From assembly GCA_036676985.1 (NCBI GenBank), contig JAKFBU010000019.1, positions 21,798 to 85,797 of the forward strand: a stretch of DNA of 64,000 nucleotides. The letters are read 5' to 3'. Below the pieces are notes generated by a model. It was not told the origin of the DNA, ran no database searches, and saw only the letters and a program-made list of their open reading frames with translations. Source of the stretch: Candidatus Sericytochromatia bacterium. GTDB lineage: Bacteria > Cyanobacteriota > Sericytochromatia > S15B-MN24 > UBA4093. Positions 1 to 64,000 of the stretch are shown here, piece after piece. Each line of letters starts with the position of its first letter. Positions within the stretch are counted from its first letter, which is position 1. Both the position numbers and the translations under genes were made by a program.

Positions 1-843
1 GTCCAGCAGGTCCGCCGGGCTGTCCTCGGCCATGGCCTCGGTGGCCCCGACGCTCACCGTGATGCAGACGGTCTCGTCGGGGGCGGTGAAGGGGTGCTTG
101 GCGAGCTCCGCGCGCACCCGCTCGGCCTGCAGCACCGCCTCGTCGAGCCGGCGGCCGGGAAGGATGTACAGGAACTCCTCGCCGCCGTAGCGACCGATGA
201 CGTCCTGGCGCCGCGAGGTGTGCCGCAGCACGCTCGCCATCTCCTGGAGGACGCGATCGCCCACCGCATGCCCCCAGCGGTCGTTGATGCCCTTGAAGCG
301 ATCCACGTCGAAGAGCAGCACCGAGAGGGGATGGCCGTGGGCGCGCGCCCCCATGAGGGCCTCCGTGAGGGCGGTGTCGAGAAACCGACGGTTGGGCAGG
401 CCCGTCAGGTGGTCGTGATAGGCGAGCTCCCACAGGCAATCCCGCTCGCGGCGCAGCACGGCCTCGCGCTGGAGGCGGGTGCGCAGCAGATCGAGGCGGG
501 CATGCAGCTCCGCCGGGGTCTCCGGCTGCACCCACACGTCGTCGGCCTCGGTTTGCCGGGTCCGCAGGTAGGCCTCCTCGTAGCTCCGCTCGATGAGCAC
601 GACGGGCACGGGCGGCATGCTGGCGAGGCCCTTGAGGATGCGGCACACCTCGCCGCCGTTGAGGCCGGCGAGCTCGGCATCGGCCAGGATGAGGGCGGGC
701 GGGTTGCGCGTGGCCTGATCCAGGGCGACAAGACCGTTGGTCGCTTTGACCACGCGGTAGCCCGTCCCCGAAAGCTCCGCCGCGATCCACTCGCTGGGGG
801 CCTCCGAGGCATAGATCACTGTGGATTGCGTGGCATCCGTCAT
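1..843 (-). CDS. Response-regulator receiver + GGDEF diguanylate cyclase (PleD/WspR-like), 3' end outside the window
   Basis: Hand translation from ATG 843 (SD GAGGAG): MTDATQSTVIYASE...PPALILADAELAGLNGGEVCRILK (REC) ...YHDHLTGLPNRR...LLFDVDRFKGINDRWGHAVGDRVL...RRQDVIGRYGGEEF (GGDEF with RxxD I-site). Absent from the ORF track because it has no stop in the window. Confidence 0.9.
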   Translation of the reverse strand, partial: MTDATQSTVIYASEAPSEWIAAELSGTGYRVVKATNGLVALDQATRNPPALILADAELAGLNGGEVCRILKGLASMPPVPVVLIERSYEEAYLRTRQTEADDVWVQPETPAELHARLDLLRTRLQREAVLRRERDCLWELAYHDHLTGLPNRRFLDTALTEALMGARAHGHPLSVLLFDVDRFKGINDRWGHAVGDRVLQEMASVLRHTSRRQDVIGRYGGEEFLYILPGRRLDEAVLQAERVRAELAKHPFTAPDETVCITVSVGATEAMAEDSPADLLD

Positions 844-951
844 GATGTCGAGACTCCTCTTCGGCATCGTGCCCCATGGGCGGGCGCCCGTAACGAGGCA
901 AGCGAGCCGCCCGCGCGCGTTTCCGCCCCTCCCGGCCGGCATGCGACACGG

Positions 952-983
952 AAAGGCCCCCTGCTCTTGACGAGCAGGGGGCC
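952..983 (-). terminator. Probable intrinsic terminator after the HARE-HTH gene
   Basis: 12-bp perfect stem GGCCCCCTGCTC/GAGCAGGGGGCC followed by a short T run on the minus strand. Confidence 0.65.
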
Positions 984-1006
984 GAGCAGGTTCCGGGGCT
1001 TGTGGC

Positions 1007-1789
1007 CTAGCGGGCCTTGAGCTTGGCGAGGCGCGCGAGCGACTCGGCGTCGGCGACCTTGGCGCGGGGCTTCAGCTCGACGACCGGGGCCGCCACCTCG
1101 GCGATCGCCGTGCGCTTGGCGCGGGCCTTCTTGGGCGCCGCCGGCTTGGCGACGGCCTTGGGAGCCTTCTTCGCCACCGGCTTGGTGATGGGCACGGGCT
1201 GCTTGGCGACCTTGGCAACCTTGGCGGGCTTGACCGGAGCGACCTTCTCGGCGACCGGCTTCACGACCACCTTGGCCGCGGGCTTCTTGGCGGCCTTCTT
1301 GGCGGCGGCGCGCTTGGCCTTGCGCAGGTCCTTGGGCCACACCTTGAGGCCGTAGGTGCCATCCGCCACCCACTCGAAGGGCGAGTCGGCGTTGCGCTGC
1401 ATGTCGTCGCCCACGCGGGCCCGCAGCGTGTAGGCCGGGGTCTTGCCCTCGGGACGGATGAGGCCGGCGCGGATGGCGCGGCGAGTGATCTCCTGGTAGT
1501 GCAGGGGCTTGCCGGCCAGCGTCAGGACCTTGAGCGCGGCTTCGCGCATGCTCATCGGGTGCTCGAGGATCTTCGAGGCCTTGATCTGCCAGGTGTGCGG
1601 CGCCGTCTGCTCGAAGCTCGAGTTCGGGTTCTGCGAGGCGCGCTTCAGCACCACGCCGATCGAGCGCTCGGGCTGCTTGGATCTCGGGGCGATCAGGCCC
1701 TTTCGGAGCGCACGGGCCACGATCTCGGCCTCCGTAAGCGGCTTGCGGGCTTCAGCCAGAATCAGGTGGGCGGCTTCGAGATAGGTCAT
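1007..1789 (-). CDS. Tandem HARE-HTH (HB1/ASXL/restriction-endonuclease winged helix) protein with a histone-H1-like Lys/Ala/Pro-rich tail
   Basis: Two repeats, MTYLEAAHLILAEARKPLTEAEIVARALRKGLI..SKQPERSI and MSMREAALKVLTLAGKPLHYQEITRRAIRAGLI..GKTPAYTLRARV..PFEWVADGTYGL, then about 115 aa of AAKKAAKKPAAK/PAKVAK-type low complexity. Start taken at ATG 1789, downstream of GAGGG. Confidence 0.8.
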   Translation of the reverse strand: MTYLEAAHLILAEARKPLTEAEIVARALRKGLIAPRSKQPERSIGVVLKRASQNPNSSFEQTAPHTWQIKASKILEHPMSMREAALKVLTLAGKPLHYQEITRRAIRAGLIRPEGKTPAYTLRARVGDDMQRNADSPFEWVADGTYGLKVWPKDLRKAKRAAAKKAAKKPAAKVVVKPVAEKVAPVKPAKVAKVAKQPVPITKPVAKKAPKAVAKPAAPKKARAKRTAIAEVAAPVVELKPRAKVADAESLARLAKLKAR

Positions 1790-1811
1790 TTCATGTCCCT
1801 CTTGTCGGGTC

Positions 1812-2073
1812 GATCTTAAGGGCGATCGATCGTTCAAACGCTTCCTATTCCTATTCTACCCCCAGATCGATCGCCTGTAAGCCCCTTTTGGCAAAGATTT
1901 TCGGCCGATCGGCGCAAACGCAGCGATCATGATCACTTTCGGCCCTCAAAAATTTTCAAATGATCGCCATGCCTGGGTTTGCGCCCCTTCAGTCGATCCG
2001 AACCCTGATCTGCCCTGGATCCGAGCCCCCTCACTCGATCATGGGGCGATCGCCCCGGATCCGCCCTCCGATC
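1812..2073. promoter_or_regulatory. Intergenic GATC array (16 sites) overlapping the predicted promoter of the HARE-HTH gene
   Basis: GATC at 1812, 1824, 1828, 1865, 1869, 1907, 1925, 1931, 1962, 1995, 2007, 2018, 2037, 2048, 2058, 2070. Minus-strand CTTACA(1881-1876)-17bp-TAGAAT(1858-1853). Confidence 0.75.
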
Positions 2074-2117
2074 CCCGTCCAAAATGGCCGGAACCCGCCT
2101 CCCACTTGGGAGTTCGG

Positions 2118-2145
2118 TTGACAAGCAACCCAACAGGGTTACAAT
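2118..2145 (+). promoter_or_regulatory. sigma70-type promoter of the aminotransferase gene
   Basis: TTGACA-16bp-TACAAT. Confidence 0.65.
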
Positions 2146-2210
2146 AACTGGAGGACAGATTGGGCAAGTCGGCGCACGTCGTCTCCACTAGCCCGCGAAA
2201 GGAGATGCCC

Positions 2211-3395
2211 GTGGCGTACTCGCTCGCCTCCCGTACTTCCCGACTACACGGCTCGGCGATCCGCGAGCTGCTCAAGATCACCCAGCAGCCCGAGGTCATC
2301 TCGCTGGCGGGCGGCTTCCCCGCTCCCGAGCTGTTCCCCATCGACGCCCTCCAGAAGGCGAGCGAGACGGTGTTCCGCACGCACGGGCCGTCGGCCCTGC
2401 AGTACGGCCCGACCGAGGGCGTGGGCGCCCTGCGCGCCCGGATCGCGGCGACCCAGCCGTTCCGCGTGCTGCCGGAGCAGGTGCTCGTCACCACAGGCTC
2501 CCAGCAGGGCCTGTTCCTGATCTCCCAGATCATGCTCGACCCAGGCGACTACGTGGTCGTCGAGTCGCCCACCTACCTGGGGGCCCTCCAGACCTTCGAC
2601 GCCCATCAGGCCGAGTACCTGATCGTGGAGTCGGATATTAAGGGCGTCATCCCCGAGTCCCTCGAGGAGGTCCTCGCCAACGCCCCCAAGAAGCCCAAGT
2701 TCATCTACCTGATCCCCAACCACCAGAACCCCTCGGGCCGCACCCTGGACGCGGTGCGCCGGTCGCAGGTGGTCGAGATCGCCGAGCGGCACGACGTGCT
2801 CATCGTCGAGGACGATCCGTACGGCCCGCTGACCTTCATGGGCCACCTGCCGCCGCCCCTGCGCGCGTTCAGCGACACCCACGTGGTCTACCTGGGCTCC
2901 TTCTCCAAGGTCTTCGCGCCCAGCCTGCGCGTCGGCTACGCGATCCCGCCCTCCCGGCTCTTCAAGTACATGGTGCAGCTCAAGCAGACCACCGACCTCC
3001 AGACGGGCAACCTCTGCCAGCTCCTGGCGCTCGAGACCTTCGCGGAGCTCGACTTCGACGCCCACCTGGAGCGCCTGCGCGCGACCTACGGCCACCGCTG
3101 CGAGTCCATGATGGCCGCGCTCGCGGCCCACTTCCCCGCGGGCACCACCTGGACCAACCCGACGGGCGGCATGTTCGTCTGGGTGCAGCTCGACAGCGAC
3201 GTGGACACCCAGCAGCTGCTGGATCGCGCGGTCGAGCACAAGGTGGCCTTCGTGCCGGGCGCTCCCTTCTGCATCGACGGCAAGGGTCAGAACGCGCTGC
3301 GCCTCAACTTCTCGAACGTGGCTCCCGCCATCATCGAGGAGGGCGTCCAGCGCCTCGCAGGCCTGGTCAAGGCGGCCGTCGCCGCCACCGTCTAG
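2211..3395 (+). CDS. PLP-dependent aminotransferase class I/II (LysN/Aro8-like)
   Basis: SAIRELLK, ISLAGGFP, LQYGPTEG, TGSQQGL, HQNPSG, EDDPYG, GSFSKVFAPSLRVG. GTG start 6 nt after AAGGAG. Confidence 0.9.
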   Translation: MAYSLASRTSRLHGSAIRELLKITQQPEVISLAGGFPAPELFPIDALQKASETVFRTHGPSALQYGPTEGVGALRARIAATQPFRVLPEQVLVTTGSQQGLFLISQIMLDPGDYVVVESPTYLGALQTFDAHQAEYLIVESDIKGVIPESLEEVLANAPKKPKFIYLIPNHQNPSGRTLDAVRRSQVVEIAERHDVLIVEDDPYGPLTFMGHLPPPLRAFSDTHVVYLGSFSKVFAPSLRVGYAIPPSRLFKYMVQLKQTTDLQTGNLCQLLALETFAELDFDAHLERLRATYGHRCESMMAALAAHFPAGTTWTNPTGGMFVWVQLDSDVDTQQLLDRAVEHKVAFVPGAPFCIDGKGQNALRLNFSNVAPAIIEEGVQRLAGLVKAAVAATV

Positions 3396-3464
3396 GTTCG
3401 ATCCGACATAGCAGCGGGTAAGGGATTATCAGGTCCCTTGCCCGCTGCTTTACATGGAGATCGC

Positions 3465-5315
3465 GTGACCCGGAGCCTCCCGTTCCTGCCCCTCGGGGCC
3501 GGCCTCGCCGCCGGTCTGCTCTGCCTGGGAGCCGCCCTGGCCCCCGGCGCCTTCTCGAACCTCGAGCTGTCACTCCTCACCTGGCGCATGGAGCGCTTCG
3601 ACGCCCATGCCCCGACCCCCGGGGTGGTCATCGTCGACGTGGACGAGCCCTCCATGGACGCGGTGGGCCAGTGGCCCTGGCCCCGTCGGGTGCACGCGCG
3701 GCTCATCGACCGGCTGCACGCCTGGGGAGCCCGCGCCATCGTCTTCGACATGGTGTTCGCGGACCCCTCGAACGAGGCGGACGATGCCGCACTGGAGGCG
3801 GCCGTGCGACGAGCCGGCAATGTCCTCCTGGCGGGCTATCCGAGCGGCGTTTCCACCATCCAGGGAGGCGCGACCCAGGACGGATGGGTCCTGCCCCTCG
3901 CGCGGTTGGGTGCCGCCCACGGCTCGGCCGGCATGCTGCTCGACTCCGACAAGCACGTGCGGCGCATGCCACCCCGGTTCTGGGGCGCAGAGGCGTCCTT
4001 GGCCTGGGCCACCCTCGATCGCATCGCCCCGGGCCGCGGAGCGGAGCTCGAGCGATCGCTCGGTCCCTCTGCCCTCCTGGCCATGGCGGGACCGCCGGGC
4101 ACCTACCCGACAGTCTCCTACGCCTCGGTGCTGGAGGACGTGCTCGACCCGCGCGTGGACGAGGCCTTCCACCCCGGCAAGGGGGTCACGAGCCACCGCG
4201 AGCTCTTCTCGGGGGCGGTGGTCCTCGTAGGCAGCTCGGCCCCCATCCTGCACGACGTCTTCCCCACGCCCTTCGCGCACGGGGAGCGCCTCATGCCGGG
4301 CGTCGAGCTGCATGCCAACGCCCTCGGCACCCTCCTCGCCGGCCGGGCCCGCCGCGAAGCACCCCTGCCCCTCAACGTCGCCTTGACCTTGCTCTTGCCC
4401 ATGGCCGGCGCCCTCGCCATGGGCCGCGGCAGCCTGCTCTCGGGCAGCCTCGGCAGCGCCGGTCTCGCGACCCTCTACCTGGGCGGCAACCTGCTCTCTT
4501 TCGCGGGCGGCTGGGCCCTGTGGCTCGCCCCGCCTCTGGTGGCCCAGGCCGTCTCGAGCGTCGCCGTGCTCGGAGCCAAGTTCGCCCGCACCGAGCGCGA
4601 GAAGCAGCGCATCCGCTCGACCTTCTCGCGCTACGTGGCCCCCGGCGTGGTGGAGGCCATCCTCAAGCACCCCGAGCGCTACGCCCTCTCGCGATCCGAA
4701 CGGCGGCAGGTCACGATCCTCTTCGCCGACGTCCAGGGCTTCACGTCCCTCTCGGAGCAGCTGCCCGCCGAGCAGGTGGAGCGCCTCCTGAACGGCTACC
4801 TCTCGGGCATGACCCGGGCCATCTTCGCGGCCGCGGGCTCGGTGGACAAGTACATCGGCGACGGCATCATGGCCGTCTGGGGCAACCTCGGGGACCAGAC
4901 GCCCGAGGAGGCCGCCCTCGGCGCGTGCCGGGCGGCCCTCGCCATGCAGCACGAGGCCGATCGGCAGTCGGCGGAGTGGGTCCAGGCGGGCCTGCCGCCC
5001 CTCATCGTGCGCATCGGCCTCCACTCGGGTGAGGCCCTCGTCGGCAACTTCGGCTCCGAGCAGAAGCTGGACTTCACGGTGATCGGAGACGTGGTCAACA
5101 CGGCCTCGCGCCTCGAGGCCCTCAACAAGCCCCTGGATACCCGCATCCTCCTCAGCGGAGCGACCTACGCCCTGGTACAGGCCCACGTGGAGGCCCACCC
5201 CAAGGGCGAGCAGGCCATCCGCGGCAAGTCCGAGTCCCTGGGCGTCCTGGAGCTCACCGGACTGAGGCACACCGTTCCCGCCGCCCTCGCCCCCAAGGAA
5301 AGGAACCTCCCATGA
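3465..5315 (+). CDS. CHASE2-domain membrane class III adenylate cyclase
   Basis: VVIVDVDEPS..WPWPR..HARLI, MPGVELHANAL (CHASE2); three TM helices; VTILFADVQGFT, DKYIGDGIMAVWG, RIGLHSG, DFTVIGDVVNTASRLE. Confidence 0.92.
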   Translation: MTRSLPFLPLGAGLAAGLLCLGAALAPGAFSNLELSLLTWRMERFDAHAPTPGVVIVDVDEPSMDAVGQWPWPRRVHARLIDRLHAWGARAIVFDMVFADPSNEADDAALEAAVRRAGNVLLAGYPSGVSTIQGGATQDGWVLPLARLGAAHGSAGMLLDSDKHVRRMPPRFWGAEASLAWATLDRIAPGRGAELERSLGPSALLAMAGPPGTYPTVSYASVLEDVLDPRVDEAFHPGKGVTSHRELFSGAVVLVGSSAPILHDVFPTPFAHGERLMPGVELHANALGTLLAGRARREAPLPLNVALTLLLPMAGALAMGRGSLLSGSLGSAGLATLYLGGNLLSFAGGWALWLAPPLVAQAVSSVAVLGAKFARTEREKQRIRSTFSRYVAPGVVEAILKHPERYALSRSERRQVTILFADVQGFTSLSEQLPAEQVERLLNGYLSGMTRAIFAAAGSVDKYIGDGIMAVWGNLGDQTPEEAALGACRAALAMQHEADRQSAEWVQAGLPPLIVRIGLHSGEALVGNFGSEQKLDFTVIGDVVNTASRLEALNKPLDTRILLSGATYALVQAHVEAHPKGEQAIRGKSESLGVLELTGLRHTVPAALAPKERNLP

Positions 5316-5893
5316 CGGCTGCTGTTCGACTACTCGCCACCCTGGCCCTCGCCCTGTCCCTGACGGGCCCGGCGCACGCGCAGGCCGCCTCCGGAAAGCT
5401 GATGCGGGCCACCGGACCCGTGACCGTAAACGGCCAGCCCGTGAAGGCGGGGGCGGTCCTGAAGGCGGGCGATCGCCTCGTCACCGGACCCCAGTCGCGG
5501 GCGGACGTGACGCTTTCGGACGGCTCGGCCATCCTCGTCTACGAGGGCAGTACCCTCACGCTCTCGAAGCTGGGCCGGCAGATCCGGCTGAACCTCGCCA
5601 AGGGCAGCGCCCTCAACGCCGTCCACAAGGGCAGCGACTACCGGATGACGAGCCCGTCGGCCATTGCGGCCGTGCGGGGGACGGTCTTCTACCTGAAGAG
5701 CGACAGCAAGCAGAGCAACATCTGCGTGTGCGAGGGCAGCGTCGCGGTGGGCGACCCCACCACCAAGCTGAGCGAGACCTTCACCACCAAGCACCATGAA
5801 GCCTTCGACGTGGGCGGGGGCTCGATCCTGCCCGGGGCCATGGTGGGCCACACGGACCAGGAGGCGGCCGCGCTGCTGAAGCTGCGGCGATAG
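5312..5893 (+). CDS. Secreted FecR-domain protein
   Basis: Signal peptide (AHA-Q), GDRLVTGPQSRADVTLSDGS, SPSAIAAVRGTVF. ATGA overlap with the cyclase stop. Confidence 0.8.
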   Translation: MTAAVRLLATLALALSLTGPAHAQAASGKLMRATGPVTVNGQPVKAGAVLKAGDRLVTGPQSRADVTLSDGSAILVYEGSTLTLSKLGRQIRLNLAKGSALNAVHKGSDYRMTSPSAIAAVRGTVFYLKSDSKQSNICVCEGSVAVGDPTTKLSETFTTKHHEAFDVGGGSILPGAMVGHTDQEAAALLKLRR

Positions 5894-6070
5894 AGTCGCG
5901 CTCGAAACCGCCACGGCGCGAAGCGGGAACTGACCGCTTCGCCCTGCGGCGGCTGGGGGATAAGGCCAGAAACGCCAAAATCTGTCAGCCTTCCGTTCGG
6001 CTCGGCAGGTGCTAGACTTCATGTCCCAACGATCGTCTTGCATCACCATGCCGCCTGGAGACTGCAGCTG

Positions 6071-6739
6071 ATGAGCCTCTTGAAGACGCTGGCCGACAAT
6101 GAGCGGCCGTCCTCCCTGGCCTCTCGACTTCGTCGGCGTCGCCTGGCCCTGTTCCTGGATCTCGTGGCCCCCTTGGCCCGCCCCCTCCGGATCCTCGACG
6201 TGGGAGGCTCGGAGCATTACTGGACCGATATCGGCTTTCAAGGCGAGCCCCAGCTCGAGATCCACCTAGTGAACCTCGAGGCCCCGATCGTCACGCAGCC
6301 CGGCTTCACGGGCCTGGCGGGGGACGCCCGGGACCTCCGTCAGTTCCGGGACCGAGCGTTCGACGTCGTGTACTCCAACTCGGTCATCGAGCACGTGGGC
6401 TCCTTTGACGACCAGCGCCGCATGGCCCGGGAGATCATGCGGGTAGGCACGCGCTACTTCGTCCAGACGCCCAACCGCTACTTCCCCATCGAGCCCCACT
6501 TCTTGTTTCCCGGCTTCCAGTTCCTGCCGACGGCCGTGCAGGCCCGTTTGCACTACACGTTCAAGCTGGGCTGGAACGCCTCGGTCGCCACCTCCCTCGC
6601 CGAGGCCCACGCCAGCGTGAGCGAGACCCGACTGTTGACGGAGCGTCAAGTCTGCTCCCTCTTTCCAGGCGCGACCCTGTATCGGGAGAAGGTCTTCGGC
6701 CTGTGCAAGTCCTTCGTGGCCTACGGTGGCTGGACTTGA
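6071..6739 (+). CDS. Class I SAM-dependent methyltransferase
   Basis: RILDVGGS, GDARDL, FDVVYSNSVIEHVG, VQTPNRYFPIEPHF. Confidence 0.8.
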   Translation: MSLLKTLADNERPSSLASRLRRRRLALFLDLVAPLARPLRILDVGGSEHYWTDIGFQGEPQLEIHLVNLEAPIVTQPGFTGLAGDARDLRQFRDRAFDVVYSNSVIEHVGSFDDQRRMAREIMRVGTRYFVQTPNRYFPIEPHFLFPGFQFLPTAVQARLHYTFKLGWNASVATSLAEAHASVSETRLLTERQVCSLFPGATLYREKVFGLCKSFVAYGGWT

Positions 6740-6770
6740 GACCGGCTCGCAGGCCGGCAAGAGCGCAGAA

Positions 6771-6809
6771 AAGGCGAGCGCCCGGGGAATCCCCGGGCGC
6801 TCGCCCTTC
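6771..6809. terminator. Bidirectional terminator hairpin between convergent genes
   Basis: GGCGAGCGCCCGGGGA/TCCCCGGGCGCTCGCC, flanked by an A run and CTTCT. Confidence 0.7.
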
Positions 6810-6820
6810 TGGTGACGATG

Positions 6821-8800
6821 CTACTTGGCGACGGGCTCGGCGGCTACCGGGGGCAGCGCCTTGGTCTCGACCTCCGTCACGAGGCGGGCGATGACGTCGT
6901 CCACCGAGAGGACCTCCTGGCGGCCGGTGCGCTGACGCACGGCCAGGGTGCCCTGCTCGACTTCCTTCTTACCCACCACGAGCATGTAGGGGACCTTCTG
7001 GACCTGGGCCTCGCGGATGCGGTAGTTGAGACTCTCGTTCCGGCTGTCCAGCTCGACCCGCAGGCCCTTCTCACGCAGGCGATCCACCACCTCGCGGCAG
7101 TAGGGGTCGTTCTCCTCGTTGATGGGGATCACGACCGCCTGCACCGGCGCGAGCCAGAGCGGGAAGTGGCCCGCGTAGTGCTCGATGATGAGCGCCATGA
7201 ACCGCTCGAAGGTGCCCAGGATGGCGCGGTGCACCATGATGGGGCGGTGCTCCTGGCCGTCCGAGCCGCGGTACGTCAGGTCGAAGCGCTCGGGCAGGTT
7301 GGGGTCGCACTGGACCGTGGGCCCCTGCCACTCGCGCCCGATGGCGTCGTAGAACTTGAAGTCGATCTTGGGGCCGTAGAAGGCACCGCCGCCCTCGTCG
7401 ATGTCGTAGGGCATTTGCTTGCGCTCGAGGGCCGTCCGGAGCGCGCCCGTCGCGGCGTCCCAGAACTCGTCCGAGCCGATGGCCTTCTCGGGCTTGGTCG
7501 ACAGGTAGACCTTGGCCTCCAGGCCGAAGATCCGCATGGCGTCCTGGATGAACTCCACGCAGCCCGTGATCTCGTCCGGCAGCTGCTCGAGCGTGCAGAA
7601 GATGTGGGCGTCGTCCATGGTCAGGCCGCGCACGCGGGCCAGCCCGTGCAGGGTGCCCGAGCGCTCGTAGCGGTAGACGTTCGCGATCTCCTGCAGGCGC
7701 AGGGGCAGGTCGCGGTAGCTATGCGGCTTGGACTTGTAGATCATCGAGTGGCCGGGGCAGTTCATCGGCTTGAGGCGGTAGTTGGCGCCCTCGATGTCCA
7801 TGGCCGGGAACATGTTCTCGGCATAGTTGCCCAGGTGGCCCGAGACCTCGAAGAGCGTCTCCTTGACCACGTGCGGGGTGTAGACCTGCTCGTAGCCGCG
7901 CTTCTTGAGCTCGGCGCGCAGCCAGTCCTCGATGACCGAGCGGATGAGCGCACCCTTGGGCAGCCAGAAAATGAGGCCGGGGCCCGTCACCTCGGGGATG
8001 GTGAAGAGCTCGAGCTCCTTGCCCAGCTTGCGGTGGTCGCGCTTGGCGGCCTCCTCGAGGCGCGTCAGGTGCGCCTTGAGGTCGGCTTCCGAGTAGTAGG
8101 CCGTGCCGTAGATGCGGGTGAGCATCTTGTTCTTCTCGTTGCCGCGCCAGTAGGCGCCCGCCGTGTTGAGGAGCTTGAAGTTCTTGATGACGCCCGTGGT
8201 CGGCACGTGCGGGCCGACGCAGAGGTCCGACCAATCGCCCTGGTGGTAGATGGAGATGGTGGCCATGGGATCGGCCGCGAGGATGTCGCGCAGGATCTCG
8301 GCCTTGTAGGGCTCACCCTGCTGCTCGAACTCGGCCATCTTGGCCTGGGACTGATCGGGCGGGACCACCTCGCGCGAGACCTTGATGTCGGCCTGCGAGA
8401 GCTTGCGCATCTCCGCCTCGATCTTCTCGAGGTCCTCGGGGGTGAAGGCCCGCTCGTAGTCGAAGTCGTAGAAGAACCCCTCCGCGGTGACGGGGCCGAT
8501 GGTCACCTTGGCGCCCGGGAAGAGGCGCTGGACGGCGTTGGCCATCAGGTGCGCCGTCGAGTGGCGCAGGATCTCGAGGGCCTCGGGGTCGTCCTGGGTG
8601 ACGATCTCGAACTTGGCATCCTCGGTCAGGGGGCGGAAAAGGTCGACGGTCTTGCCGTCGAGGCGAGCGGCGATCGCCTTCTTGGCGAGGCTGCGGCTGA
8701 TCTGGGCGGCGACGTCGGCTGCCGTCGTGCCCGTGGGGACCTCACGCTTGGACCCATCGGGCATCTCAAGGGCAATCGTGGCGGCGGATTCTACGGCCAT
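6821..8800 (-). CDS. thrS: Threonine--tRNA ligase
   Basis: TGS domain, HSTAHL, DLCVGPHV, RDHRKLG, KPMNCPGH, AFYGPKID, HRAILGTFERF; SD GAGGAGG. Confidence 0.98.
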   Translation of the reverse strand: MAVESAATIALEMPDGSKREVPTGTTAADVAAQISRSLAKKAIAARLDGKTVDLFRPLTEDAKFEIVTQDDPEALEILRHSTAHLMANAVQRLFPGAKVTIGPVTAEGFFYDFDYERAFTPEDLEKIEAEMRKLSQADIKVSREVVPPDQSQAKMAEFEQQGEPYKAEILRDILAADPMATISIYHQGDWSDLCVGPHVPTTGVIKNFKLLNTAGAYWRGNEKNKMLTRIYGTAYYSEADLKAHLTRLEEAAKRDHRKLGKELELFTIPEVTGPGLIFWLPKGALIRSVIEDWLRAELKKRGYEQVYTPHVVKETLFEVSGHLGNYAENMFPAMDIEGANYRLKPMNCPGHSMIYKSKPHSYRDLPLRLQEIANVYRYERSGTLHGLARVRGLTMDDAHIFCTLEQLPDEITGCVEFIQDAMRIFGLEAKVYLSTKPEKAIGSDEFWDAATGALRTALERKQMPYDIDEGGGAFYGPKIDFKFYDAIGREWQGPTVQCDPNLPERFDLTYRGSDGQEHRPIMVHRAILGTFERFMALIIEHYAGHFPLWLAPVQAVVIPINEENDPYCREVVDRLREKGLRVELDSRNESLNYRIREAQVQKVPYMLVVGKKEVEQGTLAVRQRTGRQEVLSVDDVIARLVTEVETKALPPVAAEPVAK

Positions 8801-9046
8801 GGTTCCTCCTCATGGGGTGGCGTCCGGCCGCCCTACGCACGGCGGCCGCTGACGCGGCGGAGCCCCGAACGGGGCTCCACCGCCATCTTACCATCCGCGC
8901 CGGGGCCCCGCCGCTGGACGGTCGTTCACAAGCTTTCACGAACGGACTTTACGAGCCGAGCCGGCATCGGGTATGATCCATGACAACAACGGCAAGATGT
9001 CGTCAATTGAGCAAGTGCCTTTCGAGTCGAACGAGGACCGCAGCCG

Positions 9047-9223
9047 ATGCCCGTCGCCCCGTCCCAACTCTGCCCCAAGTGTGGCCGCCACACGCTCAAC
9101 ACCACCAAGACCATCAAGTTCGTCATCCCGGATGGCGAGACCAGCCTGCGCATGGTCCTCGAGTGCAGCCACTGCAAGCGAGCCGTGATCCAGGAGGCCG
9201 ATAGCGACGCGCCCACCGCCTGA
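9047..9223 (+). CDS. 58-aa CxxC...CxxC zinc-ribbon microprotein
   Basis: MPVAPSQLCPKCGRHTLNTTKTIKFVIPDGETSLRMVLECSHCKRAVIQEADSDAPTA. SD GAGGA 9 nt upstream and typical GC3 codon usage; below the ORF-track cut-off. Confidence 0.7.
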   Translation: MPVAPSQLCPKCGRHTLNTTKTIKFVIPDGETSLRMVLECSHCKRAVIQEADSDAPTA

Positions 9224-9337
9224 GTCTTCCGCGATCCCGCCGAGGGACAAAACGACGCGCTTGGTTTAGGATGAGAGTCCGACGGACCGCCTGAGGGCGC
9301 CGTCGGATGACCCCTTCCACCGATCCGAGCAACGCCC

Positions 9338-10201
9338 TTGGCCGATCCGCACCTCTACCTGCCCCTGCTCTTCGCCATTGCCGTGTTCGCCGGCACCCTC
9401 GGCTCCCTGTTGGGGATCGGGGGCGGCATCATCCTCGTCCCCTTCCTGACCAGCCTGCTCCACGTGGACATGCACCTGGCCATCGGGGCGAGCATCGTCA
9501 CGGTCATCGCCACCTCGAGCGGCTCGGCCGCCAACTTCCTGCGGCTGCGCCTCACCAACGTGCGGGCGGGCTCCTTCCTCGAGCTGGGCACCACCGTCGG
9601 CGGCATCCTGGGGGCGCTGGTCGCGAGCTACGCCCCCGTCCCCTTCCTGAGCCTGCTCTTCGGCCTGGTGCTCGCCTTCTCCGCCTACCAGATGATCGGC
9701 AAGATCAACTTGCAGCACGAGGTGCTCGCCGTCTCGTCGCCCCTGGCCGAGCGGCTGCGCCTCGGCGGCACCTACTACGACTACCATGCCGGGCAGCAGG
9801 TCCCCTACGGCGTGACGGGCGTCTTGCCGGGACTCGGCGTCATGATGCTCGCAGGTGGGCTCTCGGGCATGCTCGGCATCGGCGGCGGCGCCTTCAAGGT
9901 CCTGGCCATGGACCTCATGATGAAGATGCCCCTCAAGGTCTCGACCACCACCTCGAACCTCATGATGGGGGCCACGGCGGCCGCCTCGGCGGGCATCTAC
10001 TACTTCCGCGGCGACATCAACCCCTACCTGGCGGGCCCGGTCGCGGTGGGCGTGCTGCTCGGCTCCCGGATCGGCAGCCGGCTCCTGCCGCGCGTGCAGA
10101 ACGCACGGCTGCGCCAGCTCTTCATCCTGATCCTCGTGCTGCTGTCGGCCCAGATGCTCTGGAAGAGCCTCGCGGGCTTCCTGGGAGGCCTCCATGGCTG
10201 A
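9338..10201 (+). CDS. TSUP (TauE/SafE) family transporter
   Basis: GSLLGIGGGIILVP and SGMLGIGGGAFKV repeats; multiple TM helices. Confidence 0.9.
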   Translation: MADPHLYLPLLFAIAVFAGTLGSLLGIGGGIILVPFLTSLLHVDMHLAIGASIVTVIATSSGSAANFLRLRLTNVRAGSFLELGTTVGGILGALVASYAPVPFLSLLFGLVLAFSAYQMIGKINLQHEVLAVSSPLAERLRLGGTYYDYHAGQQVPYGVTGVLPGLGVMMLAGGLSGMLGIGGGAFKVLAMDLMMKMPLKVSTTTSNLMMGATAAASAGIYYFRGDINPYLAGPVAVGVLLGSRIGSRLLPRVQNARLRQLFILILVLLSAQMLWKSLAGFLGGLHG

Positions 10202-10577
10202 GCCGGACAACACGCTCGAGCTGACGCTCGCCAAGGTCCTGTCCTTGGGAGTGCTCGTGAGCGGAGGGCTCCTGATCCTCGGCCTGGCGGGCATGCTCGT
10301 GACAGGGCAGACGGGCTATCCGGCCGCCGTCACGGACTTCAGCCGCGTGCGCCCCGAGGCCTTCCCCCACACGCCGGGCGCCATCCTCGCCGGACTGCGG
10401 GAGGGACGCCCGCTCGCCCTGGTCTCGCTCGGCCTCCTGGTCCTCATCCTCACGCCCATGTTGCGGGTGGCCTCGGCGGTCGTCCTCTACTTCCGGGAGC
10501 GCGACTGGCTCTACACCGGCATCGCCGGCGGGGTGCTGCTGATGCTCATGCTGGGCATGGCGCTCGGGGCCCGCTAA
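10194..10577 (+). CDS. DUF1634-like membrane protein (usual TSUP partner)
   Basis: LGLLVLILTPMLRV...ERDWLY; overlaps the TSUP stop. Confidence 0.8.
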   Translation: MAEPDNTLELTLAKVLSLGVLVSGGLLILGLAGMLVTGQTGYPAAVTDFSRVRPEAFPHTPGAILAGLREGRPLALVSLGLLVLILTPMLRVASAVVLYFRERDWLYTGIAGGVLLMLMLGMALGAR

Positions 10578-10613
10578 AAAGACCCCGGGGCGACGCCCCG
10601 GGGTCTCTCGTTT
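10576..10613. terminator. Bidirectional terminator hairpin
   Basis: AAAAAGACCCCGGGGCG/CGCCCCGGGGTCT between convergent genes. Confidence 0.65.
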
Positions 10614-10619
10614 CAACGC

Positions 10620-11822
10620 TTACTGGTAGCGGATGCCCGACTTCTCCAGGCGCTCGAAGACCTCCTTGAGGACCTCGACCGGCTTGACCAGGGAGATGCG
10701 GAAGTAGCCCTCGCCCAGGGGGCCGAAGCCCGTGCCGGGGGTGAAGACGACGCCCGCGGTGTCGATGACCCGCGCGACGAAGTCGAAGGCCTTCTCGCCG
10801 CGGGGCACCGGCGCCCACACGTACATGGCCGCCTTGGGCTTCTCGACGTTCCAGCCGAGCTTGTTGAGCCCCTCGACCACCACGTCGCGGCGCTCGCGGT
10901 AGACCTCGATCATCTGCTCGACGTGGCTGTGGGGCAGGTTGAGGGCCGCGATCGCCGCGTCCTGCACGAAGTTGGGCACGCCGTAGTCCATGTTGGTCTT
11001 GACCCGGTACAGGGCGTGGATCATCTGGGCCGAGCCCACCACGAAGCCGCAGCGCCAGCCGGCCATGTTATAGGTCTTGCTCATGGTGAAGAACTCGAGG
11101 GCGCCGTGCTCCTTGGCGCCGGGAATCTCGAGCATGCTCGTCGGCTTGAAGCCGTCGAAGGCGATGTCCGCGTAGGCCAGGTCGTGCACCAGCATGATCT
11201 GGTGCTCCTTGGCGAACTCCAGCGTCTCCTCGTAGAACGAGCGGGGCGCCACCGCGGAGGTCGGGTTGGAGGGGAAGTTGAAGATGAGGAGCTTGGCCGC
11301 ATCCGCGTCCTCGGGGCGCACCGTGCTCCAGTCGGGCAGGAAGCCCGTGTGCGGGAGGCAGGGCACCTCGACGACCTCGCCGCCCGCGAGCACCGTGCCG
11401 CGGGTGTGCACGGGGTAGGAGGGCTGCGGGACGATCGTCTTGTCACCGGGGTTGATGAAGGCCAAAGGCAGCTTCGCGAGCCCTTCCTTCGAGCCGATGA
11501 GGGGCAGGACCTCGGTCTCGGGGTCGAGCGTCACGCCGAAGCGGCGCTGGTACCAGGCGGCGATCGCCTCCCGGAAGGCCTTCTTGCCCTTGAAGGTGGG
11601 GTAGCCGTGGTTGGCGGGGTTCTGGACCGCCGCGATGGCGGCGTCGACCACGGGCTGCGGGGTGGGCAGGTCCGGCGAGCCGATGCCCAGGTCGATGACC
11701 TGCAGGCCCTTCTTCTCGGCGGCGGCGCGCAGCACCTCGAGCTGGGCGGTCGCGTAGGGGGGAATCTTCTGCAGGCGCTCGGACTCCTGGAACATCGCCT
11801 TGGGGGAAGAGATCATCGACAA
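10620..11822 (-). CDS. PLP aminotransferase class I (LL-diaminopimelate aminotransferase/AlaC-like)
   Basis: IDLGIGSPD, LIGSKEG, NFPSNPT, HDLAY, TMSKTYNMAGWRCG, PGTGFG..GEGYFRISL. Confidence 0.88.
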   Translation of the reverse strand: MSMISSPKAMFQESERLQKIPPYATAQLEVLRAAAEKKGLQVIDLGIGSPDLPTPQPVVDAAIAAVQNPANHGYPTFKGKKAFREAIAAWYQRRFGVTLDPETEVLPLIGSKEGLAKLPLAFINPGDKTIVPQPSYPVHTRGTVLAGGEVVEVPCLPHTGFLPDWSTVRPEDADAAKLLIFNFPSNPTSAVAPRSFYEETLEFAKEHQIMLVHDLAYADIAFDGFKPTSMLEIPGAKEHGALEFFTMSKTYNMAGWRCGFVVGSAQMIHALYRVKTNMDYGVPNFVQDAAIAALNLPHSHVEQMIEVYRERRDVVVEGLNKLGWNVEKPKAAMYVWAPVPRGEKAFDFVARVIDTAGVVFTPGTGFGPLGEGYFRISLVKPVEVLKEVFERLEKSGIRYQ

Positions 11823-11834
11823 GGCCTCCTGTGG

Positions 11835-12986
11835 CTACACGGCTAGGGGTGTGGGGGCGTGGGCACGACCCAGGGCGTCGGCCCGGCGGATGGCCTCGGC
11901 CACCTCCGGTGCCCTGACGCCTCCGGGCAAGAGGTGGGCGCTCGAGCTGGGACGCACCGTCGCCAGGGCGATCCGCTCGATGGCATGGGCGTCGTCGGCG
12001 ACCCCCTGGCCCCGGAGGGTCATGGGCACGCCGAGCGCGCTGAAGAACCGGACGAGCTCGGTGAGCTGGGCATCGGTGAAGCCCTGCAGCAAGCGCTGGA
12101 CGACGATGCCGAAGGCCACCTTCTCGCCGTGCCAGGCCAGGCCGTGGCCGGGCTCGGTGGTGAGGGCGTTGCAGACGGCATGCGCCACCACCGAGCGGCA
12201 GCGGGCGCCGCCGAGACCGCCGACGGTGCCGGCGAGCTGGACGTTGGCGTCGATGGCCTGCGCGAGCTCCGGGCCTACCTGGCCGCGCATGGCCTCTTCG
12301 TAGGCGGTCTCGCCCACCAGGCGCAGGCGCTCGTAGATGAAGCGCGCCATCTCGAGGGCCGCGAGCGTCATGGCGTCCGCATGATCGGCATCGACCGAGG
12401 CCGAGCTCTCGACCCACTTGGCCATGCTGTCGGCGATGCCCGCGGCCAACAGGCGCGCCGGCGCGGTGGCCACCAGGGCATGGTCGACCACCACGGCGTT
12501 CGGGTTGGTCGGCAGGGGCACGCCGTAGAGCCAGGTGCCCGAAGGCGAGTAGACGTTGGTGAGGGCGGTCCAGGCGGCACAGGTGGCCGCACTGGTCGGC
12601 ACGGTGACGACCGCGACGCCGAGGCGGTGGGCCGCGAGCTTGGCGGCGTCGAGGGCCTTGCCGCCGCCCACGCCGACCACGACGTCGCGGCGGGTGGTGC
12701 GGCCGATGGCCACGAGCCGGTCGAGCTCGGGCTCGCAGCAGTCCTGGCCGTAGGTCGTCACCTCGACGTGGACGCCGGCCGCAGCCAGGCTCGCCTCGAG
12801 GGCGGTCTGGGCGGCGGGATAGCTCCGGGATCCCCCGATGACCAGGGCGCGGCGCCCGAACTGGGCGGCGATCGCGCCCACCTGGGCGACGGCGCCGGTG
12901 CCGGTGACGACCGTGGCGGGCGACACGAGCAACGAGCGGGTCGGATCTCCGCTCGCCAGGAAGTCCTCCTTGGCGACTGGGGTCAT
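11835..12986 (-). CDS. Iron-containing alcohol dehydrogenase family / glycerol dehydrogenase-like
   Basis: VGVGGGKALDAAK, VPTSAATCAAW, AGIAD, AHAVCNAL, HGEKVAFG. Confidence 0.88.
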   Translation of the reverse strand: MTPVAKEDFLASGDPTRSLLVSPATVVTGTGAVAQVGAIAAQFGRRALVIGGSRSYPAAQTALEASLAAAGVHVEVTTYGQDCCEPELDRLVAIGRTTRRDVVVGVGGGKALDAAKLAAHRLGVAVVTVPTSAATCAAWTALTNVYSPSGTWLYGVPLPTNPNAVVVDHALVATAPARLLAAGIADSMAKWVESSASVDADHADAMTLAALEMARFIYERLRLVGETAYEEAMRGQVGPELAQAIDANVQLAGTVGGLGGARCRSVVAHAVCNALTTEPGHGLAWHGEKVAFGIVVQRLLQGFTDAQLTELVRFFSALGVPMTLRGQGVADDAHAIERIALATVRPSSSAHLLPGGVRAPEVAEAIRRADALGRAHAPTPLAV

Positions 12987-13200
12987 GGGTCCATCTCTCC
13001 CTTCTTGGCTGCCCACATTGTAGCACGTTGGGCGGCTTTGAACCCTCCAAGCCTAGCTCGGCAGCCGTCGCCCCCCAAAGGCGACCTTTGCCCCGGCTCC
13101 GACGGCCGAAACCGTAACGCCGCGCAGCTTCGCGCCAGATCCGACCGCATGGTATAATGGGAAACGATCCCGAGACCATTATCAATGAATGGGACCGTGA

Positions 13201-15228
<2,028 letters not shown>

Positions 15229-15237
15229 AAGCCTCAA

Positions 15238-15275
15238 GCGACGCGCCCCCCGGAAGCTTCCGGGGGGCGCGTCGC
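15238..15275. terminator. Terminator hairpin after gyrB
   Basis: GCGACGCGCCCCCCGGAAG/CTTCCGGGGGGCGCGTCGC perfect inverted repeat. Confidence 0.65.
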
Positions 15276-15291
15276 GTTGGGGCATGAAACC

Positions 15292-15654
15292 CTAGCGGCG
15301 GTCGATCGCCTCGAGCGCCTGATGGGCCGCCATCCAGGCAGCTCGCTCGCGGAGCCACTCCAGCTCGGCCTGGGAGTCGGCGAGCGCGATGGCCGTGGCG
15401 AGGGCATGCTCGATGATCTGACGCTTCATGGGACGGAAGTAGCGATCGTCCTCGGTGCCCCAGCTCAGGAAGACGACCTCGGCGACGCGGGCCGCCTCGC
15501 GGACGGTGCGGGCCTCGAGCACGGCGCGCTGGAAGATGGTCTCGGCGGTGAAGGGATCGCGCCGCTCGCGCGCCCTGCGCGCCAGCTCCAGGTAGGCCTC
15601 CAGCCGGGTGGCCGGCATGCTCAGCCGCGTTGCGATCGCCCCAAACTCTTTCAT
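15292..15654 (-). CDS. Hypothetical helical protein (120 aa)
   Basis: SD GGAGG before the ATG; host-like codon usage. Confidence 0.65.
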   Translation of the reverse strand: MKEFGAIATRLSMPATRLEAYLELARRARERRDPFTAETIFQRAVLEARTVREAARVAEVVFLSWGTEDDRYFRPMKRQIIEHALATAIALADSQAELEWLRERAAWMAAHQALEAIDRR

Positions 15655-15773
15655 GTCCGCCTCCGTGTCGCGCCCGCCCGCGGGCCGGCTCCATGGAGAG
15701 GAGTATAAGCAACCAGGCCAAAAAGGCGGACTATGAAGAGGTTAAGCTTGCGAAAAGCTCCGGGGAAACCAGC

Positions 15774-16814
15774 CTAGTCGGCGGCGGCCCAGTCGCGGTC
15801 GGCGATCTTGCTCAGGCGCTTGACCAGGGGTGCCTCGCGCAGGATCACGCCCAGCTCGCGGTTGTTGTCCATGGAGTTGGTCGTGAGGTTCACCGAGCCC
15901 AGGTAGGCCTTTTCCCCGTCCACGACGATGAGCTTGGAGTGCACCATGGGCTTGTTCAGGAAGCGCACCTTCGTGACGCCCGCCTCCTGCAACTCCTTCA
16001 GCTCCCGCTCGTTGGTGCCGCCCCCGTCGAACTTGGCGAGCAGCACCCGCACGTCCACGCCGGCCTTGACCCGCGAGCCGAGCGCCCGCGAGATCTCGGG
16101 GTCGCCGAGCACCTCGACCTGGACCACGACCGAGCGCTGGGCCCGGCTGATCAGGTTCTTGAGGCGCATGCGCGAGTTGACGGGGCTCACCACCAGGTCC
16201 GGATCCTCGGGCGCGAAGTCCTTGCCCGCCCAGTCGGCCTCGAACATGGCCTGGATCTCGGTCACGTCCGACGTGGAGCGGTTGATGAGGCCGTACTCGC
16301 GGTTGCTCTCGAAGGCCGAGCGCGAGAGGTTCGCGGTCATGACGATGGCCGTGTGGCCGTCGACCAGGATCGTCTTCTGGTGCAGGTACTTGAAGCGCGG
16401 CTTGATGTAGCGCACGTTCACGCCGGCGGCCTTGAGCTCGTCGAAGGCCCGGCGGTTGATCGGCAAGGGAAAGTTGGGGTTCGAGGGGTTGAAGGGCCCG
16501 GGCTCCAGGAGGATGCGCACCGCCACCCCGCGCGCCTCGGCGTCGGCGACCGCCGTGATGACCTCCGGCGACGAGAAGATGTACATGGAGATGTCCAGGG
16601 ACTTCTCCGCCTCGGCGATCGCCTTGAGGACCGGGGTCTGACCGTCATCCGGCAAGACGAAGAGCTGGTAGTCGGACTTGGCGAGGGCGGAGAGCTGAGC
16701 CTCGGACGACGTCTGGGCGAGCGGGGCGAAGCCGCAGCCCGCGATGGACAGCGCCAGCAGGAAGGCCGAGAGGAGACGGATGGGCCCGCGTGCGGGAATG
16801 AGGCGCTTCAGCAT
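15774..16814 (-). CDS. Phospholipase D-superfamily lipoprotein (two HKD motifs)
   Basis: Lipobox IAG-C; HQKTILVD..TANLS and HSKLIVVD..GSVNLT..NRELG. Confidence 0.85.
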   Translation of the reverse strand: MLKRLIPARGPIRLLSAFLLALSIAGCGFAPLAQTSSEAQLSALAKSDYQLFVLPDDGQTPVLKAIAEAEKSLDISMYIFSSPEVITAVADAEARGVAVRILLEPGPFNPSNPNFPLPINRRAFDELKAAGVNVRYIKPRFKYLHQKTILVDGHTAIVMTANLSRSAFESNREYGLINRSTSDVTEIQAMFEADWAGKDFAPEDPDLVVSPVNSRMRLKNLISRAQRSVVVQVEVLGDPEISRALGSRVKAGVDVRVLLAKFDGGGTNERELKELQEAGVTKVRFLNKPMVHSKLIVVDGEKAYLGSVNLTTNSMDNNRELGVILREAPLVKRLSKIADRDWAAAD

Positions 16815-16980
16815 GCGACCTTCCTTCATCAGCAGCGAGCAAGCGTAACGGCTCCACGCTAACACCCCGTGAACGCCGGCCGCAAGGCTCATGGCCAAAG
16901 CTTAGAAGGACTTTAACCCGACCTTAGAGGCTAGGGGTGGGAGGGCGAGGGCCGGTATGCTTTGCATAGTCGTATGTCAT

Positions 16981-17009
16981 TTGACATTACCTGACTAAAG
17001 GGATAGGCT
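16981..17009 (+). promoter_or_regulatory. sigma70-type promoter
   Basis: TTGACA-17bp-TAGGCT upstream of the 17053 gene. Confidence 0.55.
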
Positions 17010-17052
17010 TAGAACGTTTCCAAATCCGCTCACCGCCTAGAAGGAGCGCTTT

Positions 17053-17451
17053 ATGTACCCCTTCGATCGCGACGTCGTGGTCCGCGACGGGCAAGGTCAG
17101 TCCCACACGTTCAAGCTGCTCGACCTCATCGACGAACGCTACCTGGTCCTCATCGACAAGGAGCATGAAGCGGCGCTCACGAAGCTCGCGATCGCGCCGC
17201 AGCTCAGCGACGACGAGGTGAACCTGCTCACGGAAGAAGCCTTCGTCATCGACGGCAAGGCCGGGCTCATCATGGTGGACACCAAGGCCGCCCCCATCGT
17301 GCAACGCTCTCATCACTACGCCCTGCGCGTCGCCGGTGCGCGGTGGGTGGACGAGTTGCCCCCGCTCGAAGCCGGCTGGCTGGACGAGTCCGACCTGGCC
17401 CTCGCCTTCGAGCTGGAAGTGGCCAAGCGCCGCCGTCGACAGCACGACTGA
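17053..17451 (+). CDS. Hypothetical protein (132 aa)
   Basis: SD AAGGAG, typical codon usage, downstream hairpin at 17465-17491. Confidence 0.7.
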   Translation: MYPFDRDVVVRDGQGQSHTFKLLDLIDERYLVLIDKEHEAALTKLAIAPQLSDDEVNLLTEEAFVIDGKAGLIMVDTKAAPIVQRSHHYALRVAGARWVDELPPLEAGWLDESDLALAFELEVAKRRRRQHD

Positions 17452-17550
17452 AGCCGCGCCAACGCGTGCCCCCGGAGCCTCCGGGGGCACGTTCGTCATG
17501 CTATAATCCCCTCGGGACGTCGTTTTAGCTTCCGGAGGTCGGTACACTCC

Positions 17551-18144
17551 TTGGCCAAGCAGCTCAACAAGCCAGCCGCACCCAAAAAACGGCGCACCGG
17601 CCGGACCGCCACGTACTGGGTGGTCTTCGCCTTCTGCGCGATCGCCTCGTTCGCCGGCGGGTTCTGGTTCACCTACCGGGGCACCCAGGTCTCCATCAAG
17701 GAGCCCCCCATCGCGCCCTCGAGCTTCCCGGCCGCCGTCGCGACCCCCGTGATCGAGCCCACCGAGGCCCCCGTCGACATGGCCACCCCGGCCCCGATCG
17801 ACCCCTTCGCGGCGGCCCCGGCGCCCCAGAGCACTCCCGGCACGACGGCCTCCTCCGATCCCTGGGCGTCCGAGGTGCCCGCGGACGACGCCCCCATGGC
17901 CCAGGCGACGCCCGCCTCCGACGAGGGCAAGGTCTTCCGCGTGCAGGTGGGCAGCTACGACTCCCAGACCGCGGCCCAGTCCATGGTCGACGAGCTGTCG
18001 GCCGCGGGCATCAACGCCGCCGTGGTCCAGGGCACGGACGGCCAGTACCACGCCCAGATCGGGGCCTACTCCAAGCGCGATCGCGCCCTGTCGGTGGCCG
18101 ACGAGGTCAACGCCAAGGGTTACTCGGTGACCATCCGCCAGTAA
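17551..18144 (+). CDS. SPOR-domain membrane-anchored protein (FtsN/DedD-like)
   Basis: Basic N-terminus, one TM helix, Pro/Ala linker, FRVQVGSY...YHAQIGAY. Confidence 0.85.
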   Translation: MAKQLNKPAAPKKRRTGRTATYWVVFAFCAIASFAGGFWFTYRGTQVSIKEPPIAPSSFPAAVATPVIEPTEAPVDMATPAPIDPFAAAPAPQSTPGTTASSDPWASEVPADDAPMAQATPASDEGKVFRVQVGSYDSQTAAQSMVDELSAAGINAAVVQGTDGQYHAQIGAYSKRDRALSVADEVNAKGYSVTIRQ

Positions 18145-18239
18145 CGTGATCCATGCCGCATGTCCCTCGTGACGCACGACCAGGCAACCGAGCCCTGGAC
18201 GCGCTATCCTGAAGGGGTTCGGGTGGCGGAGGTTTTTCC

Positions 18240-18446
18240 ATGCAATCGTTGGTAACCCTGTTGGTGGTCGGCATCGCCCTGTTCGCGCTGGGCTGCCTGT
18301 CGCTCGGCCTGCTGGTCGTGTTCACGGTCTGGGCCGGCCGGCAGATCGGCGGGGCGTTCGTCCGCCTGGCCACCAAGGCCGGTCAGCAAGCTCGTACGTG
18401 CTACAATGAGCCTTTACAGAGCCTTCCACAAAACCAGGCCTCTTGA
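18240..18446 (+). CDS. Small putative membrane protein (68 aa)
   Basis: SD GGAGG 7 nt before the ATG; long hydrophobic N-terminus. Confidence 0.45.
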   Translation: MQSLVTLLVVGIALFALGCLSLGLLVVFTVWAGRQIGGAFVRLATKAGQQARTCYNEPLQSLPQNQAS

Positions 18447-18525
18447 GCCACTGGCCGTCTCGGCGGCTTGAAGGATCCGTTTTGTGCCGTGCTCTGACGC
18501 CCATTGTCGAGGTACGAGGAACAGC

Positions 18526-20034
18526 ATGACACAAGCCACCCAAACCGACGTCATGGAGAAGATCGTTTCCCTGAGCAAGCGCCGCGGGTTCATCTTCCAG
18601 AGCTCCGAGATCTATGGCGGTCTCGGCAGCACGTGGGACTACGGCCCCATCGGCGTCCTGTTGAAGAACAACGTCAAGCAGGCCTGGTGGCGTGCCGTCG
18701 TGCAGGAGCGCCCCGACGTGGTCGGCCTCGACGCCGCCATCCTGATGCACCCGGAGGCCTGGAAGGCCTCGGGCCACCTGGAGACCTTCCACGATCCCCT
18801 GGTCGACTGCAAGCAGTGCAAGCAGCGCTTCCGCGCCGACCACCTAATCGAGGCCGTCGCCAAGACCCACCAGTCGGGCGAGAAGACCTCCAAGCTCGTC
18901 AAGAAGGGCGCCGAGGGCTTCGCCGCCGAGCTCACCACCTACCTGTCCGAGCATGCCATCGAGGAGATGCTCAAGGACAAGGAAAAGGTGCAGTGGGCGC
19001 TCGGCAACATGCTCTGCCCCAACTGCGGGTCCAACGAGCTGACCGAGCCGCGCAACTTCAACCTCATGTTCAAGACGTTCATGGGCCCGGTCGAGGACTC
19101 GGCCGCGGTGATCTACCTGCGTCCCGAGACGGCGCAGGGCATCTTCGTGAACTTCAAGAACGTCCAGACGGCCATGCGCAAGAAGCCGCCCTTCGGCATC
19201 GCGCAGATCGGCAAGAGCTTCCGCAACGAGATCACGCCCGGCAACTTCACCTTCCGGACGCGCGAGTTCGAGCAGATGGAAATCGAGTACTTCTGCCCGC
19301 CCAACGAGTCCGAGAAGTGGTTCGACGAGTGGGTCGCCGCCCGCTGGAAGTGGTACACGGACCTCGGCATGAAGGCCGAGAACCTCCGCAAGCGCGGCCA
19401 GGGCGCCGACGAGCTCGCCCACTACTCCAAGGGCTGCTTCGACATCGAGTACCGCTTCCCGTTCGGCTGGTCGGAGCTCGAGGGCATCGCCAACCGCACG
19501 GACTACGACCTCAAGCGTCACGAGGAGTTCTCGGGCAAGGACCTGAAGTACTTCGACGAGGAGACGCGCGAGTCGTACGTGCCCTACGTCATCGAGCCCT
19601 CGGCGGGCGCGGACCGCGCCACGCTGGCCTTTTTGGTCGACGCCTACGACGAGGAGACGGACGAGAAGGGCGAGACCCGCGTGGTCCTGCGCTTCCACCC
19701 GTCCCTGGCCCCCGTCAAGGTGGCGGTGCTGCCGCTCTCCAAGAAGCCCGAGCTCAAGGGCCCGTCGCAGGCCATCTTCGCGGCCCTGCGCGAGCGCTGG
19801 TTCGTCGAGTACGACGAGACGGGCTCCATCGGCAAGCGCTATCGCCGCCAGGACGAGATCGGCACGCCCTACTGCGTGACGATCGACTTCGACAGCCTCG
19901 AGGACAAGGCCGTCACGGTGCGCGAGCGCGACTCCATGACCCAGGTGCGCCTCAAGATCGAGGAGCTGATCCCGTACCTCGAGAGCCGCCTCAACCCGGC
20001 CAAGCAGGGCCTGGAAGCCGCCGTCTTCGGGTAG
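18526..20034 (+). CDS. glyQS: Glycine--tRNA ligase, alpha2 (class IIa) type
   Basis: [74 protein letters not shown]. Confidence 0.96.
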
Positions 20035-20054
20035 GCTTAGCGTACTCTCATCCG

Positions 20055-20088
20055 AAAAAGCCCGGTCGCCGCGGTGACCGGGCTTTTT
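20055..20088 (+). terminator. Intrinsic terminator after glyQS
   Basis: AAAAAGCCCGGTCGCC-GC-GGTGACCGGGCTTTTT. Confidence 0.8.
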
Positions 20089-20119
20089 CCATGCGAGCGA
20101 GCGTGCTAGGATGAGCCCC

Positions 20120-20740
20120 ATGATGCGTTTATGGATTTCCGTCGCCGTCATACTGGCAACGCTCGCCGTACCCGCCGCCGCCCAACCCACCGAGAGCCGG
20201 GTGCGCCTCATGGCGCAGCCGAGCTACTGGTCCAATGACCTCGTCACCCTGCCCGTGCTCGGGCTGGAGGCGGAGGTCGGCGTGCCCGACACGGCCTGGA
20301 CCGTCGGTGGGGTCTACACGCGCTACTTCTCGCGCTACAAGGTAGGCGACGACGTCGTCACGCTATGGGACGATCCCCCGAGCATCAAGACGCTCTTCGG
20401 ACGCTACTCCAGCTCGTCGAGCCTGTCCTGGCTGGTCGGCCTCGGAGCCTTCCGGCGGGAGAGCGTCACGGCGCCCACCTGGCAGTGGAACGGCGCGGGC
20501 CTGGTCCTGGGCGTCTCGTATCGGCCGAGCTGGGGGCCGCTCTGGCTCCAGATCGCGCCCAACGTGGTCGTCTCGGACTTCATGTGGTCGAGCTACGGCA
20601 CGAGCACCCAGCGCTTCTGGAGCCTCACGGGCATGTGGTCCGGGCTCTCCTGGCTGGAAGTCGGCGTGCGGCCGTTGCCGAACGTCGACCTGGCCTTCGA
20701 TCCCCTGACGCGCACCCTGCGCACGTCCTGGATCTTCTGA
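20120..20740 (+). CDS. Secreted protein, possibly an outer-membrane beta-barrel
   Basis: Signal peptide (AAA-Q), Trp/Tyr/Gly-rich alternating strands, C-terminal Phe. Confidence 0.55.
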   Translation: MMRLWISVAVILATLAVPAAAQPTESRVRLMAQPSYWSNDLVTLPVLGLEAEVGVPDTAWTVGGVYTRYFSRYKVGDDVVTLWDDPPSIKTLFGRYSSSSSLSWLVGLGAFRRESVTAPTWQWNGAGLVLGVSYRPSWGPLWLQIAPNVVVSDFMWSSYGTSTQRFWSLTGMWSGLSWLEVGVRPLPNVDLAFDPLTRTLRTSWIF

Positions 20741-20799
20741 TCCGCCTGGCAGGGCCCTTCGGACCCGGGTTATACTGGTTCCCGGGAAAGGAAGGTGCC

Positions 20800-21471
20800 A
20801 TGCGGCTTCAGGCGGTTCTCTTCGACATGGACGGCGTGGTCATCGACACCATGCCGCTGCACCGTCAGATCTGGCTGGAGTTCGCCCGCATGCACGGGCT
20901 CGACCCCACGGCGGCCGAGGTCCGCGCCATGGACGGACGGCGGGCGGTCGACGTCGTGCGCCGGCTCTTCGGGGCGAGCCTCACGGAAGAGCGGGTTGCC
21001 GAGCTTGCCATCGAGCGCGAGGAGATCTTTCACCAGCGCCTGAAGACCGATTCGCTTGCGGCCGTGACCGGCGTCGAGGCCTTTCTCGCGGCGCTCGGGG
21101 CCGCCGGCATCCCCCGCGTGCTCGCGACGAGCGCCACCCGCGACAACGTCGAGCTCGTGCTGGGCCGGCTGGGGCTAGGATCGTCGTTCGAGGCCATCGT
21201 GTCCGCCGAGGATGTCCGCCACGGCAAGCCGCACCCCGAGGTCTACCTGACAGCCGCCGAACGCGCCGCAGCGCCACCCGAGCACTGCCTGGTGGTGGAA
21301 GACGCCCTGCCCGGCGTGGAGGCGGCCAAGGCCTCGGGAGCCTACTGCCTGGGTCTTGCGACCAGCCAAGCGGACGAGGTCCTCCTGGCGGCCGGCGCGG
21401 ACTGGGTGGCACCCCACTTCGCGGCGCTGCCGGAGCCCTTGCGGTCACTCATCAAGGGAGAGCATCAGTAG
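20800..21471 (+). CDS. HAD-family phosphatase (beta-PGM/CbbY-like)
   Basis: AVLFDMDGVVIDT, ATSA, GKPHPEVYL, VVEDALPGVEAA. Confidence 0.9.
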   Translation: MRLQAVLFDMDGVVIDTMPLHRQIWLEFARMHGLDPTAAEVRAMDGRRAVDVVRRLFGASLTEERVAELAIEREEIFHQRLKTDSLAAVTGVEAFLAALGAAGIPRVLATSATRDNVELVLGRLGLGSSFEAIVSAEDVRHGKPHPEVYLTAAERAAAPPEHCLVVEDALPGVEAAKASGAYCLGLATSQADEVLLAAGADWVAPHFAALPEPLRSLIKGEHQ

Positions 21472-21514
21472 GCCTCAAGGAGCTGTAAGAGCCTTCCGTG
21501 AGACCCACAATAAT

Positions 21515-21795
21515 CCGTTTGTCTTGAGCCTGGTCGAAAGGCAAACGGTTCCCTATAACTCGGCGGCGGCCACGACTGGTCACGACCTAAAGAGGCTGAC
21601 CTCGTGCCCTACTGCCTCTCACGGGAACGATTTGCCAATAAGGAACCGTTCGCCTTTCGACCGGGCTCAAGACGAACGGGATTTGTTGAGGGGGGCTGCC
21701 TGCATCCATGCGGCCCGAGTCCTCATGCACGAATGAAGCCATTCGCCTTTCGACCGGGCTCAAGCCTGTCCTGAGCTTGTCGAAGGGACGAACGG
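21515..21795. repeat. Cluster of REP-like palindromic elements (inverted pair plus a composite copy)
   Basis: 21515-21548 and 21646-21679 are inverted 34-mers with 3 mismatches. 21739-21795 is a third copy joined to CCTGTCCTGAGCTTGTCGAAGGGACGAACGG. Confidence 0.8.
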
Positions 21796-21843
21796 GTTTG
21801 AAGTGGGGTAAGGGTGAGGCGATTCCCGCTTTAGGGACGGGCT

Positions 21844-23814
21844 CTAGCCCACCTTCTTGGGGATGCGGCCCACCTGGTTGCGGCCGTTCTGCTTGGCCTC
21901 GTACAGCGCTTCGTCGGCCGTGTGGATCAGGCCCTCGACCGTACCCGCATGGTCCGGATAGGTCGAGACGCCGAGGCTCGACGTGATGACCTTGTGCGGC
22001 AGCTTCTCCTGGTCCGTGAAGGGATACTCCTCCACCCAGGCGCGGATCTTCTCGGCCACGAACAGCGCCGAGTCATGGCCCGTCTCGGGCAGGATGATGG
22101 CGAACTCCTCGCCGCCGTAGCGCGCGATGATGTCCACCTTGCGGACCTTCTCCTTCAGGAGGGCCGCCAACTGCTTCAGGACCGTGTCACCGCCCAGGTG
22201 ACCCAGGACGTCGTTCGCCTTCTTGAAGTAGTCGATGTCCATGATGATGAGGCTGACCGGGTGGCTGTAGCGCAGCGATCGCTGCAGCTCCGTGTCCAGC
22301 CGATCGTTGAAGTAGCGGCGGTTGAAGACCCCCGTCAGGCCGTCCGTGATGGCCTGCTGCTCCACCTTCTCGACCATCAGGGCGTTGGCGATCGTCAGGG
22401 CCGTGTGGCCCACGAGCGTCTCGACGAGCTCCAGCGCCGTGGGATCCAGCTCGCCCGGCAGCGACAGCACCACGAGGCCCATGGACTCCTGCTGGGTCGA
22501 CAGCGGCAGGAGCACCACGCGACTGGCACCCTGATACGGCGTCCCCGCGAGCTCCCTGGCATCGAGCACCAGGCTCTTGGCGTGCGGATGGGCGCTCAGG
22601 GCCTCGCGCCACGCGATGGGCGGCTCCTCGAGGCCGCGGCGATCGCCCGCGACGCACTGCCACCCCTCGCCCTTGCGCAAATAGACCGCGCGATGATCCG
22701 AGAGCACGAACTTGGGCAGCTGAGCGAGCAGCGTCTCGCACGTCGTGGCCGCGTTGAGGTGCTGCCCGATGGCGCTCATGGCCTCGTTGAGGTACTTGAG
22801 CTGCTCGACCATGCGGTCCGCGCGCTGCTTCTCCTCGACGGTCTGGCCGTAGAGCTTGCCCGTGATGAAGGCGCCGGTGGCCTGCTGGGCGAGGTCCACC
22901 AGGAGCTCCTGCTCGCTCTCCGAGAAGGCGTGCGGCTCCTTGGTGCCCACCAGGAAGATGCCCAGGATCTCGCGCTGGGTGACCAGCGGCGTGGCCATGG
23001 CCGAGGCGAGGGCGTGCTCGCGGATGGCCTCGGGACACCCGTCCGGGTTCGCGAGCAGGTCGAGCATGGTCGGCTTGCCCGTCTCCATCACCTGGCGCAG
23101 GAAGCCCGACTGCCCGAGCGTCATGACCTTGGCGGACTCCCGGTTGTTGGCCTCCTGCAGCATCTTGAGGAGGCTCATGCCCTTGGTCTTGAAGACCGCG
23201 AGATCCTCGATGACCTTGAGGGAGTCGCCGTTCAGGTGGTAGAGGCCCGCGTACTGCGCGCCCAGGGCCTGGGTGGCGATGGAGCAGATGGAGGCCGAGA
23301 GCTCCTTGAGGTCGTAGGAGTTGTTGATCTGGTAGGAGACCTGCTGGATGGCCCGGAGCTTGCGGCCCACCTGGCCGAGCAGCTGCTCCTGGTCACCCAC
23401 GGCGACCGAGAAGAGGCCGTTGGAGAGCGCGAGCGACACCACGCCGAGCAGCGGCTTGAGGGGCTGCACGTCCAGGCTCTCGGGCACGAGCAGCACGGCC
23501 TGCTGGGGGCCCCGCACGCCGAGCCCGATGGACAGGTAGCGGCGGCTGCCGCAGACCACGGGCGCCACCCCCCCCGCCGGGGCCAACAGGCGCACGCCGA
23601 GTTCGGCGGCCATGGCCTCGTCGTGCGGGTACACGCGCCAGGGCTGGGTGCTCTGGGGGCGGACGGCGAAGACGGTGGTGGGCAGTCCGAAGAAGGTCGC
23701 GAGGAAGGCCGAAAGTTCCTGGCAGAGCTCGGGCAGGCCCAGGCCGCGCATGGCGATCTCGCCTAGCGCTTCGAACCGTTCGGTTTCGGCTGGGATGTGA
23801 CGCTCGGACAGCAC
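21844..23814 (-). CDS. GAF-domain sensor diguanylate cyclase
   Basis: GAF segments (ATPLVTQREILGIFLVG..FSESEQELL); ITDGLTGVFNRRY, MDIDYFK, RKVDIIARYGGEEF, ADEALYEAK..GRN. Confidence 0.92.
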   Translation of the reverse strand: MLSERHIPAETERFEALGEIAMRGLGLPELCQELSAFLATFFGLPTTVFAVRPQSTQPWRVYPHDEAMAAELGVRLLAPAGGVAPVVCGSRRYLSIGLGVRGPQQAVLLVPESLDVQPLKPLLGVVSLALSNGLFSVAVGDQEQLLGQVGRKLRAIQQVSYQINNSYDLKELSASICSIATQALGAQYAGLYHLNGDSLKVIEDLAVFKTKGMSLLKMLQEANNRESAKVMTLGQSGFLRQVMETGKPTMLDLLANPDGCPEAIREHALASAMATPLVTQREILGIFLVGTKEPHAFSESEQELLVDLAQQATGAFITGKLYGQTVEEKQRADRMVEQLKYLNEAMSAIGQHLNAATTCETLLAQLPKFVLSDHRAVYLRKGEGWQCVAGDRRGLEEPPIAWREALSAHPHAKSLVLDARELAGTPYQGASRVVLLPLSTQQESMGLVVLSLPGELDPTALELVETLVGHTALTIANALMVEKVEQQAITDGLTGVFNRRYFNDRLDTELQRSLRYSHPVSLIIMDIDYFKKANDVLGHLGGDTVLKQLAALLKEKVRKVDIIARYGGEEFAIILPETGHDSALFVAEKIRAWVEEYPFTDQEKLPHKVITSSLGVSTYPDHAGTVEGLIHTADEALYEAKQNGRNQVGRIPKKVG

Positions 23815-23829
23815 CCCGGGGACCCTCCC

Positions 23830-24411
23830 TTACTTGTTGAAGGACTCCATGACCAGCTGGCTCACGGCCCTCAGGGTCTCACTGACGCCCTGTCCGTCGC
23901 TCGCGACCGCTGCGAAGCTCGGGACGTGATACTGATTGAGCTCCGCCTCCAGGGCCGCAACCGGCAAGGCGCCTGCCACATCCCGCTTATTGTACTGGAT
24001 GACCCAGGGAATCGTCTGCAACGACAGTTCATACTCCGAGAGGTTGGTCTTGAGGTCCAGGAGACTCTCGGTGTTGGCGAGCCAGCGCGTGGGGCTCGAG
24101 TCGGCGACGAACACGATGCCGTCCACCCCGCTCAGGATGGCCTTGCGCGAGTTGACGTACTGGACCTGGCCCGGGACGGTGTAGAGCGAGAACTTCACCT
24201 TGAAGCCCTCGATCTCGCCCAGATCGAGCGGCATCATGTCGAAGAAGATGGTTCGCTCGGTCTCCGTCGCCAACGTGAGCAGATCGCCCTTCATGTCCTC
24301 GGACATCGTGCGGTGCAAGGTCACGAGGTTCGTGGTCTTGCCGCACAGGCCGGGGCCGTAATAGACGATCTTGCAGAGGATTTCCCGCTTGCCGAAGTTG
24401 ATGGTGGGCAT
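23830..24411 (-). CDS. mglA: MglA-family small GTPase
   Basis: MPTINFGKREILCKIVYYGPGLCGKTTNL, TETERTIFFD, YTVPGQ, DGIVFVADS, NKRD. True start ATG 24411. Confidence 0.93.
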   Translation of the reverse strand: MPTINFGKREILCKIVYYGPGLCGKTTNLVTLHRTMSEDMKGDLLTLATETERTIFFDMMPLDLGEIEGFKVKFSLYTVPGQVQYVNSRKAILSGVDGIVFVADSSPTRWLANTESLLDLKTNLSEYELSLQTIPWVIQYNKRDVAGALPVAALEAELNQYHVPSFAAVASDGQGVSETLRAVSQLVMESFNK

Positions 24412-24419
24412 GGCTCGTG

Positions 24420-24902
24420 TTACAGACGTCCCAGGAAGAGGGAGATGGTGTCCTTGCTGAAGGAGAAGGGCTTGTTCTTGGTGGACTCGCGCGCGGCGAT
24501 GAGCAGGGGCGTCACCGTCCGCACCACCTCGTCCAGCGGCTCCTCGTAGCTGCTGGGCTGGGTGCCCGGCGGCAGCATGAGCGCCAGCACGTCCTTGCTC
24601 TCCAGCAAGACGAGCACCATGGTGTTGCGGTTCCCGTGGTGCTGCAGGGTGCGCACCTCGGGCTCGCCCATCAGGGACGTCAGCGCCGAGATGCTCTTGA
24701 AGATGCCAGCGATCAGGCTCGAGATCGACAGGTCGTTGATGGTCCCCTCGCCATAGGTCGACAGCAAGAGACCGCTGCGCTCGATGAGGAGCACGGCGGA
24801 GGCATCGAGCTTCTCCTTGAGTCGCTGGAGCAGGGTATCCAGCTCCTTCTGTTGCTCTTCCGTGATGACGAGCTGCGTCAGCACCGATTTCGAATCGTCC
24901 AC
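24420..24902 (-). CDS. mglB: Roadblock/LC7 protein (MglB-like GAP)
   Basis: AVLLIERSGLLL..SISSLIAG..LMGEPE; lies immediately upstream of mglA. Confidence 0.75.
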   Translation of the reverse strand: MDDSKSVLTQLVITEEQQKELDTLLQRLKEKLDASAVLLIERSGLLLSTYGEGTINDLSISSLIAGIFKSISALTSLMGEPEVRTLQHHGNRNTMVLVLLESKDVLALMLPPGTQPSSYEEPLDEVVRTVTPLLIAARESTKNKPFSFSKDTISLFLGRL

Positions 24903-25118
24903 GTCGCGTCCTCATGAAAGCGGGGCACCGTCCGCAGCCATCATACCCTACCCGACAAGCGAGCAAACCGGGCAAGACCGGGCGCTTCCGGCCCTGCGCG
25001 GCGCCGTGCCGACTCGATCCGGGCGAACCTCGCCGGATAGGCCTCCGATAGGGGAGGGCGCGGCTCTATCGACGCCGTCGCGGTGCTATAATGGAGGCCT
25101 GAGAGCAAGCGATCGCTG

Positions 25119-25964
25119 TTGCAGGAGGGCCAAGCCATTAGCGACTCACCGACCATCACGGTGTACACCGTCTCCGACGGCTCCGGCGAGACCGCCGAGC
25201 ACGTCGCCCGCGCGGCCGCCCTCCAGTTCAAGGGGCAGAACCTCAAGCTCAACCGTCTGCCCCGGGTCCGCAACGCCGAGCACCTCGCGGAGCTCGTGAG
25301 CGAGGCCGCCAAGGGCCCCTGCATCATCGCCTACACGATGGTCGAGGCCACCCTGCGCGACGCGCTCGTCTCCGAGGCCGCCAAGCGCGGCATCCCCACG
25401 GTGGACCTCCTGGGCAGCCTCATCGCCACCCTCTCCAACGCCCTGCAGGTCGAGCCGCGCTTCGAGGCGGGCCTCCTGCAGCTGCGCGACGAGAAGTACT
25501 TCAACCGCATGGACGCCATCGACTTCGCCATCAAGTACGACGACGGCAAGGATCCCAAGGGCCTGTCCCAGGCGGATCTCGTCTTGATCGGCGTCTCGCG
25601 CACGTCCAAGACCCCCACTTGCATGTACCTGGCGCAGAACCGGGGCCTCAAGGTCTCGAACGTGCCCCTGGTCATCAACGTCGCTCCCCCCAAGGAGCTC
25701 TTCGACCTTCCCCCGGGCCGCATCATCGGGCTGAACCTCAACGCCGAGGTCCTGCACGACATCCGCACGGCCCGCCTCCAGAGCTTGGGCCTCTCTTCCA
25801 ACGCCTCGTACGCCAGCACCGAGCGCATCGAGCAGGAGATCGAGTACGCCCACCAGATCTTCCGCCGCCTGCGCTGTCCGGTGGTGGACGTGACCAACAA
25901 GGCCATCGAGGAGACAGCCAGCGAAATCCTCGAGATCACCCAGCGCAAGGAAACCTACGTCTAA
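25119..25964 (+). CDS. Pyruvate, phosphate dikinase regulatory protein (kinase/pyrophosphorylase, DUF299); start uncertain (TTG 25119 or ATT 25137)
   Basis: VSDGSGETAE, YFNRMDAIDFAIKYDDG, GVSRTSKTP, KAIEETA; adjacent to ppdK. Confidence 0.92.
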   Translation: MQEGQAISDSPTITVYTVSDGSGETAEHVARAAALQFKGQNLKLNRLPRVRNAEHLAELVSEAAKGPCIIAYTMVEATLRDALVSEAAKRGIPTVDLLGSLIATLSNALQVEPRFEAGLLQLRDEKYFNRMDAIDFAIKYDDGKDPKGLSQADLVLIGVSRTSKTPTCMYLAQNRGLKVSNVPLVINVAPPKELFDLPPGRIIGLNLNAEVLHDIRTARLQSLGLSSNASYASTERIEQEIEYAHQIFRRLRCPVVDVTNKAIEETASEILEITQRKETYV

Positions 25965-26076
25965 AGGCCGTAGTATGCCCCGAAGACGGCAGGCGCCCTC
26001 CGCGCGACACTGTCAACGACGACTGACCCGGCGCTAGGATGCGCTCAAACGCTTTTTCTGAAGGAGATTGCGGTCA

Positions 26077-28761
26077 ATGACGACGAATACCCCGGCCGCC
26101 GCGACGGCCACCAAACCCGTCTACCTGTTCGACGAAGGCGACGCCTCCATGAAGGACCTCCTCGGAGGCAAGGGCGCCAACCTCGCCGAGATGACCCGGG
26201 CCGGCCTGCCGGTGCCGCCGGGCTTCACCATCACCACCGAGATCTGCAACGCGTACATCGCCCTCGACAACCAGTTCCCCGCGGGCCTGGAAGCCGCCGT
26301 CATGGACAAGCTGCGGGTCGTCGAAGCGCGCCTCGGCAAGACCTTCGGCGACGCCGAAAACCCCCTCTTGCTGTCCGTGCGCTCCGGCGCCAAGTTCTCC
26401 ATGCCCGGCATGATGGACACCATCCTCAACCTGGGCCTCAACGACGTGACGGTCCAGGGCGTCATCAAGCAGACGGGCAACGAGCGCTTCGCCTACGACG
26501 CCTACCGCCGGTTCGTGGCGATGTTCTCCAACGTCGTCCTCAACTTCAAGCTGCACCACTTCGAGGCCGTCCTCGAGCAGTTCAAGCACAAGAAGGGCGT
26601 CACGCTCGACACCGAGCTCGACACGGCCACCCTCAAGGAGGTCGTCGCGGCCTACAAGGCGATGGTCAAGAAGGAGCTCGGCCTCGAGTTCCCCGAGGAC
26701 CCCTTCGTCCAGCTCAAGCTCGCCATCGAGGCGGTCTTCAAGTCGTGGAACAACCCCCGCGCCATCACCTACCGCAACCACAACAAGATCGCCCACGACC
26801 TGGGCACGGCGGTCAACGTCCAGTCGATGGTCTTCGGCAACATGGGCGACGACTCGGGCACGGGCGTGGCCTTCACGCGCAACCCGTCCACCGGTGAGAA
26901 GCTCCTCTACGGCGAGTACCTCCTCAACGCCCAGGGGGAGGACGTGGTGGCGGGCATCCGCACCCCGAACCCCATCCAGACCCTGGCCGAGCAGATGCCC
27001 GAGGTCTACGCGCAGTTCGTCGCGATCGCCCAGCGCCTCGAGAACCACTACCGCGACATGCAGGACCTGGAGTTCACCATCGAGCGCGGCAAGCTCTTCA
27101 TGCTCCAGACCCGCAACGGCAAGCGCACGAGCCCCGCGGCCGTCAAGATCGCCGTCGACCTCGCCACCGAGGGCGTCATCACCAAGGAAGAGGCCCTGAC
27201 CCGCGTCGAGGCCCACAAGCTCAACGAGCTCTTGCACCGCCGGATCGACCCCAAGGCTACGCTCGACGTGATCGCCAAGGGCCTGCCCGCGAGCCCCGGG
27301 GCCGCCACCGGCACCATCGTCTTCGACGCCGACGACGCCGATCGCCTCGGCAAGGAGGGCAAGTCGGTCCTCCTGGTCCGCGTGGAGACCTGCCCGGACG
27401 ACATCCACGGCATGATCCAGGCCCAGGGCGTCCTCACCTCGCGCGGCGGCATGACGAGCCACGCGGCGGTCGTCGCCCGCGGCATGGGCAAGCCCTGCGT
27501 CGCCGGCTGCGAGAGCCTCAAGATCGACCTGGAGGCCAAGTACTTCGAGGTCGGCGGCCGCAAGTTCGTCGAGGGCGATCTGGTCTCGATCAACGGCTCG
27601 ACCGGTGAAGTGATCGCCGGCCAGGTGCCCATGATCGAGCCCGAGCTGACCGGAGAGTTCGACCAGCTGATGACGTGGGCCGACGAGGTCCGCACGCTGC
27701 GCGTCCGCACCAACGCCGACACCCCCGAGGACTCCCTCAAGGCCCGCGAGTTCGGCGCCGAGGGCATCGGCCTCACGCGCACCGAGCACATGTTCATGCA
27801 GCCCGATCGCCTGCCGAAGATGCAGCGGATGATCATGGCCGAGACCGAGGCCGAGCGCCGCGCCGCCCTCAAGGAGCTCCTGCCCTTCCAGCGCGAGGAC
27901 TTCCTCGGCATCTTCAAGGCCATGGCCGGCCTGCCCGTGACCATCCGCCTGCTCGATCCCCCTCTGCACGAGTTCCTGCCCAACCAGCTGGAGCTCGCGG
28001 CCGAGGTGGCCGTGCTCAAGGCGACCAACCCCTCTTCTCCCGAGCTCACCAAGAAGGAGGCCCTCCTCAAGAAGGTCAACAGCCTGCACGAGTCGAACCC
28101 GATGATGGGCCTGCGGGGCTGCCGCCTCGGCCTGACCTATCCCGAGATCAACGAGATGCAGGTCCAGGCCATCATGGAGGCCGCCTGCGAGCTCAAGAAG
28201 CAGGGCGTCGAGGTCTACCCCGAGATCATGATCCCGCTCGTCGGCCACGTGAACGAGCTCTCGACCGCCAAGGCCCAGCTCGAGCAGGTCGCCAAGGAGA
28301 CCATGGAGCGCGCGGGCGTCACCGTGAGCTACATGTTCGGCACCATGATCGAGATCCCCCGGGCGGCGCTCACCGCCGACCAGATCGCCGAGCACGCCCA
28401 GTTCTTCTCGTTCGGGACCAACGACCTGACGCAGATGACCTTCGGCTACTCGCGCGACGACGCGGAGGGCAAGTTCCTCAGCACCTACCTCGACCGGAAG
28501 ATCCTCAAGGACAACCCGTTCGAGACGCTGGACCAGGAAGGTGTCGGCGAGCTGATGCGGATCGCCGTCGCCAAGGGCCGCAAGGTCCGCAGCGACCTCA
28601 AGCTCGGCATCTGCGGCGAGCACGGCGGCGACCCCGCCTCGGTGGAGTTCGCCCACCGGCTCGGCCTCACCTACGTGAGCTGCTCGCCCTACCGGGTGCC
28701 CATCGCCCGCCTGGCGGCCGCCCAGGCCGTCATCGCCTCGGGCGTCGAGCGCGACAAGTAA
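26077..28761 (+). CDS. ppdK: Pyruvate, phosphate dikinase
   Basis: LLGGKGANLAEM, VRSGAKFSMPGMMDT, RGGMTSHAAVVAR, GTNDLTQ, GICGEHGG. Confidence 0.98.
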   Translation: MTTNTPAAATATKPVYLFDEGDASMKDLLGGKGANLAEMTRAGLPVPPGFTITTEICNAYIALDNQFPAGLEAAVMDKLRVVEARLGKTFGDAENPLLLSVRSGAKFSMPGMMDTILNLGLNDVTVQGVIKQTGNERFAYDAYRRFVAMFSNVVLNFKLHHFEAVLEQFKHKKGVTLDTELDTATLKEVVAAYKAMVKKELGLEFPEDPFVQLKLAIEAVFKSWNNPRAITYRNHNKIAHDLGTAVNVQSMVFGNMGDDSGTGVAFTRNPSTGEKLLYGEYLLNAQGEDVVAGIRTPNPIQTLAEQMPEVYAQFVAIAQRLENHYRDMQDLEFTIERGKLFMLQTRNGKRTSPAAVKIAVDLATEGVITKEEALTRVEAHKLNELLHRRIDPKATLDVIAKGLPASPGAATGTIVFDADDADRLGKEGKSVLLVRVETCPDDIHGMIQAQGVLTSRGGMTSHAAVVARGMGKPCVAGCESLKIDLEAKYFEVGGRKFVEGDLVSINGSTGEVIAGQVPMIEPELTGEFDQLMTWADEVRTLRVRTNADTPEDSLKAREFGAEGIGLTRTEHMFMQPDRLPKMQRMIMAETEAERRAALKELLPFQREDFLGIFKAMAGLPVTIRLLDPPLHEFLPNQLELAAEVAVLKATNPSSPELTKKEALLKKVNSLHESNPMMGLRGCRLGLTYPEINEMQVQAIMEAACELKKQGVEVYPEIMIPLVGHVNELSTAKAQLEQVAKETMERAGVTVSYMFGTMIEIPRAALTADQIAEHAQFFSFGTNDLTQMTFGYSRDDAEGKFLSTYLDRKILKDNPFETLDQEGVGELMRIAVAKGRKVRSDLKLGICGEHGGDPASVEFAHRLGLTYVSCSPYRVPIARLAAAQAVIASGVERDK

Positions 28762-28769
28762 GGACCAAC

Positions 28770-28804
28770 GAACAGGCCCCCCGGGAATCCCGGGGGGCCT
28801 GTTC
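28770..28804. terminator. Terminator hairpin between ppdK and the TPR gene
   Basis: GAACAGGCCCCCCGGGA/TCCCGGGGGGCCTGTTC. Confidence 0.65.
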
Positions 28805-28816
28805 AATAGGGGCGGG

Positions 28817-29794
28817 TTACTGTCCGCTCCGCTCCTGCGCGGCGGCCTTGGCCTTGGCGTCGTCCGACGCGAACTTGGCCTTGGCGAACTGGGGATCCAG
28901 CTTCAGCGCCTCCTGGAAGGACTCGTAGGCCGCGCCGTACTTCTGCTCCTTCATGAAGTCGATGCCGTGCTGGTAGGCCTGCTCGGCCCCCTTGCGCTTG
29001 GCCTCGCCGAGGAGCTTCTTGGCGTCGGCGCTCGTGGGCTGGGCGGCGAGCGCCTCGGTGAGGGCCTCGATGGCGCCCTCGTAGTTGCCCTCCTCGAACA
29101 GGTCCTTGCCGAGCTTGAAGGTCAGCTCGTAGCTCTTGAGCTCCGAGCGGTTGGTGTTGAACATGGCCTGCTGCTGGGCCTGCTGCTGCGCGCGCTCGCC
29201 CTTGTCGATCTCGGCGAGCTTCACCGGAGGCAGCGGGTTGTTGAGGTTCAGGCGCCAGCACTCCTTGAAGGCCGCGCGCGCCTTGGCCCACTCGCCCTGG
29301 GACATGTAGACCGTACCCCACATGGCCTGGACCACGTCCTCCAGCTCCGCGGGCACCGTCCCCTCGGGGATGGTCTGCAGCTCCGCGAGGGCCATCATCG
29401 GGGTGCCGGCCTCGAGCAGGGCCACGATGAGGAGCAGACGGGCCGAGACGTCCGTGGGATCGTCCTTGACCATGTCGCGGTAGGTGGGCACCTGGTCGGC
29501 GCCCTGCAGGCTCTGGAGCACCCGGCGGCGCTTCTCGGAGAGGCGGCGATAGTTGGTCAGCGCCTCGTCGACCTTCGAGACCTGATACCAGTTCTCGTAG
29601 CACTTGGACAGGTAGTAGTAGGGACGTGGATCGTTCGGAAACTTCTTGACGTAGTCCTCGAGCACGTCCCGGCCGCGGCCGTAGTCCTGACGCTCGACGG
29701 CGGCGATGCCGTCCTTGAGCTGGCCGGCGAAGGCCGCCTGGGCCAGCAACAGGCTAGCCGCCAGACCCAATGCAACGCTTCGAAGCATTCTCAC
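28817..29794 (-). CDS. Secreted tetratricopeptide-repeat protein
   Basis: Signal peptide (AFA-G); repeats such as GNYEGAIEALTEALAAQP and YGAAYESFQEALKLDP. GTG start after AAGGAG. Confidence 0.8.
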   Translation of the reverse strand: MRMLRSVALGLAASLLLAQAAFAGQLKDGIAAVERQDYGRGRDVLEDYVKKFPNDPRPYYYLSKCYENWYQVSKVDEALTNYRRLSEKRRRVLQSLQGADQVPTYRDMVKDDPTDVSARLLLIVALLEAGTPMMALAELQTIPEGTVPAELEDVVQAMWGTVYMSQGEWAKARAAFKECWRLNLNNPLPPVKLAEIDKGERAQQQAQQQAMFNTNRSELKSYELTFKLGKDLFEEGNYEGAIEALTEALAAQPTSADAKKLLGEAKRKGAEQAYQHGIDFMKEQKYGAAYESFQEALKLDPQFAKAKFASDDAKAKAAAQERSGQ

Positions 29795-29920
29795 GATCCG
29801 CACTCCTTTGGTCGAGGGCAAGGGCTCGCCTCTATCCTACCCGCCTGCTAAGACGGACAAACCCGTTCGCAGGTTCCCCGGGCGGGGAGCTTGCGAACGG
29901 GTCGAAGGAGGTGACGGGCG

Positions 29921-31222
29921 TCAGGCCTCTTCCTTGATCCCCTCGGACTCGGGCGGCCCTTCGGCCTCGGTCTCGACGGCGTACTCGATGAGCACCTGCT
30001 GGACGCGGATCCCCTTGACGGCCTTGACCGTGATGCGGGCGCCGGGCACCTCGACCACGTCGCCGACCCTGGCCACCCGGCCCAGCTTGTTGATGACCAG
30101 GCCGCCCACCGTCTGGTAGCCGTCCATGGGCAGCTCGATGCCGAGCGTCTCATTGATGTCCTCGATGTTGGCCATGGAATCGACCATGGCCACACCGGGC
30201 GACACCGGGCGGATGGGGGCGAGCTCCTCGTCGGACTCGTCGCGGATCTCGCCGACGATCTGCTCGAGGATGTCCTCGATGGTGACGAGCCCTGCGGTGC
30301 CGCCGTACTCGTCGTTGACGATGGCCACCTGGATCTCCTGGGCCTGCATCTCGCGCAGGAGCTCGTTGAGGCGCTTGTTCTCGGGCACGAAGTAGACCGG
30401 ATGCAGGCGCTCGGCGAGGTTGAAGGGCTTGCCGCGCGCCGCCGCCATGAGCGCGTCGCGCCCCGAGACGATGCCCACGATGTCGTCGATGCTCTCCCGG
30501 TAGACGGGCATGCGCGAGTAGCCCTCCTCGGCGATGACGTCCAGGAGCTCGTCCAGCGTCGAGTCCTCGCTGACGGCCACGATGTCCACGCGCGGCGTGA
30601 GCACCGCGCTCACGGGCGTGTCGTCGAAGGCCAGGGCGGACGACACCAGTTCGGACTCGTCCTCCTCGATGACGCCCTGCTCCTGACCCATCTCGAGGAT
30701 CATGCGCAGCTCGTCCTCGGTGTAGCGCGGCGAAGCCAGGGCCTCTTGGGCGCCCAACAGGCGGATGAGAGGCGTCGTCATCCAGAGGATGGCCCCGATG
30801 ACGGGGCGAAGGAGGACCATGGTCGCCCGCAGGGGGGCGGCCACGAGGGCGGCCACCTGCTCCGGGCGGGCGGCAGCGATGGACTTGGGGACGATCTCGC
30901 CCAGGATGACGAGCAGGAGGGTCAGGCTCGCGATGGCGGTCACGGCCGCCACCCCCCCGAACCGGTCCAGGTTCTGGTAGACGATGCTCGTGCCGCAGAC
31001 GCCCACCGTGACCATGGCGAGCGTGTTGCCCAGCAGGATCGTCGAGAAGAGCCGGCGCGGCTTCTGGATCAGAGCGTGGATCAGGCGCGCGGCGGGCTCG
31101 CCGGTTTCAAGCTGCGCATGAAGCTTGGCGCGGTTGAGGGACATCAGGGCCGTCTCGGCCGCCGAGAACAGGGCGGAGAAGACCAGGGCCAAAACGAGGA
31201 TGAACCCCTCGGTACTAGGCAA
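29921..31222 (-). CDS. CNNM/CorC-type 'hemolysin family' protein (DUF21-CBS-CorC); start uncertain (TTG 31222 or ATT 31228)
   Basis: SALFSAAETAL, GEIVPKS, TPRVDIV, YSRMPVY, DEYGGTAGLVTIEDILEQIVGEI. Confidence 0.92.
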   Translation of the reverse strand: MPSTEGFILVLALVFSALFSAAETALMSLNRAKLHAQLETGEPAARLIHALIQKPRRLFSTILLGNTLAMVTVGVCGTSIVYQNLDRFGGVAAVTAIASLTLLLVILGEIVPKSIAAARPEQVAALVAAPLRATMVLLRPVIGAILWMTTPLIRLLGAQEALASPRYTEDELRMILEMGQEQGVIEEDESELVSSALAFDDTPVSAVLTPRVDIVAVSEDSTLDELLDVIAEEGYSRMPVYRESIDDIVGIVSGRDALMAAARGKPFNLAERLHPVYFVPENKRLNELLREMQAQEIQVAIVNDEYGGTAGLVTIEDILEQIVGEIRDESDEELAPIRPVSPGVAMVDSMANIEDINETLGIELPMDGYQTVGGLVINKLGRVARVGDVVEVPGARITVKAVKGIRVQQVLIEYAVETEAEGPPESEGIKEEA

Positions 31223-31412
31223 GATAATAGAGAATCCCCTCCTTTGACCGGGGCAAGTTGCGGTCCGATCGATGGCACGTATTATAGCACGCTCCTCAAG
31301 GCACCCCTGGCGGCTTGCAACGCGGGTTAAGGTCACGGCAAAATAGAGGAAAGTTCTGGCCCTAACAGTCCGATAACCATGACGTCGTCGTCGCCGTGTG
31401 AGGTGGGATCCA

Positions 31413-32921
31413 ATGAAGCGTCGCCCCTTCGCCCTTAGCCTGCTGCTGGCAAGCCTCCTGACCGCCTGCAGCCTGCCCGGTCAAGCCTCCAAGTCCGCCG
31501 AGAATCCCGCCGTCACGGCCGAGGGCCGGCGCGCGAGCCTCAAGTCCTGGCAGGACGATGTGATCTACTTCGCCTTGCTCGATCGCTTCCAGGACGGCGA
31601 TCGCTCCAACAACCACAACGTCAACCGCAGCAACCCGACGGCCTACCATGGCGGCGACCTCCAGGGCCTCATCGACAAGCTCGACTACCTCCAGGATCTC
31701 GGCGTCACGACCCTCTGGATCTCCCCGATCCTCGACAACGACGACAATCGGCTGGGCGACACCGACCTGTGGGGCTACCACGGCTACTGGACCAAGGACT
31801 TCGGCAAGGTCGACGAGCACCTGGGCACCTACGAGAAGGCCCGCGAGCTGGTCACCAAGGCCCATGCCAAAGGCATGAAGGTGCTCCTGGACGTGGTCTG
31901 CAACCATGCGGGCTACGAGTTCCCGTCCAAGGACGGGCGTTACCAGGGCTGGTTCCACACCAACGGCAACATTCCGAACGGCAAGTGGGACGATCCGTGG
32001 TGGAGCGAGAACGGCTCCCTGTTCGGCCTGCCCGACTTCGCGCAGGAGAAGCCCGAGGTGGCGAACTTCCTGACGAGCACCTACCTGAGCTGGGCCGATC
32101 GGCTCGACCTGGACGGCTTCCGGATCGACGCCCTCAAGCACGTTCCGCAGAGCTACTGGAAGGACCTCATCGCGACGGCCCATGCCAAGAAGGGCCCGGG
32201 CTTCCTGACCCTCGGCGAGATCCTGCACGGCGACCCGAACGTGGTGTCGAGCTATCAGCGCAACGCGAAGTTCGACAGCCTCTTCGACTTCCCGCTCTAT
32301 TACACCTTCGACGAGGTCTTCGCCAAGGGCGGCTCCATGCGCAAGCTGGGCGATCGCTTCGCCCAGGACCACCTCTACCCGGACGCGAGCATGCTCTCGC
32401 CCTTCCTGGACAACCACGACGTGCCGCGCTTCCTTTCGCAGGCGGGCGGCGACCTCTCCAAGCTCCGGCTCGCCCTGGCGTGCATGCTGACGGTGCGCGG
32501 CATCCCCATGCTCTACTACGGCACCGAGGTGGGCATGTCGGGCGCGCATGAGCCTGCCAACCGGGGCGACATGGCCTGGGGCGCCAACGAGTCCCTGCGG
32601 GCCTACACCCAGAAGCTGCTTTCGATCCGCAAGGCCACGCCCGCCCTGCAGCACGGCAAGCAGCTGGAGATGTGGCAGGACGAGGACGTCTACGCCTACG
32701 CCCGCCAGGCCTCGAGTGAGGAGGCCGTGGTGGTGCTCAACAACGACACCCGCGCCCAGAGCCGCACCATCCCCATGCGGGCCGAGAGCCAGCTCAAGGA
32801 CGGCACGCGGCTGGTGGATCAGCTGACGGGCGAGGCCGTGACGGTCTCGGGCCGCAAGATCCAGGTCTCGATGAGCGGGAAGCAGGCGCGGATCTTCGTG
32901 CCGCAGGGTAGCCGGCGGTAA
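31413..32921 (+). CDS. GH13 alpha-amylase-family lipoprotein
   Basis: Lipobox LTA-C; GGDLQG, YHGYW, DVVCNH, DGFRIDALKH, FLDNHD, YYGTE. Confidence 0.9.
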   Translation: MKRRPFALSLLLASLLTACSLPGQASKSAENPAVTAEGRRASLKSWQDDVIYFALLDRFQDGDRSNNHNVNRSNPTAYHGGDLQGLIDKLDYLQDLGVTTLWISPILDNDDNRLGDTDLWGYHGYWTKDFGKVDEHLGTYEKARELVTKAHAKGMKVLLDVVCNHAGYEFPSKDGRYQGWFHTNGNIPNGKWDDPWWSENGSLFGLPDFAQEKPEVANFLTSTYLSWADRLDLDGFRIDALKHVPQSYWKDLIATAHAKKGPGFLTLGEILHGDPNVVSSYQRNAKFDSLFDFPLYYTFDEVFAKGGSMRKLGDRFAQDHLYPDASMLSPFLDNHDVPRFLSQAGGDLSKLRLALACMLTVRGIPMLYYGTEVGMSGAHEPANRGDMAWGANESLRAYTQKLLSIRKATPALQHGKQLEMWQDEDVYAYARQASSEEAVVVLNNDTRAQSRTIPMRAESQLKDGTRLVDQLTGEAVTVSGRKIQVSMSGKQARIFVPQGSRR

Positions 32922-32926
32922 GGAAC

Positions 32927-33073
32927 AAGGAGAACCCCCCCTAGCCCCCCCTCTAGAGGGGGGGAAGCTCTTGGGAGGGGTCGCTTCACCCATGAACCAG
33001 TGGAGCCATCTCGCTCTCACCCACCCATGATCCTCACACCCCCCTCTAGAGGGGGGCTGGGGGGGTCCTCCTT
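32927..33073. repeat. Inverted repeat element with palindromic CCCCCCTCTAGAGGGGGG arms
   Basis: Left arm AAGGAGAACCCCCCCTAGCCCCCCCTCTAGAGGGGGGG; right arm CCCCCCTCTAGAGGGGGGCTGGGGGGGTCCTCCTT is its near reverse complement. Confidence 0.75.
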
Positions 33074-33130
33074 AGAAAAAACCCCACAAAAAATCCCCCG
33101 GTTTCCCGGGGGAAGCGAAAAGCCTCGAGC

Positions 33131-34000
33131 CTAGTAGGTAAGCGCCGCCTCGGCGGCATTGAACTGCTGGCCTCCGCCCGCCGTCACGTCGCGCATGGCC
33201 GTCCTGGTGCCCAGGTCCAGCAGCTTGCGGGCCTCGGGCCAGAGCTTCTTGCTGCCCAGCAACACCACCGTGACCGGGTTGGTCGACTGGGTCTGCCCGA
33301 CGTAGCAGTGTCGTGCCGCCAGGGTGTAGCCCGTCTTGCCGAGCACCGGGTAGGCGTACTGCGTGAGCAACCGGTTCTTGTTGTGGAGCTTGACGGTCGG
33401 ATGCTGCCCCGGAGCCTCGAGCGTGATGTCGGTCGTGGTCGCAATCCGCGTGAAGACCGGGTTCTGCAGGGCCGCGTTGAGGATGATGGCCAGGTCCTTG
33501 GCCGTCGTGTAGTGGTTCTTGATGGGCAGGCCGTTGGAGTTGGCGAAGCGCGAGTCCCGCGCGCCCAACAACCTAGCCTTGCGGTTCATCAGGACGGCGA
33601 ACTTGCTCTCCGAGCCCGCGATGTGCTCGGCCAGGGCCACGCAGGCGTCGTTGGCGCTCTTGAGCAGGGCCGCGTAGCACAGCTCGCGGACGGTGTAGGT
33701 CTCGCCTGGCTTGATGCCGATCTTGGAGGGCTCCGCGTTGGCGGCCCGCCGCGACACCTTCACCTCCTCGTCGAGGTTGGCATGCTCCAGGGCCACGAGC
33801 ACCGTGAGCACCTTGGTGGTGCTCGCCGGAGGCAGCTTGGCGTTGGGGTTGCGCTGGTAAAGGACGTGCCCCTGCGCGTCGATCACCAGGGCCGAGCGAG
33901 CGGAGAGCTCCGTGCTCGCGTGCGCAGGCGACAACCAAGCGGTCAGGGCGATAGCACTGGCAAGCAAGACTACTCCGAAGCCTACTCCATGTCGCGCCAT
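33131..34000 (-). CDS. D-alanyl-D-alanine carboxypeptidase (peptidase S11)
   Basis: Signal peptide; PASTTK (SxxK), KSANDA (SxN), GKTGYT. ATG 34000 with SD AGGAGG. Confidence 0.92.
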   Translation of the reverse strand: MARHGVGFGVVLLASAIALTAWLSPAHASTELSARSALVIDAQGHVLYQRNPNAKLPPASTTKVLTVLVALEHANLDEEVKVSRRAANAEPSKIGIKPGETYTVRELCYAALLKSANDACVALAEHIAGSESKFAVLMNRKARLLGARDSRFANSNGLPIKNHYTTAKDLAIILNAALQNPVFTRIATTTDITLEAPGQHPTVKLHNKNRLLTQYAYPVLGKTGYTLAARHCYVGQTQSTNPVTVVLLGSKKLWPEARKLLDLGTRTAMRDVTAGGGQQFNAAEAALTY

Positions 34001-34238
34001 CGAAGCCTCCTGTCGTACGAACTCACGGTGTACTATACCCAGCGGGCAAGCCGTTTGATAGGACATTTTGCACAATAAAAAACGCAACAATCGTGTAATA
34101 TTGCCGCTTTGCGCCCGGTCACGCTTGACAAACAGGAGGGCACCCCGTAGGGTGAGCACGGCTTCGCCCTCCCGCCCCACCCCGGATCTCCATGGCCCCG
34201 CCCCCGCCACGCGGGAGGCGACTCGCGAAAGGATCCCC

Positions 34239-35114
34239 ATGGCCCAGCCGATCGCCATGCCGGAGGCCTCCCGCCCCGCTTCCGACCCCACCCAGCGCCG
34301 CGGACGCCTCGGTCTCTCCGTTTTGGCCGCGGGCGGCGTGATCGCGACCTTCGTGCTGGCGGCCCTCCTGGCCCCGCGCCTCTGGCCCGTGGACCCCCTG
34401 GCGCTCCTGCCGGACGGCCTCACCGAGTTCGGCATGCCCCTCGCGCCCACCTGGAGCCACCCCATGGGCACCGACGAGCTCGGGCGCGACGTCTTCGCCC
34501 GCTGGCTGCACGGCGCCCGCATCTCCCTGTGGGTCGGCTTTCTGGCCACGGCCCTCGCGGGCCTCATCGGGGGTGCGGTGGGCATCCTCTCCGGCTACTT
34601 CCGCGGCTGGGTGGACCTCGCCCTCATGCGCGTGACCGAGATCGTCATGGCCTTTCCCACCCTGTTGCTCGCGATCGCCCTCGCCGCCGTCCTGCCCCCG
34701 TCCCCCTGGATGGTGGTCCTGACGCTCGGCCTGGTGGGCTGGACCGCGGTGGCGCGCGTGGTGCGCGGGGCCGCCCTCGCCCTTTCCGAGCAGGAGTTCA
34801 TCGCGGCCTCCCAGTCCACGGGCGCCGGCGCCCTCTGGATCCTCACGCGGCACGTGCTGCCCAACGTCGCCCCCACCCTCATGTCCCTGTTGGTGCTCAA
34901 GCTCGCGGACATGTTCCTCCTGGAGGCGGCCCTCAGCTTCCTCGGCCTGGGCGTCCGTCCTCCCACGCCCAGCTGGGGCAACATGATTCACGAAGGCCAG
35001 CTCTACTTCCGCGACGCTCCCTGGCTCATGCTGACGCCGGGGATCGCGATCGCCCTGGTCGTGCTCGCCGCCAACGTGCTCGGCGATCGCTGGACCCAGC
35101 GCCAGAGACGGTAG
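34239..35114 (+). CDS. Peptide/nickel ABC permease (OppC/DppC)
   Basis: HPMGTDELGRDVFARW, EFIAAS..GA, RHVLPN, EAALSFLGLG..PTPSWGNMI. Confidence 0.92.
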   Translation: MAQPIAMPEASRPASDPTQRRGRLGLSVLAAGGVIATFVLAALLAPRLWPVDPLALLPDGLTEFGMPLAPTWSHPMGTDELGRDVFARWLHGARISLWVGFLATALAGLIGGAVGILSGYFRGWVDLALMRVTEIVMAFPTLLLAIALAAVLPPSPWMVVLTLGLVGWTAVARVVRGAALALSEQEFIAASQSTGAGALWILTRHVLPNVAPTLMSLLVLKLADMFLLEAALSFLGLGVRPPTPSWGNMIHEGQLYFRDAPWLMLTPGIAIALVVLAANVLGDRWTQRQRR

Positions 35115-35157
35115 CCAGATCGGTTTCACCCGTCACGCACCGCGGTAGGGAGGGACC

Positions 35158-35706
35158 ATGAACCTCGCACTCGAAGCCTACACCGAACGCACCGTCAGCC
35201 TGCCGGCGCCGCCCGACGACGTGGCCCGCTACTTTGCGCAGAACGAGAGCCTCCTGGCCGAACTCATCGGCCCGGAGCACGTCACGGCCCTGGGCGGTGG
35301 CCGCTACCGGGTCGCGACCCGCGGCTTCTCGGCCCTGGGGCTCACGGTGACGCCCGCCTTCGAGGTGGAGTTCGTGGATCACCCCGGCGTCACGCACATG
35401 GCCTCGAAGGAATGCCACCTGCTCGAGTCGAGCGCCATGGACCTGGACCTCGAGGCCCGCTTCGAGGGCGAGGCCCAGTTCCACCCCGCGCCGGACGGCA
35501 CCTCCCTGTTCTGCTGGACCCACGCCCATGCCCGCGTGACGGTGCCGGGCTTCCTGCGCTGGATGCCCAAGGCCGCGGTCCAAGGCGCCCTCCAGGCCCT
35601 CATGAAAGGGGCCATGGACGCCACCAGCAGCCGCTTCGTCCCCTTGATCCAGAAGGACTTCGAGCGCTGGCGCGCCGCGCAACCCAAGAGCGGCCTTGCC
35701 TTGTGA
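35158..35706 (+). CDS. DUF1997-like / SRPBCC-fold protein
   Basis: SD GGAGGG; C-terminal VPGFLRWMP...LIQKDFERW resembles DUF1997. Family recalled, not searched. Confidence 0.55.
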   Translation: MNLALEAYTERTVSLPAPPDDVARYFAQNESLLAELIGPEHVTALGGGRYRVATRGFSALGLTVTPAFEVEFVDHPGVTHMASKECHLLESSAMDLDLEARFEGEAQFHPAPDGTSLFCWTHAHARVTVPGFLRWMPKAAVQGALQALMKGAMDATSSRFVPLIQKDFERWRAAQPKSGLAL

Positions 35707-35760
35707 GCGATAAGGCGAGATGCTAGCATCAGAGGGCCTGCTCCCCTTTGAAAGCCCGCG

Positions 35761-37332
35761 ATGAAGAAGCACCCTCTCGCCCTGATGCTGGCGGCCTGGC
35801 TCATCCTCGCCCCGGCCGCCCATGCCAAGCCCCAGGTCCTGCGCCTGGGCCTGCAGGACAACCCGAGCACCCTGGATCCGGCCCTCGCCTCCAACGTGCC
35901 GGCCATCGGCGTGAGCCACTGGCTCTACAACGGGCTTGTCACCTTCGACGCCCAGGCGCGGATCGTGCCCGATCTCGCCGAGCGCTACGTCGTGAGCCCG
36001 GACGGCAAGCGCTACACCTTCACCCTGCGGCGCGGCGTGCGCTTCCACGACGGCAAGGCCCTCACCTCGGCGGACGTCCGCTACTCGCTCAACCGCCTGC
36101 TCTTGCCCGAAACCAAGTCCCCGGGTGCCAGCTTCTACCGCGCCATCGTGGGCGCGCCGGCGGCCCTCGACGGCAAGGCCAAGTCGGTCGCGGGCATCCA
36201 GGCCCCCGACGCCCGCACGGTCGTCATCGCGCTCACCGAGGCGCAGCCCACCTTCCTGCAGGTCCTGGGCCTCAACTACGCGGCCATCGTGCCCCAGGGC
36301 GCGGGCGAGCGCGAAGGCTTCGCCAAGGCCCCCGTCGGCACCGGCCCCTTCCGCCTCAAGGAGTACACGAGCGGCCAGCGGCTCGTCTTCGAGCGCAACC
36401 CGCACTACTTCAAGGCCGGCCTGCCGAAGCTCGCCGCGGTCGAGGTACAGCTCGGCCTCAACGAGCAGGTCGAGGCCCTGCGCTTCGAGCGCGGTGACCT
36501 GGACGCCATCGGCCTGTTGCGAGCCATCGGGGCGGCGGACTTCGCGCGGCTCGCGAGCAACCCCGAGTGGCGGCAGCGCTTCCTCACCAAGCCCGACCAT
36601 GCCACCTACTACGTGGGCATGAACAACCGCATCAAGCCCTTCGACGACGCGCGCGTCCGCCGGGCCGTCTCCATGGCCATCGACAAGCGCCGGCTGGTCA
36701 AGCTCGTCAACGGCCGGGGCGTGCCCGCCCTGGGCTTCCTGCCCCCGACCCTGCCGGGCGCCAACCCCCAGGTACAGGGCAATCCCTACGACCCCGCGCG
36801 CGCCAAGGCCCTCTTGGCCGAGGCGGGCTATCCGCACGGGTTCCAGACCACCTACTGGTGCTCCAACTCCCAGACGGCCATGAAGATCGCCCAGTCCATC
36901 CAGTACGACCTGTCGCGGATCGGCATCCAGGCGACGCTGCGGCCCCTGGCCTTCCCCATGTTCCTCGCGGCGGTGGGCCGTGAGGGCAACGTCCCCATCT
37001 TCACGGGCAACTGGAGCCAGGACTTCCCGGATCCGGCGAACTTCCTGGGCACCATCTTCTCGAGCCGGGCCATCCGCAGCGTCAACTCGCTCGACACCAC
37101 CTTCTTCTCGGACGCCACGGTGGACCGCCTCCTGGACGCGGCAGCAGGCACCATGCACGAGCCCACGCGCTTCGACCTCTACCGCAAGGTCGAGCACCGC
37201 GTGCTCGCGCTCTCTCCGGTGGCCCCCCTCTTCCATCCCAAGCGCTTCGCGCTCGCCCAGCCTGGCGTCAAGGGGCTCGAGCTGCACCCGGTCTGGCCCG
37301 TGGACGCCGAGCGCATCGAGGTGACCCGATGA
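35761..37332 (+). CDS. Family-5 ABC substrate-binding protein (OppA/DppA)
   Basis: PSTLDP, PDLAE..SPDGKRYTFTLRRGVRFHDG, GTGPF, PFDDARVRRA, YDPARAKALLAEAG. Confidence 0.93.
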   Translation: MKKHPLALMLAAWLILAPAAHAKPQVLRLGLQDNPSTLDPALASNVPAIGVSHWLYNGLVTFDAQARIVPDLAERYVVSPDGKRYTFTLRRGVRFHDGKALTSADVRYSLNRLLLPETKSPGASFYRAIVGAPAALDGKAKSVAGIQAPDARTVVIALTEAQPTFLQVLGLNYAAIVPQGAGEREGFAKAPVGTGPFRLKEYTSGQRLVFERNPHYFKAGLPKLAAVEVQLGLNEQVEALRFERGDLDAIGLLRAIGAADFARLASNPEWRQRFLTKPDHATYYVGMNNRIKPFDDARVRRAVSMAIDKRRLVKLVNGRGVPALGFLPPTLPGANPQVQGNPYDPARAKALLAEAGYPHGFQTTYWCSNSQTAMKIAQSIQYDLSRIGIQATLRPLAFPMFLAAVGREGNVPIFTGNWSQDFPDPANFLGTIFSSRAIRSVNSLDTTFFSDATVDRLLDAAAGTMHEPTRFDLYRKVEHRVLALSPVAPLFHPKRFALAQPGVKGLELHPVWPVDAERIEVTR

Positions 37333-38246
37333 ACGGCCTGATCCGACGACTGCTCCTCGCGGTGGGCGTGTGGCTCGGGGTCGCGACCCTGACCTTCGGC
37401 CTCATGTACCTGGTGCCCGCCGACCCGGCCCAGACCATGGCGGGCGCCCAGGCGGATCCCGCGACGGTGGCGAGCATCCGCGCCCAGCTCGGGCTCGACG
37501 ACCCCATGCTCGTGCAGTACGGTCGCTACCTGGGCGGCATCCTGCACGGCGACTTCGGGCACTCCTTCGTCACGGGCGACGCCGTGCTGCCCACCATCCT
37601 CTCGCGCCTGCCCGCGACGTTGCTGTTGGCCTTCGGGGCCATGGTCGTCTACCTGCTCCTGGGCGTCTCCTTCGGCATCATCGGGGGCCTCAAGCCCGGG
37701 TCCGCGGCCGACCGGGTCGGCATCCTCATCGCCGTGGGCGGCGTCTCCGTGCCCACCTTCTGGCTCGGGCTCGTCCTGCTCTACCTCTTCGCCTACCAGA
37801 CGCCCCTGTTGCCGCTCGGCGGCTACGGCACCCTCTGGCACCTCATCCTGCCGGCGCTGACGCTCGGCATCGGCGGGGCCGCCTACTACGCGCGCCTGTT
37901 GCGGGCGTCTCTGGCGGACGTCATGCGCAGCGACTACATCCGCACCGCACGGGCCAAGGGCCTCGGCGAGGCCCAGGTGGTCGCCCGGCATGCCCTCCGG
38001 AACGCCGCCCTGCCGGTGGTGACGCTCTTCGGCCTGGACTTCGCCCACCTGCTGGCGGGCGCGGTGCTCACGGAGAGCATCTTCGCGTGGCCCGGCATCG
38101 GCTCGAACGCCATGCAGGCGATCGCCACCCTGGACGTCCCGATGATCATGGGCACCGTCCTCTTCGCCGCGACGGCCATCGTCGTGGTCAACCTCTTGAT
38201 CGATCTGGCTTACGGCCTCCTCGATCCCCGGCTCCGCGGCGCCTAG
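37329..38246 (+). CDS. Peptide/nickel ABC permease (OppB/DppB)
   Basis: LGLDDP..QYGRYL..GDFGHS, DYIRTARAKGL, HALRNA, ESIFAWPGIG, LDPRLR. Confidence 0.93.
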   Translation: MNGLIRRLLLAVGVWLGVATLTFGLMYLVPADPAQTMAGAQADPATVASIRAQLGLDDPMLVQYGRYLGGILHGDFGHSFVTGDAVLPTILSRLPATLLLAFGAMVVYLLLGVSFGIIGGLKPGSAADRVGILIAVGGVSVPTFWLGLVLLYLFAYQTPLLPLGGYGTLWHLILPALTLGIGGAAYYARLLRASLADVMRSDYIRTARAKGLGEAQVVARHALRNAALPVVTLFGLDFAHLLAGAVLTESIFAWPGIGSNAMQAIATLDVPMIMGTVLFAATAIVVVNLLIDLAYGLLDPRLRGA

Positions 38247-38475
38247 GCCGTTCCCAGGCCGTTAACCATTCTTAAAGCAAGATCGGCGCAAGACCTTCCG
38301 ACAAAGCAGCCAGACGGAGGAACAGCCCTCCTGGTGTCAAATTTTGGCCCGGGGCTAGGCGCTTGTTCGCTTTGTGTGCTAACCTGTTAAGCAGGGGTAA
38401 ATTGGCACGTCCGTCCTGGACCCAACGAGGGGTCCAAATGCTGGCAACGGTCCTGTTGAAGCGGAGGATGCGCGG

Positions 38476-39219
38476 ATGGAAAAGGCGTTCAAGGGGGCTA
38501 CGCCTCAGCAAAAGGCCAAGATCGTCGAGGATTACCTCCCGCTGGTCAAGAAGATCGCTCGCGGTCTCGCCCGACGCAGCACGGACCCGGTCGAGGATCT
38601 GATCCAGGTGGGCTCCATCGGCCTCCTCGAGGCCATCGAGCGGTACGAGACCGGCCACAACACCGAGTTCAAGACCTACGCCGTCCACTTCATCACCGGT
38701 CACATCCGGCACTACCTGCGCGATCGCCAGAACCTCCTGCGCGGCCCGCGGGTCCTGCAGGAGCTGAGCTACCGCCTGAGCCAGGTCACGGCCAAGCTCA
38801 CGCAGGAGTTCGGTCGCGAGCCGACCAACCAGGAGCTCTCGAGCGCCCTCTCCGTCACTCCCGAGCAGGTGGACGAGGTCAAGCTCTACGACCGTCGCGT
38901 CACGGTGCTCTGGCTCGACCAGGAAGGCAACGACGGCGATGACGACGAGCAGCGCTCCCTCCTCGAGAGCCTCTCGGATCCGCGCTTCTCGGCCGACAGC
39001 CGGGATGAGATCGACGAGAAGCTGGTCCTCAGCGAGGCCATGGCCCGGCTGCCCCAGGCCCAGCGCGAGCTCCTCGAGATGCGCTACTTCCACGACCTGA
39101 CGCAGGCCGAGCTCTCGCGCCGCCTCGGCATCTCCCAGATGGAGGTCTGCCGCCGCCTCAAGAAGGCCGAGAAGCAGCTGAGGACGGTGCTCACCCCCAT
39201 CAACCGCACCAACGCCTAG
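38476..39219 (+). CDS. Alternative sigma factor, SigB/SigF/SigG family
   Basis: EDLIQVGSIGLLEAIERYE, FKTYA..ITGHIRHYLRD, GREPT..E, DLTQAELSRRLGISQMEVCR. Confidence 0.9.
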   Translation: MEKAFKGATPQQKAKIVEDYLPLVKKIARGLARRSTDPVEDLIQVGSIGLLEAIERYETGHNTEFKTYAVHFITGHIRHYLRDRQNLLRGPRVLQELSYRLSQVTAKLTQEFGREPTNQELSSALSVTPEQVDEVKLYDRRVTVLWLDQEGNDGDDDEQRSLLESLSDPRFSADSRDEIDEKLVLSEAMARLPQAQRELLEMRYFHDLTQAELSRRLGISQMEVCRRLKKAEKQLRTVLTPINRTNA

Positions 39220-39291
39220 CGCCTGCGGCCGAACCGTATTAGACTCGAGGGCCGGGGCAACCCGGCCCTCTTCCCTTCAGAAAGACCCGCC

Positions 39292-40323
39292 TTGGAGACC
39301 GCCCTGCCCATCACCGCCGCCACGCAACAGCTGCTCATGGGCCGCTCCATGCAGCGGGCCGAGGCCCGTGCAGTTCTGGCGGGCATCTTCTCGGGCGATA
39401 CGAGCCCGGTGCAGGTGGCGAGCTTCCTCACGGCCCTGCGCATGAAGGGCGAGAGCCCCGAGGAGGTCGCGGGCATGGCCGAGGCCATGCGCGACCACGC
39501 GGTGGCCGTACCCGGCGAGTGGCCGGATCTGCTGGATACCTGCGGCACGGGGGGCGATCGCTCCGGGACCTTCAACATCTCGACCACCGTGGCCTTCGTG
39601 GCGGCGAGCCAGGGCCTCAAGGTCGCCAAGCATGGCAACCGCTCGGCCTCCAGCCAGTGCGGGAGCGCGGACGTGCTCGAGGCCCTCGGGGCCCACATCG
39701 AGCTGTCACCCGAGCATGCCGCCCGGCTCTTGGACCAAGAGGATCTCACCTTCCTCTTCGCGCCCCGCTATCACCCGGCCATGCGCCACGTGGGCCCCAT
39801 CCGCAAGGAGCTGGGCTTCCCCACCGTCTTCAACCTGCTCGGCCCCCTGTGCAACCCGCTGAAGCCCCATCGCCAGGTGCTCGGCGTGTACAAGCCCGAG
39901 CTCGTGGACCTCATGGCGGGTGCCCTCAAGGCGCTCGGCGTCCGGCGCGCCCTGGTGGTGCACGGCCACGGCGGCCTCGACGAGCTCTCGCTCGCGGGCC
40001 CCTCCCAGGTGGCCGAGATCCGCGAAGACGGCACCTTGCACCGCTACCTGGCGGATCCTACGGCGTACGGCCTGGCACCCGCCCCGATCCAGGCGCTGGT
40101 GGGCGGGGATGCGCCCACCAACGCCGCCATCATCCGCGGCATCCTCGCCGGGGAGATCCGAGACGCCCGGCGCGCGGCCGTGGTCTGGAACGCCGCTGCC
40201 GCCCTCCTGGTCGGAGGAGTGGCAACCGATCTGGCGGAGGGCGTGGCGATCGCCTCTCGAGCCCTCGACTCGGGGGCGGCCATGCGCAAGCTGGAGGCCT
40301 TCACGGCCGCCACGCGCGCCTGA
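39292..40323 (+). CDS. trpD: Anthranilate phosphoribosyltransferase
   Basis: DTCGTGGD..TFNIST, VAKHGNRSASS..GSADVLEALG, HPAMRHV, GLDEL. Confidence 0.95.
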   Translation: METALPITAATQQLLMGRSMQRAEARAVLAGIFSGDTSPVQVASFLTALRMKGESPEEVAGMAEAMRDHAVAVPGEWPDLLDTCGTGGDRSGTFNISTTVAFVAASQGLKVAKHGNRSASSQCGSADVLEALGAHIELSPEHAARLLDQEDLTFLFAPRYHPAMRHVGPIRKELGFPTVFNLLGPLCNPLKPHRQVLGVYKPELVDLMAGALKALGVRRALVVHGHGGLDELSLAGPSQVAEIREDGTLHRYLADPTAYGLAPAPIQALVGGDAPTNAAIIRGILAGEIRDARRAAVVWNAAAALLVGGVATDLAEGVAIASRALDSGAAMRKLEAFTAATRA

Positions 40324-40474
40324 ACGGAACACGCGACCTCCATCCACCTGAACGCAGCCTCATCACGCCACCCTTCCGATAAGGGGCAGGCGGCATGGCA
40401 ACGTAAGAGGGGATTAACCCCCGATTGTGTCCCTCGGAGGCGCAAAAAATCTCACTTTTTTTGAAGAAAAGGGC

Positions 40475-40503
40475 TTGCGCTTTCCCAAGCTTGCCCCTAT
40501 AAT
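40475..40503 (+). promoter_or_regulatory. Strong sigma70-type promoter of the HU gene
   Basis: TTGCGC-17bp-TATAAT preceded by A/T tracts (UP-like). Confidence 0.75.
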
Positions 40504-40606
40504 CGCGGGTATGTAAGGGAAGCTGGCTCGTCATGCGGCTTTCAGGGGATTACCCCGGGGTCGGAGCCAAGTTTCACGCCGCTTTAGGCAGAAGGGAATT
40601 CGTGGG

Positions 40607-40915
40607 ATGAACAAAGAAGAACTCATCAAGCAGATCAGCCAGAAGGCGAAGGTTTCCCAGAAGGAAGCCGGTGAGTGCCTGAACGCCACCATCGAGGCGA
40701 TCTCGGCCGCTCTCGCCAAGGGCGACAAGATCACGCTCGTTGGCTTCGGCACCTTCCAGGTCCGCCAGCGCGCCGCCCGCGAGGGCCGCAACCCCCGCAC
40801 CGGCGCGGTCCTGAAGATCCCCGCCAAGAAGTCGCCCGTCTGGACGGCTGGCAAGACCCTCAAGGAGCGCGTCGAGGGCAAGAAGGCCAAGGCCGCTGCC
40901 GGCAAGAAGAAGTAA
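40607..40915 (+). CDS. hup: HU DNA-binding protein
   Basis: MNKEELIK..ITLVGFGTF..RAAREGRNPRTG..IPA; short Lys/Ala tail. Confidence 0.95.
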   Translation: MNKEELIKQISQKAKVSQKEAGECLNATIEAISAALAKGDKITLVGFGTFQVRQRAAREGRNPRTGAVLKIPAKKSPVWTAGKTLKERVEGKKAKAAAGKKK

Positions 40916-40952
40916 GCATCCTGCGGCCATTCGCCGCGGTTGAGCTAGCTTC

Positions 40953-40990
40953 CACCCCCGGGTCCCACGGACCCGGGGGTGCTTCTTTTC
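40953..40990 (+). terminator. Terminator after HU
   Basis: CACCCCCGGGTCC/GGACCCGGGGGTG followed by CTTCTTTT. Confidence 0.75.
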
Positions 40991-40995
40991 GGGGC

Positions 40996-42804
40996 TTACT
41001 TCTTGGCCGGCGCCTTCTGGACCTTGGCTGTCACGGGCTTGGGGGCCTCCTGCTTGGCGCCCACCGTGAACTTGAGCCCGAGCCCCACCAGCGCGAGCAC
41101 CAGCACGGCCGCCACCGTGGCGATCGCCGCCTTCGGCACCCCCGTCTGGCCCTTGATGGCCTTCTTGGCCGGAGGGGCGAGCTTGGCCGTCTGAGCCTTG
41201 ATCGGAGCCGTCGGCGCGCCCCGGCGCGGTGCGGCCACCTCCTCCTCGCTGTCGCCTCCGCCCGCCGCCAGCTGGTTGCGCCGGACGATCTGGGCCTCCA
41301 GGGCCGCGAGGACCTGCTCGGGCGTACAGAACCCCTTGGAGACGAGGATCTGGCCGATCGGCCGCGGGTCCAGCACCTGGAGCTGCAGCGCCTCTCCGAG
41401 CTGCTCCGAGTTGAGGGCCCCCTGGTTCACGAGCGTCTCGCCGAGCCTCGCAATCCCCGTCTGGGTGAGCCGCTTCTTCTGGGACTGCCAGCCGAGCACC
41501 CCCTGCAGATCCTGGTGCGTGATGAGCCCCATGTTGATGAGGACCTCGCCCAGGGGCACCCGGCGCTTGGTCTGCTCGTCGGCGAGCGCCTGGAGCATGT
41601 CCGTGCGCGTGAGCTTCTTGCGGGCCACCAGCAGCTCGCCGAGCATGTCCGCCTCGGGGAGCATCACGTTCAGGGCCCGCTGGGACTTAACGGCCGCCTG
41701 CAAATCCGCCGTCGAGCAGGCCTTGAGCTGGGAGACGAGGATCTCGCCCACCGGCTTCTTCAGCTTCGGCTGCAAGGAGAGGGCCTCTTGCAGCTGCACC
41801 GGGGTCACGACCCCCTTGGCGAGCATGATGGCGCCCAGGCGCTCGTGGAAGGGACGTGCTCCCGGCTTGGCGATCCGGAAGTCGCCCACCACCGCCGAGA
41901 CCATGGCCTCGAAGTTCGAGATGCCGAGCCGCAGGATCGTCTGGCCGAGGGTCTCACCGCCCTCGCGCAGCTCGAGCGCGTCGTTGATGAGCTCCTGGTC
42001 GAGGGCGTTGTAGGAGGCGAGGATGCCGGCGAGGCTCGTGTCGGGAGGCTTGGCGCTGACGTCGTAGCCCCTGAACTCCGAGAGCCGCGCGAGGAACTGG
42101 CTCCAGCTGTAGAGCTTGCCCATCGTCAGGTCGTCGCCGGCGTTGCGCTCGCGAAAGAGGGCGTCGTCGCTCACCTTGGGCATGACCTTGTCCAGGTCCG
42201 TCCGCTCGAGGCAGAGCATGCTGTGCTGCGAGTTGAAGAGGAGCCGCGGGTTGACCGGATAGGTGCGGGTGCCGATGCCCTGGATGCGCACCTCGCTCGC
42301 CGCGATGACGATCACGTCGCCCCGGAACAGGACGCTGATGCGCACCGAGCGCCGACGGCAGTAGGCCTGGACGTCGCTGATGAAGATGCGGTTGGTGAGC
42401 GTGAGTTGAGCCCGGTTGTTCCACCCGCAGTTGCACCAGGGACGGTCGGCGCGGGTCTCGGGGATGGCCACGCCGCACTCGGGGCAGGTCTGCTGACTAG
42501 GAGGCGCTTGCACCTTGGCGAGCGCCCGGCGATCGCCGATGGAGCCCAGCCCCTCCCGGGCAAAGCCCGTCAGGCGGTCATCATGGGTGTTGTCGAGGAC
42601 GAACTTGTAGGCCTCGGCCGCCTTGACCTGCTGGCCGTCCTTCTGATAGGCGCGGGCCAGCATCAACCAGACCTGATGGTTGTCGGGGTTGAACTTGGTA
42701 GCGAATTCGAGGAAGACGATCGCCTCGGCGATTCGCCCTTCCTTGAACGCCCGAATCCCCATCTCGGCCTGAGAGCTCAATCCCCGCCCCTTGTCCACAC
42801 TCAC
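40996..42804 (-). CDS. TPR + Zn-ribbon + multiple MshEN-repeat protein with a C-terminal TM anchor
   Basis: N-terminal TPR; CPECG..WCNCGW; RLGAIMLAKGVVTPVQLQEALSLQ, RLGETLVNQGALNSEQLGEALQLQ and six related half-motifs; hydrophobic helix near the C-terminus. Confidence 0.8.
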   Translation of the reverse strand: MSVDKGRGLSSQAEMGIRAFKEGRIAEAIVFLEFATKFNPDNHQVWLMLARAYQKDGQQVKAAEAYKFVLDNTHDDRLTGFAREGLGSIGDRRALAKVQAPPSQQTCPECGVAIPETRADRPWCNCGWNNRAQLTLTNRIFISDVQAYCRRRSVRISVLFRGDVIVIAASEVRIQGIGTRTYPVNPRLLFNSQHSMLCLERTDLDKVMPKVSDDALFRERNAGDDLTMGKLYSWSQFLARLSEFRGYDVSAKPPDTSLAGILASYNALDQELINDALELREGGETLGQTILRLGISNFEAMVSAVVGDFRIAKPGARPFHERLGAIMLAKGVVTPVQLQEALSLQPKLKKPVGEILVSQLKACSTADLQAAVKSQRALNVMLPEADMLGELLVARKKLTRTDMLQALADEQTKRRVPLGEVLINMGLITHQDLQGVLGWQSQKKRLTQTGIARLGETLVNQGALNSEQLGEALQLQVLDPRPIGQILVSKGFCTPEQVLAALEAQIVRRNQLAAGGGDSEEEVAAPRRGAPTAPIKAQTAKLAPPAKKAIKGQTGVPKAAIATVAAVLVLALVGLGLKFTVGAKQEAPKPVTAKVQKAPAKK

Positions 42805-42957
42805 GGCAAGTCAACCCGCCGCGCGGGCTCTTGGTTCCAGTATACCCCCCGCATGGACCGACCTACCGTCCGATCGCGCCCGAACGAGCGCCCTTCCCGC
42901 GCTGACGGGCGTATGTTAAGGTTCTAAACGCCCCCCGTCGCGGAAGGAAGTTGCACC

Positions 42958-44109
42958 GTGCGCCGCCAGATCATGGGTTACCTCGTCATGTTGGCCCTCG
43001 GCCTCGCCGCCGGGGGAGGTCTCGCCTACCTGCGCACGCAGGAGCCCGAGGCCCTCCAGGCGCCCGCGGCCCCCGAGGCCCGCCTGCCGGCCCTTCCGGC
43101 CGGCCCCAACCCGACGGGCAGCAACCTCATCGCCGACCTGGTCGAGCGCGCGGGCCCCGCGGTCGTCAACATCGACACCATCACCCGCGAGCGGCGGCCC
43201 GCCCTCATGCTGGATCCGTTCCAGGACTTCTTCGGCGGTCAGTCCCCCTTCGGCACCCAGGAGCACGTCCAAAAGGGCGTGGGCTCGGGCTTCATCATCG
43301 ACGGCTCGGGCGTCATCGTCACCAACAACCACGTCATCAAGAACGCCTCCCAGCTCACCGTCACCCTCGAGGACGGCCGCAAGTTCCCGGGCAAGATCCT
43401 GGGCCGCGACCCCGCCACCGACGTGGCGGTCGTCAAGATCGACGGCAAGCAGCTGCCCACCCTGCCCCTGGGCGAGAGCCACAACGTGCGCGTGGGCGAG
43501 TGGGTGGTCGCCATCGGCAGCCCGCTCGGGCTCTCCAAGACCGTCACGGCGGGCATCGTGAGCGCGCTCAACCGCGACGTGCAGATCAGCGAGCGCGTCT
43601 CCTTCATCCAGACCGACGCCGCCATCAACCCCGGCAACTCGGGCGGCCCGCTCATCGACATGCGCGGGCGGGTGATCGGCGTCAACACGGCGATCGCCGC
43701 CCAGGCCCAGGGCATCGGCTTCGCCATCCCCTCCGACACGGCCCGCTCCATCGTCGACCAGCTGCGCACCAAGGGCAAGGTCGAGCGGGCCTGGATCGGC
43801 GTGAGCATCGCGGAGCTGACACCCGAGCGCGCCGAGCAGCTCTTCTCCAAGATGGAGCCGGGCGTCCTGGTGCGGCAGGTGGTGCCCGGCGGGCCTGCCG
43901 ACCGCTCCGGCATCCGCGAGGGCGACGTGCTGATCGAGGTCGACGCCCGCAAGCTCGAGAAGCCGGGCGACCTCATCCGCTACCTGGCGGGCAAACGGGT
44001 CGGAGAGAAGGTGAGCCTGCTGGTGAGCCGCGAGGGCCAGCGCAAGACCCTGAGCGTGTCGCTGGGCGCCATGCCGGACAACGCCCAGGCCGCCGAGCCC
44101 GAGGAATAG
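42958..44109 (+). CDS. HtrA/DegP-family serine protease with one PDZ domain
   Basis: GSGFII, TNNHV, TDVAVVKI, IQTDAAINPGNSGGPL; single PDZ. Confidence 0.95.
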   Translation: MRRQIMGYLVMLALGLAAGGGLAYLRTQEPEALQAPAAPEARLPALPAGPNPTGSNLIADLVERAGPAVVNIDTITRERRPALMLDPFQDFFGGQSPFGTQEHVQKGVGSGFIIDGSGVIVTNNHVIKNASQLTVTLEDGRKFPGKILGRDPATDVAVVKIDGKQLPTLPLGESHNVRVGEWVVAIGSPLGLSKTVTAGIVSALNRDVQISERVSFIQTDAAINPGNSGGPLIDMRGRVIGVNTAIAAQAQGIGFAIPSDTARSIVDQLRTKGKVERAWIGVSIAELTPERAEQLFSKMEPGVLVRQVVPGGPADRSGIREGDVLIEVDARKLEKPGDLIRYLAGKRVGEKVSLLVSREGQRKTLSVSLGAMPDNAQAAEPEE

Positions 44110-44209
44110 CCGGCACCCTAGCGGGATCGCCAACGCCCTTTAGCCAGGACGGCGAAGCCAACAAGCAAGCGAATGACTAGGATGGCATCACAGGTATCGC
44201 TGTATCGAG

Positions 44210-44884
44210 GTGCCGCCTATGTCGCCACGCTGCTGGATGTTGGCCCTGCTGGCCGGCCTCGTCGCCGGCTGCCCGCAAGGGGGCCCCACCCCCCCCGTCG
44301 ATAACACGCCCCCCCTGACCGAGCCCGGCGTGACCTTTTCCATCTCGGGCACCCTCAAGGGCCCCAAGGGCTTCTTGAGCACGAGCGAGGTCACGCGCAC
44401 GCTCCAGGCCTTCGCCGAGGAGGCCCTGCCCGGAGTCCAGATCTACCTGGCCGACGCCAAGCTGCAGCCCCTGCCGGACTCCCCGCGGACCACCACGGCC
44501 GCCAACGGCAGCTTCGAGCTCGCCTCGCCCCATCGCGCGGGCTTCCTGATGGCCCAGACGGCCTCGGCCTCCGCGCCCCTCATGGCCTTCTATCGCGAGG
44601 GTCGCCCCTCGACCCTCTCGGTGGCGAGCACCATGGTCGCCTGGAAGATCTCGGCCGACATGGCGGCCAAGGGCGTGGCCATCACGACCCTCCCGCCGGA
44701 CAAGATCGACGCCGCCATCGTCCTGGTGCAGAAGGACCTGGTCAGCAAGAGCCTGAACCCGGACTACAGCCTGGCCAGCTGGCCGAACGCCCTGGACTAC
44801 CACACCTATCAGCGCCAGGGCGACTACGCCAAGACGTTCAACGCCATCATCGCGGGCTCGGTCGCGGCTCCTATGAGCCGCTGA
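44210..44884 (+). CDS. Hypothetical lipoprotein
   Basis: Lipobox LVAG-C and Pro-rich linker; start may be ATG 44219. Confidence 0.65.
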   Translation: MPPMSPRCWMLALLAGLVAGCPQGGPTPPVDNTPPLTEPGVTFSISGTLKGPKGFLSTSEVTRTLQAFAEEALPGVQIYLADAKLQPLPDSPRTTTAANGSFELASPHRAGFLMAQTASASAPLMAFYREGRPSTLSVASTMVAWKISADMAAKGVAITTLPPDKIDAAIVLVQKDLVSKSLNPDYSLASWPNALDYHTYQRQGDYAKTFNAIIAGSVAAPMSR

Positions 44885-44957
44885 GCCCCGCCCCGGGCGC
44901 GCCCGCCTCTTCTGGTGAGAGGTGAACGGGGGCGGGCGCGCCCGGGCCCCATGCCAC

Positions 44958-44990
44958 AACCCCCCGGAAGCCGAAGCTTCCGGGGGGTTC
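44958..44990 (-). terminator. Hairpin immediately 3' of tmRNA
   Basis: AACCCCCCGGAAGC/GCTTCCGGGGGGTT. Confidence 0.55.
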
Positions 44991-44993
44991 GAG

Positions 44994-45382
44994 TGGAGAT
45001 GGTGGGAATTGAACCCACGTCCCAAAAGACAACCATAGCGGCGTCTACGAGCGTAGCCTGGGGTTTGTTTCACCCGGTACGCGCCCCCTCGGCGCGGCCC
45101 GTCCCGGGTTAGCTAGCTAGGCTTAGGCCGACTCAGCCAGCAAATCGGTCGGCAGCAACCGGTCAAAGTGACCCCTCATCCCGACCGGTGGGGGATAAGG
45201 AGTGACCCCTAACTCGCTACTTACGCGGCGAGGGCAGCGGCCTTGCGGCCACCAACCGTGGGGATGGCGAAAGCGTTAGCTTTGGCACTTGTTTGTTTTG
45301 CCATCGGATTTTACGGGATCGGACGACACTCCCGGCTCGCAGCCCCTACCATCGCACTTCTGGTCGAAACCGTGACATCCCC
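44994..45382 (-). ncRNA. ssrA: tmRNA; predicted tag AKANAFAIPTVGGRKAAALAA
   Basis: 5' GGGGAUGUCACGGUUUCGAC; 3' GGACGUGGGUUCAAUUCCCACCAUCUCCA. Acceptor stem has G3-U. Tag ORF 45286-45221 ends ALAA-stop. Confidence 0.95.
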
Positions 45383-45431
45383 GGGGGGCGTCACGCTCGC
45401 GTCGAATACACGAGGCGGTAACAGCTCATTA

Positions 45432-45460
45432 AGTATACCTCCGGAGCCTGCCCGGGGCAA
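45432..45460 (-). promoter_or_regulatory. ssrA promoter
   Basis: TTGCCC-17bp-TATACT on the minus strand. Confidence 0.65.
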
Positions 45461-45511
45461 CTCTTGCGTGATAGGATGGAAACGTCCCAACTGCGCCCCC
45501 GGAGGTCCCTC

Positions 45512-46033
45512 ATGCTCACCATGACCCACACCCTGACGCGCTCGACGCGCCTTCCGACCGACACCGATCGGGCCCGGGCGGTGCTTTCCGAGTTCATGCG
45601 GCATGTGGAGCGGCTCTCGGACGTGGCGAGCGTCGAGGCCTACGACGGCGACATCTACCGGGTCATTCTCCAGAAGATGGGCGGCACCATCGGCCTCTGG
45701 AGCTACGGCGTGCACGTCGCCTACGATCTGAAGCTGGAGCTGCACCCGGACCGCCTCACGGCGGTCTCCCTGCCACGCGATCCCCACGACTCCTGGATCG
45801 GGGACGGGATCCTGCTGTCGGACTACCGCTCCGAGACGCGCTGGGTGGAAACGGAAGAGGGCATCGAGCTCCAGCACGCCATGGACCTGCGCGTGGACCT
45901 GCCCATCCCGGGCTTCCTCGCCTTGGCGCCCCGGCCGCTGATGCAGACGCTCGGCGATGGGCTGATGCGCTCGAAGGCCACGAGCATGATCGACGAGATG
46001 CTCGGCCTGCTGAGCCGGGAGCTGTCCTCCTAA
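45512..46033 (+). CDS. Hypothetical protein, possibly SRPBCC/DUF1997-like
   Basis: SD GGAGG; C-terminal LPIPGFLALAP..MQTLGDGLM resembles the 35158 protein. Confidence 0.6.
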   Translation: MLTMTHTLTRSTRLPTDTDRARAVLSEFMRHVERLSDVASVEAYDGDIYRVILQKMGGTIGLWSYGVHVAYDLKLELHPDRLTAVSLPRDPHDSWIGDGILLSDYRSETRWVETEEGIELQHAMDLRVDLPIPGFLALAPRPLMQTLGDGLMRSKATSMIDEMLGLLSRELSS

Positions 46034-46107
46034 ACCCCCTGTACGGGCGCAAGCTGGTAGGCACAGCGACCTATCCCACTGCCTACCAGCTTTCCTAGCC
46101 TCACTTG

Positions 46108-46141
46108 AAAGCGCCCGGCCTGAATCAGGCCGGGCGCTTTT
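46108..46141. terminator. Bidirectional terminator
   Basis: AAAGCGCCCGGCCTGA/TCAGGCCGGGCGCTTT. Confidence 0.8.
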
Positions 46142-46151
46142 GGCGTCTTGC

Positions 46152-47051
46152 TCAGACCAGGCTCATCCGCTCGTCCAAGGGCGGCCAGCCCATCTGGCGG
46201 CAAACGGCCTGGGCGAGATCGTAGGGCGAGAACTGGGGGACCTGCAGGGCCATGCCGAACATGGCGTCCGAGGGGGCGTTGCCCTTGGTGCAGCGCTCGT
46301 GGCAGGTGGCGTACAGGGCCTCGACGATCTGCGGCAGGTCCCGGACCGAGCGACCGGCCTTCAGGAGCTCGCGCAGGCAGAGCATCAGCTCGCCCCGGGT
46401 GATGAAGCGGCTCAAGAGCTCGTCGGCGAGCTCGCGCCCGTACAGCCGCAGCCGGCGATCCAGGGCGAAGCTCAGGCTGTCCGGGGTGACGAGGCGGTAC
46501 AGGTTCTTGCGCAGGACGATGTCCAGGTGCTCGAGCAAAGCCTCGTCGGCGGCCACGCCCTGCTGGGCGGCCTGCTCCAGGGTCTCGGGGATCCACGCGA
46601 CCAGCTGGCCCGTGGCGGGCCGCTCGCCGACCTTGGCCTGCTTGGCCTGCTCGGGCGTGAGGGTCTCGGGGTCCACGCCCATCATGCCGGGCATGACGAT
46701 GCCCTCGGCGACGGCCTGACCCCAGACGAAGAGGCGGTAGCCCAGCGGAGAGAGCAGGGCGTTGTCGCGGAACTGCACGCCAGGGATGACCCAGCCGAGC
46801 TCCTCGGCGATCGCCACCCGCAGCATCACGATCCCGTCCATCAGACGGCCGCCGGAGCCCGGATCGACCAGCTGGATGATCTCCGAGCCGACCTCCACCC
46901 GGATGGGCGGGGCGTTGAGGCCAAGGAGCACGGCCTCCGGGTCGCGAATCGGGTCGTCCTGGCCGCCCTCGATGCGGATGACATCGCGCGGGTCCACGCT
47001 CAACCACGGGAATAGCTTGGCGAACGTGCGGCGCAGGGGATGGTTGGGCAT
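46152..47051 (-). CDS. Stand-alone FHIPEP (FlhA/SctV) cytoplasmic-domain protein
   Basis: PIRVEVGSEIIQLVDP..GGRLMDGIVMLRVAIAEELGWVIPGVQFRDNALL, LRELLKAGRSVRDLPQIVEAL. No TM domain; SD GGAGGAG before ATG 47051. Confidence 0.8.
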   Translation of the reverse strand: MPNHPLRRTFAKLFPWLSVDPRDVIRIEGGQDDPIRDPEAVLLGLNAPPIRVEVGSEIIQLVDPGSGGRLMDGIVMLRVAIAEELGWVIPGVQFRDNALLSPLGYRLFVWGQAVAEGIVMPGMMGVDPETLTPEQAKQAKVGERPATGQLVAWIPETLEQAAQQGVAADEALLEHLDIVLRKNLYRLVTPDSLSFALDRRLRLYGRELADELLSRFITRGELMLCLRELLKAGRSVRDLPQIVEALYATCHERCTKGNAPSDAMFGMALQVPQFSPYDLAQAVCRQMGWPPLDERMSLV

Positions 47052-47131
47052 CAAATCACTCCTCCGGCGGGGGACGGCTTCATTCGTTATACCCGTCAGG
47101 GGCCTGCTTGCCTCTCGGCTCGCACGAGAAT

Positions 47132-47707
47132 TTAGCGATCGGGCGTCAGCCGACAGACCGGGCAGCGGGCCTCCCCGTCGCCCGGCGGCACCAGGGCCCC
47201 GCACTCCCCGCACGGCCGGTAACCGGCCTGCAGCTTGGCCGCCCTCCGGCGGGCCACCGTCTCCAGGAGACCGCCCAGGGACTTGGCGACCTTGGGATCC
47301 GCGACGGCCTTGGCGACGTCCTGGGCGATCGCCTCGCTCTCGGCGCTCGGAAGCTCCGGCAGGGCCGGCGGGGACGCCTCGGGGGCCTCCACCGGAAGGT
47401 TGGAGGAGCGGCGTTCCTGCCAGGTGGGAGCCACCTGGTAGCGCAGATCCTTGACCACGCCCTTGCCGAAGCGGGCCTCCAGCTTCTGGAGCAGGCGCGG
47501 CTTGAGGAGCTGGAGCTCGTTGGCCCAGGCCGACGAGCTCACCTCGACGAAGAGCACGCCCTGACGCAGGTAGCGCGGATGCGCCCGCTCGGCGATGGCC
47601 TCGCCCACGATCTCGCTCCACTGCCCGAAGATCTTCCCGGCGACGACCACGTCCGTGGCGTTCAGCTCCCGCAACCCGCCGTTCAGGAGGTGCTTGATGC
47701 GATCCAT
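47132..47707 (-). CDS. DUF721/DciA-family protein with a C-terminal Zn ribbon
   Basis: WSEIVGEAIAERAHP..GVLFVEVSSSAWANELQLLK; CGECG..CPVC. Confidence 0.82.
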   Translation of the reverse strand: MDRIKHLLNGGLRELNATDVVVAGKIFGQWSEIVGEAIAERAHPRYLRQGVLFVEVSSSAWANELQLLKPRLLQKLEARFGKGVVKDLRYQVAPTWQERRSSNLPVEAPEASPPALPELPSAESEAIAQDVAKAVADPKVAKSLGGLLETVARRRAAKLQAGYRPCGECGALVPPGDGEARCPVCRLTPDR

Positions 47708-47710
47708 GGT

Positions 47711-48295
47711 CTAGCTCCCTTCCCCATAGAGCATCCGATAGATCTGGTAGGACCTGAGGCCGCGCTTGACGTAGTGCCGGGTCTCGGGGAAGGCGGCCGC
47801 GATGGCGTCCGGCTGCTTGCGCCAGCGCGCCACGTTGCCCTGTCCCGCGTTGTAAGCCGCGAGCACCGCCTCCAGCTCGCCCGGGAACTGGCGCTCCAGG
47901 TAGCTCAGATACCAGCAGCCGAGCCGGACGTTGACCGCGGGCTCCTCGATCCGATCGATCGAGTAGGCGCGCACCGACGCCCGACGTGCCGCCCACTCCG
48001 CGGTGGTCGGCATCAGCTGCATGAGGCCCCGAGCCCCCACCCGCGACCGGGCCGTGGGGGAGAAGCCGCTCTCGGTCCGGATCACGGCGACGACCAGGAG
48101 CGGATCCAGGTCGTACCGCTCGGCCTCCTGCTCGATGAGCTCGCGATACGGGTAGGGGTAGACGAGGCGCAGCACGCCGAAGCCGATGGGCTTGAAGCCC
48201 CCCACGAGCACGATCAAGACGAGCAGCCATGCCCAGGGAGCCCATCGGCGGCGCGCCTGGGGACGGGGTCGAGAACGGGACGTGGTCTGGGTCAT
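47711..48295 (-). CDS. Lytic transglycosylase (SLT domain)
   Basis: AVIRTESGF, GARGLMQLMPTTA, LAAYNAG, FPETRHYV. Confidence 0.92.
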   Translation of the reverse strand: MTQTTSRSRPRPQARRRWAPWAWLLVLIVLVGGFKPIGFGVLRLVYPYPYRELIEQEAERYDLDPLLVVAVIRTESGFSPTARSRVGARGLMQLMPTTAEWAARRASVRAYSIDRIEEPAVNVRLGCWYLSYLERQFPGELEAVLAAYNAGQGNVARWRKQPDAIAAAFPETRHYVKRGLRSYQIYRMLYGEGS

Positions 48296-48339
48296 GGGGT
48301 CCTCTCGGAAGTCCTCGCCGCTAGTCTACCACAGCGGGG

Positions 48340-48942
48340 CTACCGCAGGCCCTCTGCCGACAGGGCCTCCAGCACGCGCCGCTCCACGTCCTCGGGCGAC
48401 CCGGAGTTGTCGATGAGGCGATCGCTCAGGGCCGCCTTCTTCTCCAGCGGCCACTGGGAGGCGATCCGGGCCGCGGCTGCGGCCTCCGTGAGGCCGTCGC
48501 GCCGCATGAGCCGCTCCTGCTGCACCTCGGGCGGGACGGCGACGAGCCAGGTGGTGTCCGCGATGCCCTGCATCCCCGTCTCGAAGAGCAGGGGCACCAC
48601 GAGCACCACGATCCGGGGCGGCTGGGGCAGGGCCCGGAGCCTGGCGAGCGCGTGCTCGATCTCGGCGTAGACCGCAGGGTGCACGATGGTGTTGAGGCGC
48701 TGACGCGCCGCCTCGTCCCCGAAGACCCGCCGGGCGAGCTCGGGACGGTTCAGGCGGCCCGCGGCGTCCAGGACCTCGGGCCCGAAGGTGCGGACGATCT
48801 CGGCGAGGGCCGGCGTGCCCGGCTCCACCACGTCCCGAGCGAGCTGGTCCGCGTCGAGGAGGACCGCCCCGTGGCGTTCGAGGGCGTTGGCGACCGTCGT
48901 CTTGCCCGAGGCGATGCCGCCCGTCAGGCCGATGACCCTCAT
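48340..48942 (-). CDS. coaE: Dephospho-CoA kinase
   Basis: MRVIGLTGGIASGKTTV, DADQLAR, LNTIVHP, VPLLFE, RLMRRDG. Confidence 0.95.
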   Translation of the reverse strand: MRVIGLTGGIASGKTTVANALERHGAVLLDADQLARDVVEPGTPALAEIVRTFGPEVLDAAGRLNRPELARRVFGDEAARQRLNTIVHPAVYAEIEHALARLRALPQPPRIVVLVVPLLFETGMQGIADTTWLVAVPPEVQQERLMRRDGLTEAAAAARIASQWPLEKKAALSDRLIDNSGSPEDVERRVLEALSAEGLR

Positions 48943-49880
48943 CGGGCGAGCGCTTCTGCCACGACGCCCTCGATGGTGGCGAGATCCTCGGGCAGCTGAA
49001 AGGTCGCGGCGTTCACCGTGCGGTAGCGGAAGTGGCGGTACTGCATGCTGAAGTGGTCCCAGGTGTTCATGCGGCTCACAAACAGCTTGCCGATGACGCC
49101 CAGGGCCGGCGTCAGGTCGAAGCGGCCGCCCCGGGGCATGCCGTAGGCCCGGCACAGGCCGTCGATCAGCTCGTCGATGCTCATGGCCGGGTTGCCGAGG
49201 ACCAGGTGATCCTCGGGGACCTCGTTGGCGAGGGCATGCTTGACGATCCGCGCGATGTCCCGGGCGTGGATGAAGTGCAGGGTCCCGTCCAGCGACAGGA
49301 AGCGCACGAGCCTGAGCCACCTGGGCAGGTCGCCGAGGCCCGACGAAAGGTGGGAGGTGGGGTGGCGATCGCTCCCTCCGAAGATGAGCGTCGGGTAGAC
49401 CGTGAGGATCCGATCCCGCAGGGGGTGGTCGTCCAGGGTGACCCGGCACAGGTACTTGCTGCGGATGTAGTCCGTGCCGTGCTCGTCGGCGGCCTTCAGC
49501 GGCCGGTTCTCGGAGTCGAGGATGCTCGCCGTCGAGAAGTTGACGATCCGCTTGACCCGCTTGGGATCGGCGAGCTCGAACATGCGGTGCGCGAGGCGGT
49601 AGTTGACCTCGTAGCTGATGGGCTCGCCCCAGGCGGCCGCCACGTGGATCAGGTGATCCATCTGGGCCAAGAGAGGCGCGTGGCGCTCGATGTCGAGGAA
49701 GTCCCCGCCCACGATGCTCACGTTGGGGCGCTTGTAGTCGAAGCGCAGCCGACTGGTGTCGCGCACCAGCAGGTGGAGGTGGTAGCGCGGGTCGGCGGCG
49801 AGCTCGTCGAAGAGGTAGTGGCCGACGCAGCCGCTGATGCCCGTGATGAAGACGTGTTCTACCCCCCCATCCCCGGGCAT
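48939..49880 (-). CDS. NAD-dependent epimerase/dehydratase family protein
   Basis: VFITGISGCVGHY, FSTASIL, YIRSK (YxxxK), FIHARDIA. Confidence 0.85.
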   Translation of the reverse strand: MPGDGGVEHVFITGISGCVGHYLFDELAADPRYHLHLLVRDTSRLRFDYKRPNVSIVGGDFLDIERHAPLLAQMDHLIHVAAAWGEPISYEVNYRLAHRMFELADPKRVKRIVNFSTASILDSENRPLKAADEHGTDYIRSKYLCRVTLDDHPLRDRILTVYPTLIFGGSDRHPTSHLSSGLGDLPRWLRLVRFLSLDGTLHFIHARDIARIVKHALANEVPEDHLVLGNPAMSIDELIDGLCRAYGMPRGGRFDLTPALGVIGKLFVSRMNTWDHFSMQYRHFRYRTVNAATFQLPEDLATIEGVVAEALAR

Positions 49881-49890
49881 GTGGTTGTCG

Positions 49891-51063
49891 CTAGCCATGG
49901 GAGGCGAGTTCGGGAGCGCCGATCCGGGCGAGGATGCGGTCCGCCGCACGGCCGACGGCTCCGGGCGCGCCCAGCTTGGCGCGCACCACCGCGAGGCGGC
50001 TGGTCATGGCGGCCCGAGCACGCGGCTCCTGCAAGAGGGTGAGGACCTCCTGGGCCATGCGCGCGCCGTTGGCGTCACCCTGCAGAAGCTCGGGGACGAT
50101 GGGCTCGTCCGCCACGATGTTCGGCAGCGTCACGTAGGGCTCCTTGAGGAGCCTGCGGGCGATGAAGGCCGCGAGCCGACCGACCTTGTAGCAGGCCACC
50201 ACCGGTGTGCCCACCACCGCGGCCTCGAGGATGACGGTCCCGGAGGCCCCGAGCACCACGTCCGAGAGCTGCATGAGGGCCATGCCGGGCACGTCCGCGA
50301 CGAGCCGCACGTCCAGGCCCGGACGCTCGGCCCGGACCTTGGCCACCAGCTCCTGGAGCGCAGGGGTCGCCACCGGCAAGAGGAACTGGGCCGTGGGGGC
50401 CTGCGCGAGGATGCGCTCGCAGGCCTCGAGCATCGGAGGCAGGAGGCGCTCGATCTCCATGCGCCGGCTGCCCGGGAACAGGGAGACGATGGGCTCGCCC
50501 ACGTCCACGCCGAGCCGCTGGGCCAGCTGGCCGCGCTCGGTGGAGGGGGGGACCATGTCCAGCAAGGGGTGCCCGATGAACTCCACCTCGCCGCCCACCT
50601 GCTGGTAGACCTCGGCCTCCTTCTCGAAGACCGCGAGGATGAGGTCGGAGGCTTCGACGACCTTCTTGGGGCCGCCCTTGAAGCCCCAGATCCATTCCTG
50701 GGGCGAGATGTAGTAGAAGGTGGGGATGCCCTGGGCCTTGGCGAACCGCGCGAGCTGCATGTTCATGCCCTGGTAGTCGATGAGGACGACCCCGTCCGGG
50801 CGCTCGGCGAGGATCCGGGCCTTGGCGTCGGCGAGGGCCTTGGCGATGGGCTTCACGCCGGGCAGGTGCTCCAAGAGGCCGACCGCGCTGTAGCGGGTCA
50901 CGTCGCCCGTGAGCTCGACGCCCGCGGCCTCCATGCGCAACGAGCCCAGGCCCACGAGGCGCACGTCGGGGCGGCGCTCGCGCAGGGCGGCTGCCAGGCG
51001 CGCGCCGTGCAGGTCGCCCGATACTTCACCGGCCGAGAGGAAGAGGGTCGGAGCCTTGGGCAT
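49891..51063 (-). CDS. lpxB: Lipid-A-disaccharide synthase
   Basis: SAGEVSGDLHG, IDY..N, YYISPQEW, FIGHPL, PGSRRMEI, ASGT..LE, LPNI, PELLQ. Confidence 0.95.
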   Translation of the reverse strand: MPKAPTLFLSAGEVSGDLHGARLAAALRERRPDVRLVGLGSLRMEAAGVELTGDVTRYSAVGLLEHLPGVKPIAKALADAKARILAERPDGVVLIDYQGMNMQLARFAKAQGIPTFYYISPQEWIWGFKGGPKKVVEASDLILAVFEKEAEVYQQVGGEVEFIGHPLLDMVPPSTERGQLAQRLGVDVGEPIVSLFPGSRRMEIERLLPPMLEACERILAQAPTAQFLLPVATPALQELVAKVRAERPGLDVRLVADVPGMALMQLSDVVLGASGTVILEAAVVGTPVVACYKVGRLAAFIARRLLKEPYVTLPNIVADEPIVPELLQGDANGARMAQEVLTLLQEPRARAAMTSRLAVVRAKLGAPGAVGRAADRILARIGAPELASHG

Positions 51064-51065
51064 CG

Positions 51066-51860
51066 CTACGCGTTGGCCTCGCGATCGCCCTTGCCCACCA
51101 GGCCCCGCTCGGAGCCGCGGATGAAGCCGAGGAGGTGCCGCAGGTGCTCGGACTCGCCGAGCTCCGCGATCTGCTCGAGGGCCTGCGAGATGTTGAGGTC
51201 CGAGCGGTACAGGAGCTTGTAGGCCCGCTTGAGGAGGGTGCGCGTCTCCTGGTCGAGGCCGCGGCGCTTGAGGCCGAGGACGTTGGGACCGAAGACCTTG
51301 GGCGGGTTGCCCTCCGTGAGCATGTACGGGGGCACGTCCTGCACCACGCGGGCCATGGCCCCCACCATGGCCATGGTACCGATGCGCGTGAACTGGTGCA
51401 CGCCCGTCAGCCCACCGATGGTGACGAAGTCCTCGATCTCCACGTGGCCCGCGAGCGTCGCCGCGTTGGCCAGCACCACGTGGTTGCCCACGATGCAGTT
51501 GTGGGCGATGTGGACGTAGGCCATGAACAGGTTGTCGTCGCCCACCCGGGTCACCTCGCCGAGGCCCGTGGCCCGGTTGATGGTGACGCACTCGCGGATG
51601 ACGTTGCGATCGCCGATGACGGTGTAGGACTGCTCGCCGCCGAACTTGAGGTCCTGGGGCACGGCCCCGATGACGGCCCCGCTGAAGATCTGGCAGTCGG
51701 AGCCGATCGTCGTGTAGGGCTCGATCACCGCGTGCGGGCCGAGCGTGGTCCCCGAGCCGATGGAGCAGTGCTCCCCGATGACGGCGTAGGGGCCGATCTT
51801 GACCCCGTCGTCGAGCTTGGCGCTCGGATGGATGACAGCTGTCGGATGAATGTCGATCAC
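51066..51860 (-). CDS. lpxA: UDP-N-acetylglucosamine acyltransferase
   Basis: IHPTAVIHP, PQDLKF, IRECVTINRAT, MAYVHIAHNC, VHQF, QDVPPY. Confidence 0.96.
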   Translation of the reverse strand: MIDIHPTAVIHPSAKLDDGVKIGPYAVIGEHCSIGSGTTLGPHAVIEPYTTIGSDCQIFSGAVIGAVPQDLKFGGEQSYTVIGDRNVIRECVTINRATGLGEVTRVGDDNLFMAYVHIAHNCIVGNHVVLANAATLAGHVEIEDFVTIGGLTGVHQFTRIGTMAMVGAMARVVQDVPPYMLTEGNPPKVFGPNVLGLKRRGLDQETRTLLKRAYKLLYRSDLNISQALEQIAELGESEHLRHLLGFIRGSERGLVGKGDREANA

Positions 51861-51864
51861 GGTC

Positions 51865-52329
51865 CTAGTCAACCAGCGCAAACATGAGCTCGCCTTCGGT
51901 GACGAGCGAGTCTCCCACCCGGGCCTCCGCCTTGATGCGGCAGATGGCCCCCTTGATCTTGATGACCTCCGCGGTCATGACCAGCTGGTCGCCCGGCTGG
52001 ACCTGGCGGCGGAAGCGCACGCCGTCGATGCCCGCGAACAGGGCGAGCTTGCCGTGGTACTGCTCGAGCTGCAACAGCACGATGCCCGCCACCTGGGCGA
52101 GGGCCTCGACGATGAGCACGCCCGGCATGAGCGGCCGCTCGGGGAAGTGGCCCGTGAACTGCGGCTCGTTGACGCTCACGTTCTTGATGGCCACCGCCCG
52201 CTCGCCCGGCACGACCTCGAGCACCCGGTCCACCAGGAGGAACGGGTAGCGGTGCGGCAGGATGGCGAGGATGTCCTGGATGTCGAGAGTCTTGGTCACG
52301 TTGGGGGCCTCAGCTAGCGTGGACGGCAT
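51865..52329 (-). CDS. fabZ: 3-hydroxyacyl-ACP dehydratase
   Basis: [34 protein letters not shown]. Confidence 0.97.
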
Positions 52330-53197
52330 GCGACGTAATCTCCGGTTTCAGGCCGGTGCGGACGCGCCGGCGAAGTTCGAGGGCGAGGGCCACGTGCAAC
52401 GGGTGGCCGGCCTTGGCCGCCACGATCGAACCGACCCACTCGAAGCCCGTCAGGGCGAGGTCGCCGACCAGGTCGAGCACCTTGTGGCGCACGCACTCGT
52501 TGTCGAAGCGAAGGGGAGTCAGAGGGCCCTCGTCGGCGATCACCACCGCGTTGTCGAGGGTGCCGCCCTTGACCAGACCCGCCGCCCGCATGGCCTCGAC
52601 CTCCGAGTAGAGGCAGAAGGTCCGGGCAGCCGCGATCTCGTTGATGAAGCAGCGCTCGTCGAGGGTGCCCTCGAAGAGCTGCGGGCCGGCATGGGGGTGG
52701 CGGTAGTCGACCACGCAGGTGACCTCGGGACCGCTGCCCGTGCCGGGCTGGTAGATGACGGAGCGATCGCCCCGCTGGACCTCGATCTTGTCGTCCAGAG
52801 CGATGATGCGGCGCATGGCGCGCTGCTCGACGCGGCCGGCCGCGAGGAAGCCGTCCACGTAGGGCAGGGAGCTGCCGTCCATGACGGGCAACTCGGCGGC
52901 GTCGACCTCCACCACGGCGTTGCAGATGCCCATGGCCCACAGGGCGGCCATCAGGTGCTCGATGGTCCCGACCTTCACGTCGCCGATGCCGAGCGTCGTG
53001 GACAGGGTGGTCTCGACGACGTACTCGGCCAAGGCCGGGATGAGCGGGGAGCCGGGACGGTCCGTGCGCTGGAAGTGGATGCCCGCGTTGTCGGGGGCCG
53101 GGCGGACGGTCATGCGCACCTTGGTACCGGAGTGCAGGCCCACGCCCTCGAACTTGACGGGGCAGGCAAGCGTCCATTGGCGGCGGCGGTCTAGCAT
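52310..53197 (-). CDS. lpxC: UDP-3-O-acyl-N-acetylglucosamine deacetylase
   Basis: [41 protein letters not shown]. Confidence 0.96.
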
Positions 53198-53224
53198 GGC
53201 TCTCCTACGGCTCGGTCCAGGTCG

Positions 53225-53686
53225 TTACGGGGCGAGGGTCGCGAGGAACTCCCCCAGGCCGCCCGTGCCCGAGAAGGGAAGCTCGAGAGTGACTTCGGCC
53301 GAGCCGTCCGCCAGCTCCTGGCCCGAGACCTTCGCCTTGGCGATGAGGGCCCTCAGGCGGTCCTTGGAGGCGGGCTTGTTGGCGAGGCGATCGCGCACCA
53401 CCTGCTTGGTGCCGGGCACCGAGAGGTCGAGGATGGAGGACAGGAGGCGACGCTGGGCGAGGCCCATGGCGTTCTGGCGGGCGATCTCGCGCGCCGAGGT
53501 GCGATCCGCGGTCCCGAAGGGCGGCAGGCCGATGGCCGAGACGCGGAGGTAGCCTCCGTCGCCGAGCCTCAGCTCGCCGTAGGGGATGGACTGGATCGTG
53601 GGCTTCTGCTGGGCGACGGCGGGGAGAATGACGAGGCAGAGCACCAGCGTGGCGCCAAGCAGCACGTTTCGGAGCTTGTGGCTCAT
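53225..53686 (-). CDS. Hypothetical secreted protein inside the lpx operon
   Basis: Signal peptide (AVA-Q), SD AGAGGAGG; motif AREIARQNAMGLAQRRL. Confidence 0.7.
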   Translation of the reverse strand: MSHKLRNVLLGATLVLCLVILPAVAQQKPTIQSIPYGELRLGDGGYLRVSAIGLPPFGTADRTSAREIARQNAMGLAQRRLLSSILDLSVPGTKQVVRDRLANKPASKDRLRALIAKAKVSGQELADGSAEVTLELPFSGTGGLGEFLATLAP

Positions 53687-53696
53687 GCGCCCTCCT

Positions 53697-54725
53697 CTAG
53701 TCCCCCTTGAGCGCGGCCACCTCGGCCCGCAGCGCCTTGACCTGCGCTGCGAGGTCGGCCACCGTCTCGAGCGACGCCTGGCGGCGCAGCTCTTCGCGAT
53801 GGGGTCGCGCCGGGAATCCCGAGTACATCGCCGCGCCCGGAAGGCTCTTGGTGACGCCGCTCTTGGCCGCGACCACCGCGTCCGACCCGATGGTCAGGTG
53901 TCCGGCGATGCCGACCTGCCCCGCGAGCGTGACCCGATCCCCGATCGAGGTGGAGCCCGAGATGCCTACCTGCGACACCAGGAGCCCATTTTCCCCAATG
54001 TGGACATTATGGCCGACGTGCACTAGGTTGTCAATTTTGGTTCCTCGCCCGATGACCGTCTCGCCTATCGTCGCGCGATCGATCGTGACGTTGGCGCCGA
54101 TCTCCACGTCGTCCTGGACGACCACCGTCCCGATCTGCGGCATCTTGCGGTGCGTCTTGTCCGGCAGGGTGACAAAGCCGTAGCCGTCCGAGCCGATGAC
54201 GGCCCCCGGCTGGACGACGACGCGGTCTCCGAGGCGGCAGGCCTCGCGGACGACGACGTGGGGGTAGAGGACGCAGTCCGCCCCCACCCGGGCTCCGGGG
54301 CCCACCACCACGCCGGGGTGCAGGACGGTGCGATCGCCCACCACCGCCCCCGCCATCACCACGGCGTTGGCCCCCACGCTGACGCCCGCGCCGAGGCGGG
54401 CGGCGGGGTCCACCGAGGCATCCGGGTGCAGGCCGGGACCGGGCTGGGCGGGCGCGAAGAGCTCGAGGACCTGGGCCATGGCGACCCGTGGGGCGCCCAC
54501 GACCACCGTGGCCTTGCCGGGCACGGGGGCCTTGGCCACCACCGCCCCGGCCGCACTCGCGGCGGCCGCCGCCCGGTACTTCTCCTCGACCAGGAAGATC
54601 AGGTCGCGGGGTCCGGCCGTGTCAGGATTGGCGACGCCCGTGACGGAGAGCGCCCCCTCCCCCGCGACCGTTCCGCCCAGCCTCTCGGCCAGCTCCTGCA
54701 GCGAGAACCCCACGATGTCGACCAT
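53697..54725 (-). CDS. lpxD: UDP-3-O-(3-hydroxymyristoyl)glucosamine N-acyltransferase
   Basis: Hexapeptide repeats; [34 protein letters not shown]. Confidence 0.96.
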
Positions 54726-54727
54726 CC

Positions 54728-55204
54728 TTACTTGTTCAACCGGTTGAGCACGTCGTTGGTGAGGTCGACGCCGCCGTACAGGATCACCTGCTTGTCCACC
54801 ACCGTCGGGATGTTCTTGGACTTGGCGACCTGACCGATCACCGACTCGATCTGTTTCTTGATCTTCCCAGAAAGCTCCCGATCCAATGCCTCGACCCGGG
54901 ACTTCTTGGGCTTCAGCTGGTCCTCGTACTGCTTCTGCATCTTGTTGATCTCGGCCTCGCTCTTGCCGGCCTTGCGGGCCTCCTCGAGCTTCTTCTGGGC
55001 CTCGGCGAGGTCCTCCTGGTAGGCCTGGGCTTCCTTGCGGAAGCGGTTCTGGGCCGTCTGGGCGTCCTTGTAGCCCTGGAAGACCTTCTGGGTGTCGACG
55101 TAGCCGATGGAGCCGGCACCCTGCGCCTGGGCCGCCGTCGGGCCCGCCACGACCGCCGCGGCGAGCATCATGCCGCCCAGCAAGCCAAACATGCGCTTTT
55201 TCAC
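54728..55204 (-). CDS. skp: OmpH/Skp periplasmic chaperone
   Basis: Signal peptide, [10 protein letters not shown], coiled coil, [14 protein letters not shown]; SD AAGGAG. Confidence 0.88.
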
Positions 55205-55224
55205 GTTTCTCTCCTTACTAATCT

Positions 55225-55280
55225 CGTTCGTCTCGAGCCTGGTCGAAAGCCTGTCCTGAGCTTGTCGAAGGGACGAACGG
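55225..55280. repeat. Composite REP-like element between bamA and skp
   Basis: 55250-55280 is identical to 21765-21795; 55225-55249 resembles 21516-21540. Confidence 0.8.
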
Positions 55281-55287
55281 TTCCTCT

Positions 55288-57234
55288 TTAGAACTTCTGA
55301 CCAATCGAGAAGTGGATCTCGCCCGGCTCGCCCCAGCGATGCAGACCGTAGTCCAGGCGCAGGGGGCCGAGGGGAGTGTTGACCCGGATGCCGAGACCGT
55401 AGCCCGAGCGTGCGCGCTCCCAACCGAAGTTGTTGCTGAACTGGTCCCAGAAGATGCCGGTGTCGCCGAACACCACGCCCGACAGGATATTGACGATGGG
55501 GAAGCGATATTCGATCGATCCCAGGGTGAACGAGTCGCCGCTGAACGTCTGCCCCAGGGGGCCCAGGGTGTTCAGGTAGCCGCGGTCCGCCGTTTCGCGC
55601 CAGCCGCGAATCAGGTAGGCACCCGTCGAGTAGAAGCGCTCGTAGGCAGGCACGCTGCCGCCGAAGGGCGTCTGGAGGGTGCCCAGCTTCCAGCCCACCG
55701 CGAGGGTGTGGCCGAACCAGAGCGGGGTGTAGCGGTTCACGTCGAGCTGCAGACGGGTCATGCGCACGCTGCTGAGGCCCGGCACGTACTGATCCAGCGA
55801 GTAGGTGTTGAACCAGCCCGTGTTGGGGTTGAGCGTGTAGTCCCGGCTGTCGAAGGTGACGGTGTAGCCGAGGGTGGTGTTGAGGTCCGTCATGGACTGG
55901 TTGGCCGGCAACGGCTGACCCGTGACGGTGTCGAGCGGCTGGGTCCAGTTGTTGAGCTCGCCCATCAGCCCCACTCCCTCGACCCGGATGCGGGCCGCCT
56001 GGCGCCACTGGGCCGTGACCGGGTCCTGGCCGAACATGGGTCGACCGAAGGACAGGGCCGCACCGCGCCGCTGCTCGAGGAACCCTCCGTAATAGTTGAA
56101 GTAGTTCCGCCAGTAGAGGCTAGTGCCGAACGAGGTGTGTTGCTCGTCGATCCAGGGGTTGAAGTAGTTCAGTTCGGCGGCGAAGTTGCGCGAGACCGTG
56201 AGGTCGGCGCTCACCGACTGGCTGCGACCGAACAGGTTGTCTTTGCGCAGGCTGAGGATGCCCAGCGGGCCGTCCCGGTTGCTCCAACCGGCCGAGAGCT
56301 GGAAGGTGCCCGTCTGCTTCTCCTTGACGGAGACGACGACGTTGACCTTGGCCGGGTCGTTGGGGACCGGCTCGTACTTGATGCCGATGTCCTCGAAGTA
56401 GTTGAGGTTGTAGACCCGGCGCAGGTCCTCCTGCATCTGGTTGAAGTTGTAGATCTGGCCCGGCTTGAGGGTGATCTCGCGCCGGATGACGTAGTCCTGG
56501 GTCTCTTCGTTGCCCTGGACCTTGATCTCGTTGACGATGCCCTCGGCCACCTTGATGAGCAAGGTGCCCGTCGGCTGGACCTGCAGGTCGATGACGCGGG
56601 CGAGCACGTAGCCCTTGTCCGCGTAGCGCTTCTCCATGTCCTTGATGGCGGCCTGGACGTCCTTGAGGTTGATGATCTTGCCCTGCATGGGCACGAAGGG
56701 CTGCTTGAGCTCCTCCGCGGGGAAGACCGTCACGCCCTCGATCTGGACCTCCTTGAGGACCGGGTTCTCGACCACGTTGAAGATGAGGCGTTCACCGCCC
56801 GGGACGGGCTCGGTGGCGGCACGCACGTCCAGGAAGAAGCCCAGGCCGTAGATGCGCTGGAGGCTCTCCATGACCTGGGCGCGCGTCACGTCCTGACCCG
56901 CGTGGATGGGGATGGTGAGCAGGATCGTCTCCTCGGAGACGGTCCGGTTGCCGCGCACCTCGATGTCGGCGATCCGGATCTTGGGGCCCTCGTCCACCGG
57001 CGGCGCGACCGATCCCGTCGCCGGGGCGCTGGGGGTCGCGCTCGGCGTGGCGGCCGGAGCAGCCGGATTGGGGGCGGCGGGCTTGGGGGCGGGCTTGGTC
57101 TGGGCGGGCGGCGTCGGCTGCGGCTTCGCCTGGGCGAAGGCGGGCAACGGGCGCCCGAAGGTGGCGACGAGGGCGAGCGCGACGAGCGCCCAGCGCCAGG
57201 CAGGCCGTCTCGCGGAGATCGAATCGTGGAACAA
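55288..57234 (-). CDS. bamA: BamA/Omp85 outer-membrane assembly factor (Pro-rich linker, 3 POTRA domains)
   Basis: Signal peptide; POTRA starts IEVRGN, VQIEGV, IKVQGN; IRGW (VRGY-like); PLGPLRLDYG; ends FSIGQKF. Confidence 0.92.
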   Translation of the reverse strand: MFHDSISARRPAWRWALVALALVATFGRPLPAFAQAKPQPTPPAQTKPAPKPAAPNPAAPAATPSATPSAPATGSVAPPVDEGPKIRIADIEVRGNRTVSEETILLTIPIHAGQDVTRAQVMESLQRIYGLGFFLDVRAATEPVPGGERLIFNVVENPVLKEVQIEGVTVFPAEELKQPFVPMQGKIINLKDVQAAIKDMEKRYADKGYVLARVIDLQVQPTGTLLIKVAEGIVNEIKVQGNEETQDYVIRREITLKPGQIYNFNQMQEDLRRVYNLNYFEDIGIKYEPVPNDPAKVNVVVSVKEKQTGTFQLSAGWSNRDGPLGILSLRKDNLFGRSQSVSADLTVSRNFAAELNYFNPWIDEQHTSFGTSLYWRNYFNYYGGFLEQRRGAALSFGRPMFGQDPVTAQWRQAARIRVEGVGLMGELNNWTQPLDTVTGQPLPANQSMTDLNTTLGYTVTFDSRDYTLNPNTGWFNTYSLDQYVPGLSSVRMTRLQLDVNRYTPLWFGHTLAVGWKLGTLQTPFGGSVPAYERFYSTGAYLIRGWRETADRGYLNTLGPLGQTFSGDSFTLGSIEYRFPIVNILSGVVFGDTGIFWDQFSNNFGWERARSGYGLGIRVNTPLGPLRLDYGLHRWGEPGEIHFSIGQKF

Positions 57235-57383
57235 TGCGGTGCCTCTCTCTCGGGGTCCGGTCCCGGCTGGCCGGATCGACGCACAATTATAGGCGCTGCT
57301 CGGTTGAAAGGCAATTTGAGCAGGCCCCGATAGCGAGACGAGACGCCGCTTCCGATTGTTCCCTCGACCATGAGCCGTAGGCG

Positions 57384-58025
57384 CTACTCGATGCCGAGCG
57401 CGGCGACGAGCCCCTGGCCCCGGCGCACGGCCCCGGATCGGCGCTGGCTCATGTGAACCAGATAGGCCACGAACGTCACGATGCCAAACGCCGCCAGCAG
57501 GAGGTGGCCCGACTGGCCCAGCTCGGTCGAGAGCGTCGCGGCCGAGAGGGTGCCCGTCTTCCAGAAGTAGGCGAGCAGGAAGGCCATGAGGCCGTGCTCG
57601 ACGATCATGAACTGCCGGCCGAAGCGATCCTCTTCGTAGAACGAGATGGGGCTCTCGAACTTCCAGGGCAGGATGGGCCAGAAGTGAGGATGACAGCCCT
57701 TGCCGTGGGTGACCAGGTCGATGGCGAGGTGGCTGAACCAGCCCAGGCAGAACATGAGCATGGGCGGATAGACGAGGGCGGCAAAGAGGGCCACCACGGC
57801 GAGCACCGGGAAGGAGTGGATGGCGTCCACCGCCGCCTTGAGGGCGGGGATCTGGTAGACCGCGGTCTGGGCCTGCCGGTAGGAGAGGCCGCGGCGCGCC
57901 GCGATGTAGGGGACAGCCAGGTAGTAGAGCGCGTCGGGGAAGGCGGAACCCGCCACGGCGAGCCCGACCCCGTCCATCTGGTGCAGGGCCGCATAGGTGA
58001 AGAAAGCGTGGGAATGCGTGTTCAC
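57384..58025 (-). CDS. Membrane-bound metal-dependent hydrolase-like protein (YdjM-like)
   Basis: N-terminal THSH, FPD, IHSF, SHLAIDLVTH; several TM helices; SD GGAGG. Confidence 0.6.
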   Translation of the reverse strand: MNTHSHAFFTYAALHQMDGVGLAVAGSAFPDALYYLAVPYIAARRGLSYRQAQTAVYQIPALKAAVDAIHSFPVLAVVALFAALVYPPMLMFCLGWFSHLAIDLVTHGKGCHPHFWPILPWKFESPISFYEEDRFGRQFMIVEHGLMAFLLAYFWKTGTLSAATLSTELGQSGHLLLAAFGIVTFVAYLVHMSQRRSGAVRRGQGLVAALGIE

Positions 58026-58188
58026 TAACTCCTCCGTGGGGGCGAACGCCGTGTCGTCTCCGTCGCTCGATCATGCCAGGCCGGGTCGGCCAGCGCACCG
58101 AAGCAGCGAGGGATTTGGGCACTACGTTTGGTGAAGTCGGCAAGCATGGCCAATGAAATGGGTTGGCCGCTCTGCTAGCGTGAGGGAG

Positions 58189-59304
58189 ATGGAACAGCCG
58201 CTGCGCATCGCCTCCGGGCGCATCTACCTCTACCACCTGTTCACGATCGCGGACCTGGTGGACCTCGCGCGCCTCCGGCAGGAGCTGGGCGGGGAGACCT
58301 CCGTGTCGCGCTTCACGTCGCGCCGGCCGAGCCCGGAGTACATCCAGTTCCGCAACCCGCCCGTCACCTTCCCGCTCGGGACCCGCCCCCTGCACCCGAC
58401 CCCCGACCGCACCGTCGAGGCCAAGGTCGGGGCCAAGGTCTTCGACTTCGGCGTGCTCGCCCTGCGCTGGGAGCTTCCCTTCCCCGCGACCTGGCCCGAG
58501 GCGGTGGCGGAGGCCCGCCACTACATCGACAACGAGGCCTTCGAGCTCATGAGCCGCCAGCTGCTCGAGGAGCTGCGGCCCCGCCTCAAGCCCGCCCTGA
58601 CGAATCCGCCCCGGGAGGTCCTCTTCGAGGACTACACCATCTTCTTCGTCGAGGCGTTCGCCGCGCCCCTCTCGGCGCAGGAGCTGCTGGATCGAGAGGC
58701 CGCGAGCCTCGCCCAGCTCATGCGGGGCGAGACCAAGCCCCTGTCGCGCTCGGAGCAGCAGGAGGCCCTAAGGACCCGGGTGAGCTACTTCGAGGACGAC
58801 CTGGCCGTCATGGACTGGAACACGGCCTTCATCTACGACCGCGAGGGCGGCACCGAGCACATGGACACCCTGGAGTTCGCGAACGCCGAGCTGCTGGAGC
58901 TGCGGTTCTACGATCGACTGCTGGACGAGCAGCTCGACACCATCTACCAGGACATCGAGCGGGGTCAGGCCCTGCCCGCCTGGCGCAGCTGGCTCAAGAA
59001 CGACCCGGTGCGGACGCTGCAGCGGCTCATGGCGCTCACGGTGGACATCATCGAGCTCACCGAGCAGATCGAGAACTCGCTCAAGTTCGTGGGCGACCTC
59101 TACTCGGCGCGCGTGTACCGGGCGATCGCCGAGCGCCTGCGCCTCCAGGAGTGGGAGTCGAGCATCGACGGCAAGATCCGCATCGCGCAGCAGATCTACG
59201 AGATGCTCGCGGACGAGGTCAACCACCGCCGGGCGGTGGCCCTCGAGGTCATCATCATCCTCTTGATCGCCTTCGAGATCGTCTGGGCCCTGACCGGGCA
59301 CTAG
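58189..59304 (+). CDS. Hypothetical protein, RMD1/DUF155-like, with C-terminal TM helix
   Basis: VFDFGV, LEFANAELLELRFYD, LEVIIILLIAFEI; start uncertain. Confidence 0.65.
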   Translation: MEQPLRIASGRIYLYHLFTIADLVDLARLRQELGGETSVSRFTSRRPSPEYIQFRNPPVTFPLGTRPLHPTPDRTVEAKVGAKVFDFGVLALRWELPFPATWPEAVAEARHYIDNEAFELMSRQLLEELRPRLKPALTNPPREVLFEDYTIFFVEAFAAPLSAQELLDREAASLAQLMRGETKPLSRSEQQEALRTRVSYFEDDLAVMDWNTAFIYDREGGTEHMDTLEFANAELLELRFYDRLLDEQLDTIYQDIERGQALPAWRSWLKNDPVRTLQRLMALTVDIIELTEQIENSLKFVGDLYSARVYRAIAERLRLQEWESSIDGKIRIAQQIYEMLADEVNHRRAVALEVIIILLIAFEIVWALTGH

Positions 59305-59305
59305 C

Positions 59306-60622
59306 TCAGCGGGCGAGCTTCACGCACTGGGCCCGCAGGAACGCCACGTCGGGACGCCCCGGCGTGAGGCGCTCCACCACGTCCAGTGCCGCCTGCGCCC
59401 GGGCGAACTCCCCGCCCTCGAAGTAGAGGGTGGCAAGAGCGAGCTGAGCCGATGGCTCCTCCGGCCGGCGCTCGACCACCGCCTCGTACGCCCCCTTCGC
59501 CTCGGCCAGGCGACCCAGTTGCATCAGGGCGACGGCCAGGCGCAGCCAGGGCTCGAAGGCATGCGGCGGCGCCAGCTCCGTTGCCTGGGTGAAGCAGTCG
59601 ATGGCCTCGTCCGTGCGCCCCAGGGCCATGAGGATCTCGGCCGCCCCCGCCGCGGCACGCTCGGGCACCCGCGCCACCTCCGGGGTGGCCTCGGCCTCGG
59701 CCAGGTCGAAGGCCTGGGCGCAGGCCTCGAGCCCCGCCTCCAGCTGATCCTGGAGGCGCAGCAGCCGCCCGGCCTCCAGCCAGAGCTTCGCGGCGCCGGG
59801 CAGGCGCTCCAGGCCCGCCTGGACCAGCGCCAGGGCCGCCCCGGCCCCCTCGCGATCCTCCAGCAAGGCGGCCTTCATGAGGAACAGCGTCGCGTAGTAG
59901 GGGACCCGCTCCGGCGCAGCCTCGCATGCGAGCAGGTCGAGGGCCTCGGTACAGGCGGCAAGGGCCTCTGGAGCTCGCCCCATGGCCATGAGCGTCTTGG
60001 CGAGGTGATAGGTCACGTACGGGCTCGCCGGTGCCTCGGCCCGCATGGCTTCCAGCAGGGCCAGGTTGCGCCCATGCTTGTCCCGCGCCTGCATGCGCGC
60101 CGCCATGTACCCATCGTGCACCAGCCGGGCGGCACATGTCCCGGTCGAGAGCTCCAGCCGCTCCAGGCTCGCGGTGACCTGCTCGTGCACGCGGCCCTCG
60201 TAGCGGATGCCCGGAAGGTTCCGGAAGAGGCGCAGGAGCCGTACCCGACTCCGCTCCTCGCCGCTTTCGCCCGTCAGGTTCTCGAGGTCGAGCAGGTAGG
60301 CTCCGTGCGGCCCCCGCATGGCCTCCCGGAGCAGCGCGCCGCTGCCTGGCGCGAGGACCTCGTCGGCGTCCATGACCAGGATCCAGTCACCGGTGGCCTG
60401 CTCCAGGCCGACGTTGCGGGCGGCCGCAAAGTCGTCGCACCACTCGAAGGCGAACACCCGGGCCCCTTGCTGCCGCGCGATCGCGGGGGTCGCGTCGCGG
60501 GAGCCGGTATCGACCACCACGACCTCGTCGACCGTGCCGCGTACGCTCTCCAGGCAGCGCGGCAGGAGCTCGGCCTCGTCCCGGACGATCATGCACAGGC
60601 TGAGGGTCTGAGGCTTCTCCAA
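59306..60622 (-). CDS. GT2 glycosyltransferase with TPR repeats
   Basis: LSLCMIVRDE, VVDTGSRD, WCDDFAAARN, MDADE, YEGRVHEQ, HDGY; C-terminal TPRs. Confidence 0.92.
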   Translation of the reverse strand: MEKPQTLSLCMIVRDEAELLPRCLESVRGTVDEVVVVDTGSRDATPAIARQQGARVFAFEWCDDFAAARNVGLEQATGDWILVMDADEVLAPGSGALLREAMRGPHGAYLLDLENLTGESGEERSRVRLLRLFRNLPGIRYEGRVHEQVTASLERLELSTGTCAARLVHDGYMAARMQARDKHGRNLALLEAMRAEAPASPYVTYHLAKTLMAMGRAPEALAACTEALDLLACEAAPERVPYYATLFLMKAALLEDREGAGAALALVQAGLERLPGAAKLWLEAGRLLRLQDQLEAGLEACAQAFDLAEAEATPEVARVPERAAAGAAEILMALGRTDEAIDCFTQATELAPPHAFEPWLRLAVALMQLGRLAEAKGAYEAVVERRPEEPSAQLALATLYFEGGEFARAQAALDVVERLTPGRPDVAFLRAQCVKLAR

Positions 60623-60639
60623 GCGAGGGCTCCTTGTGA

Positions 60640-61983
60640 CTAGTCGGGAGTGGGCTCGCCCGGCTCCTCCTGGGGGGCCTCGGGCGGCGGGATCATGCGG
60701 ATCAGGGTGGCCCGACGGCCGTTGGTCGCCTCCACGCGGAAGCGCACGCCGCCCACCTCCACCTCGTCGCCGACCTCAGGCGTATGCCCGATCTCGCCGA
60801 AGACCAAACCCGCGATCGTGTTGAACTCCTCGCTCGGCAGCTCCAACCCGAAACGCTCGTTGATGGCGTCGATGGCGACCCGCCCGTCCATGAGCACCGT
60901 GCCATCCGGCTGGCGCTCGATTTCGGGACGCTCCTCCTCCTGGAACTCGTCGGCGAGCTCACCGACGAGCTCTTCGAGGCAGTCCTCGCTCGTCACCATG
61001 CCGGCCGTGCCCCCGAACTCGTCGATGACGATGGCCACCGGCGTGTGCTGGCGGCGGAAGTCCGCCAGCAGATCGGCGATGGACTTGTTCTCGGGCACCG
61101 CGAGGATGGGGCGGACGAGGTCGCGGGCGATGAGCCCCGAGCCCTCCTTGAGGCGCGACAACAGGTCCTTGACGTGCACGAAGCCGATGATGTGGTCGAC
61201 GTTGTCCTCGTACACCGGAAGGCGCGTGTGGTGCGAGTCCGCCGCCAGTTGCAAGATTTCGTCGAAGGTGGCCCCCGCCTCCACGCACCGCATGTCGGGA
61301 CGCGGGACCATGACCTCGTCCACGGTCTTGTCCGCGAACTCGAAGGCCTTGTTCAACAGGGCCTGCTCGTCGGCCTCCAGCACCCCGCCCTCGTGCGAGG
61401 CCTGCACGAGCATCTTGAGCTCCTCTTCCGAATGGACCAGGTGCGCGACCTTGCTCGCTCGCAGTCCGAACCACCCGAGCAGGAGGCTCGAGGACTGGTT
61501 GAGGAGCCAGATGAAGGGGCTCATGAGGCGGGAGAACCAGTCGATGGGCCAGGCCACCAGGAGCACCACCTTCTCGGCCTGGTGCAGCCCGATGGTCTTG
61601 GGGGCGAGCTCGCCCAGCACGATCAGGAGATAGGTGATGAGCAGGAAGGAGAGGATGATCGAGACGGTGTCGGTGGCGGACCCAAGGACCGGATGCAGCG
61701 CGGAGAAGAGGGGCTCGAGCAGCTGCGACAGGGTCGGTTCGCCGACCCAGCCCAGCCCGAGGCTCGCGAGCGTGATGCCCAGTTGGGTGGCCGAGATGAA
61801 GCGCGTGGGCTCGTCCATGGCCTTGCGCACCAGCTTGGCCGTGCCGTTGCCCTCCTCCACCAGCTGGTCGATGCGGGTGCGGCGCACGCTCACGAAGGCG
61901 AACTCGGCCGCCACGAAGAAGGCGTTGGCCGCGATGAGGCCGAAGACGGCCATGAGCTTCCAGAGGATGGTCGAGACGTCCAT
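60640..61983 (-). CDS. CNNM/CorC-type 'hemolysin family' protein (second paralogue)
   Basis: NAFFVAAEFA, QLGITLASLGLGWVGEP, GELAPK, MVPRPDM, HTRLPVY, DEFGGTAG. Confidence 0.93.
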   Translation of the reverse strand: MDVSTILWKLMAVFGLIAANAFFVAAEFAFVSVRRTRIDQLVEEGNGTAKLVRKAMDEPTRFISATQLGITLASLGLGWVGEPTLSQLLEPLFSALHPVLGSATDTVSIILSFLLITYLLIVLGELAPKTIGLHQAEKVVLLVAWPIDWFSRLMSPFIWLLNQSSSLLLGWFGLRASKVAHLVHSEEELKMLVQASHEGGVLEADEQALLNKAFEFADKTVDEVMVPRPDMRCVEAGATFDEILQLAADSHHTRLPVYEDNVDHIIGFVHVKDLLSRLKEGSGLIARDLVRPILAVPENKSIADLLADFRRQHTPVAIVIDEFGGTAGMVTSEDCLEELVGELADEFQEEERPEIERQPDGTVLMDGRVAIDAINERFGLELPSEEFNTIAGLVFGEIGHTPEVGDEVEVGGVRFRVEATNGRRATLIRMIPPPEAPQEEPGEPTPD

Positions 61984-61986
61984 GGC

Positions 61987-62508
61987 CTAGCCTTGGCGCT
62001 GGGCGCCGGCGAGCCGATCGCCCAGCTCGGCCTTGAGGCGCTTGAGGCGCTCCTGGTACTCGCCCTGCCAGATGTTCTCGGTCCACATGACCAGCGCGTC
62101 CTCGCCGTCGTCCTGGTAGTAGCCCTTGCGACGGCCGAGCGCGGTGAAGCCGTACTTCTGATAGAGCTTCTGGGCGCTCTGGTTGGAGACGCGCACCTCC
62201 AGCGTCAGCCACTTGGCGCCGGCCTTGGCGGCATGCTCGATGAGGCTCAGGAGCAGCAACTCGCCGATGTAGCGCCGCTGCTGGGCCGGGTGGACGGCGA
62301 TGGTCGTGATGTGCGCCTCTTCGAGGATGAGCCAGTAGCCGCAGAACCCGATGATCTTGCCGTCCTCCTTGGCCACGAAGTAGCTGCTCGAGGGGTTGTC
62401 GAGCTCTCCGGCGAAGGCCTGGACGCTCCAGCGATCGCCGAAGCAGAGCCGCTCGATCACGACCACGTCGAGCAGGTCGTTCTTGGTCATGGGCACGATC
62501 TCGATCAC
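61987..62508 (-). CDS. rimI: Ribosomal-protein-alanine N-acetyltransferase
   Basis: EAHITTIAV, LTLEVRVSN..AQKLYQKYGF..GRRKGYY..EDALVM; GTGA overlap with tsaB. Confidence 0.92.
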   Translation of the reverse strand: MIEIVPMTKNDLLDVVVIERLCFGDRWSVQAFAGELDNPSSSYFVAKEDGKIIGFCGYWLILEEAHITTIAVHPAQQRRYIGELLLLSLIEHAAKAGAKWLTLEVRVSNQSAQKLYQKYGFTALGRRKGYYQDDGEDALVMWTENIWQGEYQERLKRLKAELGDRLAGAQRQG

Positions 62509-63260
62509 GGCGTCTCTCCCGGTGGGCACATGGGCTGCCAGTTGGGCACCGCGCTGGGGGCCCGCAGGTACTCCGGCAACAGGGTCATGGGATCATCTAC
62601 CCGCCCCTCGGCCACGCGCTTCGCCCCGAGCGTCGCCACCGCGGCGGCGCGCAGCAGGTGCAGAGCGGGCTCGAAGTGGCCGCAGGGCCAGCGGTCGAGG
62701 ACGGCCTCCGGGTTCGCGGCGGCCCCGTCCCCGATGAAGGCGACGGGCTCGGGGCCCGCGACGCTGGTGACCCGCTCTGCCCACTCCGGGGCGCTCGCGA
62801 GGGCGGGCGCCAGGAGGGGCTCGAGGTGGTCGGGATGCTTGCGGTAGAGGCCCCCGAAGACGTCGCCCCGGCGCGCATCGACCATGGGGGCCACCAGGCC
62901 GAGGCAAGGCGCCTGCTCGGCGAGGGCCTCGAGGGTCGTGACGCCGACCAGCGGCTTGTCGAGGGACTGGGCGATGGTCTTGGCGGCGGACAGGGAGGTG
63001 CGGACGCCCGTGAAGCCACCGGGACCGACGGCGACGGCGACCCCGGCGAGGGTCGAGGGGTCGCGGCCGCTCAGGCGGCAGAGGGCCTCGACGGCGCTCA
63101 TGAGGCGCTCGGCGTGATGGCCGCGCTCGCCCGGTTCGGGCACGAGGTAGAGCTCGGCGCGCACGCCGTCCTCGGTGGCGATGGCGAGGCCCAGGGTCTC
63201 GGAGGCCGTGTTGAGGCCGAGCACCCAGGGCTTGGGGGCCTTGGCGGGACGGCCCTTCAC
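62505..63260 (-). CDS. tsaB: t6A biosynthesis protein TsaB
   Basis: HAERLM, AVGPGGFTGVR, DARRGDVF, PEYLR; GTGA overlap with tsaE. Confidence 0.92.
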   Translation of the reverse strand: MKGRPAKAPKPWVLGLNTASETLGLAIATEDGVRAELYLVPEPGERGHHAERLMSAVEALCRLSGRDPSTLAGVAVAVGPGGFTGVRTSLSAAKTIAQSLDKPLVGVTTLEALAEQAPCLGLVAPMVDARRGDVFGGLYRKHPDHLEPLLAPALASAPEWAERVTSVAGPEPVAFIGDGAAANPEAVLDRWPCGHFEPALHLLRAAAVATLGAKRVAEGRVDDPMTLLPEYLRAPSAVPNWQPMCPPGETP

Positions 63261-63724
63261 GGCGTGACCTCGGCGAGCCAGGCGCGGGCGCGGGCTCCGT
63301 GGGCCGTCAGCGTCGCCACCCGGCTGTCGCCGGCGTGGTCGAGGTGGATGTCGAGGCGCTCGGGGGGCGTCAGGGAGCCCAGGCGCTCGGACCATTCGAG
63401 GACGGCGAGGCCGTCACCGTCTTCCCAGTAGTCGGGGAAGGCCTGGGCCGCGATGTCGTCCTCGGTGAGGCGGTATAGGTCGAAGTGGTACAGCGGCACG
63501 CGCCCCTCGTCGTACTCGTGGAGCAGGCTGAAGGTCGGGCTCGTGACCCGCTCCTCGATGCCGAGCCCTTGGGCGATCGCCTGGGTGAGGGTCGTCTTGC
63601 CCGCACCGAGGTCGCCCGAAAGCAGGATTATATCACCCGCTTGAGCGGAGCGCCCGAGTGCGAGCCCCAGGCGCGCGGTGGCGTCGGGGTCTGGGAGGGT
63701 TAGGCTGCGACTATCAGGTTCCAT
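63257..63724 (-). CDS. tsaE: t6A biosynthesis ATPase TsaE
   Basis: LSGDLGAGKTT, VTSPTFSL, HFDLYRL, LEW. Confidence 0.95.
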   Translation of the reverse strand: MEPDSRSLTLPDPDATARLGLALGRSAQAGDIILLSGDLGAGKTTLTQAIAQGLGIEERVTSPTFSLLHEYDEGRVPLYHFDLYRLTEDDIAAQAFPDYWEDGDGLAVLEWSERLGSLTPPERLDIHLDHAGDSRVATLTAHGARARAWLAEVTP

Positions 63725-63737
63725 ATGGGCGCCATGC

Positions 63738-63761
63738 AAAAAACGGCCTCCGAAGAGGCCG
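63738..63761 (-). terminator. Intrinsic terminator of the 6S RNA
   Basis: CGGCCTC-TTCG-GAGGCCG followed by TTTTTT. Confidence 0.85.
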
Positions 63762-63776
63762 GGAAGAGACGATTGG

Positions 63777-63951
63777 CTCCATCGGGCAATGTGACGGGAG
63801 TTTTTAGACCTGCTGAATTAGCAGGTGGGTGCCCTCCCGTGGATCATCCGTTTCCGTCTACGGGGACGGTCTACTTCAGTCCCTGGAGCGCCGGGCGCCC
63901 GTTTTATAGAATTGTAGCCCAAAAACTGGACCGCCTCACACCCGATAGAGT
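63777..63951 (-). ncRNA. ssrS: 6S RNA
   Basis: Roughly 175-nt rod. CUCUAUCGGG/CCCGAUGGAG closing stem, UGUGA/UCACA, AGUUUUUGGGCU/GGUCUAAAAACU, A-rich central bubble ACAAUUCUAUAAAAC opposite hairpin CCUGCU..AGCAGG, then GGGCGCCC/GGGCACCC. Own promoter and terminator. Confidence 0.82.
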
Positions 63952-63958
63952 TGACATC

Positions 63959-63987
63959 AGGTTATCACAGGAAGCGGGGCTTGGCAA
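63959..63987 (-). promoter_or_regulatory. 6S RNA promoter
   Basis: TTGCCA-17bp-TAACCT with extended -10 TG. Confidence 0.7.
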
Positions 63988-64000
63988 CGATCTGTTAAGT

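What the first reader, a model, noticed from the sequence alone, without database searches (positions are those of the whole stretch)
1007..2075. Candidate methyl-GATC-reading, autoregulated nucleoid protein: tandem HARE-HTH plus H1-like tail under a GATC-packed promoter
Seen: the gene encodes two winged-helix HARE-HTH domains (the second with the GKTP..T motif) and about 115 aa of Lys/Ala/Pro tail. It has no nuclease or methylase domain, its own terminator, and no restriction genes nearby. Its upstream region has 16 GATC sites in about 260 bp. One GATCGATC (1865-1872) lies in the spacer of the predicted promoter (CTTACA-17-TAGAAT) and another (1824-1831) lies just after the predicted start site. 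Established: the DpnI winged helix and related wH domains fused to type IV restriction nucleases bind G(m6A)TC; HARE-HTH has been proposed as a modified-base reader; H1-like tails compact DNA non-specifically; SeqA binds clustered GATC sites. Inference: this may be a non-nuclease epigenetic reader that combines GATC recognition with DNA compaction and represses its own promoter, functionally analogous to SeqA but unrelated in fold.
Basis: partly seen in the sequence, partly recalled or inferred. Interest (0 to 1): 0.92.

Follow-up and report, generated by a model that had tools for sequence, protein, structure and literature searches.

The report
Nuclease-free HARE-HTH protein behind GATC-packed promoter
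An uncultured relative of cyanobacteria carries a small DNA-binding protein built from two restriction-enzyme-type reader domains and a histone-H1-like tail, and its promoter sits in the densest cluster of GATC methylation sites in the genome; this makes it a testable, unproven candidate for a reader of adenine methylation.

Summary
Window 1007-1789 (-) encodes a 260-aa protein with two HARE-HTH winged helices, a 109-aa Ala/Lys/Val/Pro tail and a conserved C-terminal helix. Its upstream 262 bp hold 16 GATC, the densest cluster in the 4.68-Mb genome (next best 10).

- **Host:** a Candidatus Sericytochromatia MAG. The protein occurs only in one family of that class.
- **Nearest relatives outside the orthologues:** proteins with 2-6 tandem HARE-HTH domains fused to an Mrr-type nuclease, so this looks like a nuclease-free derivative.
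- **GATC methylase:** a Dam-family enzyme (best solved relative M.DpnII) is present. SeqA, MutH and C5 methylases were not found.
- **New, just outside the window:** a conserved 754-aa N6-adenine methylase lies convergent to the gene in 6 of 6 resolvable genomes of the lineages with the basic tail.
- **Cluster follows the gene:** it stays with the gene across three different upstream neighbours, but it is strong only in this genus and absent in one genus.
- **Against the interpretation:** the dam promoter also carries GATC clusters, including in a lineage without any HARE-HTH protein.

GATC-dependent control of this promoter is likely. That the protein itself reads methyl-GATC is plausible, about 0.3, and untested.

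The parts
1007..1789 (-). CDS of the 260-aa tandem HARE-HTH protein (stop codon 1007-1009)
   Evidence: The start is fixed by orthologues that all begin MTYLEAA.
1580..1789 (-). HARE-HTH domain 1 (aa 1-70), the divergent copy
   Evidence: PF05066, 47.8 bits. pLDDT about 90, helices 3-14, 20-30 and 40-53, then a beta hairpin at 59-69.
1337..1555 (-). HARE-HTH domain 2 (aa 79-151), the canonical copy with AGKPLHY and EGKTPAYT
   Evidence: PF05066, 63.8 bits, profile positions 1-71 of 71. pLDDT about 77-91 by 10-residue block.
1085..1336 (-). Disordered Ala/Lys/Val/Pro-rich basic tail (aa 152-235), variable in length and sequence among orthologues
   Evidence: Composition. pLDDT below 50 for aa 168-240 and 242-244. 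Alignment.
1010..1084 (-). Conserved C-terminal motif (aa 236-260: ..PVVELKPRAKVADAESLARLAKLKAR) with a predicted helix at 248-259. It is absent in genus g2.
   Evidence: Alignment A1; structure.
955..983 (-). 12-bp GC-rich hairpin after the stop codon, followed by only UUU. A possible weak terminator or attenuator before the co-directional RR-GGDEF gene.
   Evidence: dG -30 kcal/mol, z -3.25. The terminator scan found none.
1853..1881 (-). Predicted sigma-70-type promoter CTTACA-17-TAGAAT. The -10 element GGGTAGAATAG is identical in 5 of 5 aligned lineages.
1812..2073 (.). GATC cluster of 16 sites. A proximal part (1812-1965, 9 sites) is shared with genus g4 and the L096 lineage. A distal array (1995-2073, 7 sites, five of six spacings 10-12 bp) is seen in g1 only, with 3 of its sites also in L096.
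1815..1881 (.). Inverted repeat whose 17-nt arms (1815-1831 and 1865-1881, 88% complementary) each hold a GATCGATC and bracket the -10 element and the expected start site
2118..2145 (+). Divergent near-consensus promoter TTGACA-16-TACAAT of the neighbouring class I/II aminotransferase gene (2205-3395). This is context, not part of the element.

Best explanation
**What the gene encodes.** It encodes a DNA-binding protein restricted to one lineage. The protein has two HARE-HTH winged helices, a long disordered histone-H1-like basic tail and a short conserved C-terminal helix. It most likely arose from the DNA-recognition module of tandem-HARE-HTH/Mrr-type (modification-dependent) restriction enzymes by losing the nuclease. 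It sits beside a conserved orphan-like N6-adenine methylase.

**How it is probably regulated.** It is transcribed from a sigma-70-type promoter embedded in the genome's densest GATC cluster. These sites are almost certainly methylated by the family's conserved Dam/DmtA-type enzyme. The most likely mechanism has two parts. Transcription of the gene depends on the occupancy or methylation state of these GATC sites. The leading candidate for the occupant is the protein itself: its wH domains would bind GATC-containing sites, the tail would add non-specific affinity, and the result would be autorepression.

**Shown here**
- the domain architecture
- the uniqueness of the cluster and its partial conservation
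- the presence of Dam
- the methylase neighbour

**Inferred, with my odds**
- DNA binding: about 0.85
- GATC- or methylation-dependent promoter control: about 0.55
- the protein as the GATC or methyl-GATC reader: about 0.3
For: **Architecture**
- Two PF05066 domains and no other family.
- Confident wH folds plus a disordered tail.
- Tail composition A31 K26 V15 P13 R7 of 109 aa, pI 11.3.
- The core is under strong constraint, with 79 invariant columns in 27 sequences.

**Origin**
- In a search of 1.84 billion representatives, only 3 co-linear clusters form the orthologue group.
- The next hits are proteins with 2-7 HARE-HTH stretches. All four tested that carry a second domain have Mrr_cat; they hold 2-6 HARE-HTH copies.

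**Cluster**
- 16 GATC in 262 bp, top of the genome.
- It overlaps the promoter spacer and the 5' UTR, inside a 17-nt inverted repeat.
- At least one GATC is kept at about 7 positions across g1, g4 and L096.
- Against L001, GATC columns are 66-69% identical and other upstream columns 47-56%.
- The upstream neighbour differs in each lineage: an aminotransferase in g1, a hemA-like reading frame (my own reading of the sequence, not scored by a tool) in g4, and another gene in L096.
- g3 has a non-alignable upstream region that still holds 7-8 GATC in 3 of 4 loci.

**Methylase**
- TIGR00571 at 311.5 bits; 2dpm M.DpnII-1 at 266 bits.
- Present in 9 of 10 family genomes.
- The cyanobacterial Dam-like enzyme methylates GATC and is essential in Synechocystis (PMC6105098, abstract and passages).

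**Neighbour**
- A 754-aa protein with N6_Mtase, Eco57I and TaqI_C domains lies convergent to the gene at 0.1-2.2 kb in 6 of 6 resolvable g1, g3 and g4 genomes.

**GATC clusters used elsewhere as apparent regulatory elements**
- dam upstream regions hold 5-9 sites per 200 bp in 9 of 9 family genomes.
- 4 of the 38 densest loci lie around dnaA and oriC.

**No other known reader**
- SeqA and MutH were not found.
Against: - No binding, methylation or expression data exist.
- The five g2 loci examined have nearly identical putative recognition helices but only 1-3 GATC upstream, as expected by chance. One g3 genome has 3.
- Outside g1 the enrichment is only 2-3 fold (P 0.005-0.06 per locus). The loci are related, so they are not independent.
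- G000 against G001 gives no excess conservation of GATC columns (88% against 84%).
- dam-promoter GATC clusters occur in genus g17 (6-9 sites in 6 of 6) without any HARE-HTH domain.
- Dam is far more widespread than the protein.
- The methylase neighbour is also older than the protein: it is in f4, 8 of 8, where a cysteine-protease-like gene (my own reading of the translation; no family search was run on it) occupies the HARE position in the 2 f4 loci examined. The adjacency may therefore be inherited synteny from one insertion.
- HARE-HTH of the RNA polymerase delta subunit is the best structural match. That it binds polymerase is recalled, not from a call.
- The ASXL1 HARE-HTH did not bind Dam-type G6mATC in pull-downs (PMC6591016 passages).
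- Helbrecht et al. write that HARE-HTH may rather sense cytosine modifications (PMC11037411 passage).
Confidence: 0.45

Rival explanations
1. The GATC cluster is a Dam-methylation-sensitive promoter element read by RNA polymerase, by Dam itself or by another factor. The HARE-HTH protein is merely the regulated product. It binds DNA non-specifically or recognises something else, for instance the mark written by the neighbouring N6-adenine methylase.
For: - GATC clusters sit upstream of dam in 9 of 9 family genomes, and also in 6 of 6 g17 genomes that lack HARE-HTH.
- g2 keeps the protein without the cluster.
- The conserved convergent neighbour is an Eco57I/TaqI_C-type methylase of unknown specificity, not Dam.
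- The ASXL1 HARE-HTH ignored G6mATC.
Against: The single most extreme GATC cluster of the genome sits at this gene and follows it across three different neighbourhoods. That is easiest to explain by feedback through its own product. No other candidate reader was found; SeqA and MutH are absent.
Confidence: 0.3
2. The protein is the surviving specificity or reader subunit of a decayed restriction-modification or defence module together with the neighbouring methylase. It might target or modulate that methylase. It has no chromatin or autoregulatory role, and the GATC cluster is unrelated to it.
For: - Its nearest relatives are HARE-HTH plus Mrr_cat nucleases.
- It lies next to an N6_Mtase/Eco57I/TaqI_C protein whose best PADLOC and NCBIfam matches are type II, PglX or MAD2-like methylases.
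- Iyer et al. describe HARE-HTH as linked to N6A R-M systems.
Against: - The methylase scores far below every defence-family cut-off.
- No PglZ, BrxC or nuclease partner was seen in the neighbourhood, which holds CYTH, thrS, lepA and RR-GGDEF genes.
- Both genes are vertically conserved in the family.
- The protein core is under strong purifying selection.
- In g2 the two genes are unlinked.
Confidence: 0.1
3. The protein is an RNA-polymerase-associated factor like the Gram-positive delta subunit (RpoE). The HARE-HTH domains would dock on polymerase, and the basic tail, in place of delta's acidic tail, would contact DNA.
For: The best single-domain structural matches are delta's N-terminal domain (2krc, prob 0.99; 8x6g_E; 9a6y). 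The layout is the same: HARE-HTH followed by a long disordered charged tail.
Against: - All Foldseek E-values are above 0.01.
- The domain is duplicated and the tail has the opposite charge.
- By sequence, the closest relatives are nuclease fusions rather than delta.
- The protein is confined to one family, whereas a polymerase subunit would be expected more widely.
Confidence: 0.07
4. The extreme GATC density is a neutral by-product. It could come from local expansion or gene conversion of GATC- or HIP1-like palindromes in an AT-richer intergenic region, and it would have no function.
For: - The genome is rich in GATC-containing palindromes: GCGATCGC occurs 2737 times, 15 times expectation.
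- The distal array is genus-specific.
- Conservation between G000 and G001 is no better at GATC than elsewhere.
Against: - Only 1 of the 16 sites is a full HIP1 octamer.
- No tandem repeat unit was detected.
- About 7 site positions persist across lineages whose intergenic sequence has otherwise fallen to about 50% identity.
- The sites overlap core promoter elements.
- No other noncoding-like segment reaches even half this density.
Confidence: 0.07

Closest known systems
Tandem HARE-HTH + Mrr_cat restriction endonucleases
   Same: These are the closest sequence relatives outside the orthologues. They have 2-6 head-to-tail HARE-HTH domains with the same GKPLHY and GKTP..T signatures.
   Different: They end in a PF04471 Mrr_cat nuclease. 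The window's protein has no nuclease. It ends instead in a 109-aa basic disordered tail plus a short helix, or in a Cys-rich motif in genus g2.
RNA polymerase delta subunit RpoE of Firmicutes (PDB 2krc, 8x6g chain E)
   Same: It has a HARE-HTH fold followed by a long disordered charged tail. It is the best single-domain Foldseek match, prob 0.99.
   Different: It has one domain, not two. Its tail is acidic, not basic. It belongs to a different phylum, and the structural match has E above 0.01.
SeqA of E. coli
   Same: The resemblance is functional only. SeqA binds clustered GATC sites on one face of the helix, and GATC clusters occur at oriC and dnaA. This genome shows GATC clusters at this promoter, at dam, in the 5' part of the dnaA frame and at oriC.
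   Different: There is no sequence or fold relation, and PF03925 was not found in the genome. No oligomerisation domain was shown. Hemimethyl preference is untested.
DpnI / HhiV4I winged-helix 6mA readers (Helbrecht et al. 2024, PMC11037411)
   Same: These are winged-helix domains of restriction-enzyme origin that read G6mATC. Stand-alone nuclease-free copies next to Dam-like methylases are reported in the preprint version (passage).
   Different: They belong to a different wH subfamily. HARE-HTH has an extra helix in the HTH (passage). DpnI is not among the 50 Foldseek rows shown.
Histone H1 C-terminal domain and bacterial H1-like tails
   Same: The composition is Lys/Ala/Pro-rich and disordered, with pI above 11.
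   Different: There is no linker-histone globular domain; Pfam finds only HARE-HTH. The tail is unusually rich in Val. The bacterial examples (Hc1, AlgP, the HupB tail) are recalled, not from a call.
ASXL1 HARE-HTH (Kweon et al. 2019, PMC6591016)
   Same: Same Pfam family. It is reported to bind 6mA-containing duplex DNA selectively (passages).
   Different: It is a eukaryotic single domain. In that study it did not bind 6mA in the Dam GATC context.

Membership tests
HARE-HTH (PF05066) | Match to the Pfam model above its gathering score | tested here: met
   Whole protein 106.4 bits, cut-off 25.9. The two domains score 63.8 and 47.8 bits separately.
HARE-HTH (PF05066) | Winged-helix fold like the solved family member (RpoE N-terminal domain) | tested here: met
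   AlphaFold2 pLDDT about 90 for both domains. Foldseek gives 2krc at prob 0.99, but with E 0.036.
Mrr-type / type IV restriction endonuclease | A PD-(D/E)xK Mrr_cat (or other) nuclease domain | tested here: not met
   No nuclease family in Pfam, NCBIfam or PADLOC. Relatives P0036, P0039, P0119 and P0146 do have PF04471.
SeqA | SeqA C-terminal DNA-binding domain (PF03925) | tested here: not met
   The protein has no such match, and none was found in the whole genome.
SeqA-like function | Preference for hemimethylated clustered GATC, plus oligomerisation | not testable with these tools
   This needs EMSA or footprinting. A self-association job on aa 205-260 gave no verdict, which counts neither way.
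DpnI-type wH 6mA reader | Structural likeness to the DpnI or HhiV4I winged helix | tested here: inconclusive
   It is not among the 50 rows shown of 513 Foldseek matches for the full-length model. No single-domain search was run.
Linker histone H1/H5 | Globular linker-histone wH domain (PF00538) with a Lys-rich tail | tested here: not met
   Pfam finds only HARE-HTH. Only the tail composition resembles H1.
RNA polymerase delta subunit (RpoE) | Single HARE-HTH plus an acidic C-terminal tail | tested here: not met
   There are two domains, and the tail has K+R 33 against D+E 6.
Dam family GATC methylase (the genome's enzyme at C39:179171-180001) | Match to TIGR00571 above cut-off and closest to enzymes of known GATC specificity | tested here: met
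   311.5 bits, cut-off 114.85. 2dpm M.DpnII-1 at 266 bits and E. coli Dam at 149 bits. Actual GATC methylation in this organism was not tested.

The most novel reading that the evidence does not exclude
A restriction-enzyme reader module has been domesticated into a chromosomal reader of adenine methylation. The tandem HARE-HTH pair binds (hemi)methylated GATC clusters, and the H1-like tail and C-terminal helix compact or bridge DNA. The protein would then act as a SeqA-like factor at oriC, dnaA, dam and its own promoter, in a branch of the cyanobacterial phylum where the Dam-type methylase is conserved but no reader is known. The genome's densest GATC array would serve as its autoregulatory sensor.
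Probability: 0.2. Interest if true: 0.85.

Novelty: new variant of a known kind. Interest (0 to 1): 0.6.

Why it matters
Dam-type GATC methylation is conserved, and reported essential, in cyanobacteria (PMC6105098). Yet the classical readers SeqA and MutH are missing there, and they were not found in this genome. What reads the mark is therefore open.

HARE-HTH has been predicted for more than a decade to read modified DNA, with little direct evidence in bacteria. In this case the domain has lost its nuclease and gained a chromatin-type tail. It sits beside an adenine methylase, and its own promoter carries an extreme array of methylation sites.

This makes a compact and cheap test system: one protein, one 300-bp fragment, and dam+ and dam- E. 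coli. If binding is methyl-GATC-specific, it would be the first non-nuclease HARE-HTH epigenetic reader and an analogue of SeqA with an unrelated fold. If not, the locus is still a clean example of a Dam-target promoter and of a restriction module turned to another use.

Its reach is limited, because the protein is confined to one uncultured family.

Tried and rejected
**Replication origin, rejected.**
- No DnaA box within 2 mismatches lies in 1790-2160.
- There is no skew turn at this place on contig C19.
- The real oriC is the dnaA-dnaN spacer C7:40374-41269, with 17 boxes at 1 mismatch or fewer.

**Known RNA element.** No Rfam match up to E 1 in 900-2300.

**Tandem-repeat origin of the array.** Tandem Repeats Finder found only a TTCCTA 2.5-mer at 1842-1856.

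**A motif longer than GATC.** CGATC/GATCG flanks are 17 of 32 in the cluster against 0.39 genome-wide, which is not clearly different. Only 1 full HIP1 octamer is present.

**C5 methylation of CGATCG as the mark read.** No PF00145 gene was found.

**Sequence match to solved structures.** A profile of the family finds nothing below E 0.27.

**Self-association of the C-terminal 56 aa.** Complex prediction gave no verdict, score 0.00. This is evidence neither way.

**Public reads.**
- Only Logan contigs were available, so no start sites, strand or expression levels could be read.
- One soil RNA library held contigs of a relative over 1554-1799.
- The low-complexity tail region attracted unrelated contigs.
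- Three differences in one contig over 1782-1911 fell outside GATC, too few to interpret.

**Other dense GATC loci (C73:159419, C56:122076).** They lie next to an alcohol dehydrogenase/histidine kinase pair and to unnamed small ORFs. No common theme emerged.

**Predecessor of the gene in family f4.** In the 2 f4 loci translated, the equivalent slot between the methylase and thrS holds a gene whose product reads like a cysteine protease (my own reading; no family search was run), not a HARE-HTH protein.

**Not available.**
- Aravind and Iyer 2012 (PMC3272235) is not held, so its content is cited only through other papers' passages.
- Supplementary files were not consulted.
- Literature searches for 'HARE-HTH' with 'nucleoid-associated' and for 'Sericytochromatia' with 'HIP1' each returned 0 papers. 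The single-term search 'HARE-HTH' returned 69 papers, of which I saw the listing of 30.
Full report
**The gene and its protein.**
The gene is on the minus strand, window 1007-1789. ATG is at 1789, with a Shine-Dalgarno-like AGAGGGA 8-14 nt upstream. The ORF listing offers a longer TTG-1837 frame, but every orthologue begins MTYLEAA, so the 260-aa form is taken.

- Pfam finds only HARE-HTH (PF05066, E 1e-30, two stretches). Scored separately, the domains reach 63.8 bits (aa 79-151) and 47.8 bits (aa 1-68), against a cut-off of 25.9.
- NCBIfam and PADLOC find nothing.
- AlphaFold2, run with a 27-sequence alignment, gives two confident winged helices (pLDDT about 90). It also gives a disordered stretch at 168-244 and a terminal helix at 248-259.
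- The 109-aa tail is A31 K26 V15 P13 R7, with K+R 33 against D+E 6 and pI 11.3.
- The alignment shows an extremely conserved core (79 invariant columns). The tail varies in length and sequence but keeps its composition.

**The GATC cluster.**
There are 16 GATC between 1812 and 2073.

- The whole assembly is 4,676,872 bp in 79 contigs, 67.3% G+C, with 33,755 GATC (7.2 per kb). The densest 260-bp window is this one, with 16 sites. The next best is 10, at five loci.
- Among 1217 noncoding-like segments of 80-1000 bp, its density is 5.4 per 100 bp. The runner-up has 2.2.
- GATC is the most enriched 4-mer in 1790-2090: 16 against 2.17 expected, P 1.5e-9. No longer word describes the sites clearly better.
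It also finds a divergent near-consensus promoter (TTGACA-16-TACAAT, 2118..2145) for the neighbouring aminotransferase.
- One GATCGATC lies in the spacer and one lies about +15 to +22. The two belong to a 17-nt inverted repeat (1815-1831 / 1865-1881, 88% complementary) that brackets the -10 element.
- A 12-bp hairpin (dG -30 kcal/mol) follows the stop codon but has only three U after it. The terminator scan found none.

**What the cluster is not.**
- It is not an origin. No DnaA box lies in 1790-2160, and there is no skew turn here. The real oriC is the dnaA-dnaN spacer on contig C7, with 17 DnaA boxes.
- It is not a known RNA.
- It is not a tandem repeat.
- It is not a pile of HIP1 octamers; only one of the 16 sites is GCGATCGC.

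**Organism and distribution.**
- Record titles of related contigs name Candidatus Sericytochromatia, the non-photosynthetic sister lineage of Cyanobacteria. Near-identical DNA occurs in soil, rhizosphere and groundwater metagenomes.
- The protein was found in 10 of 41 genomes searched. These are all 10 of family f1, counting the window's own genome, and 0 of 31 from other families of the order and class.
- A search with the Pfam model gave the same picture: f1 10 of 10, and elsewhere one sub-threshold hit in 37.
- In 1.84 billion representatives, only three 50%-identity clusters are co-linear orthologues. The next hits are proteins with 2-7 HARE-HTH stretches.
- Of five such proteins examined, four end in an Mrr_cat restriction nuclease and carry 2-6 HARE-HTH copies. 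One is a tandem pair with a short basic end.
- More distant single-domain relatives, in Myxococcota and CPR bacteria, also carry what look like nuclease-like C-termini. None of these has GATC-rich upstream DNA, with 0-3 sites per 300 bp.
- The protein therefore looks like a nuclease-free offshoot of modification-dependent restriction enzymes.
- Genus g2 has a Cys-rich CxCC..CGNC segment in place of most of the basic tail. It matches no Pfam family.

**Is the upstream enrichment conserved?**
GATC counts in the 300 bp before the start codon:

| Lineage | Counts |
|---|---|
| g1 | 16, 14 |
| metagenome lineage L096 | 9 |
| g4 | 9, 8 |
| g3 | 3, 8, 7, 7 |
| g2 | 1, 2, 3, 2, 2 |

- Against each locus's own background, only g1 is overwhelming (P 1.7e-8 and 2.5e-6). 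The others range from P 0.005 to 0.06. g2 and one g3 locus are at chance.
- In the alignment of g1, L096 and g4, about seven site positions keep a GATC. GATC columns are 66-69% identical to L001, against 47-56% for the other upstream columns. G000 against G001 shows no difference (88% against 84%).
- The upstream neighbour differs between these lineages. It is an aminotransferase in g1, a hemA-like reading frame (my own reading of the sequence, not scored by a tool) in g4, and another divergent gene in L096. The cluster therefore belongs to the HARE-HTH gene.
- g3 has an unalignable upstream region with its own GATC group and a TGTGCACA palindrome. g2 has a different conserved promoter without enrichment.
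- The putative recognition helices are nearly identical in g1 and g2. If the protein reads GATC, g2 has lost the feedback rather than changed its specificity.

**Methylases.**
- **The Dam-family enzyme.** The genome encodes a 276-aa Dam-family protein at C39:179171-180001 (TIGR00571, 311.5 bits, cut-off 114.85). Its closest solved relatives are M.DpnII-1 (266 bits) and E. coli Dam (149 bits), both GATC enzymes.
  - Neither neighbouring gene looks like a restriction enzyme. One has no family match and the other reads like an ABC-F ATPase, which is my own reading.
  - It is present in 9 of 10 f1 genomes and is over the cut-off in 42 of 47 genomes of the class. Co-occurrence with the HARE-HTH protein therefore says little.
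  - SeqA, MutH and C5 methylases were not found.
  - Published work shows that the cyanobacterial Dam-like enzyme methylates GATC and could not be deleted in Synechocystis (PMC6105098, abstract and passages).
- **The neighbouring methylase.** The main new fact lies just outside the window. C19:18365-20626 (+) encodes a 754-aa protein with N6_Mtase, Eco57I and TaqI_C domains. It is convergent with the HARE-HTH gene at 2.2 kb.
  - Its orthologue is about 0.1 kb from the HARE-HTH gene in g3 (3 of 3 genomes).
  - It is 1.1 kb away in g4 (2 of 2), with the same RR-GGDEF gene in between.
  - It is on a different contig in g2 (3 of 3). The second g1 genome is too fragmented to tell.
  - The methylase is older than the protein: f1 10 of 10, f4 8 of 8, f2 one partial match, f3 and f5-f7 0 of 28.
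  - In two f4 genomes the slot holds an unrelated gene that reads like a cysteine protease (my own reading).
  - The adjacency fits the literature's link between HARE-HTH and N6-adenine systems (PMC4738411 passages). It may also be inherited synteny from one insertion.
  - The specificity of this enzyme is unknown.

**GATC clusters elsewhere.**
- The 200 bp before dam hold 5-9 GATC in 9 of 9 f1 genomes.
- Outside f1 the counts are: f3 6, 2, 3, 0, 3, 0, 1; f2 2; f7 0, 0, 0; other f6 genera 1, 0, 0, 2, 1.
- Genus g17 of f6 has 8, 9, 8, 7, 8, 6. g17 has no HARE-HTH domain (0 of 6).
- In G000, 38 loci have 6 or more GATC within 118 bp. Four of them lie in C7:28990-40780 around dnaA and oriC.
- The 900 bp after dnaA hold 10-15 GATC in five f1 genomes, against 3-7 in nine f3 and f4 genomes. 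This contrast rests on a single clade, and it weakens when scaled to the dnaA coding density.
- Taken together, clustered GATC sites look like a regulatory device used repeatedly in this class. The example at dam does not need the HARE-HTH protein.

**Structure comparison.**
Foldseek of the full-length model against the PDB gave no match below E 0.01. The single-domain matches with high probability are the RNA polymerase delta subunit N-terminal domain (2krc, 0.99), Rok (5zuz, 0.97), ZBP1 Z-alpha and forkhead domains. DpnI is not among the 50 rows shown. The family profile finds no solved relative by sequence.

**Reading.**
- The architecture and the DNA-binding role are well founded.
- GATC- or methylation-dependent control of this promoter is likely. 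This rests on how extreme the cluster is, its overlap with core promoter elements, the persistence of sites across lineages, and the parallel at dam.
It fits the domain's restriction-enzyme ancestry and the methylase neighbour.
- The g2 and g17 observations, the modest enrichment outside g1 and the published negative result for the ASXL1 HARE-HTH on G6mATC keep that model at about 0.3.
- Compaction by the tail, and any SeqA-like role at oriC, are inference only.

**Novelty.**
- No paper in the held library combines HARE-HTH with 'nucleoid-associated'.
- The 30 listed of 69 papers mentioning HARE-HTH concern ASXL proteins, defence systems or reviews.
- A nuclease-free tandem HARE-HTH with an H1-like tail and a GATC-packed promoter is a new variant of a known kind.

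Noticed in passing
G000:C19:18365-20626 (+), 1.2 kb left of the window's first base: A 754-aa N6-adenine DNA methylase (N6_Mtase, Eco57I and TaqI_C domains) lies convergent to the HARE-HTH gene. It is conserved next to that gene in g1, g3 and g4, unlinked in g2, and also present in family f4, which lacks the HARE-HTH protein. Its specificity is unknown.
   Followed up: yes
whole genome G000: The cyanobacterial HIP1 octamer GCGATCGC occurs 2737 times, 15 times the mononucleotide expectation, in this Sericytochromatia genome. No C5 DNA methylase (PF00145) was found. No held paper contains both 'Sericytochromatia' and 'HIP1'. Related loci hold about 0.5 per kb in f1, 0.3 in f3 and 0.1 in f4, from small samples.
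   Followed up: partly
G000:C39:179040-179170 and dam loci L018-L026, L135, L137, L138, L140, L141, L146: The dam gene's own upstream 200 bp carry 5-9 GATC in 9 of 9 family-f1 genomes and 6-9 in 6 of 6 genomes of genus g17 (family f6). Most other lineages have few. This suggests methylation feedback on dam.
   Followed up: partly
G000:C7:38904-42487: oriC is the dnaA-dnaN spacer C7:40374-41269, with 17 DnaA boxes at 1 mismatch or fewer, 4 of them perfect. It holds a group of 6 GATC in 114 bp. Another group of 6 lies in the 5' part of the dnaA frame. Four of the genome's 38 densest GATC loci fall within 12 kb here. The post-dnaA 900 bp hold 10-15 GATC in f1 against 3-7 in f3 and f4.
   Followed up: partly
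G000:C28:22253-23785 (-) (L030:196-1728): A second HARE-HTH protein of 510 aa has one N-terminal HARE-HTH domain (31.9 bits). The rest is long and unassigned and includes a GGIGSGKS P-loop-like motif, which I read by eye. No other Pfam family matched.
   Followed up: partly
L008-L010, L098, L099 (genus g2 orthologues): The orthologues of g2 replace most of the basic tail with a Cys-rich segment (CACCGF..HK..CGNCQ) that matches no Pfam family. They also lack the C-terminal motif, the GATC cluster and the methylase linkage.
   Followed up: partly
L096:2405-2413: In the 73%-identical metagenome lineage, a perfect DnaA-box nonamer TTATCCACA sits where g1 and g4 have the GATC at about -121.
   Followed up: no
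L005-L007, L097 upstream regions (genus g3): A conserved palindrome GTGTGCACACATGTGTGCACAC, or a close variant, lies about 180 bp before the start codon in 4 of 4 g3 loci. It may be an operator for another regulator.
   Followed up: no
window 1-843 (-): A response-regulator/GGDEF gene follows the HARE-HTH gene co-directionally in g1 and g4, 164 bp downstream here and after the weak hairpin. It is absent from this position in g3. Co-transcription is possible.
   Followed up: partly
G000:C73:159419-159531: This is the second-densest noncoding-like GATC group, with 8 sites in 113 bp. It lies in a divergent spacer between an alcohol-dehydrogenase-like gene and a histidine kinase gene.
   Followed up: partly
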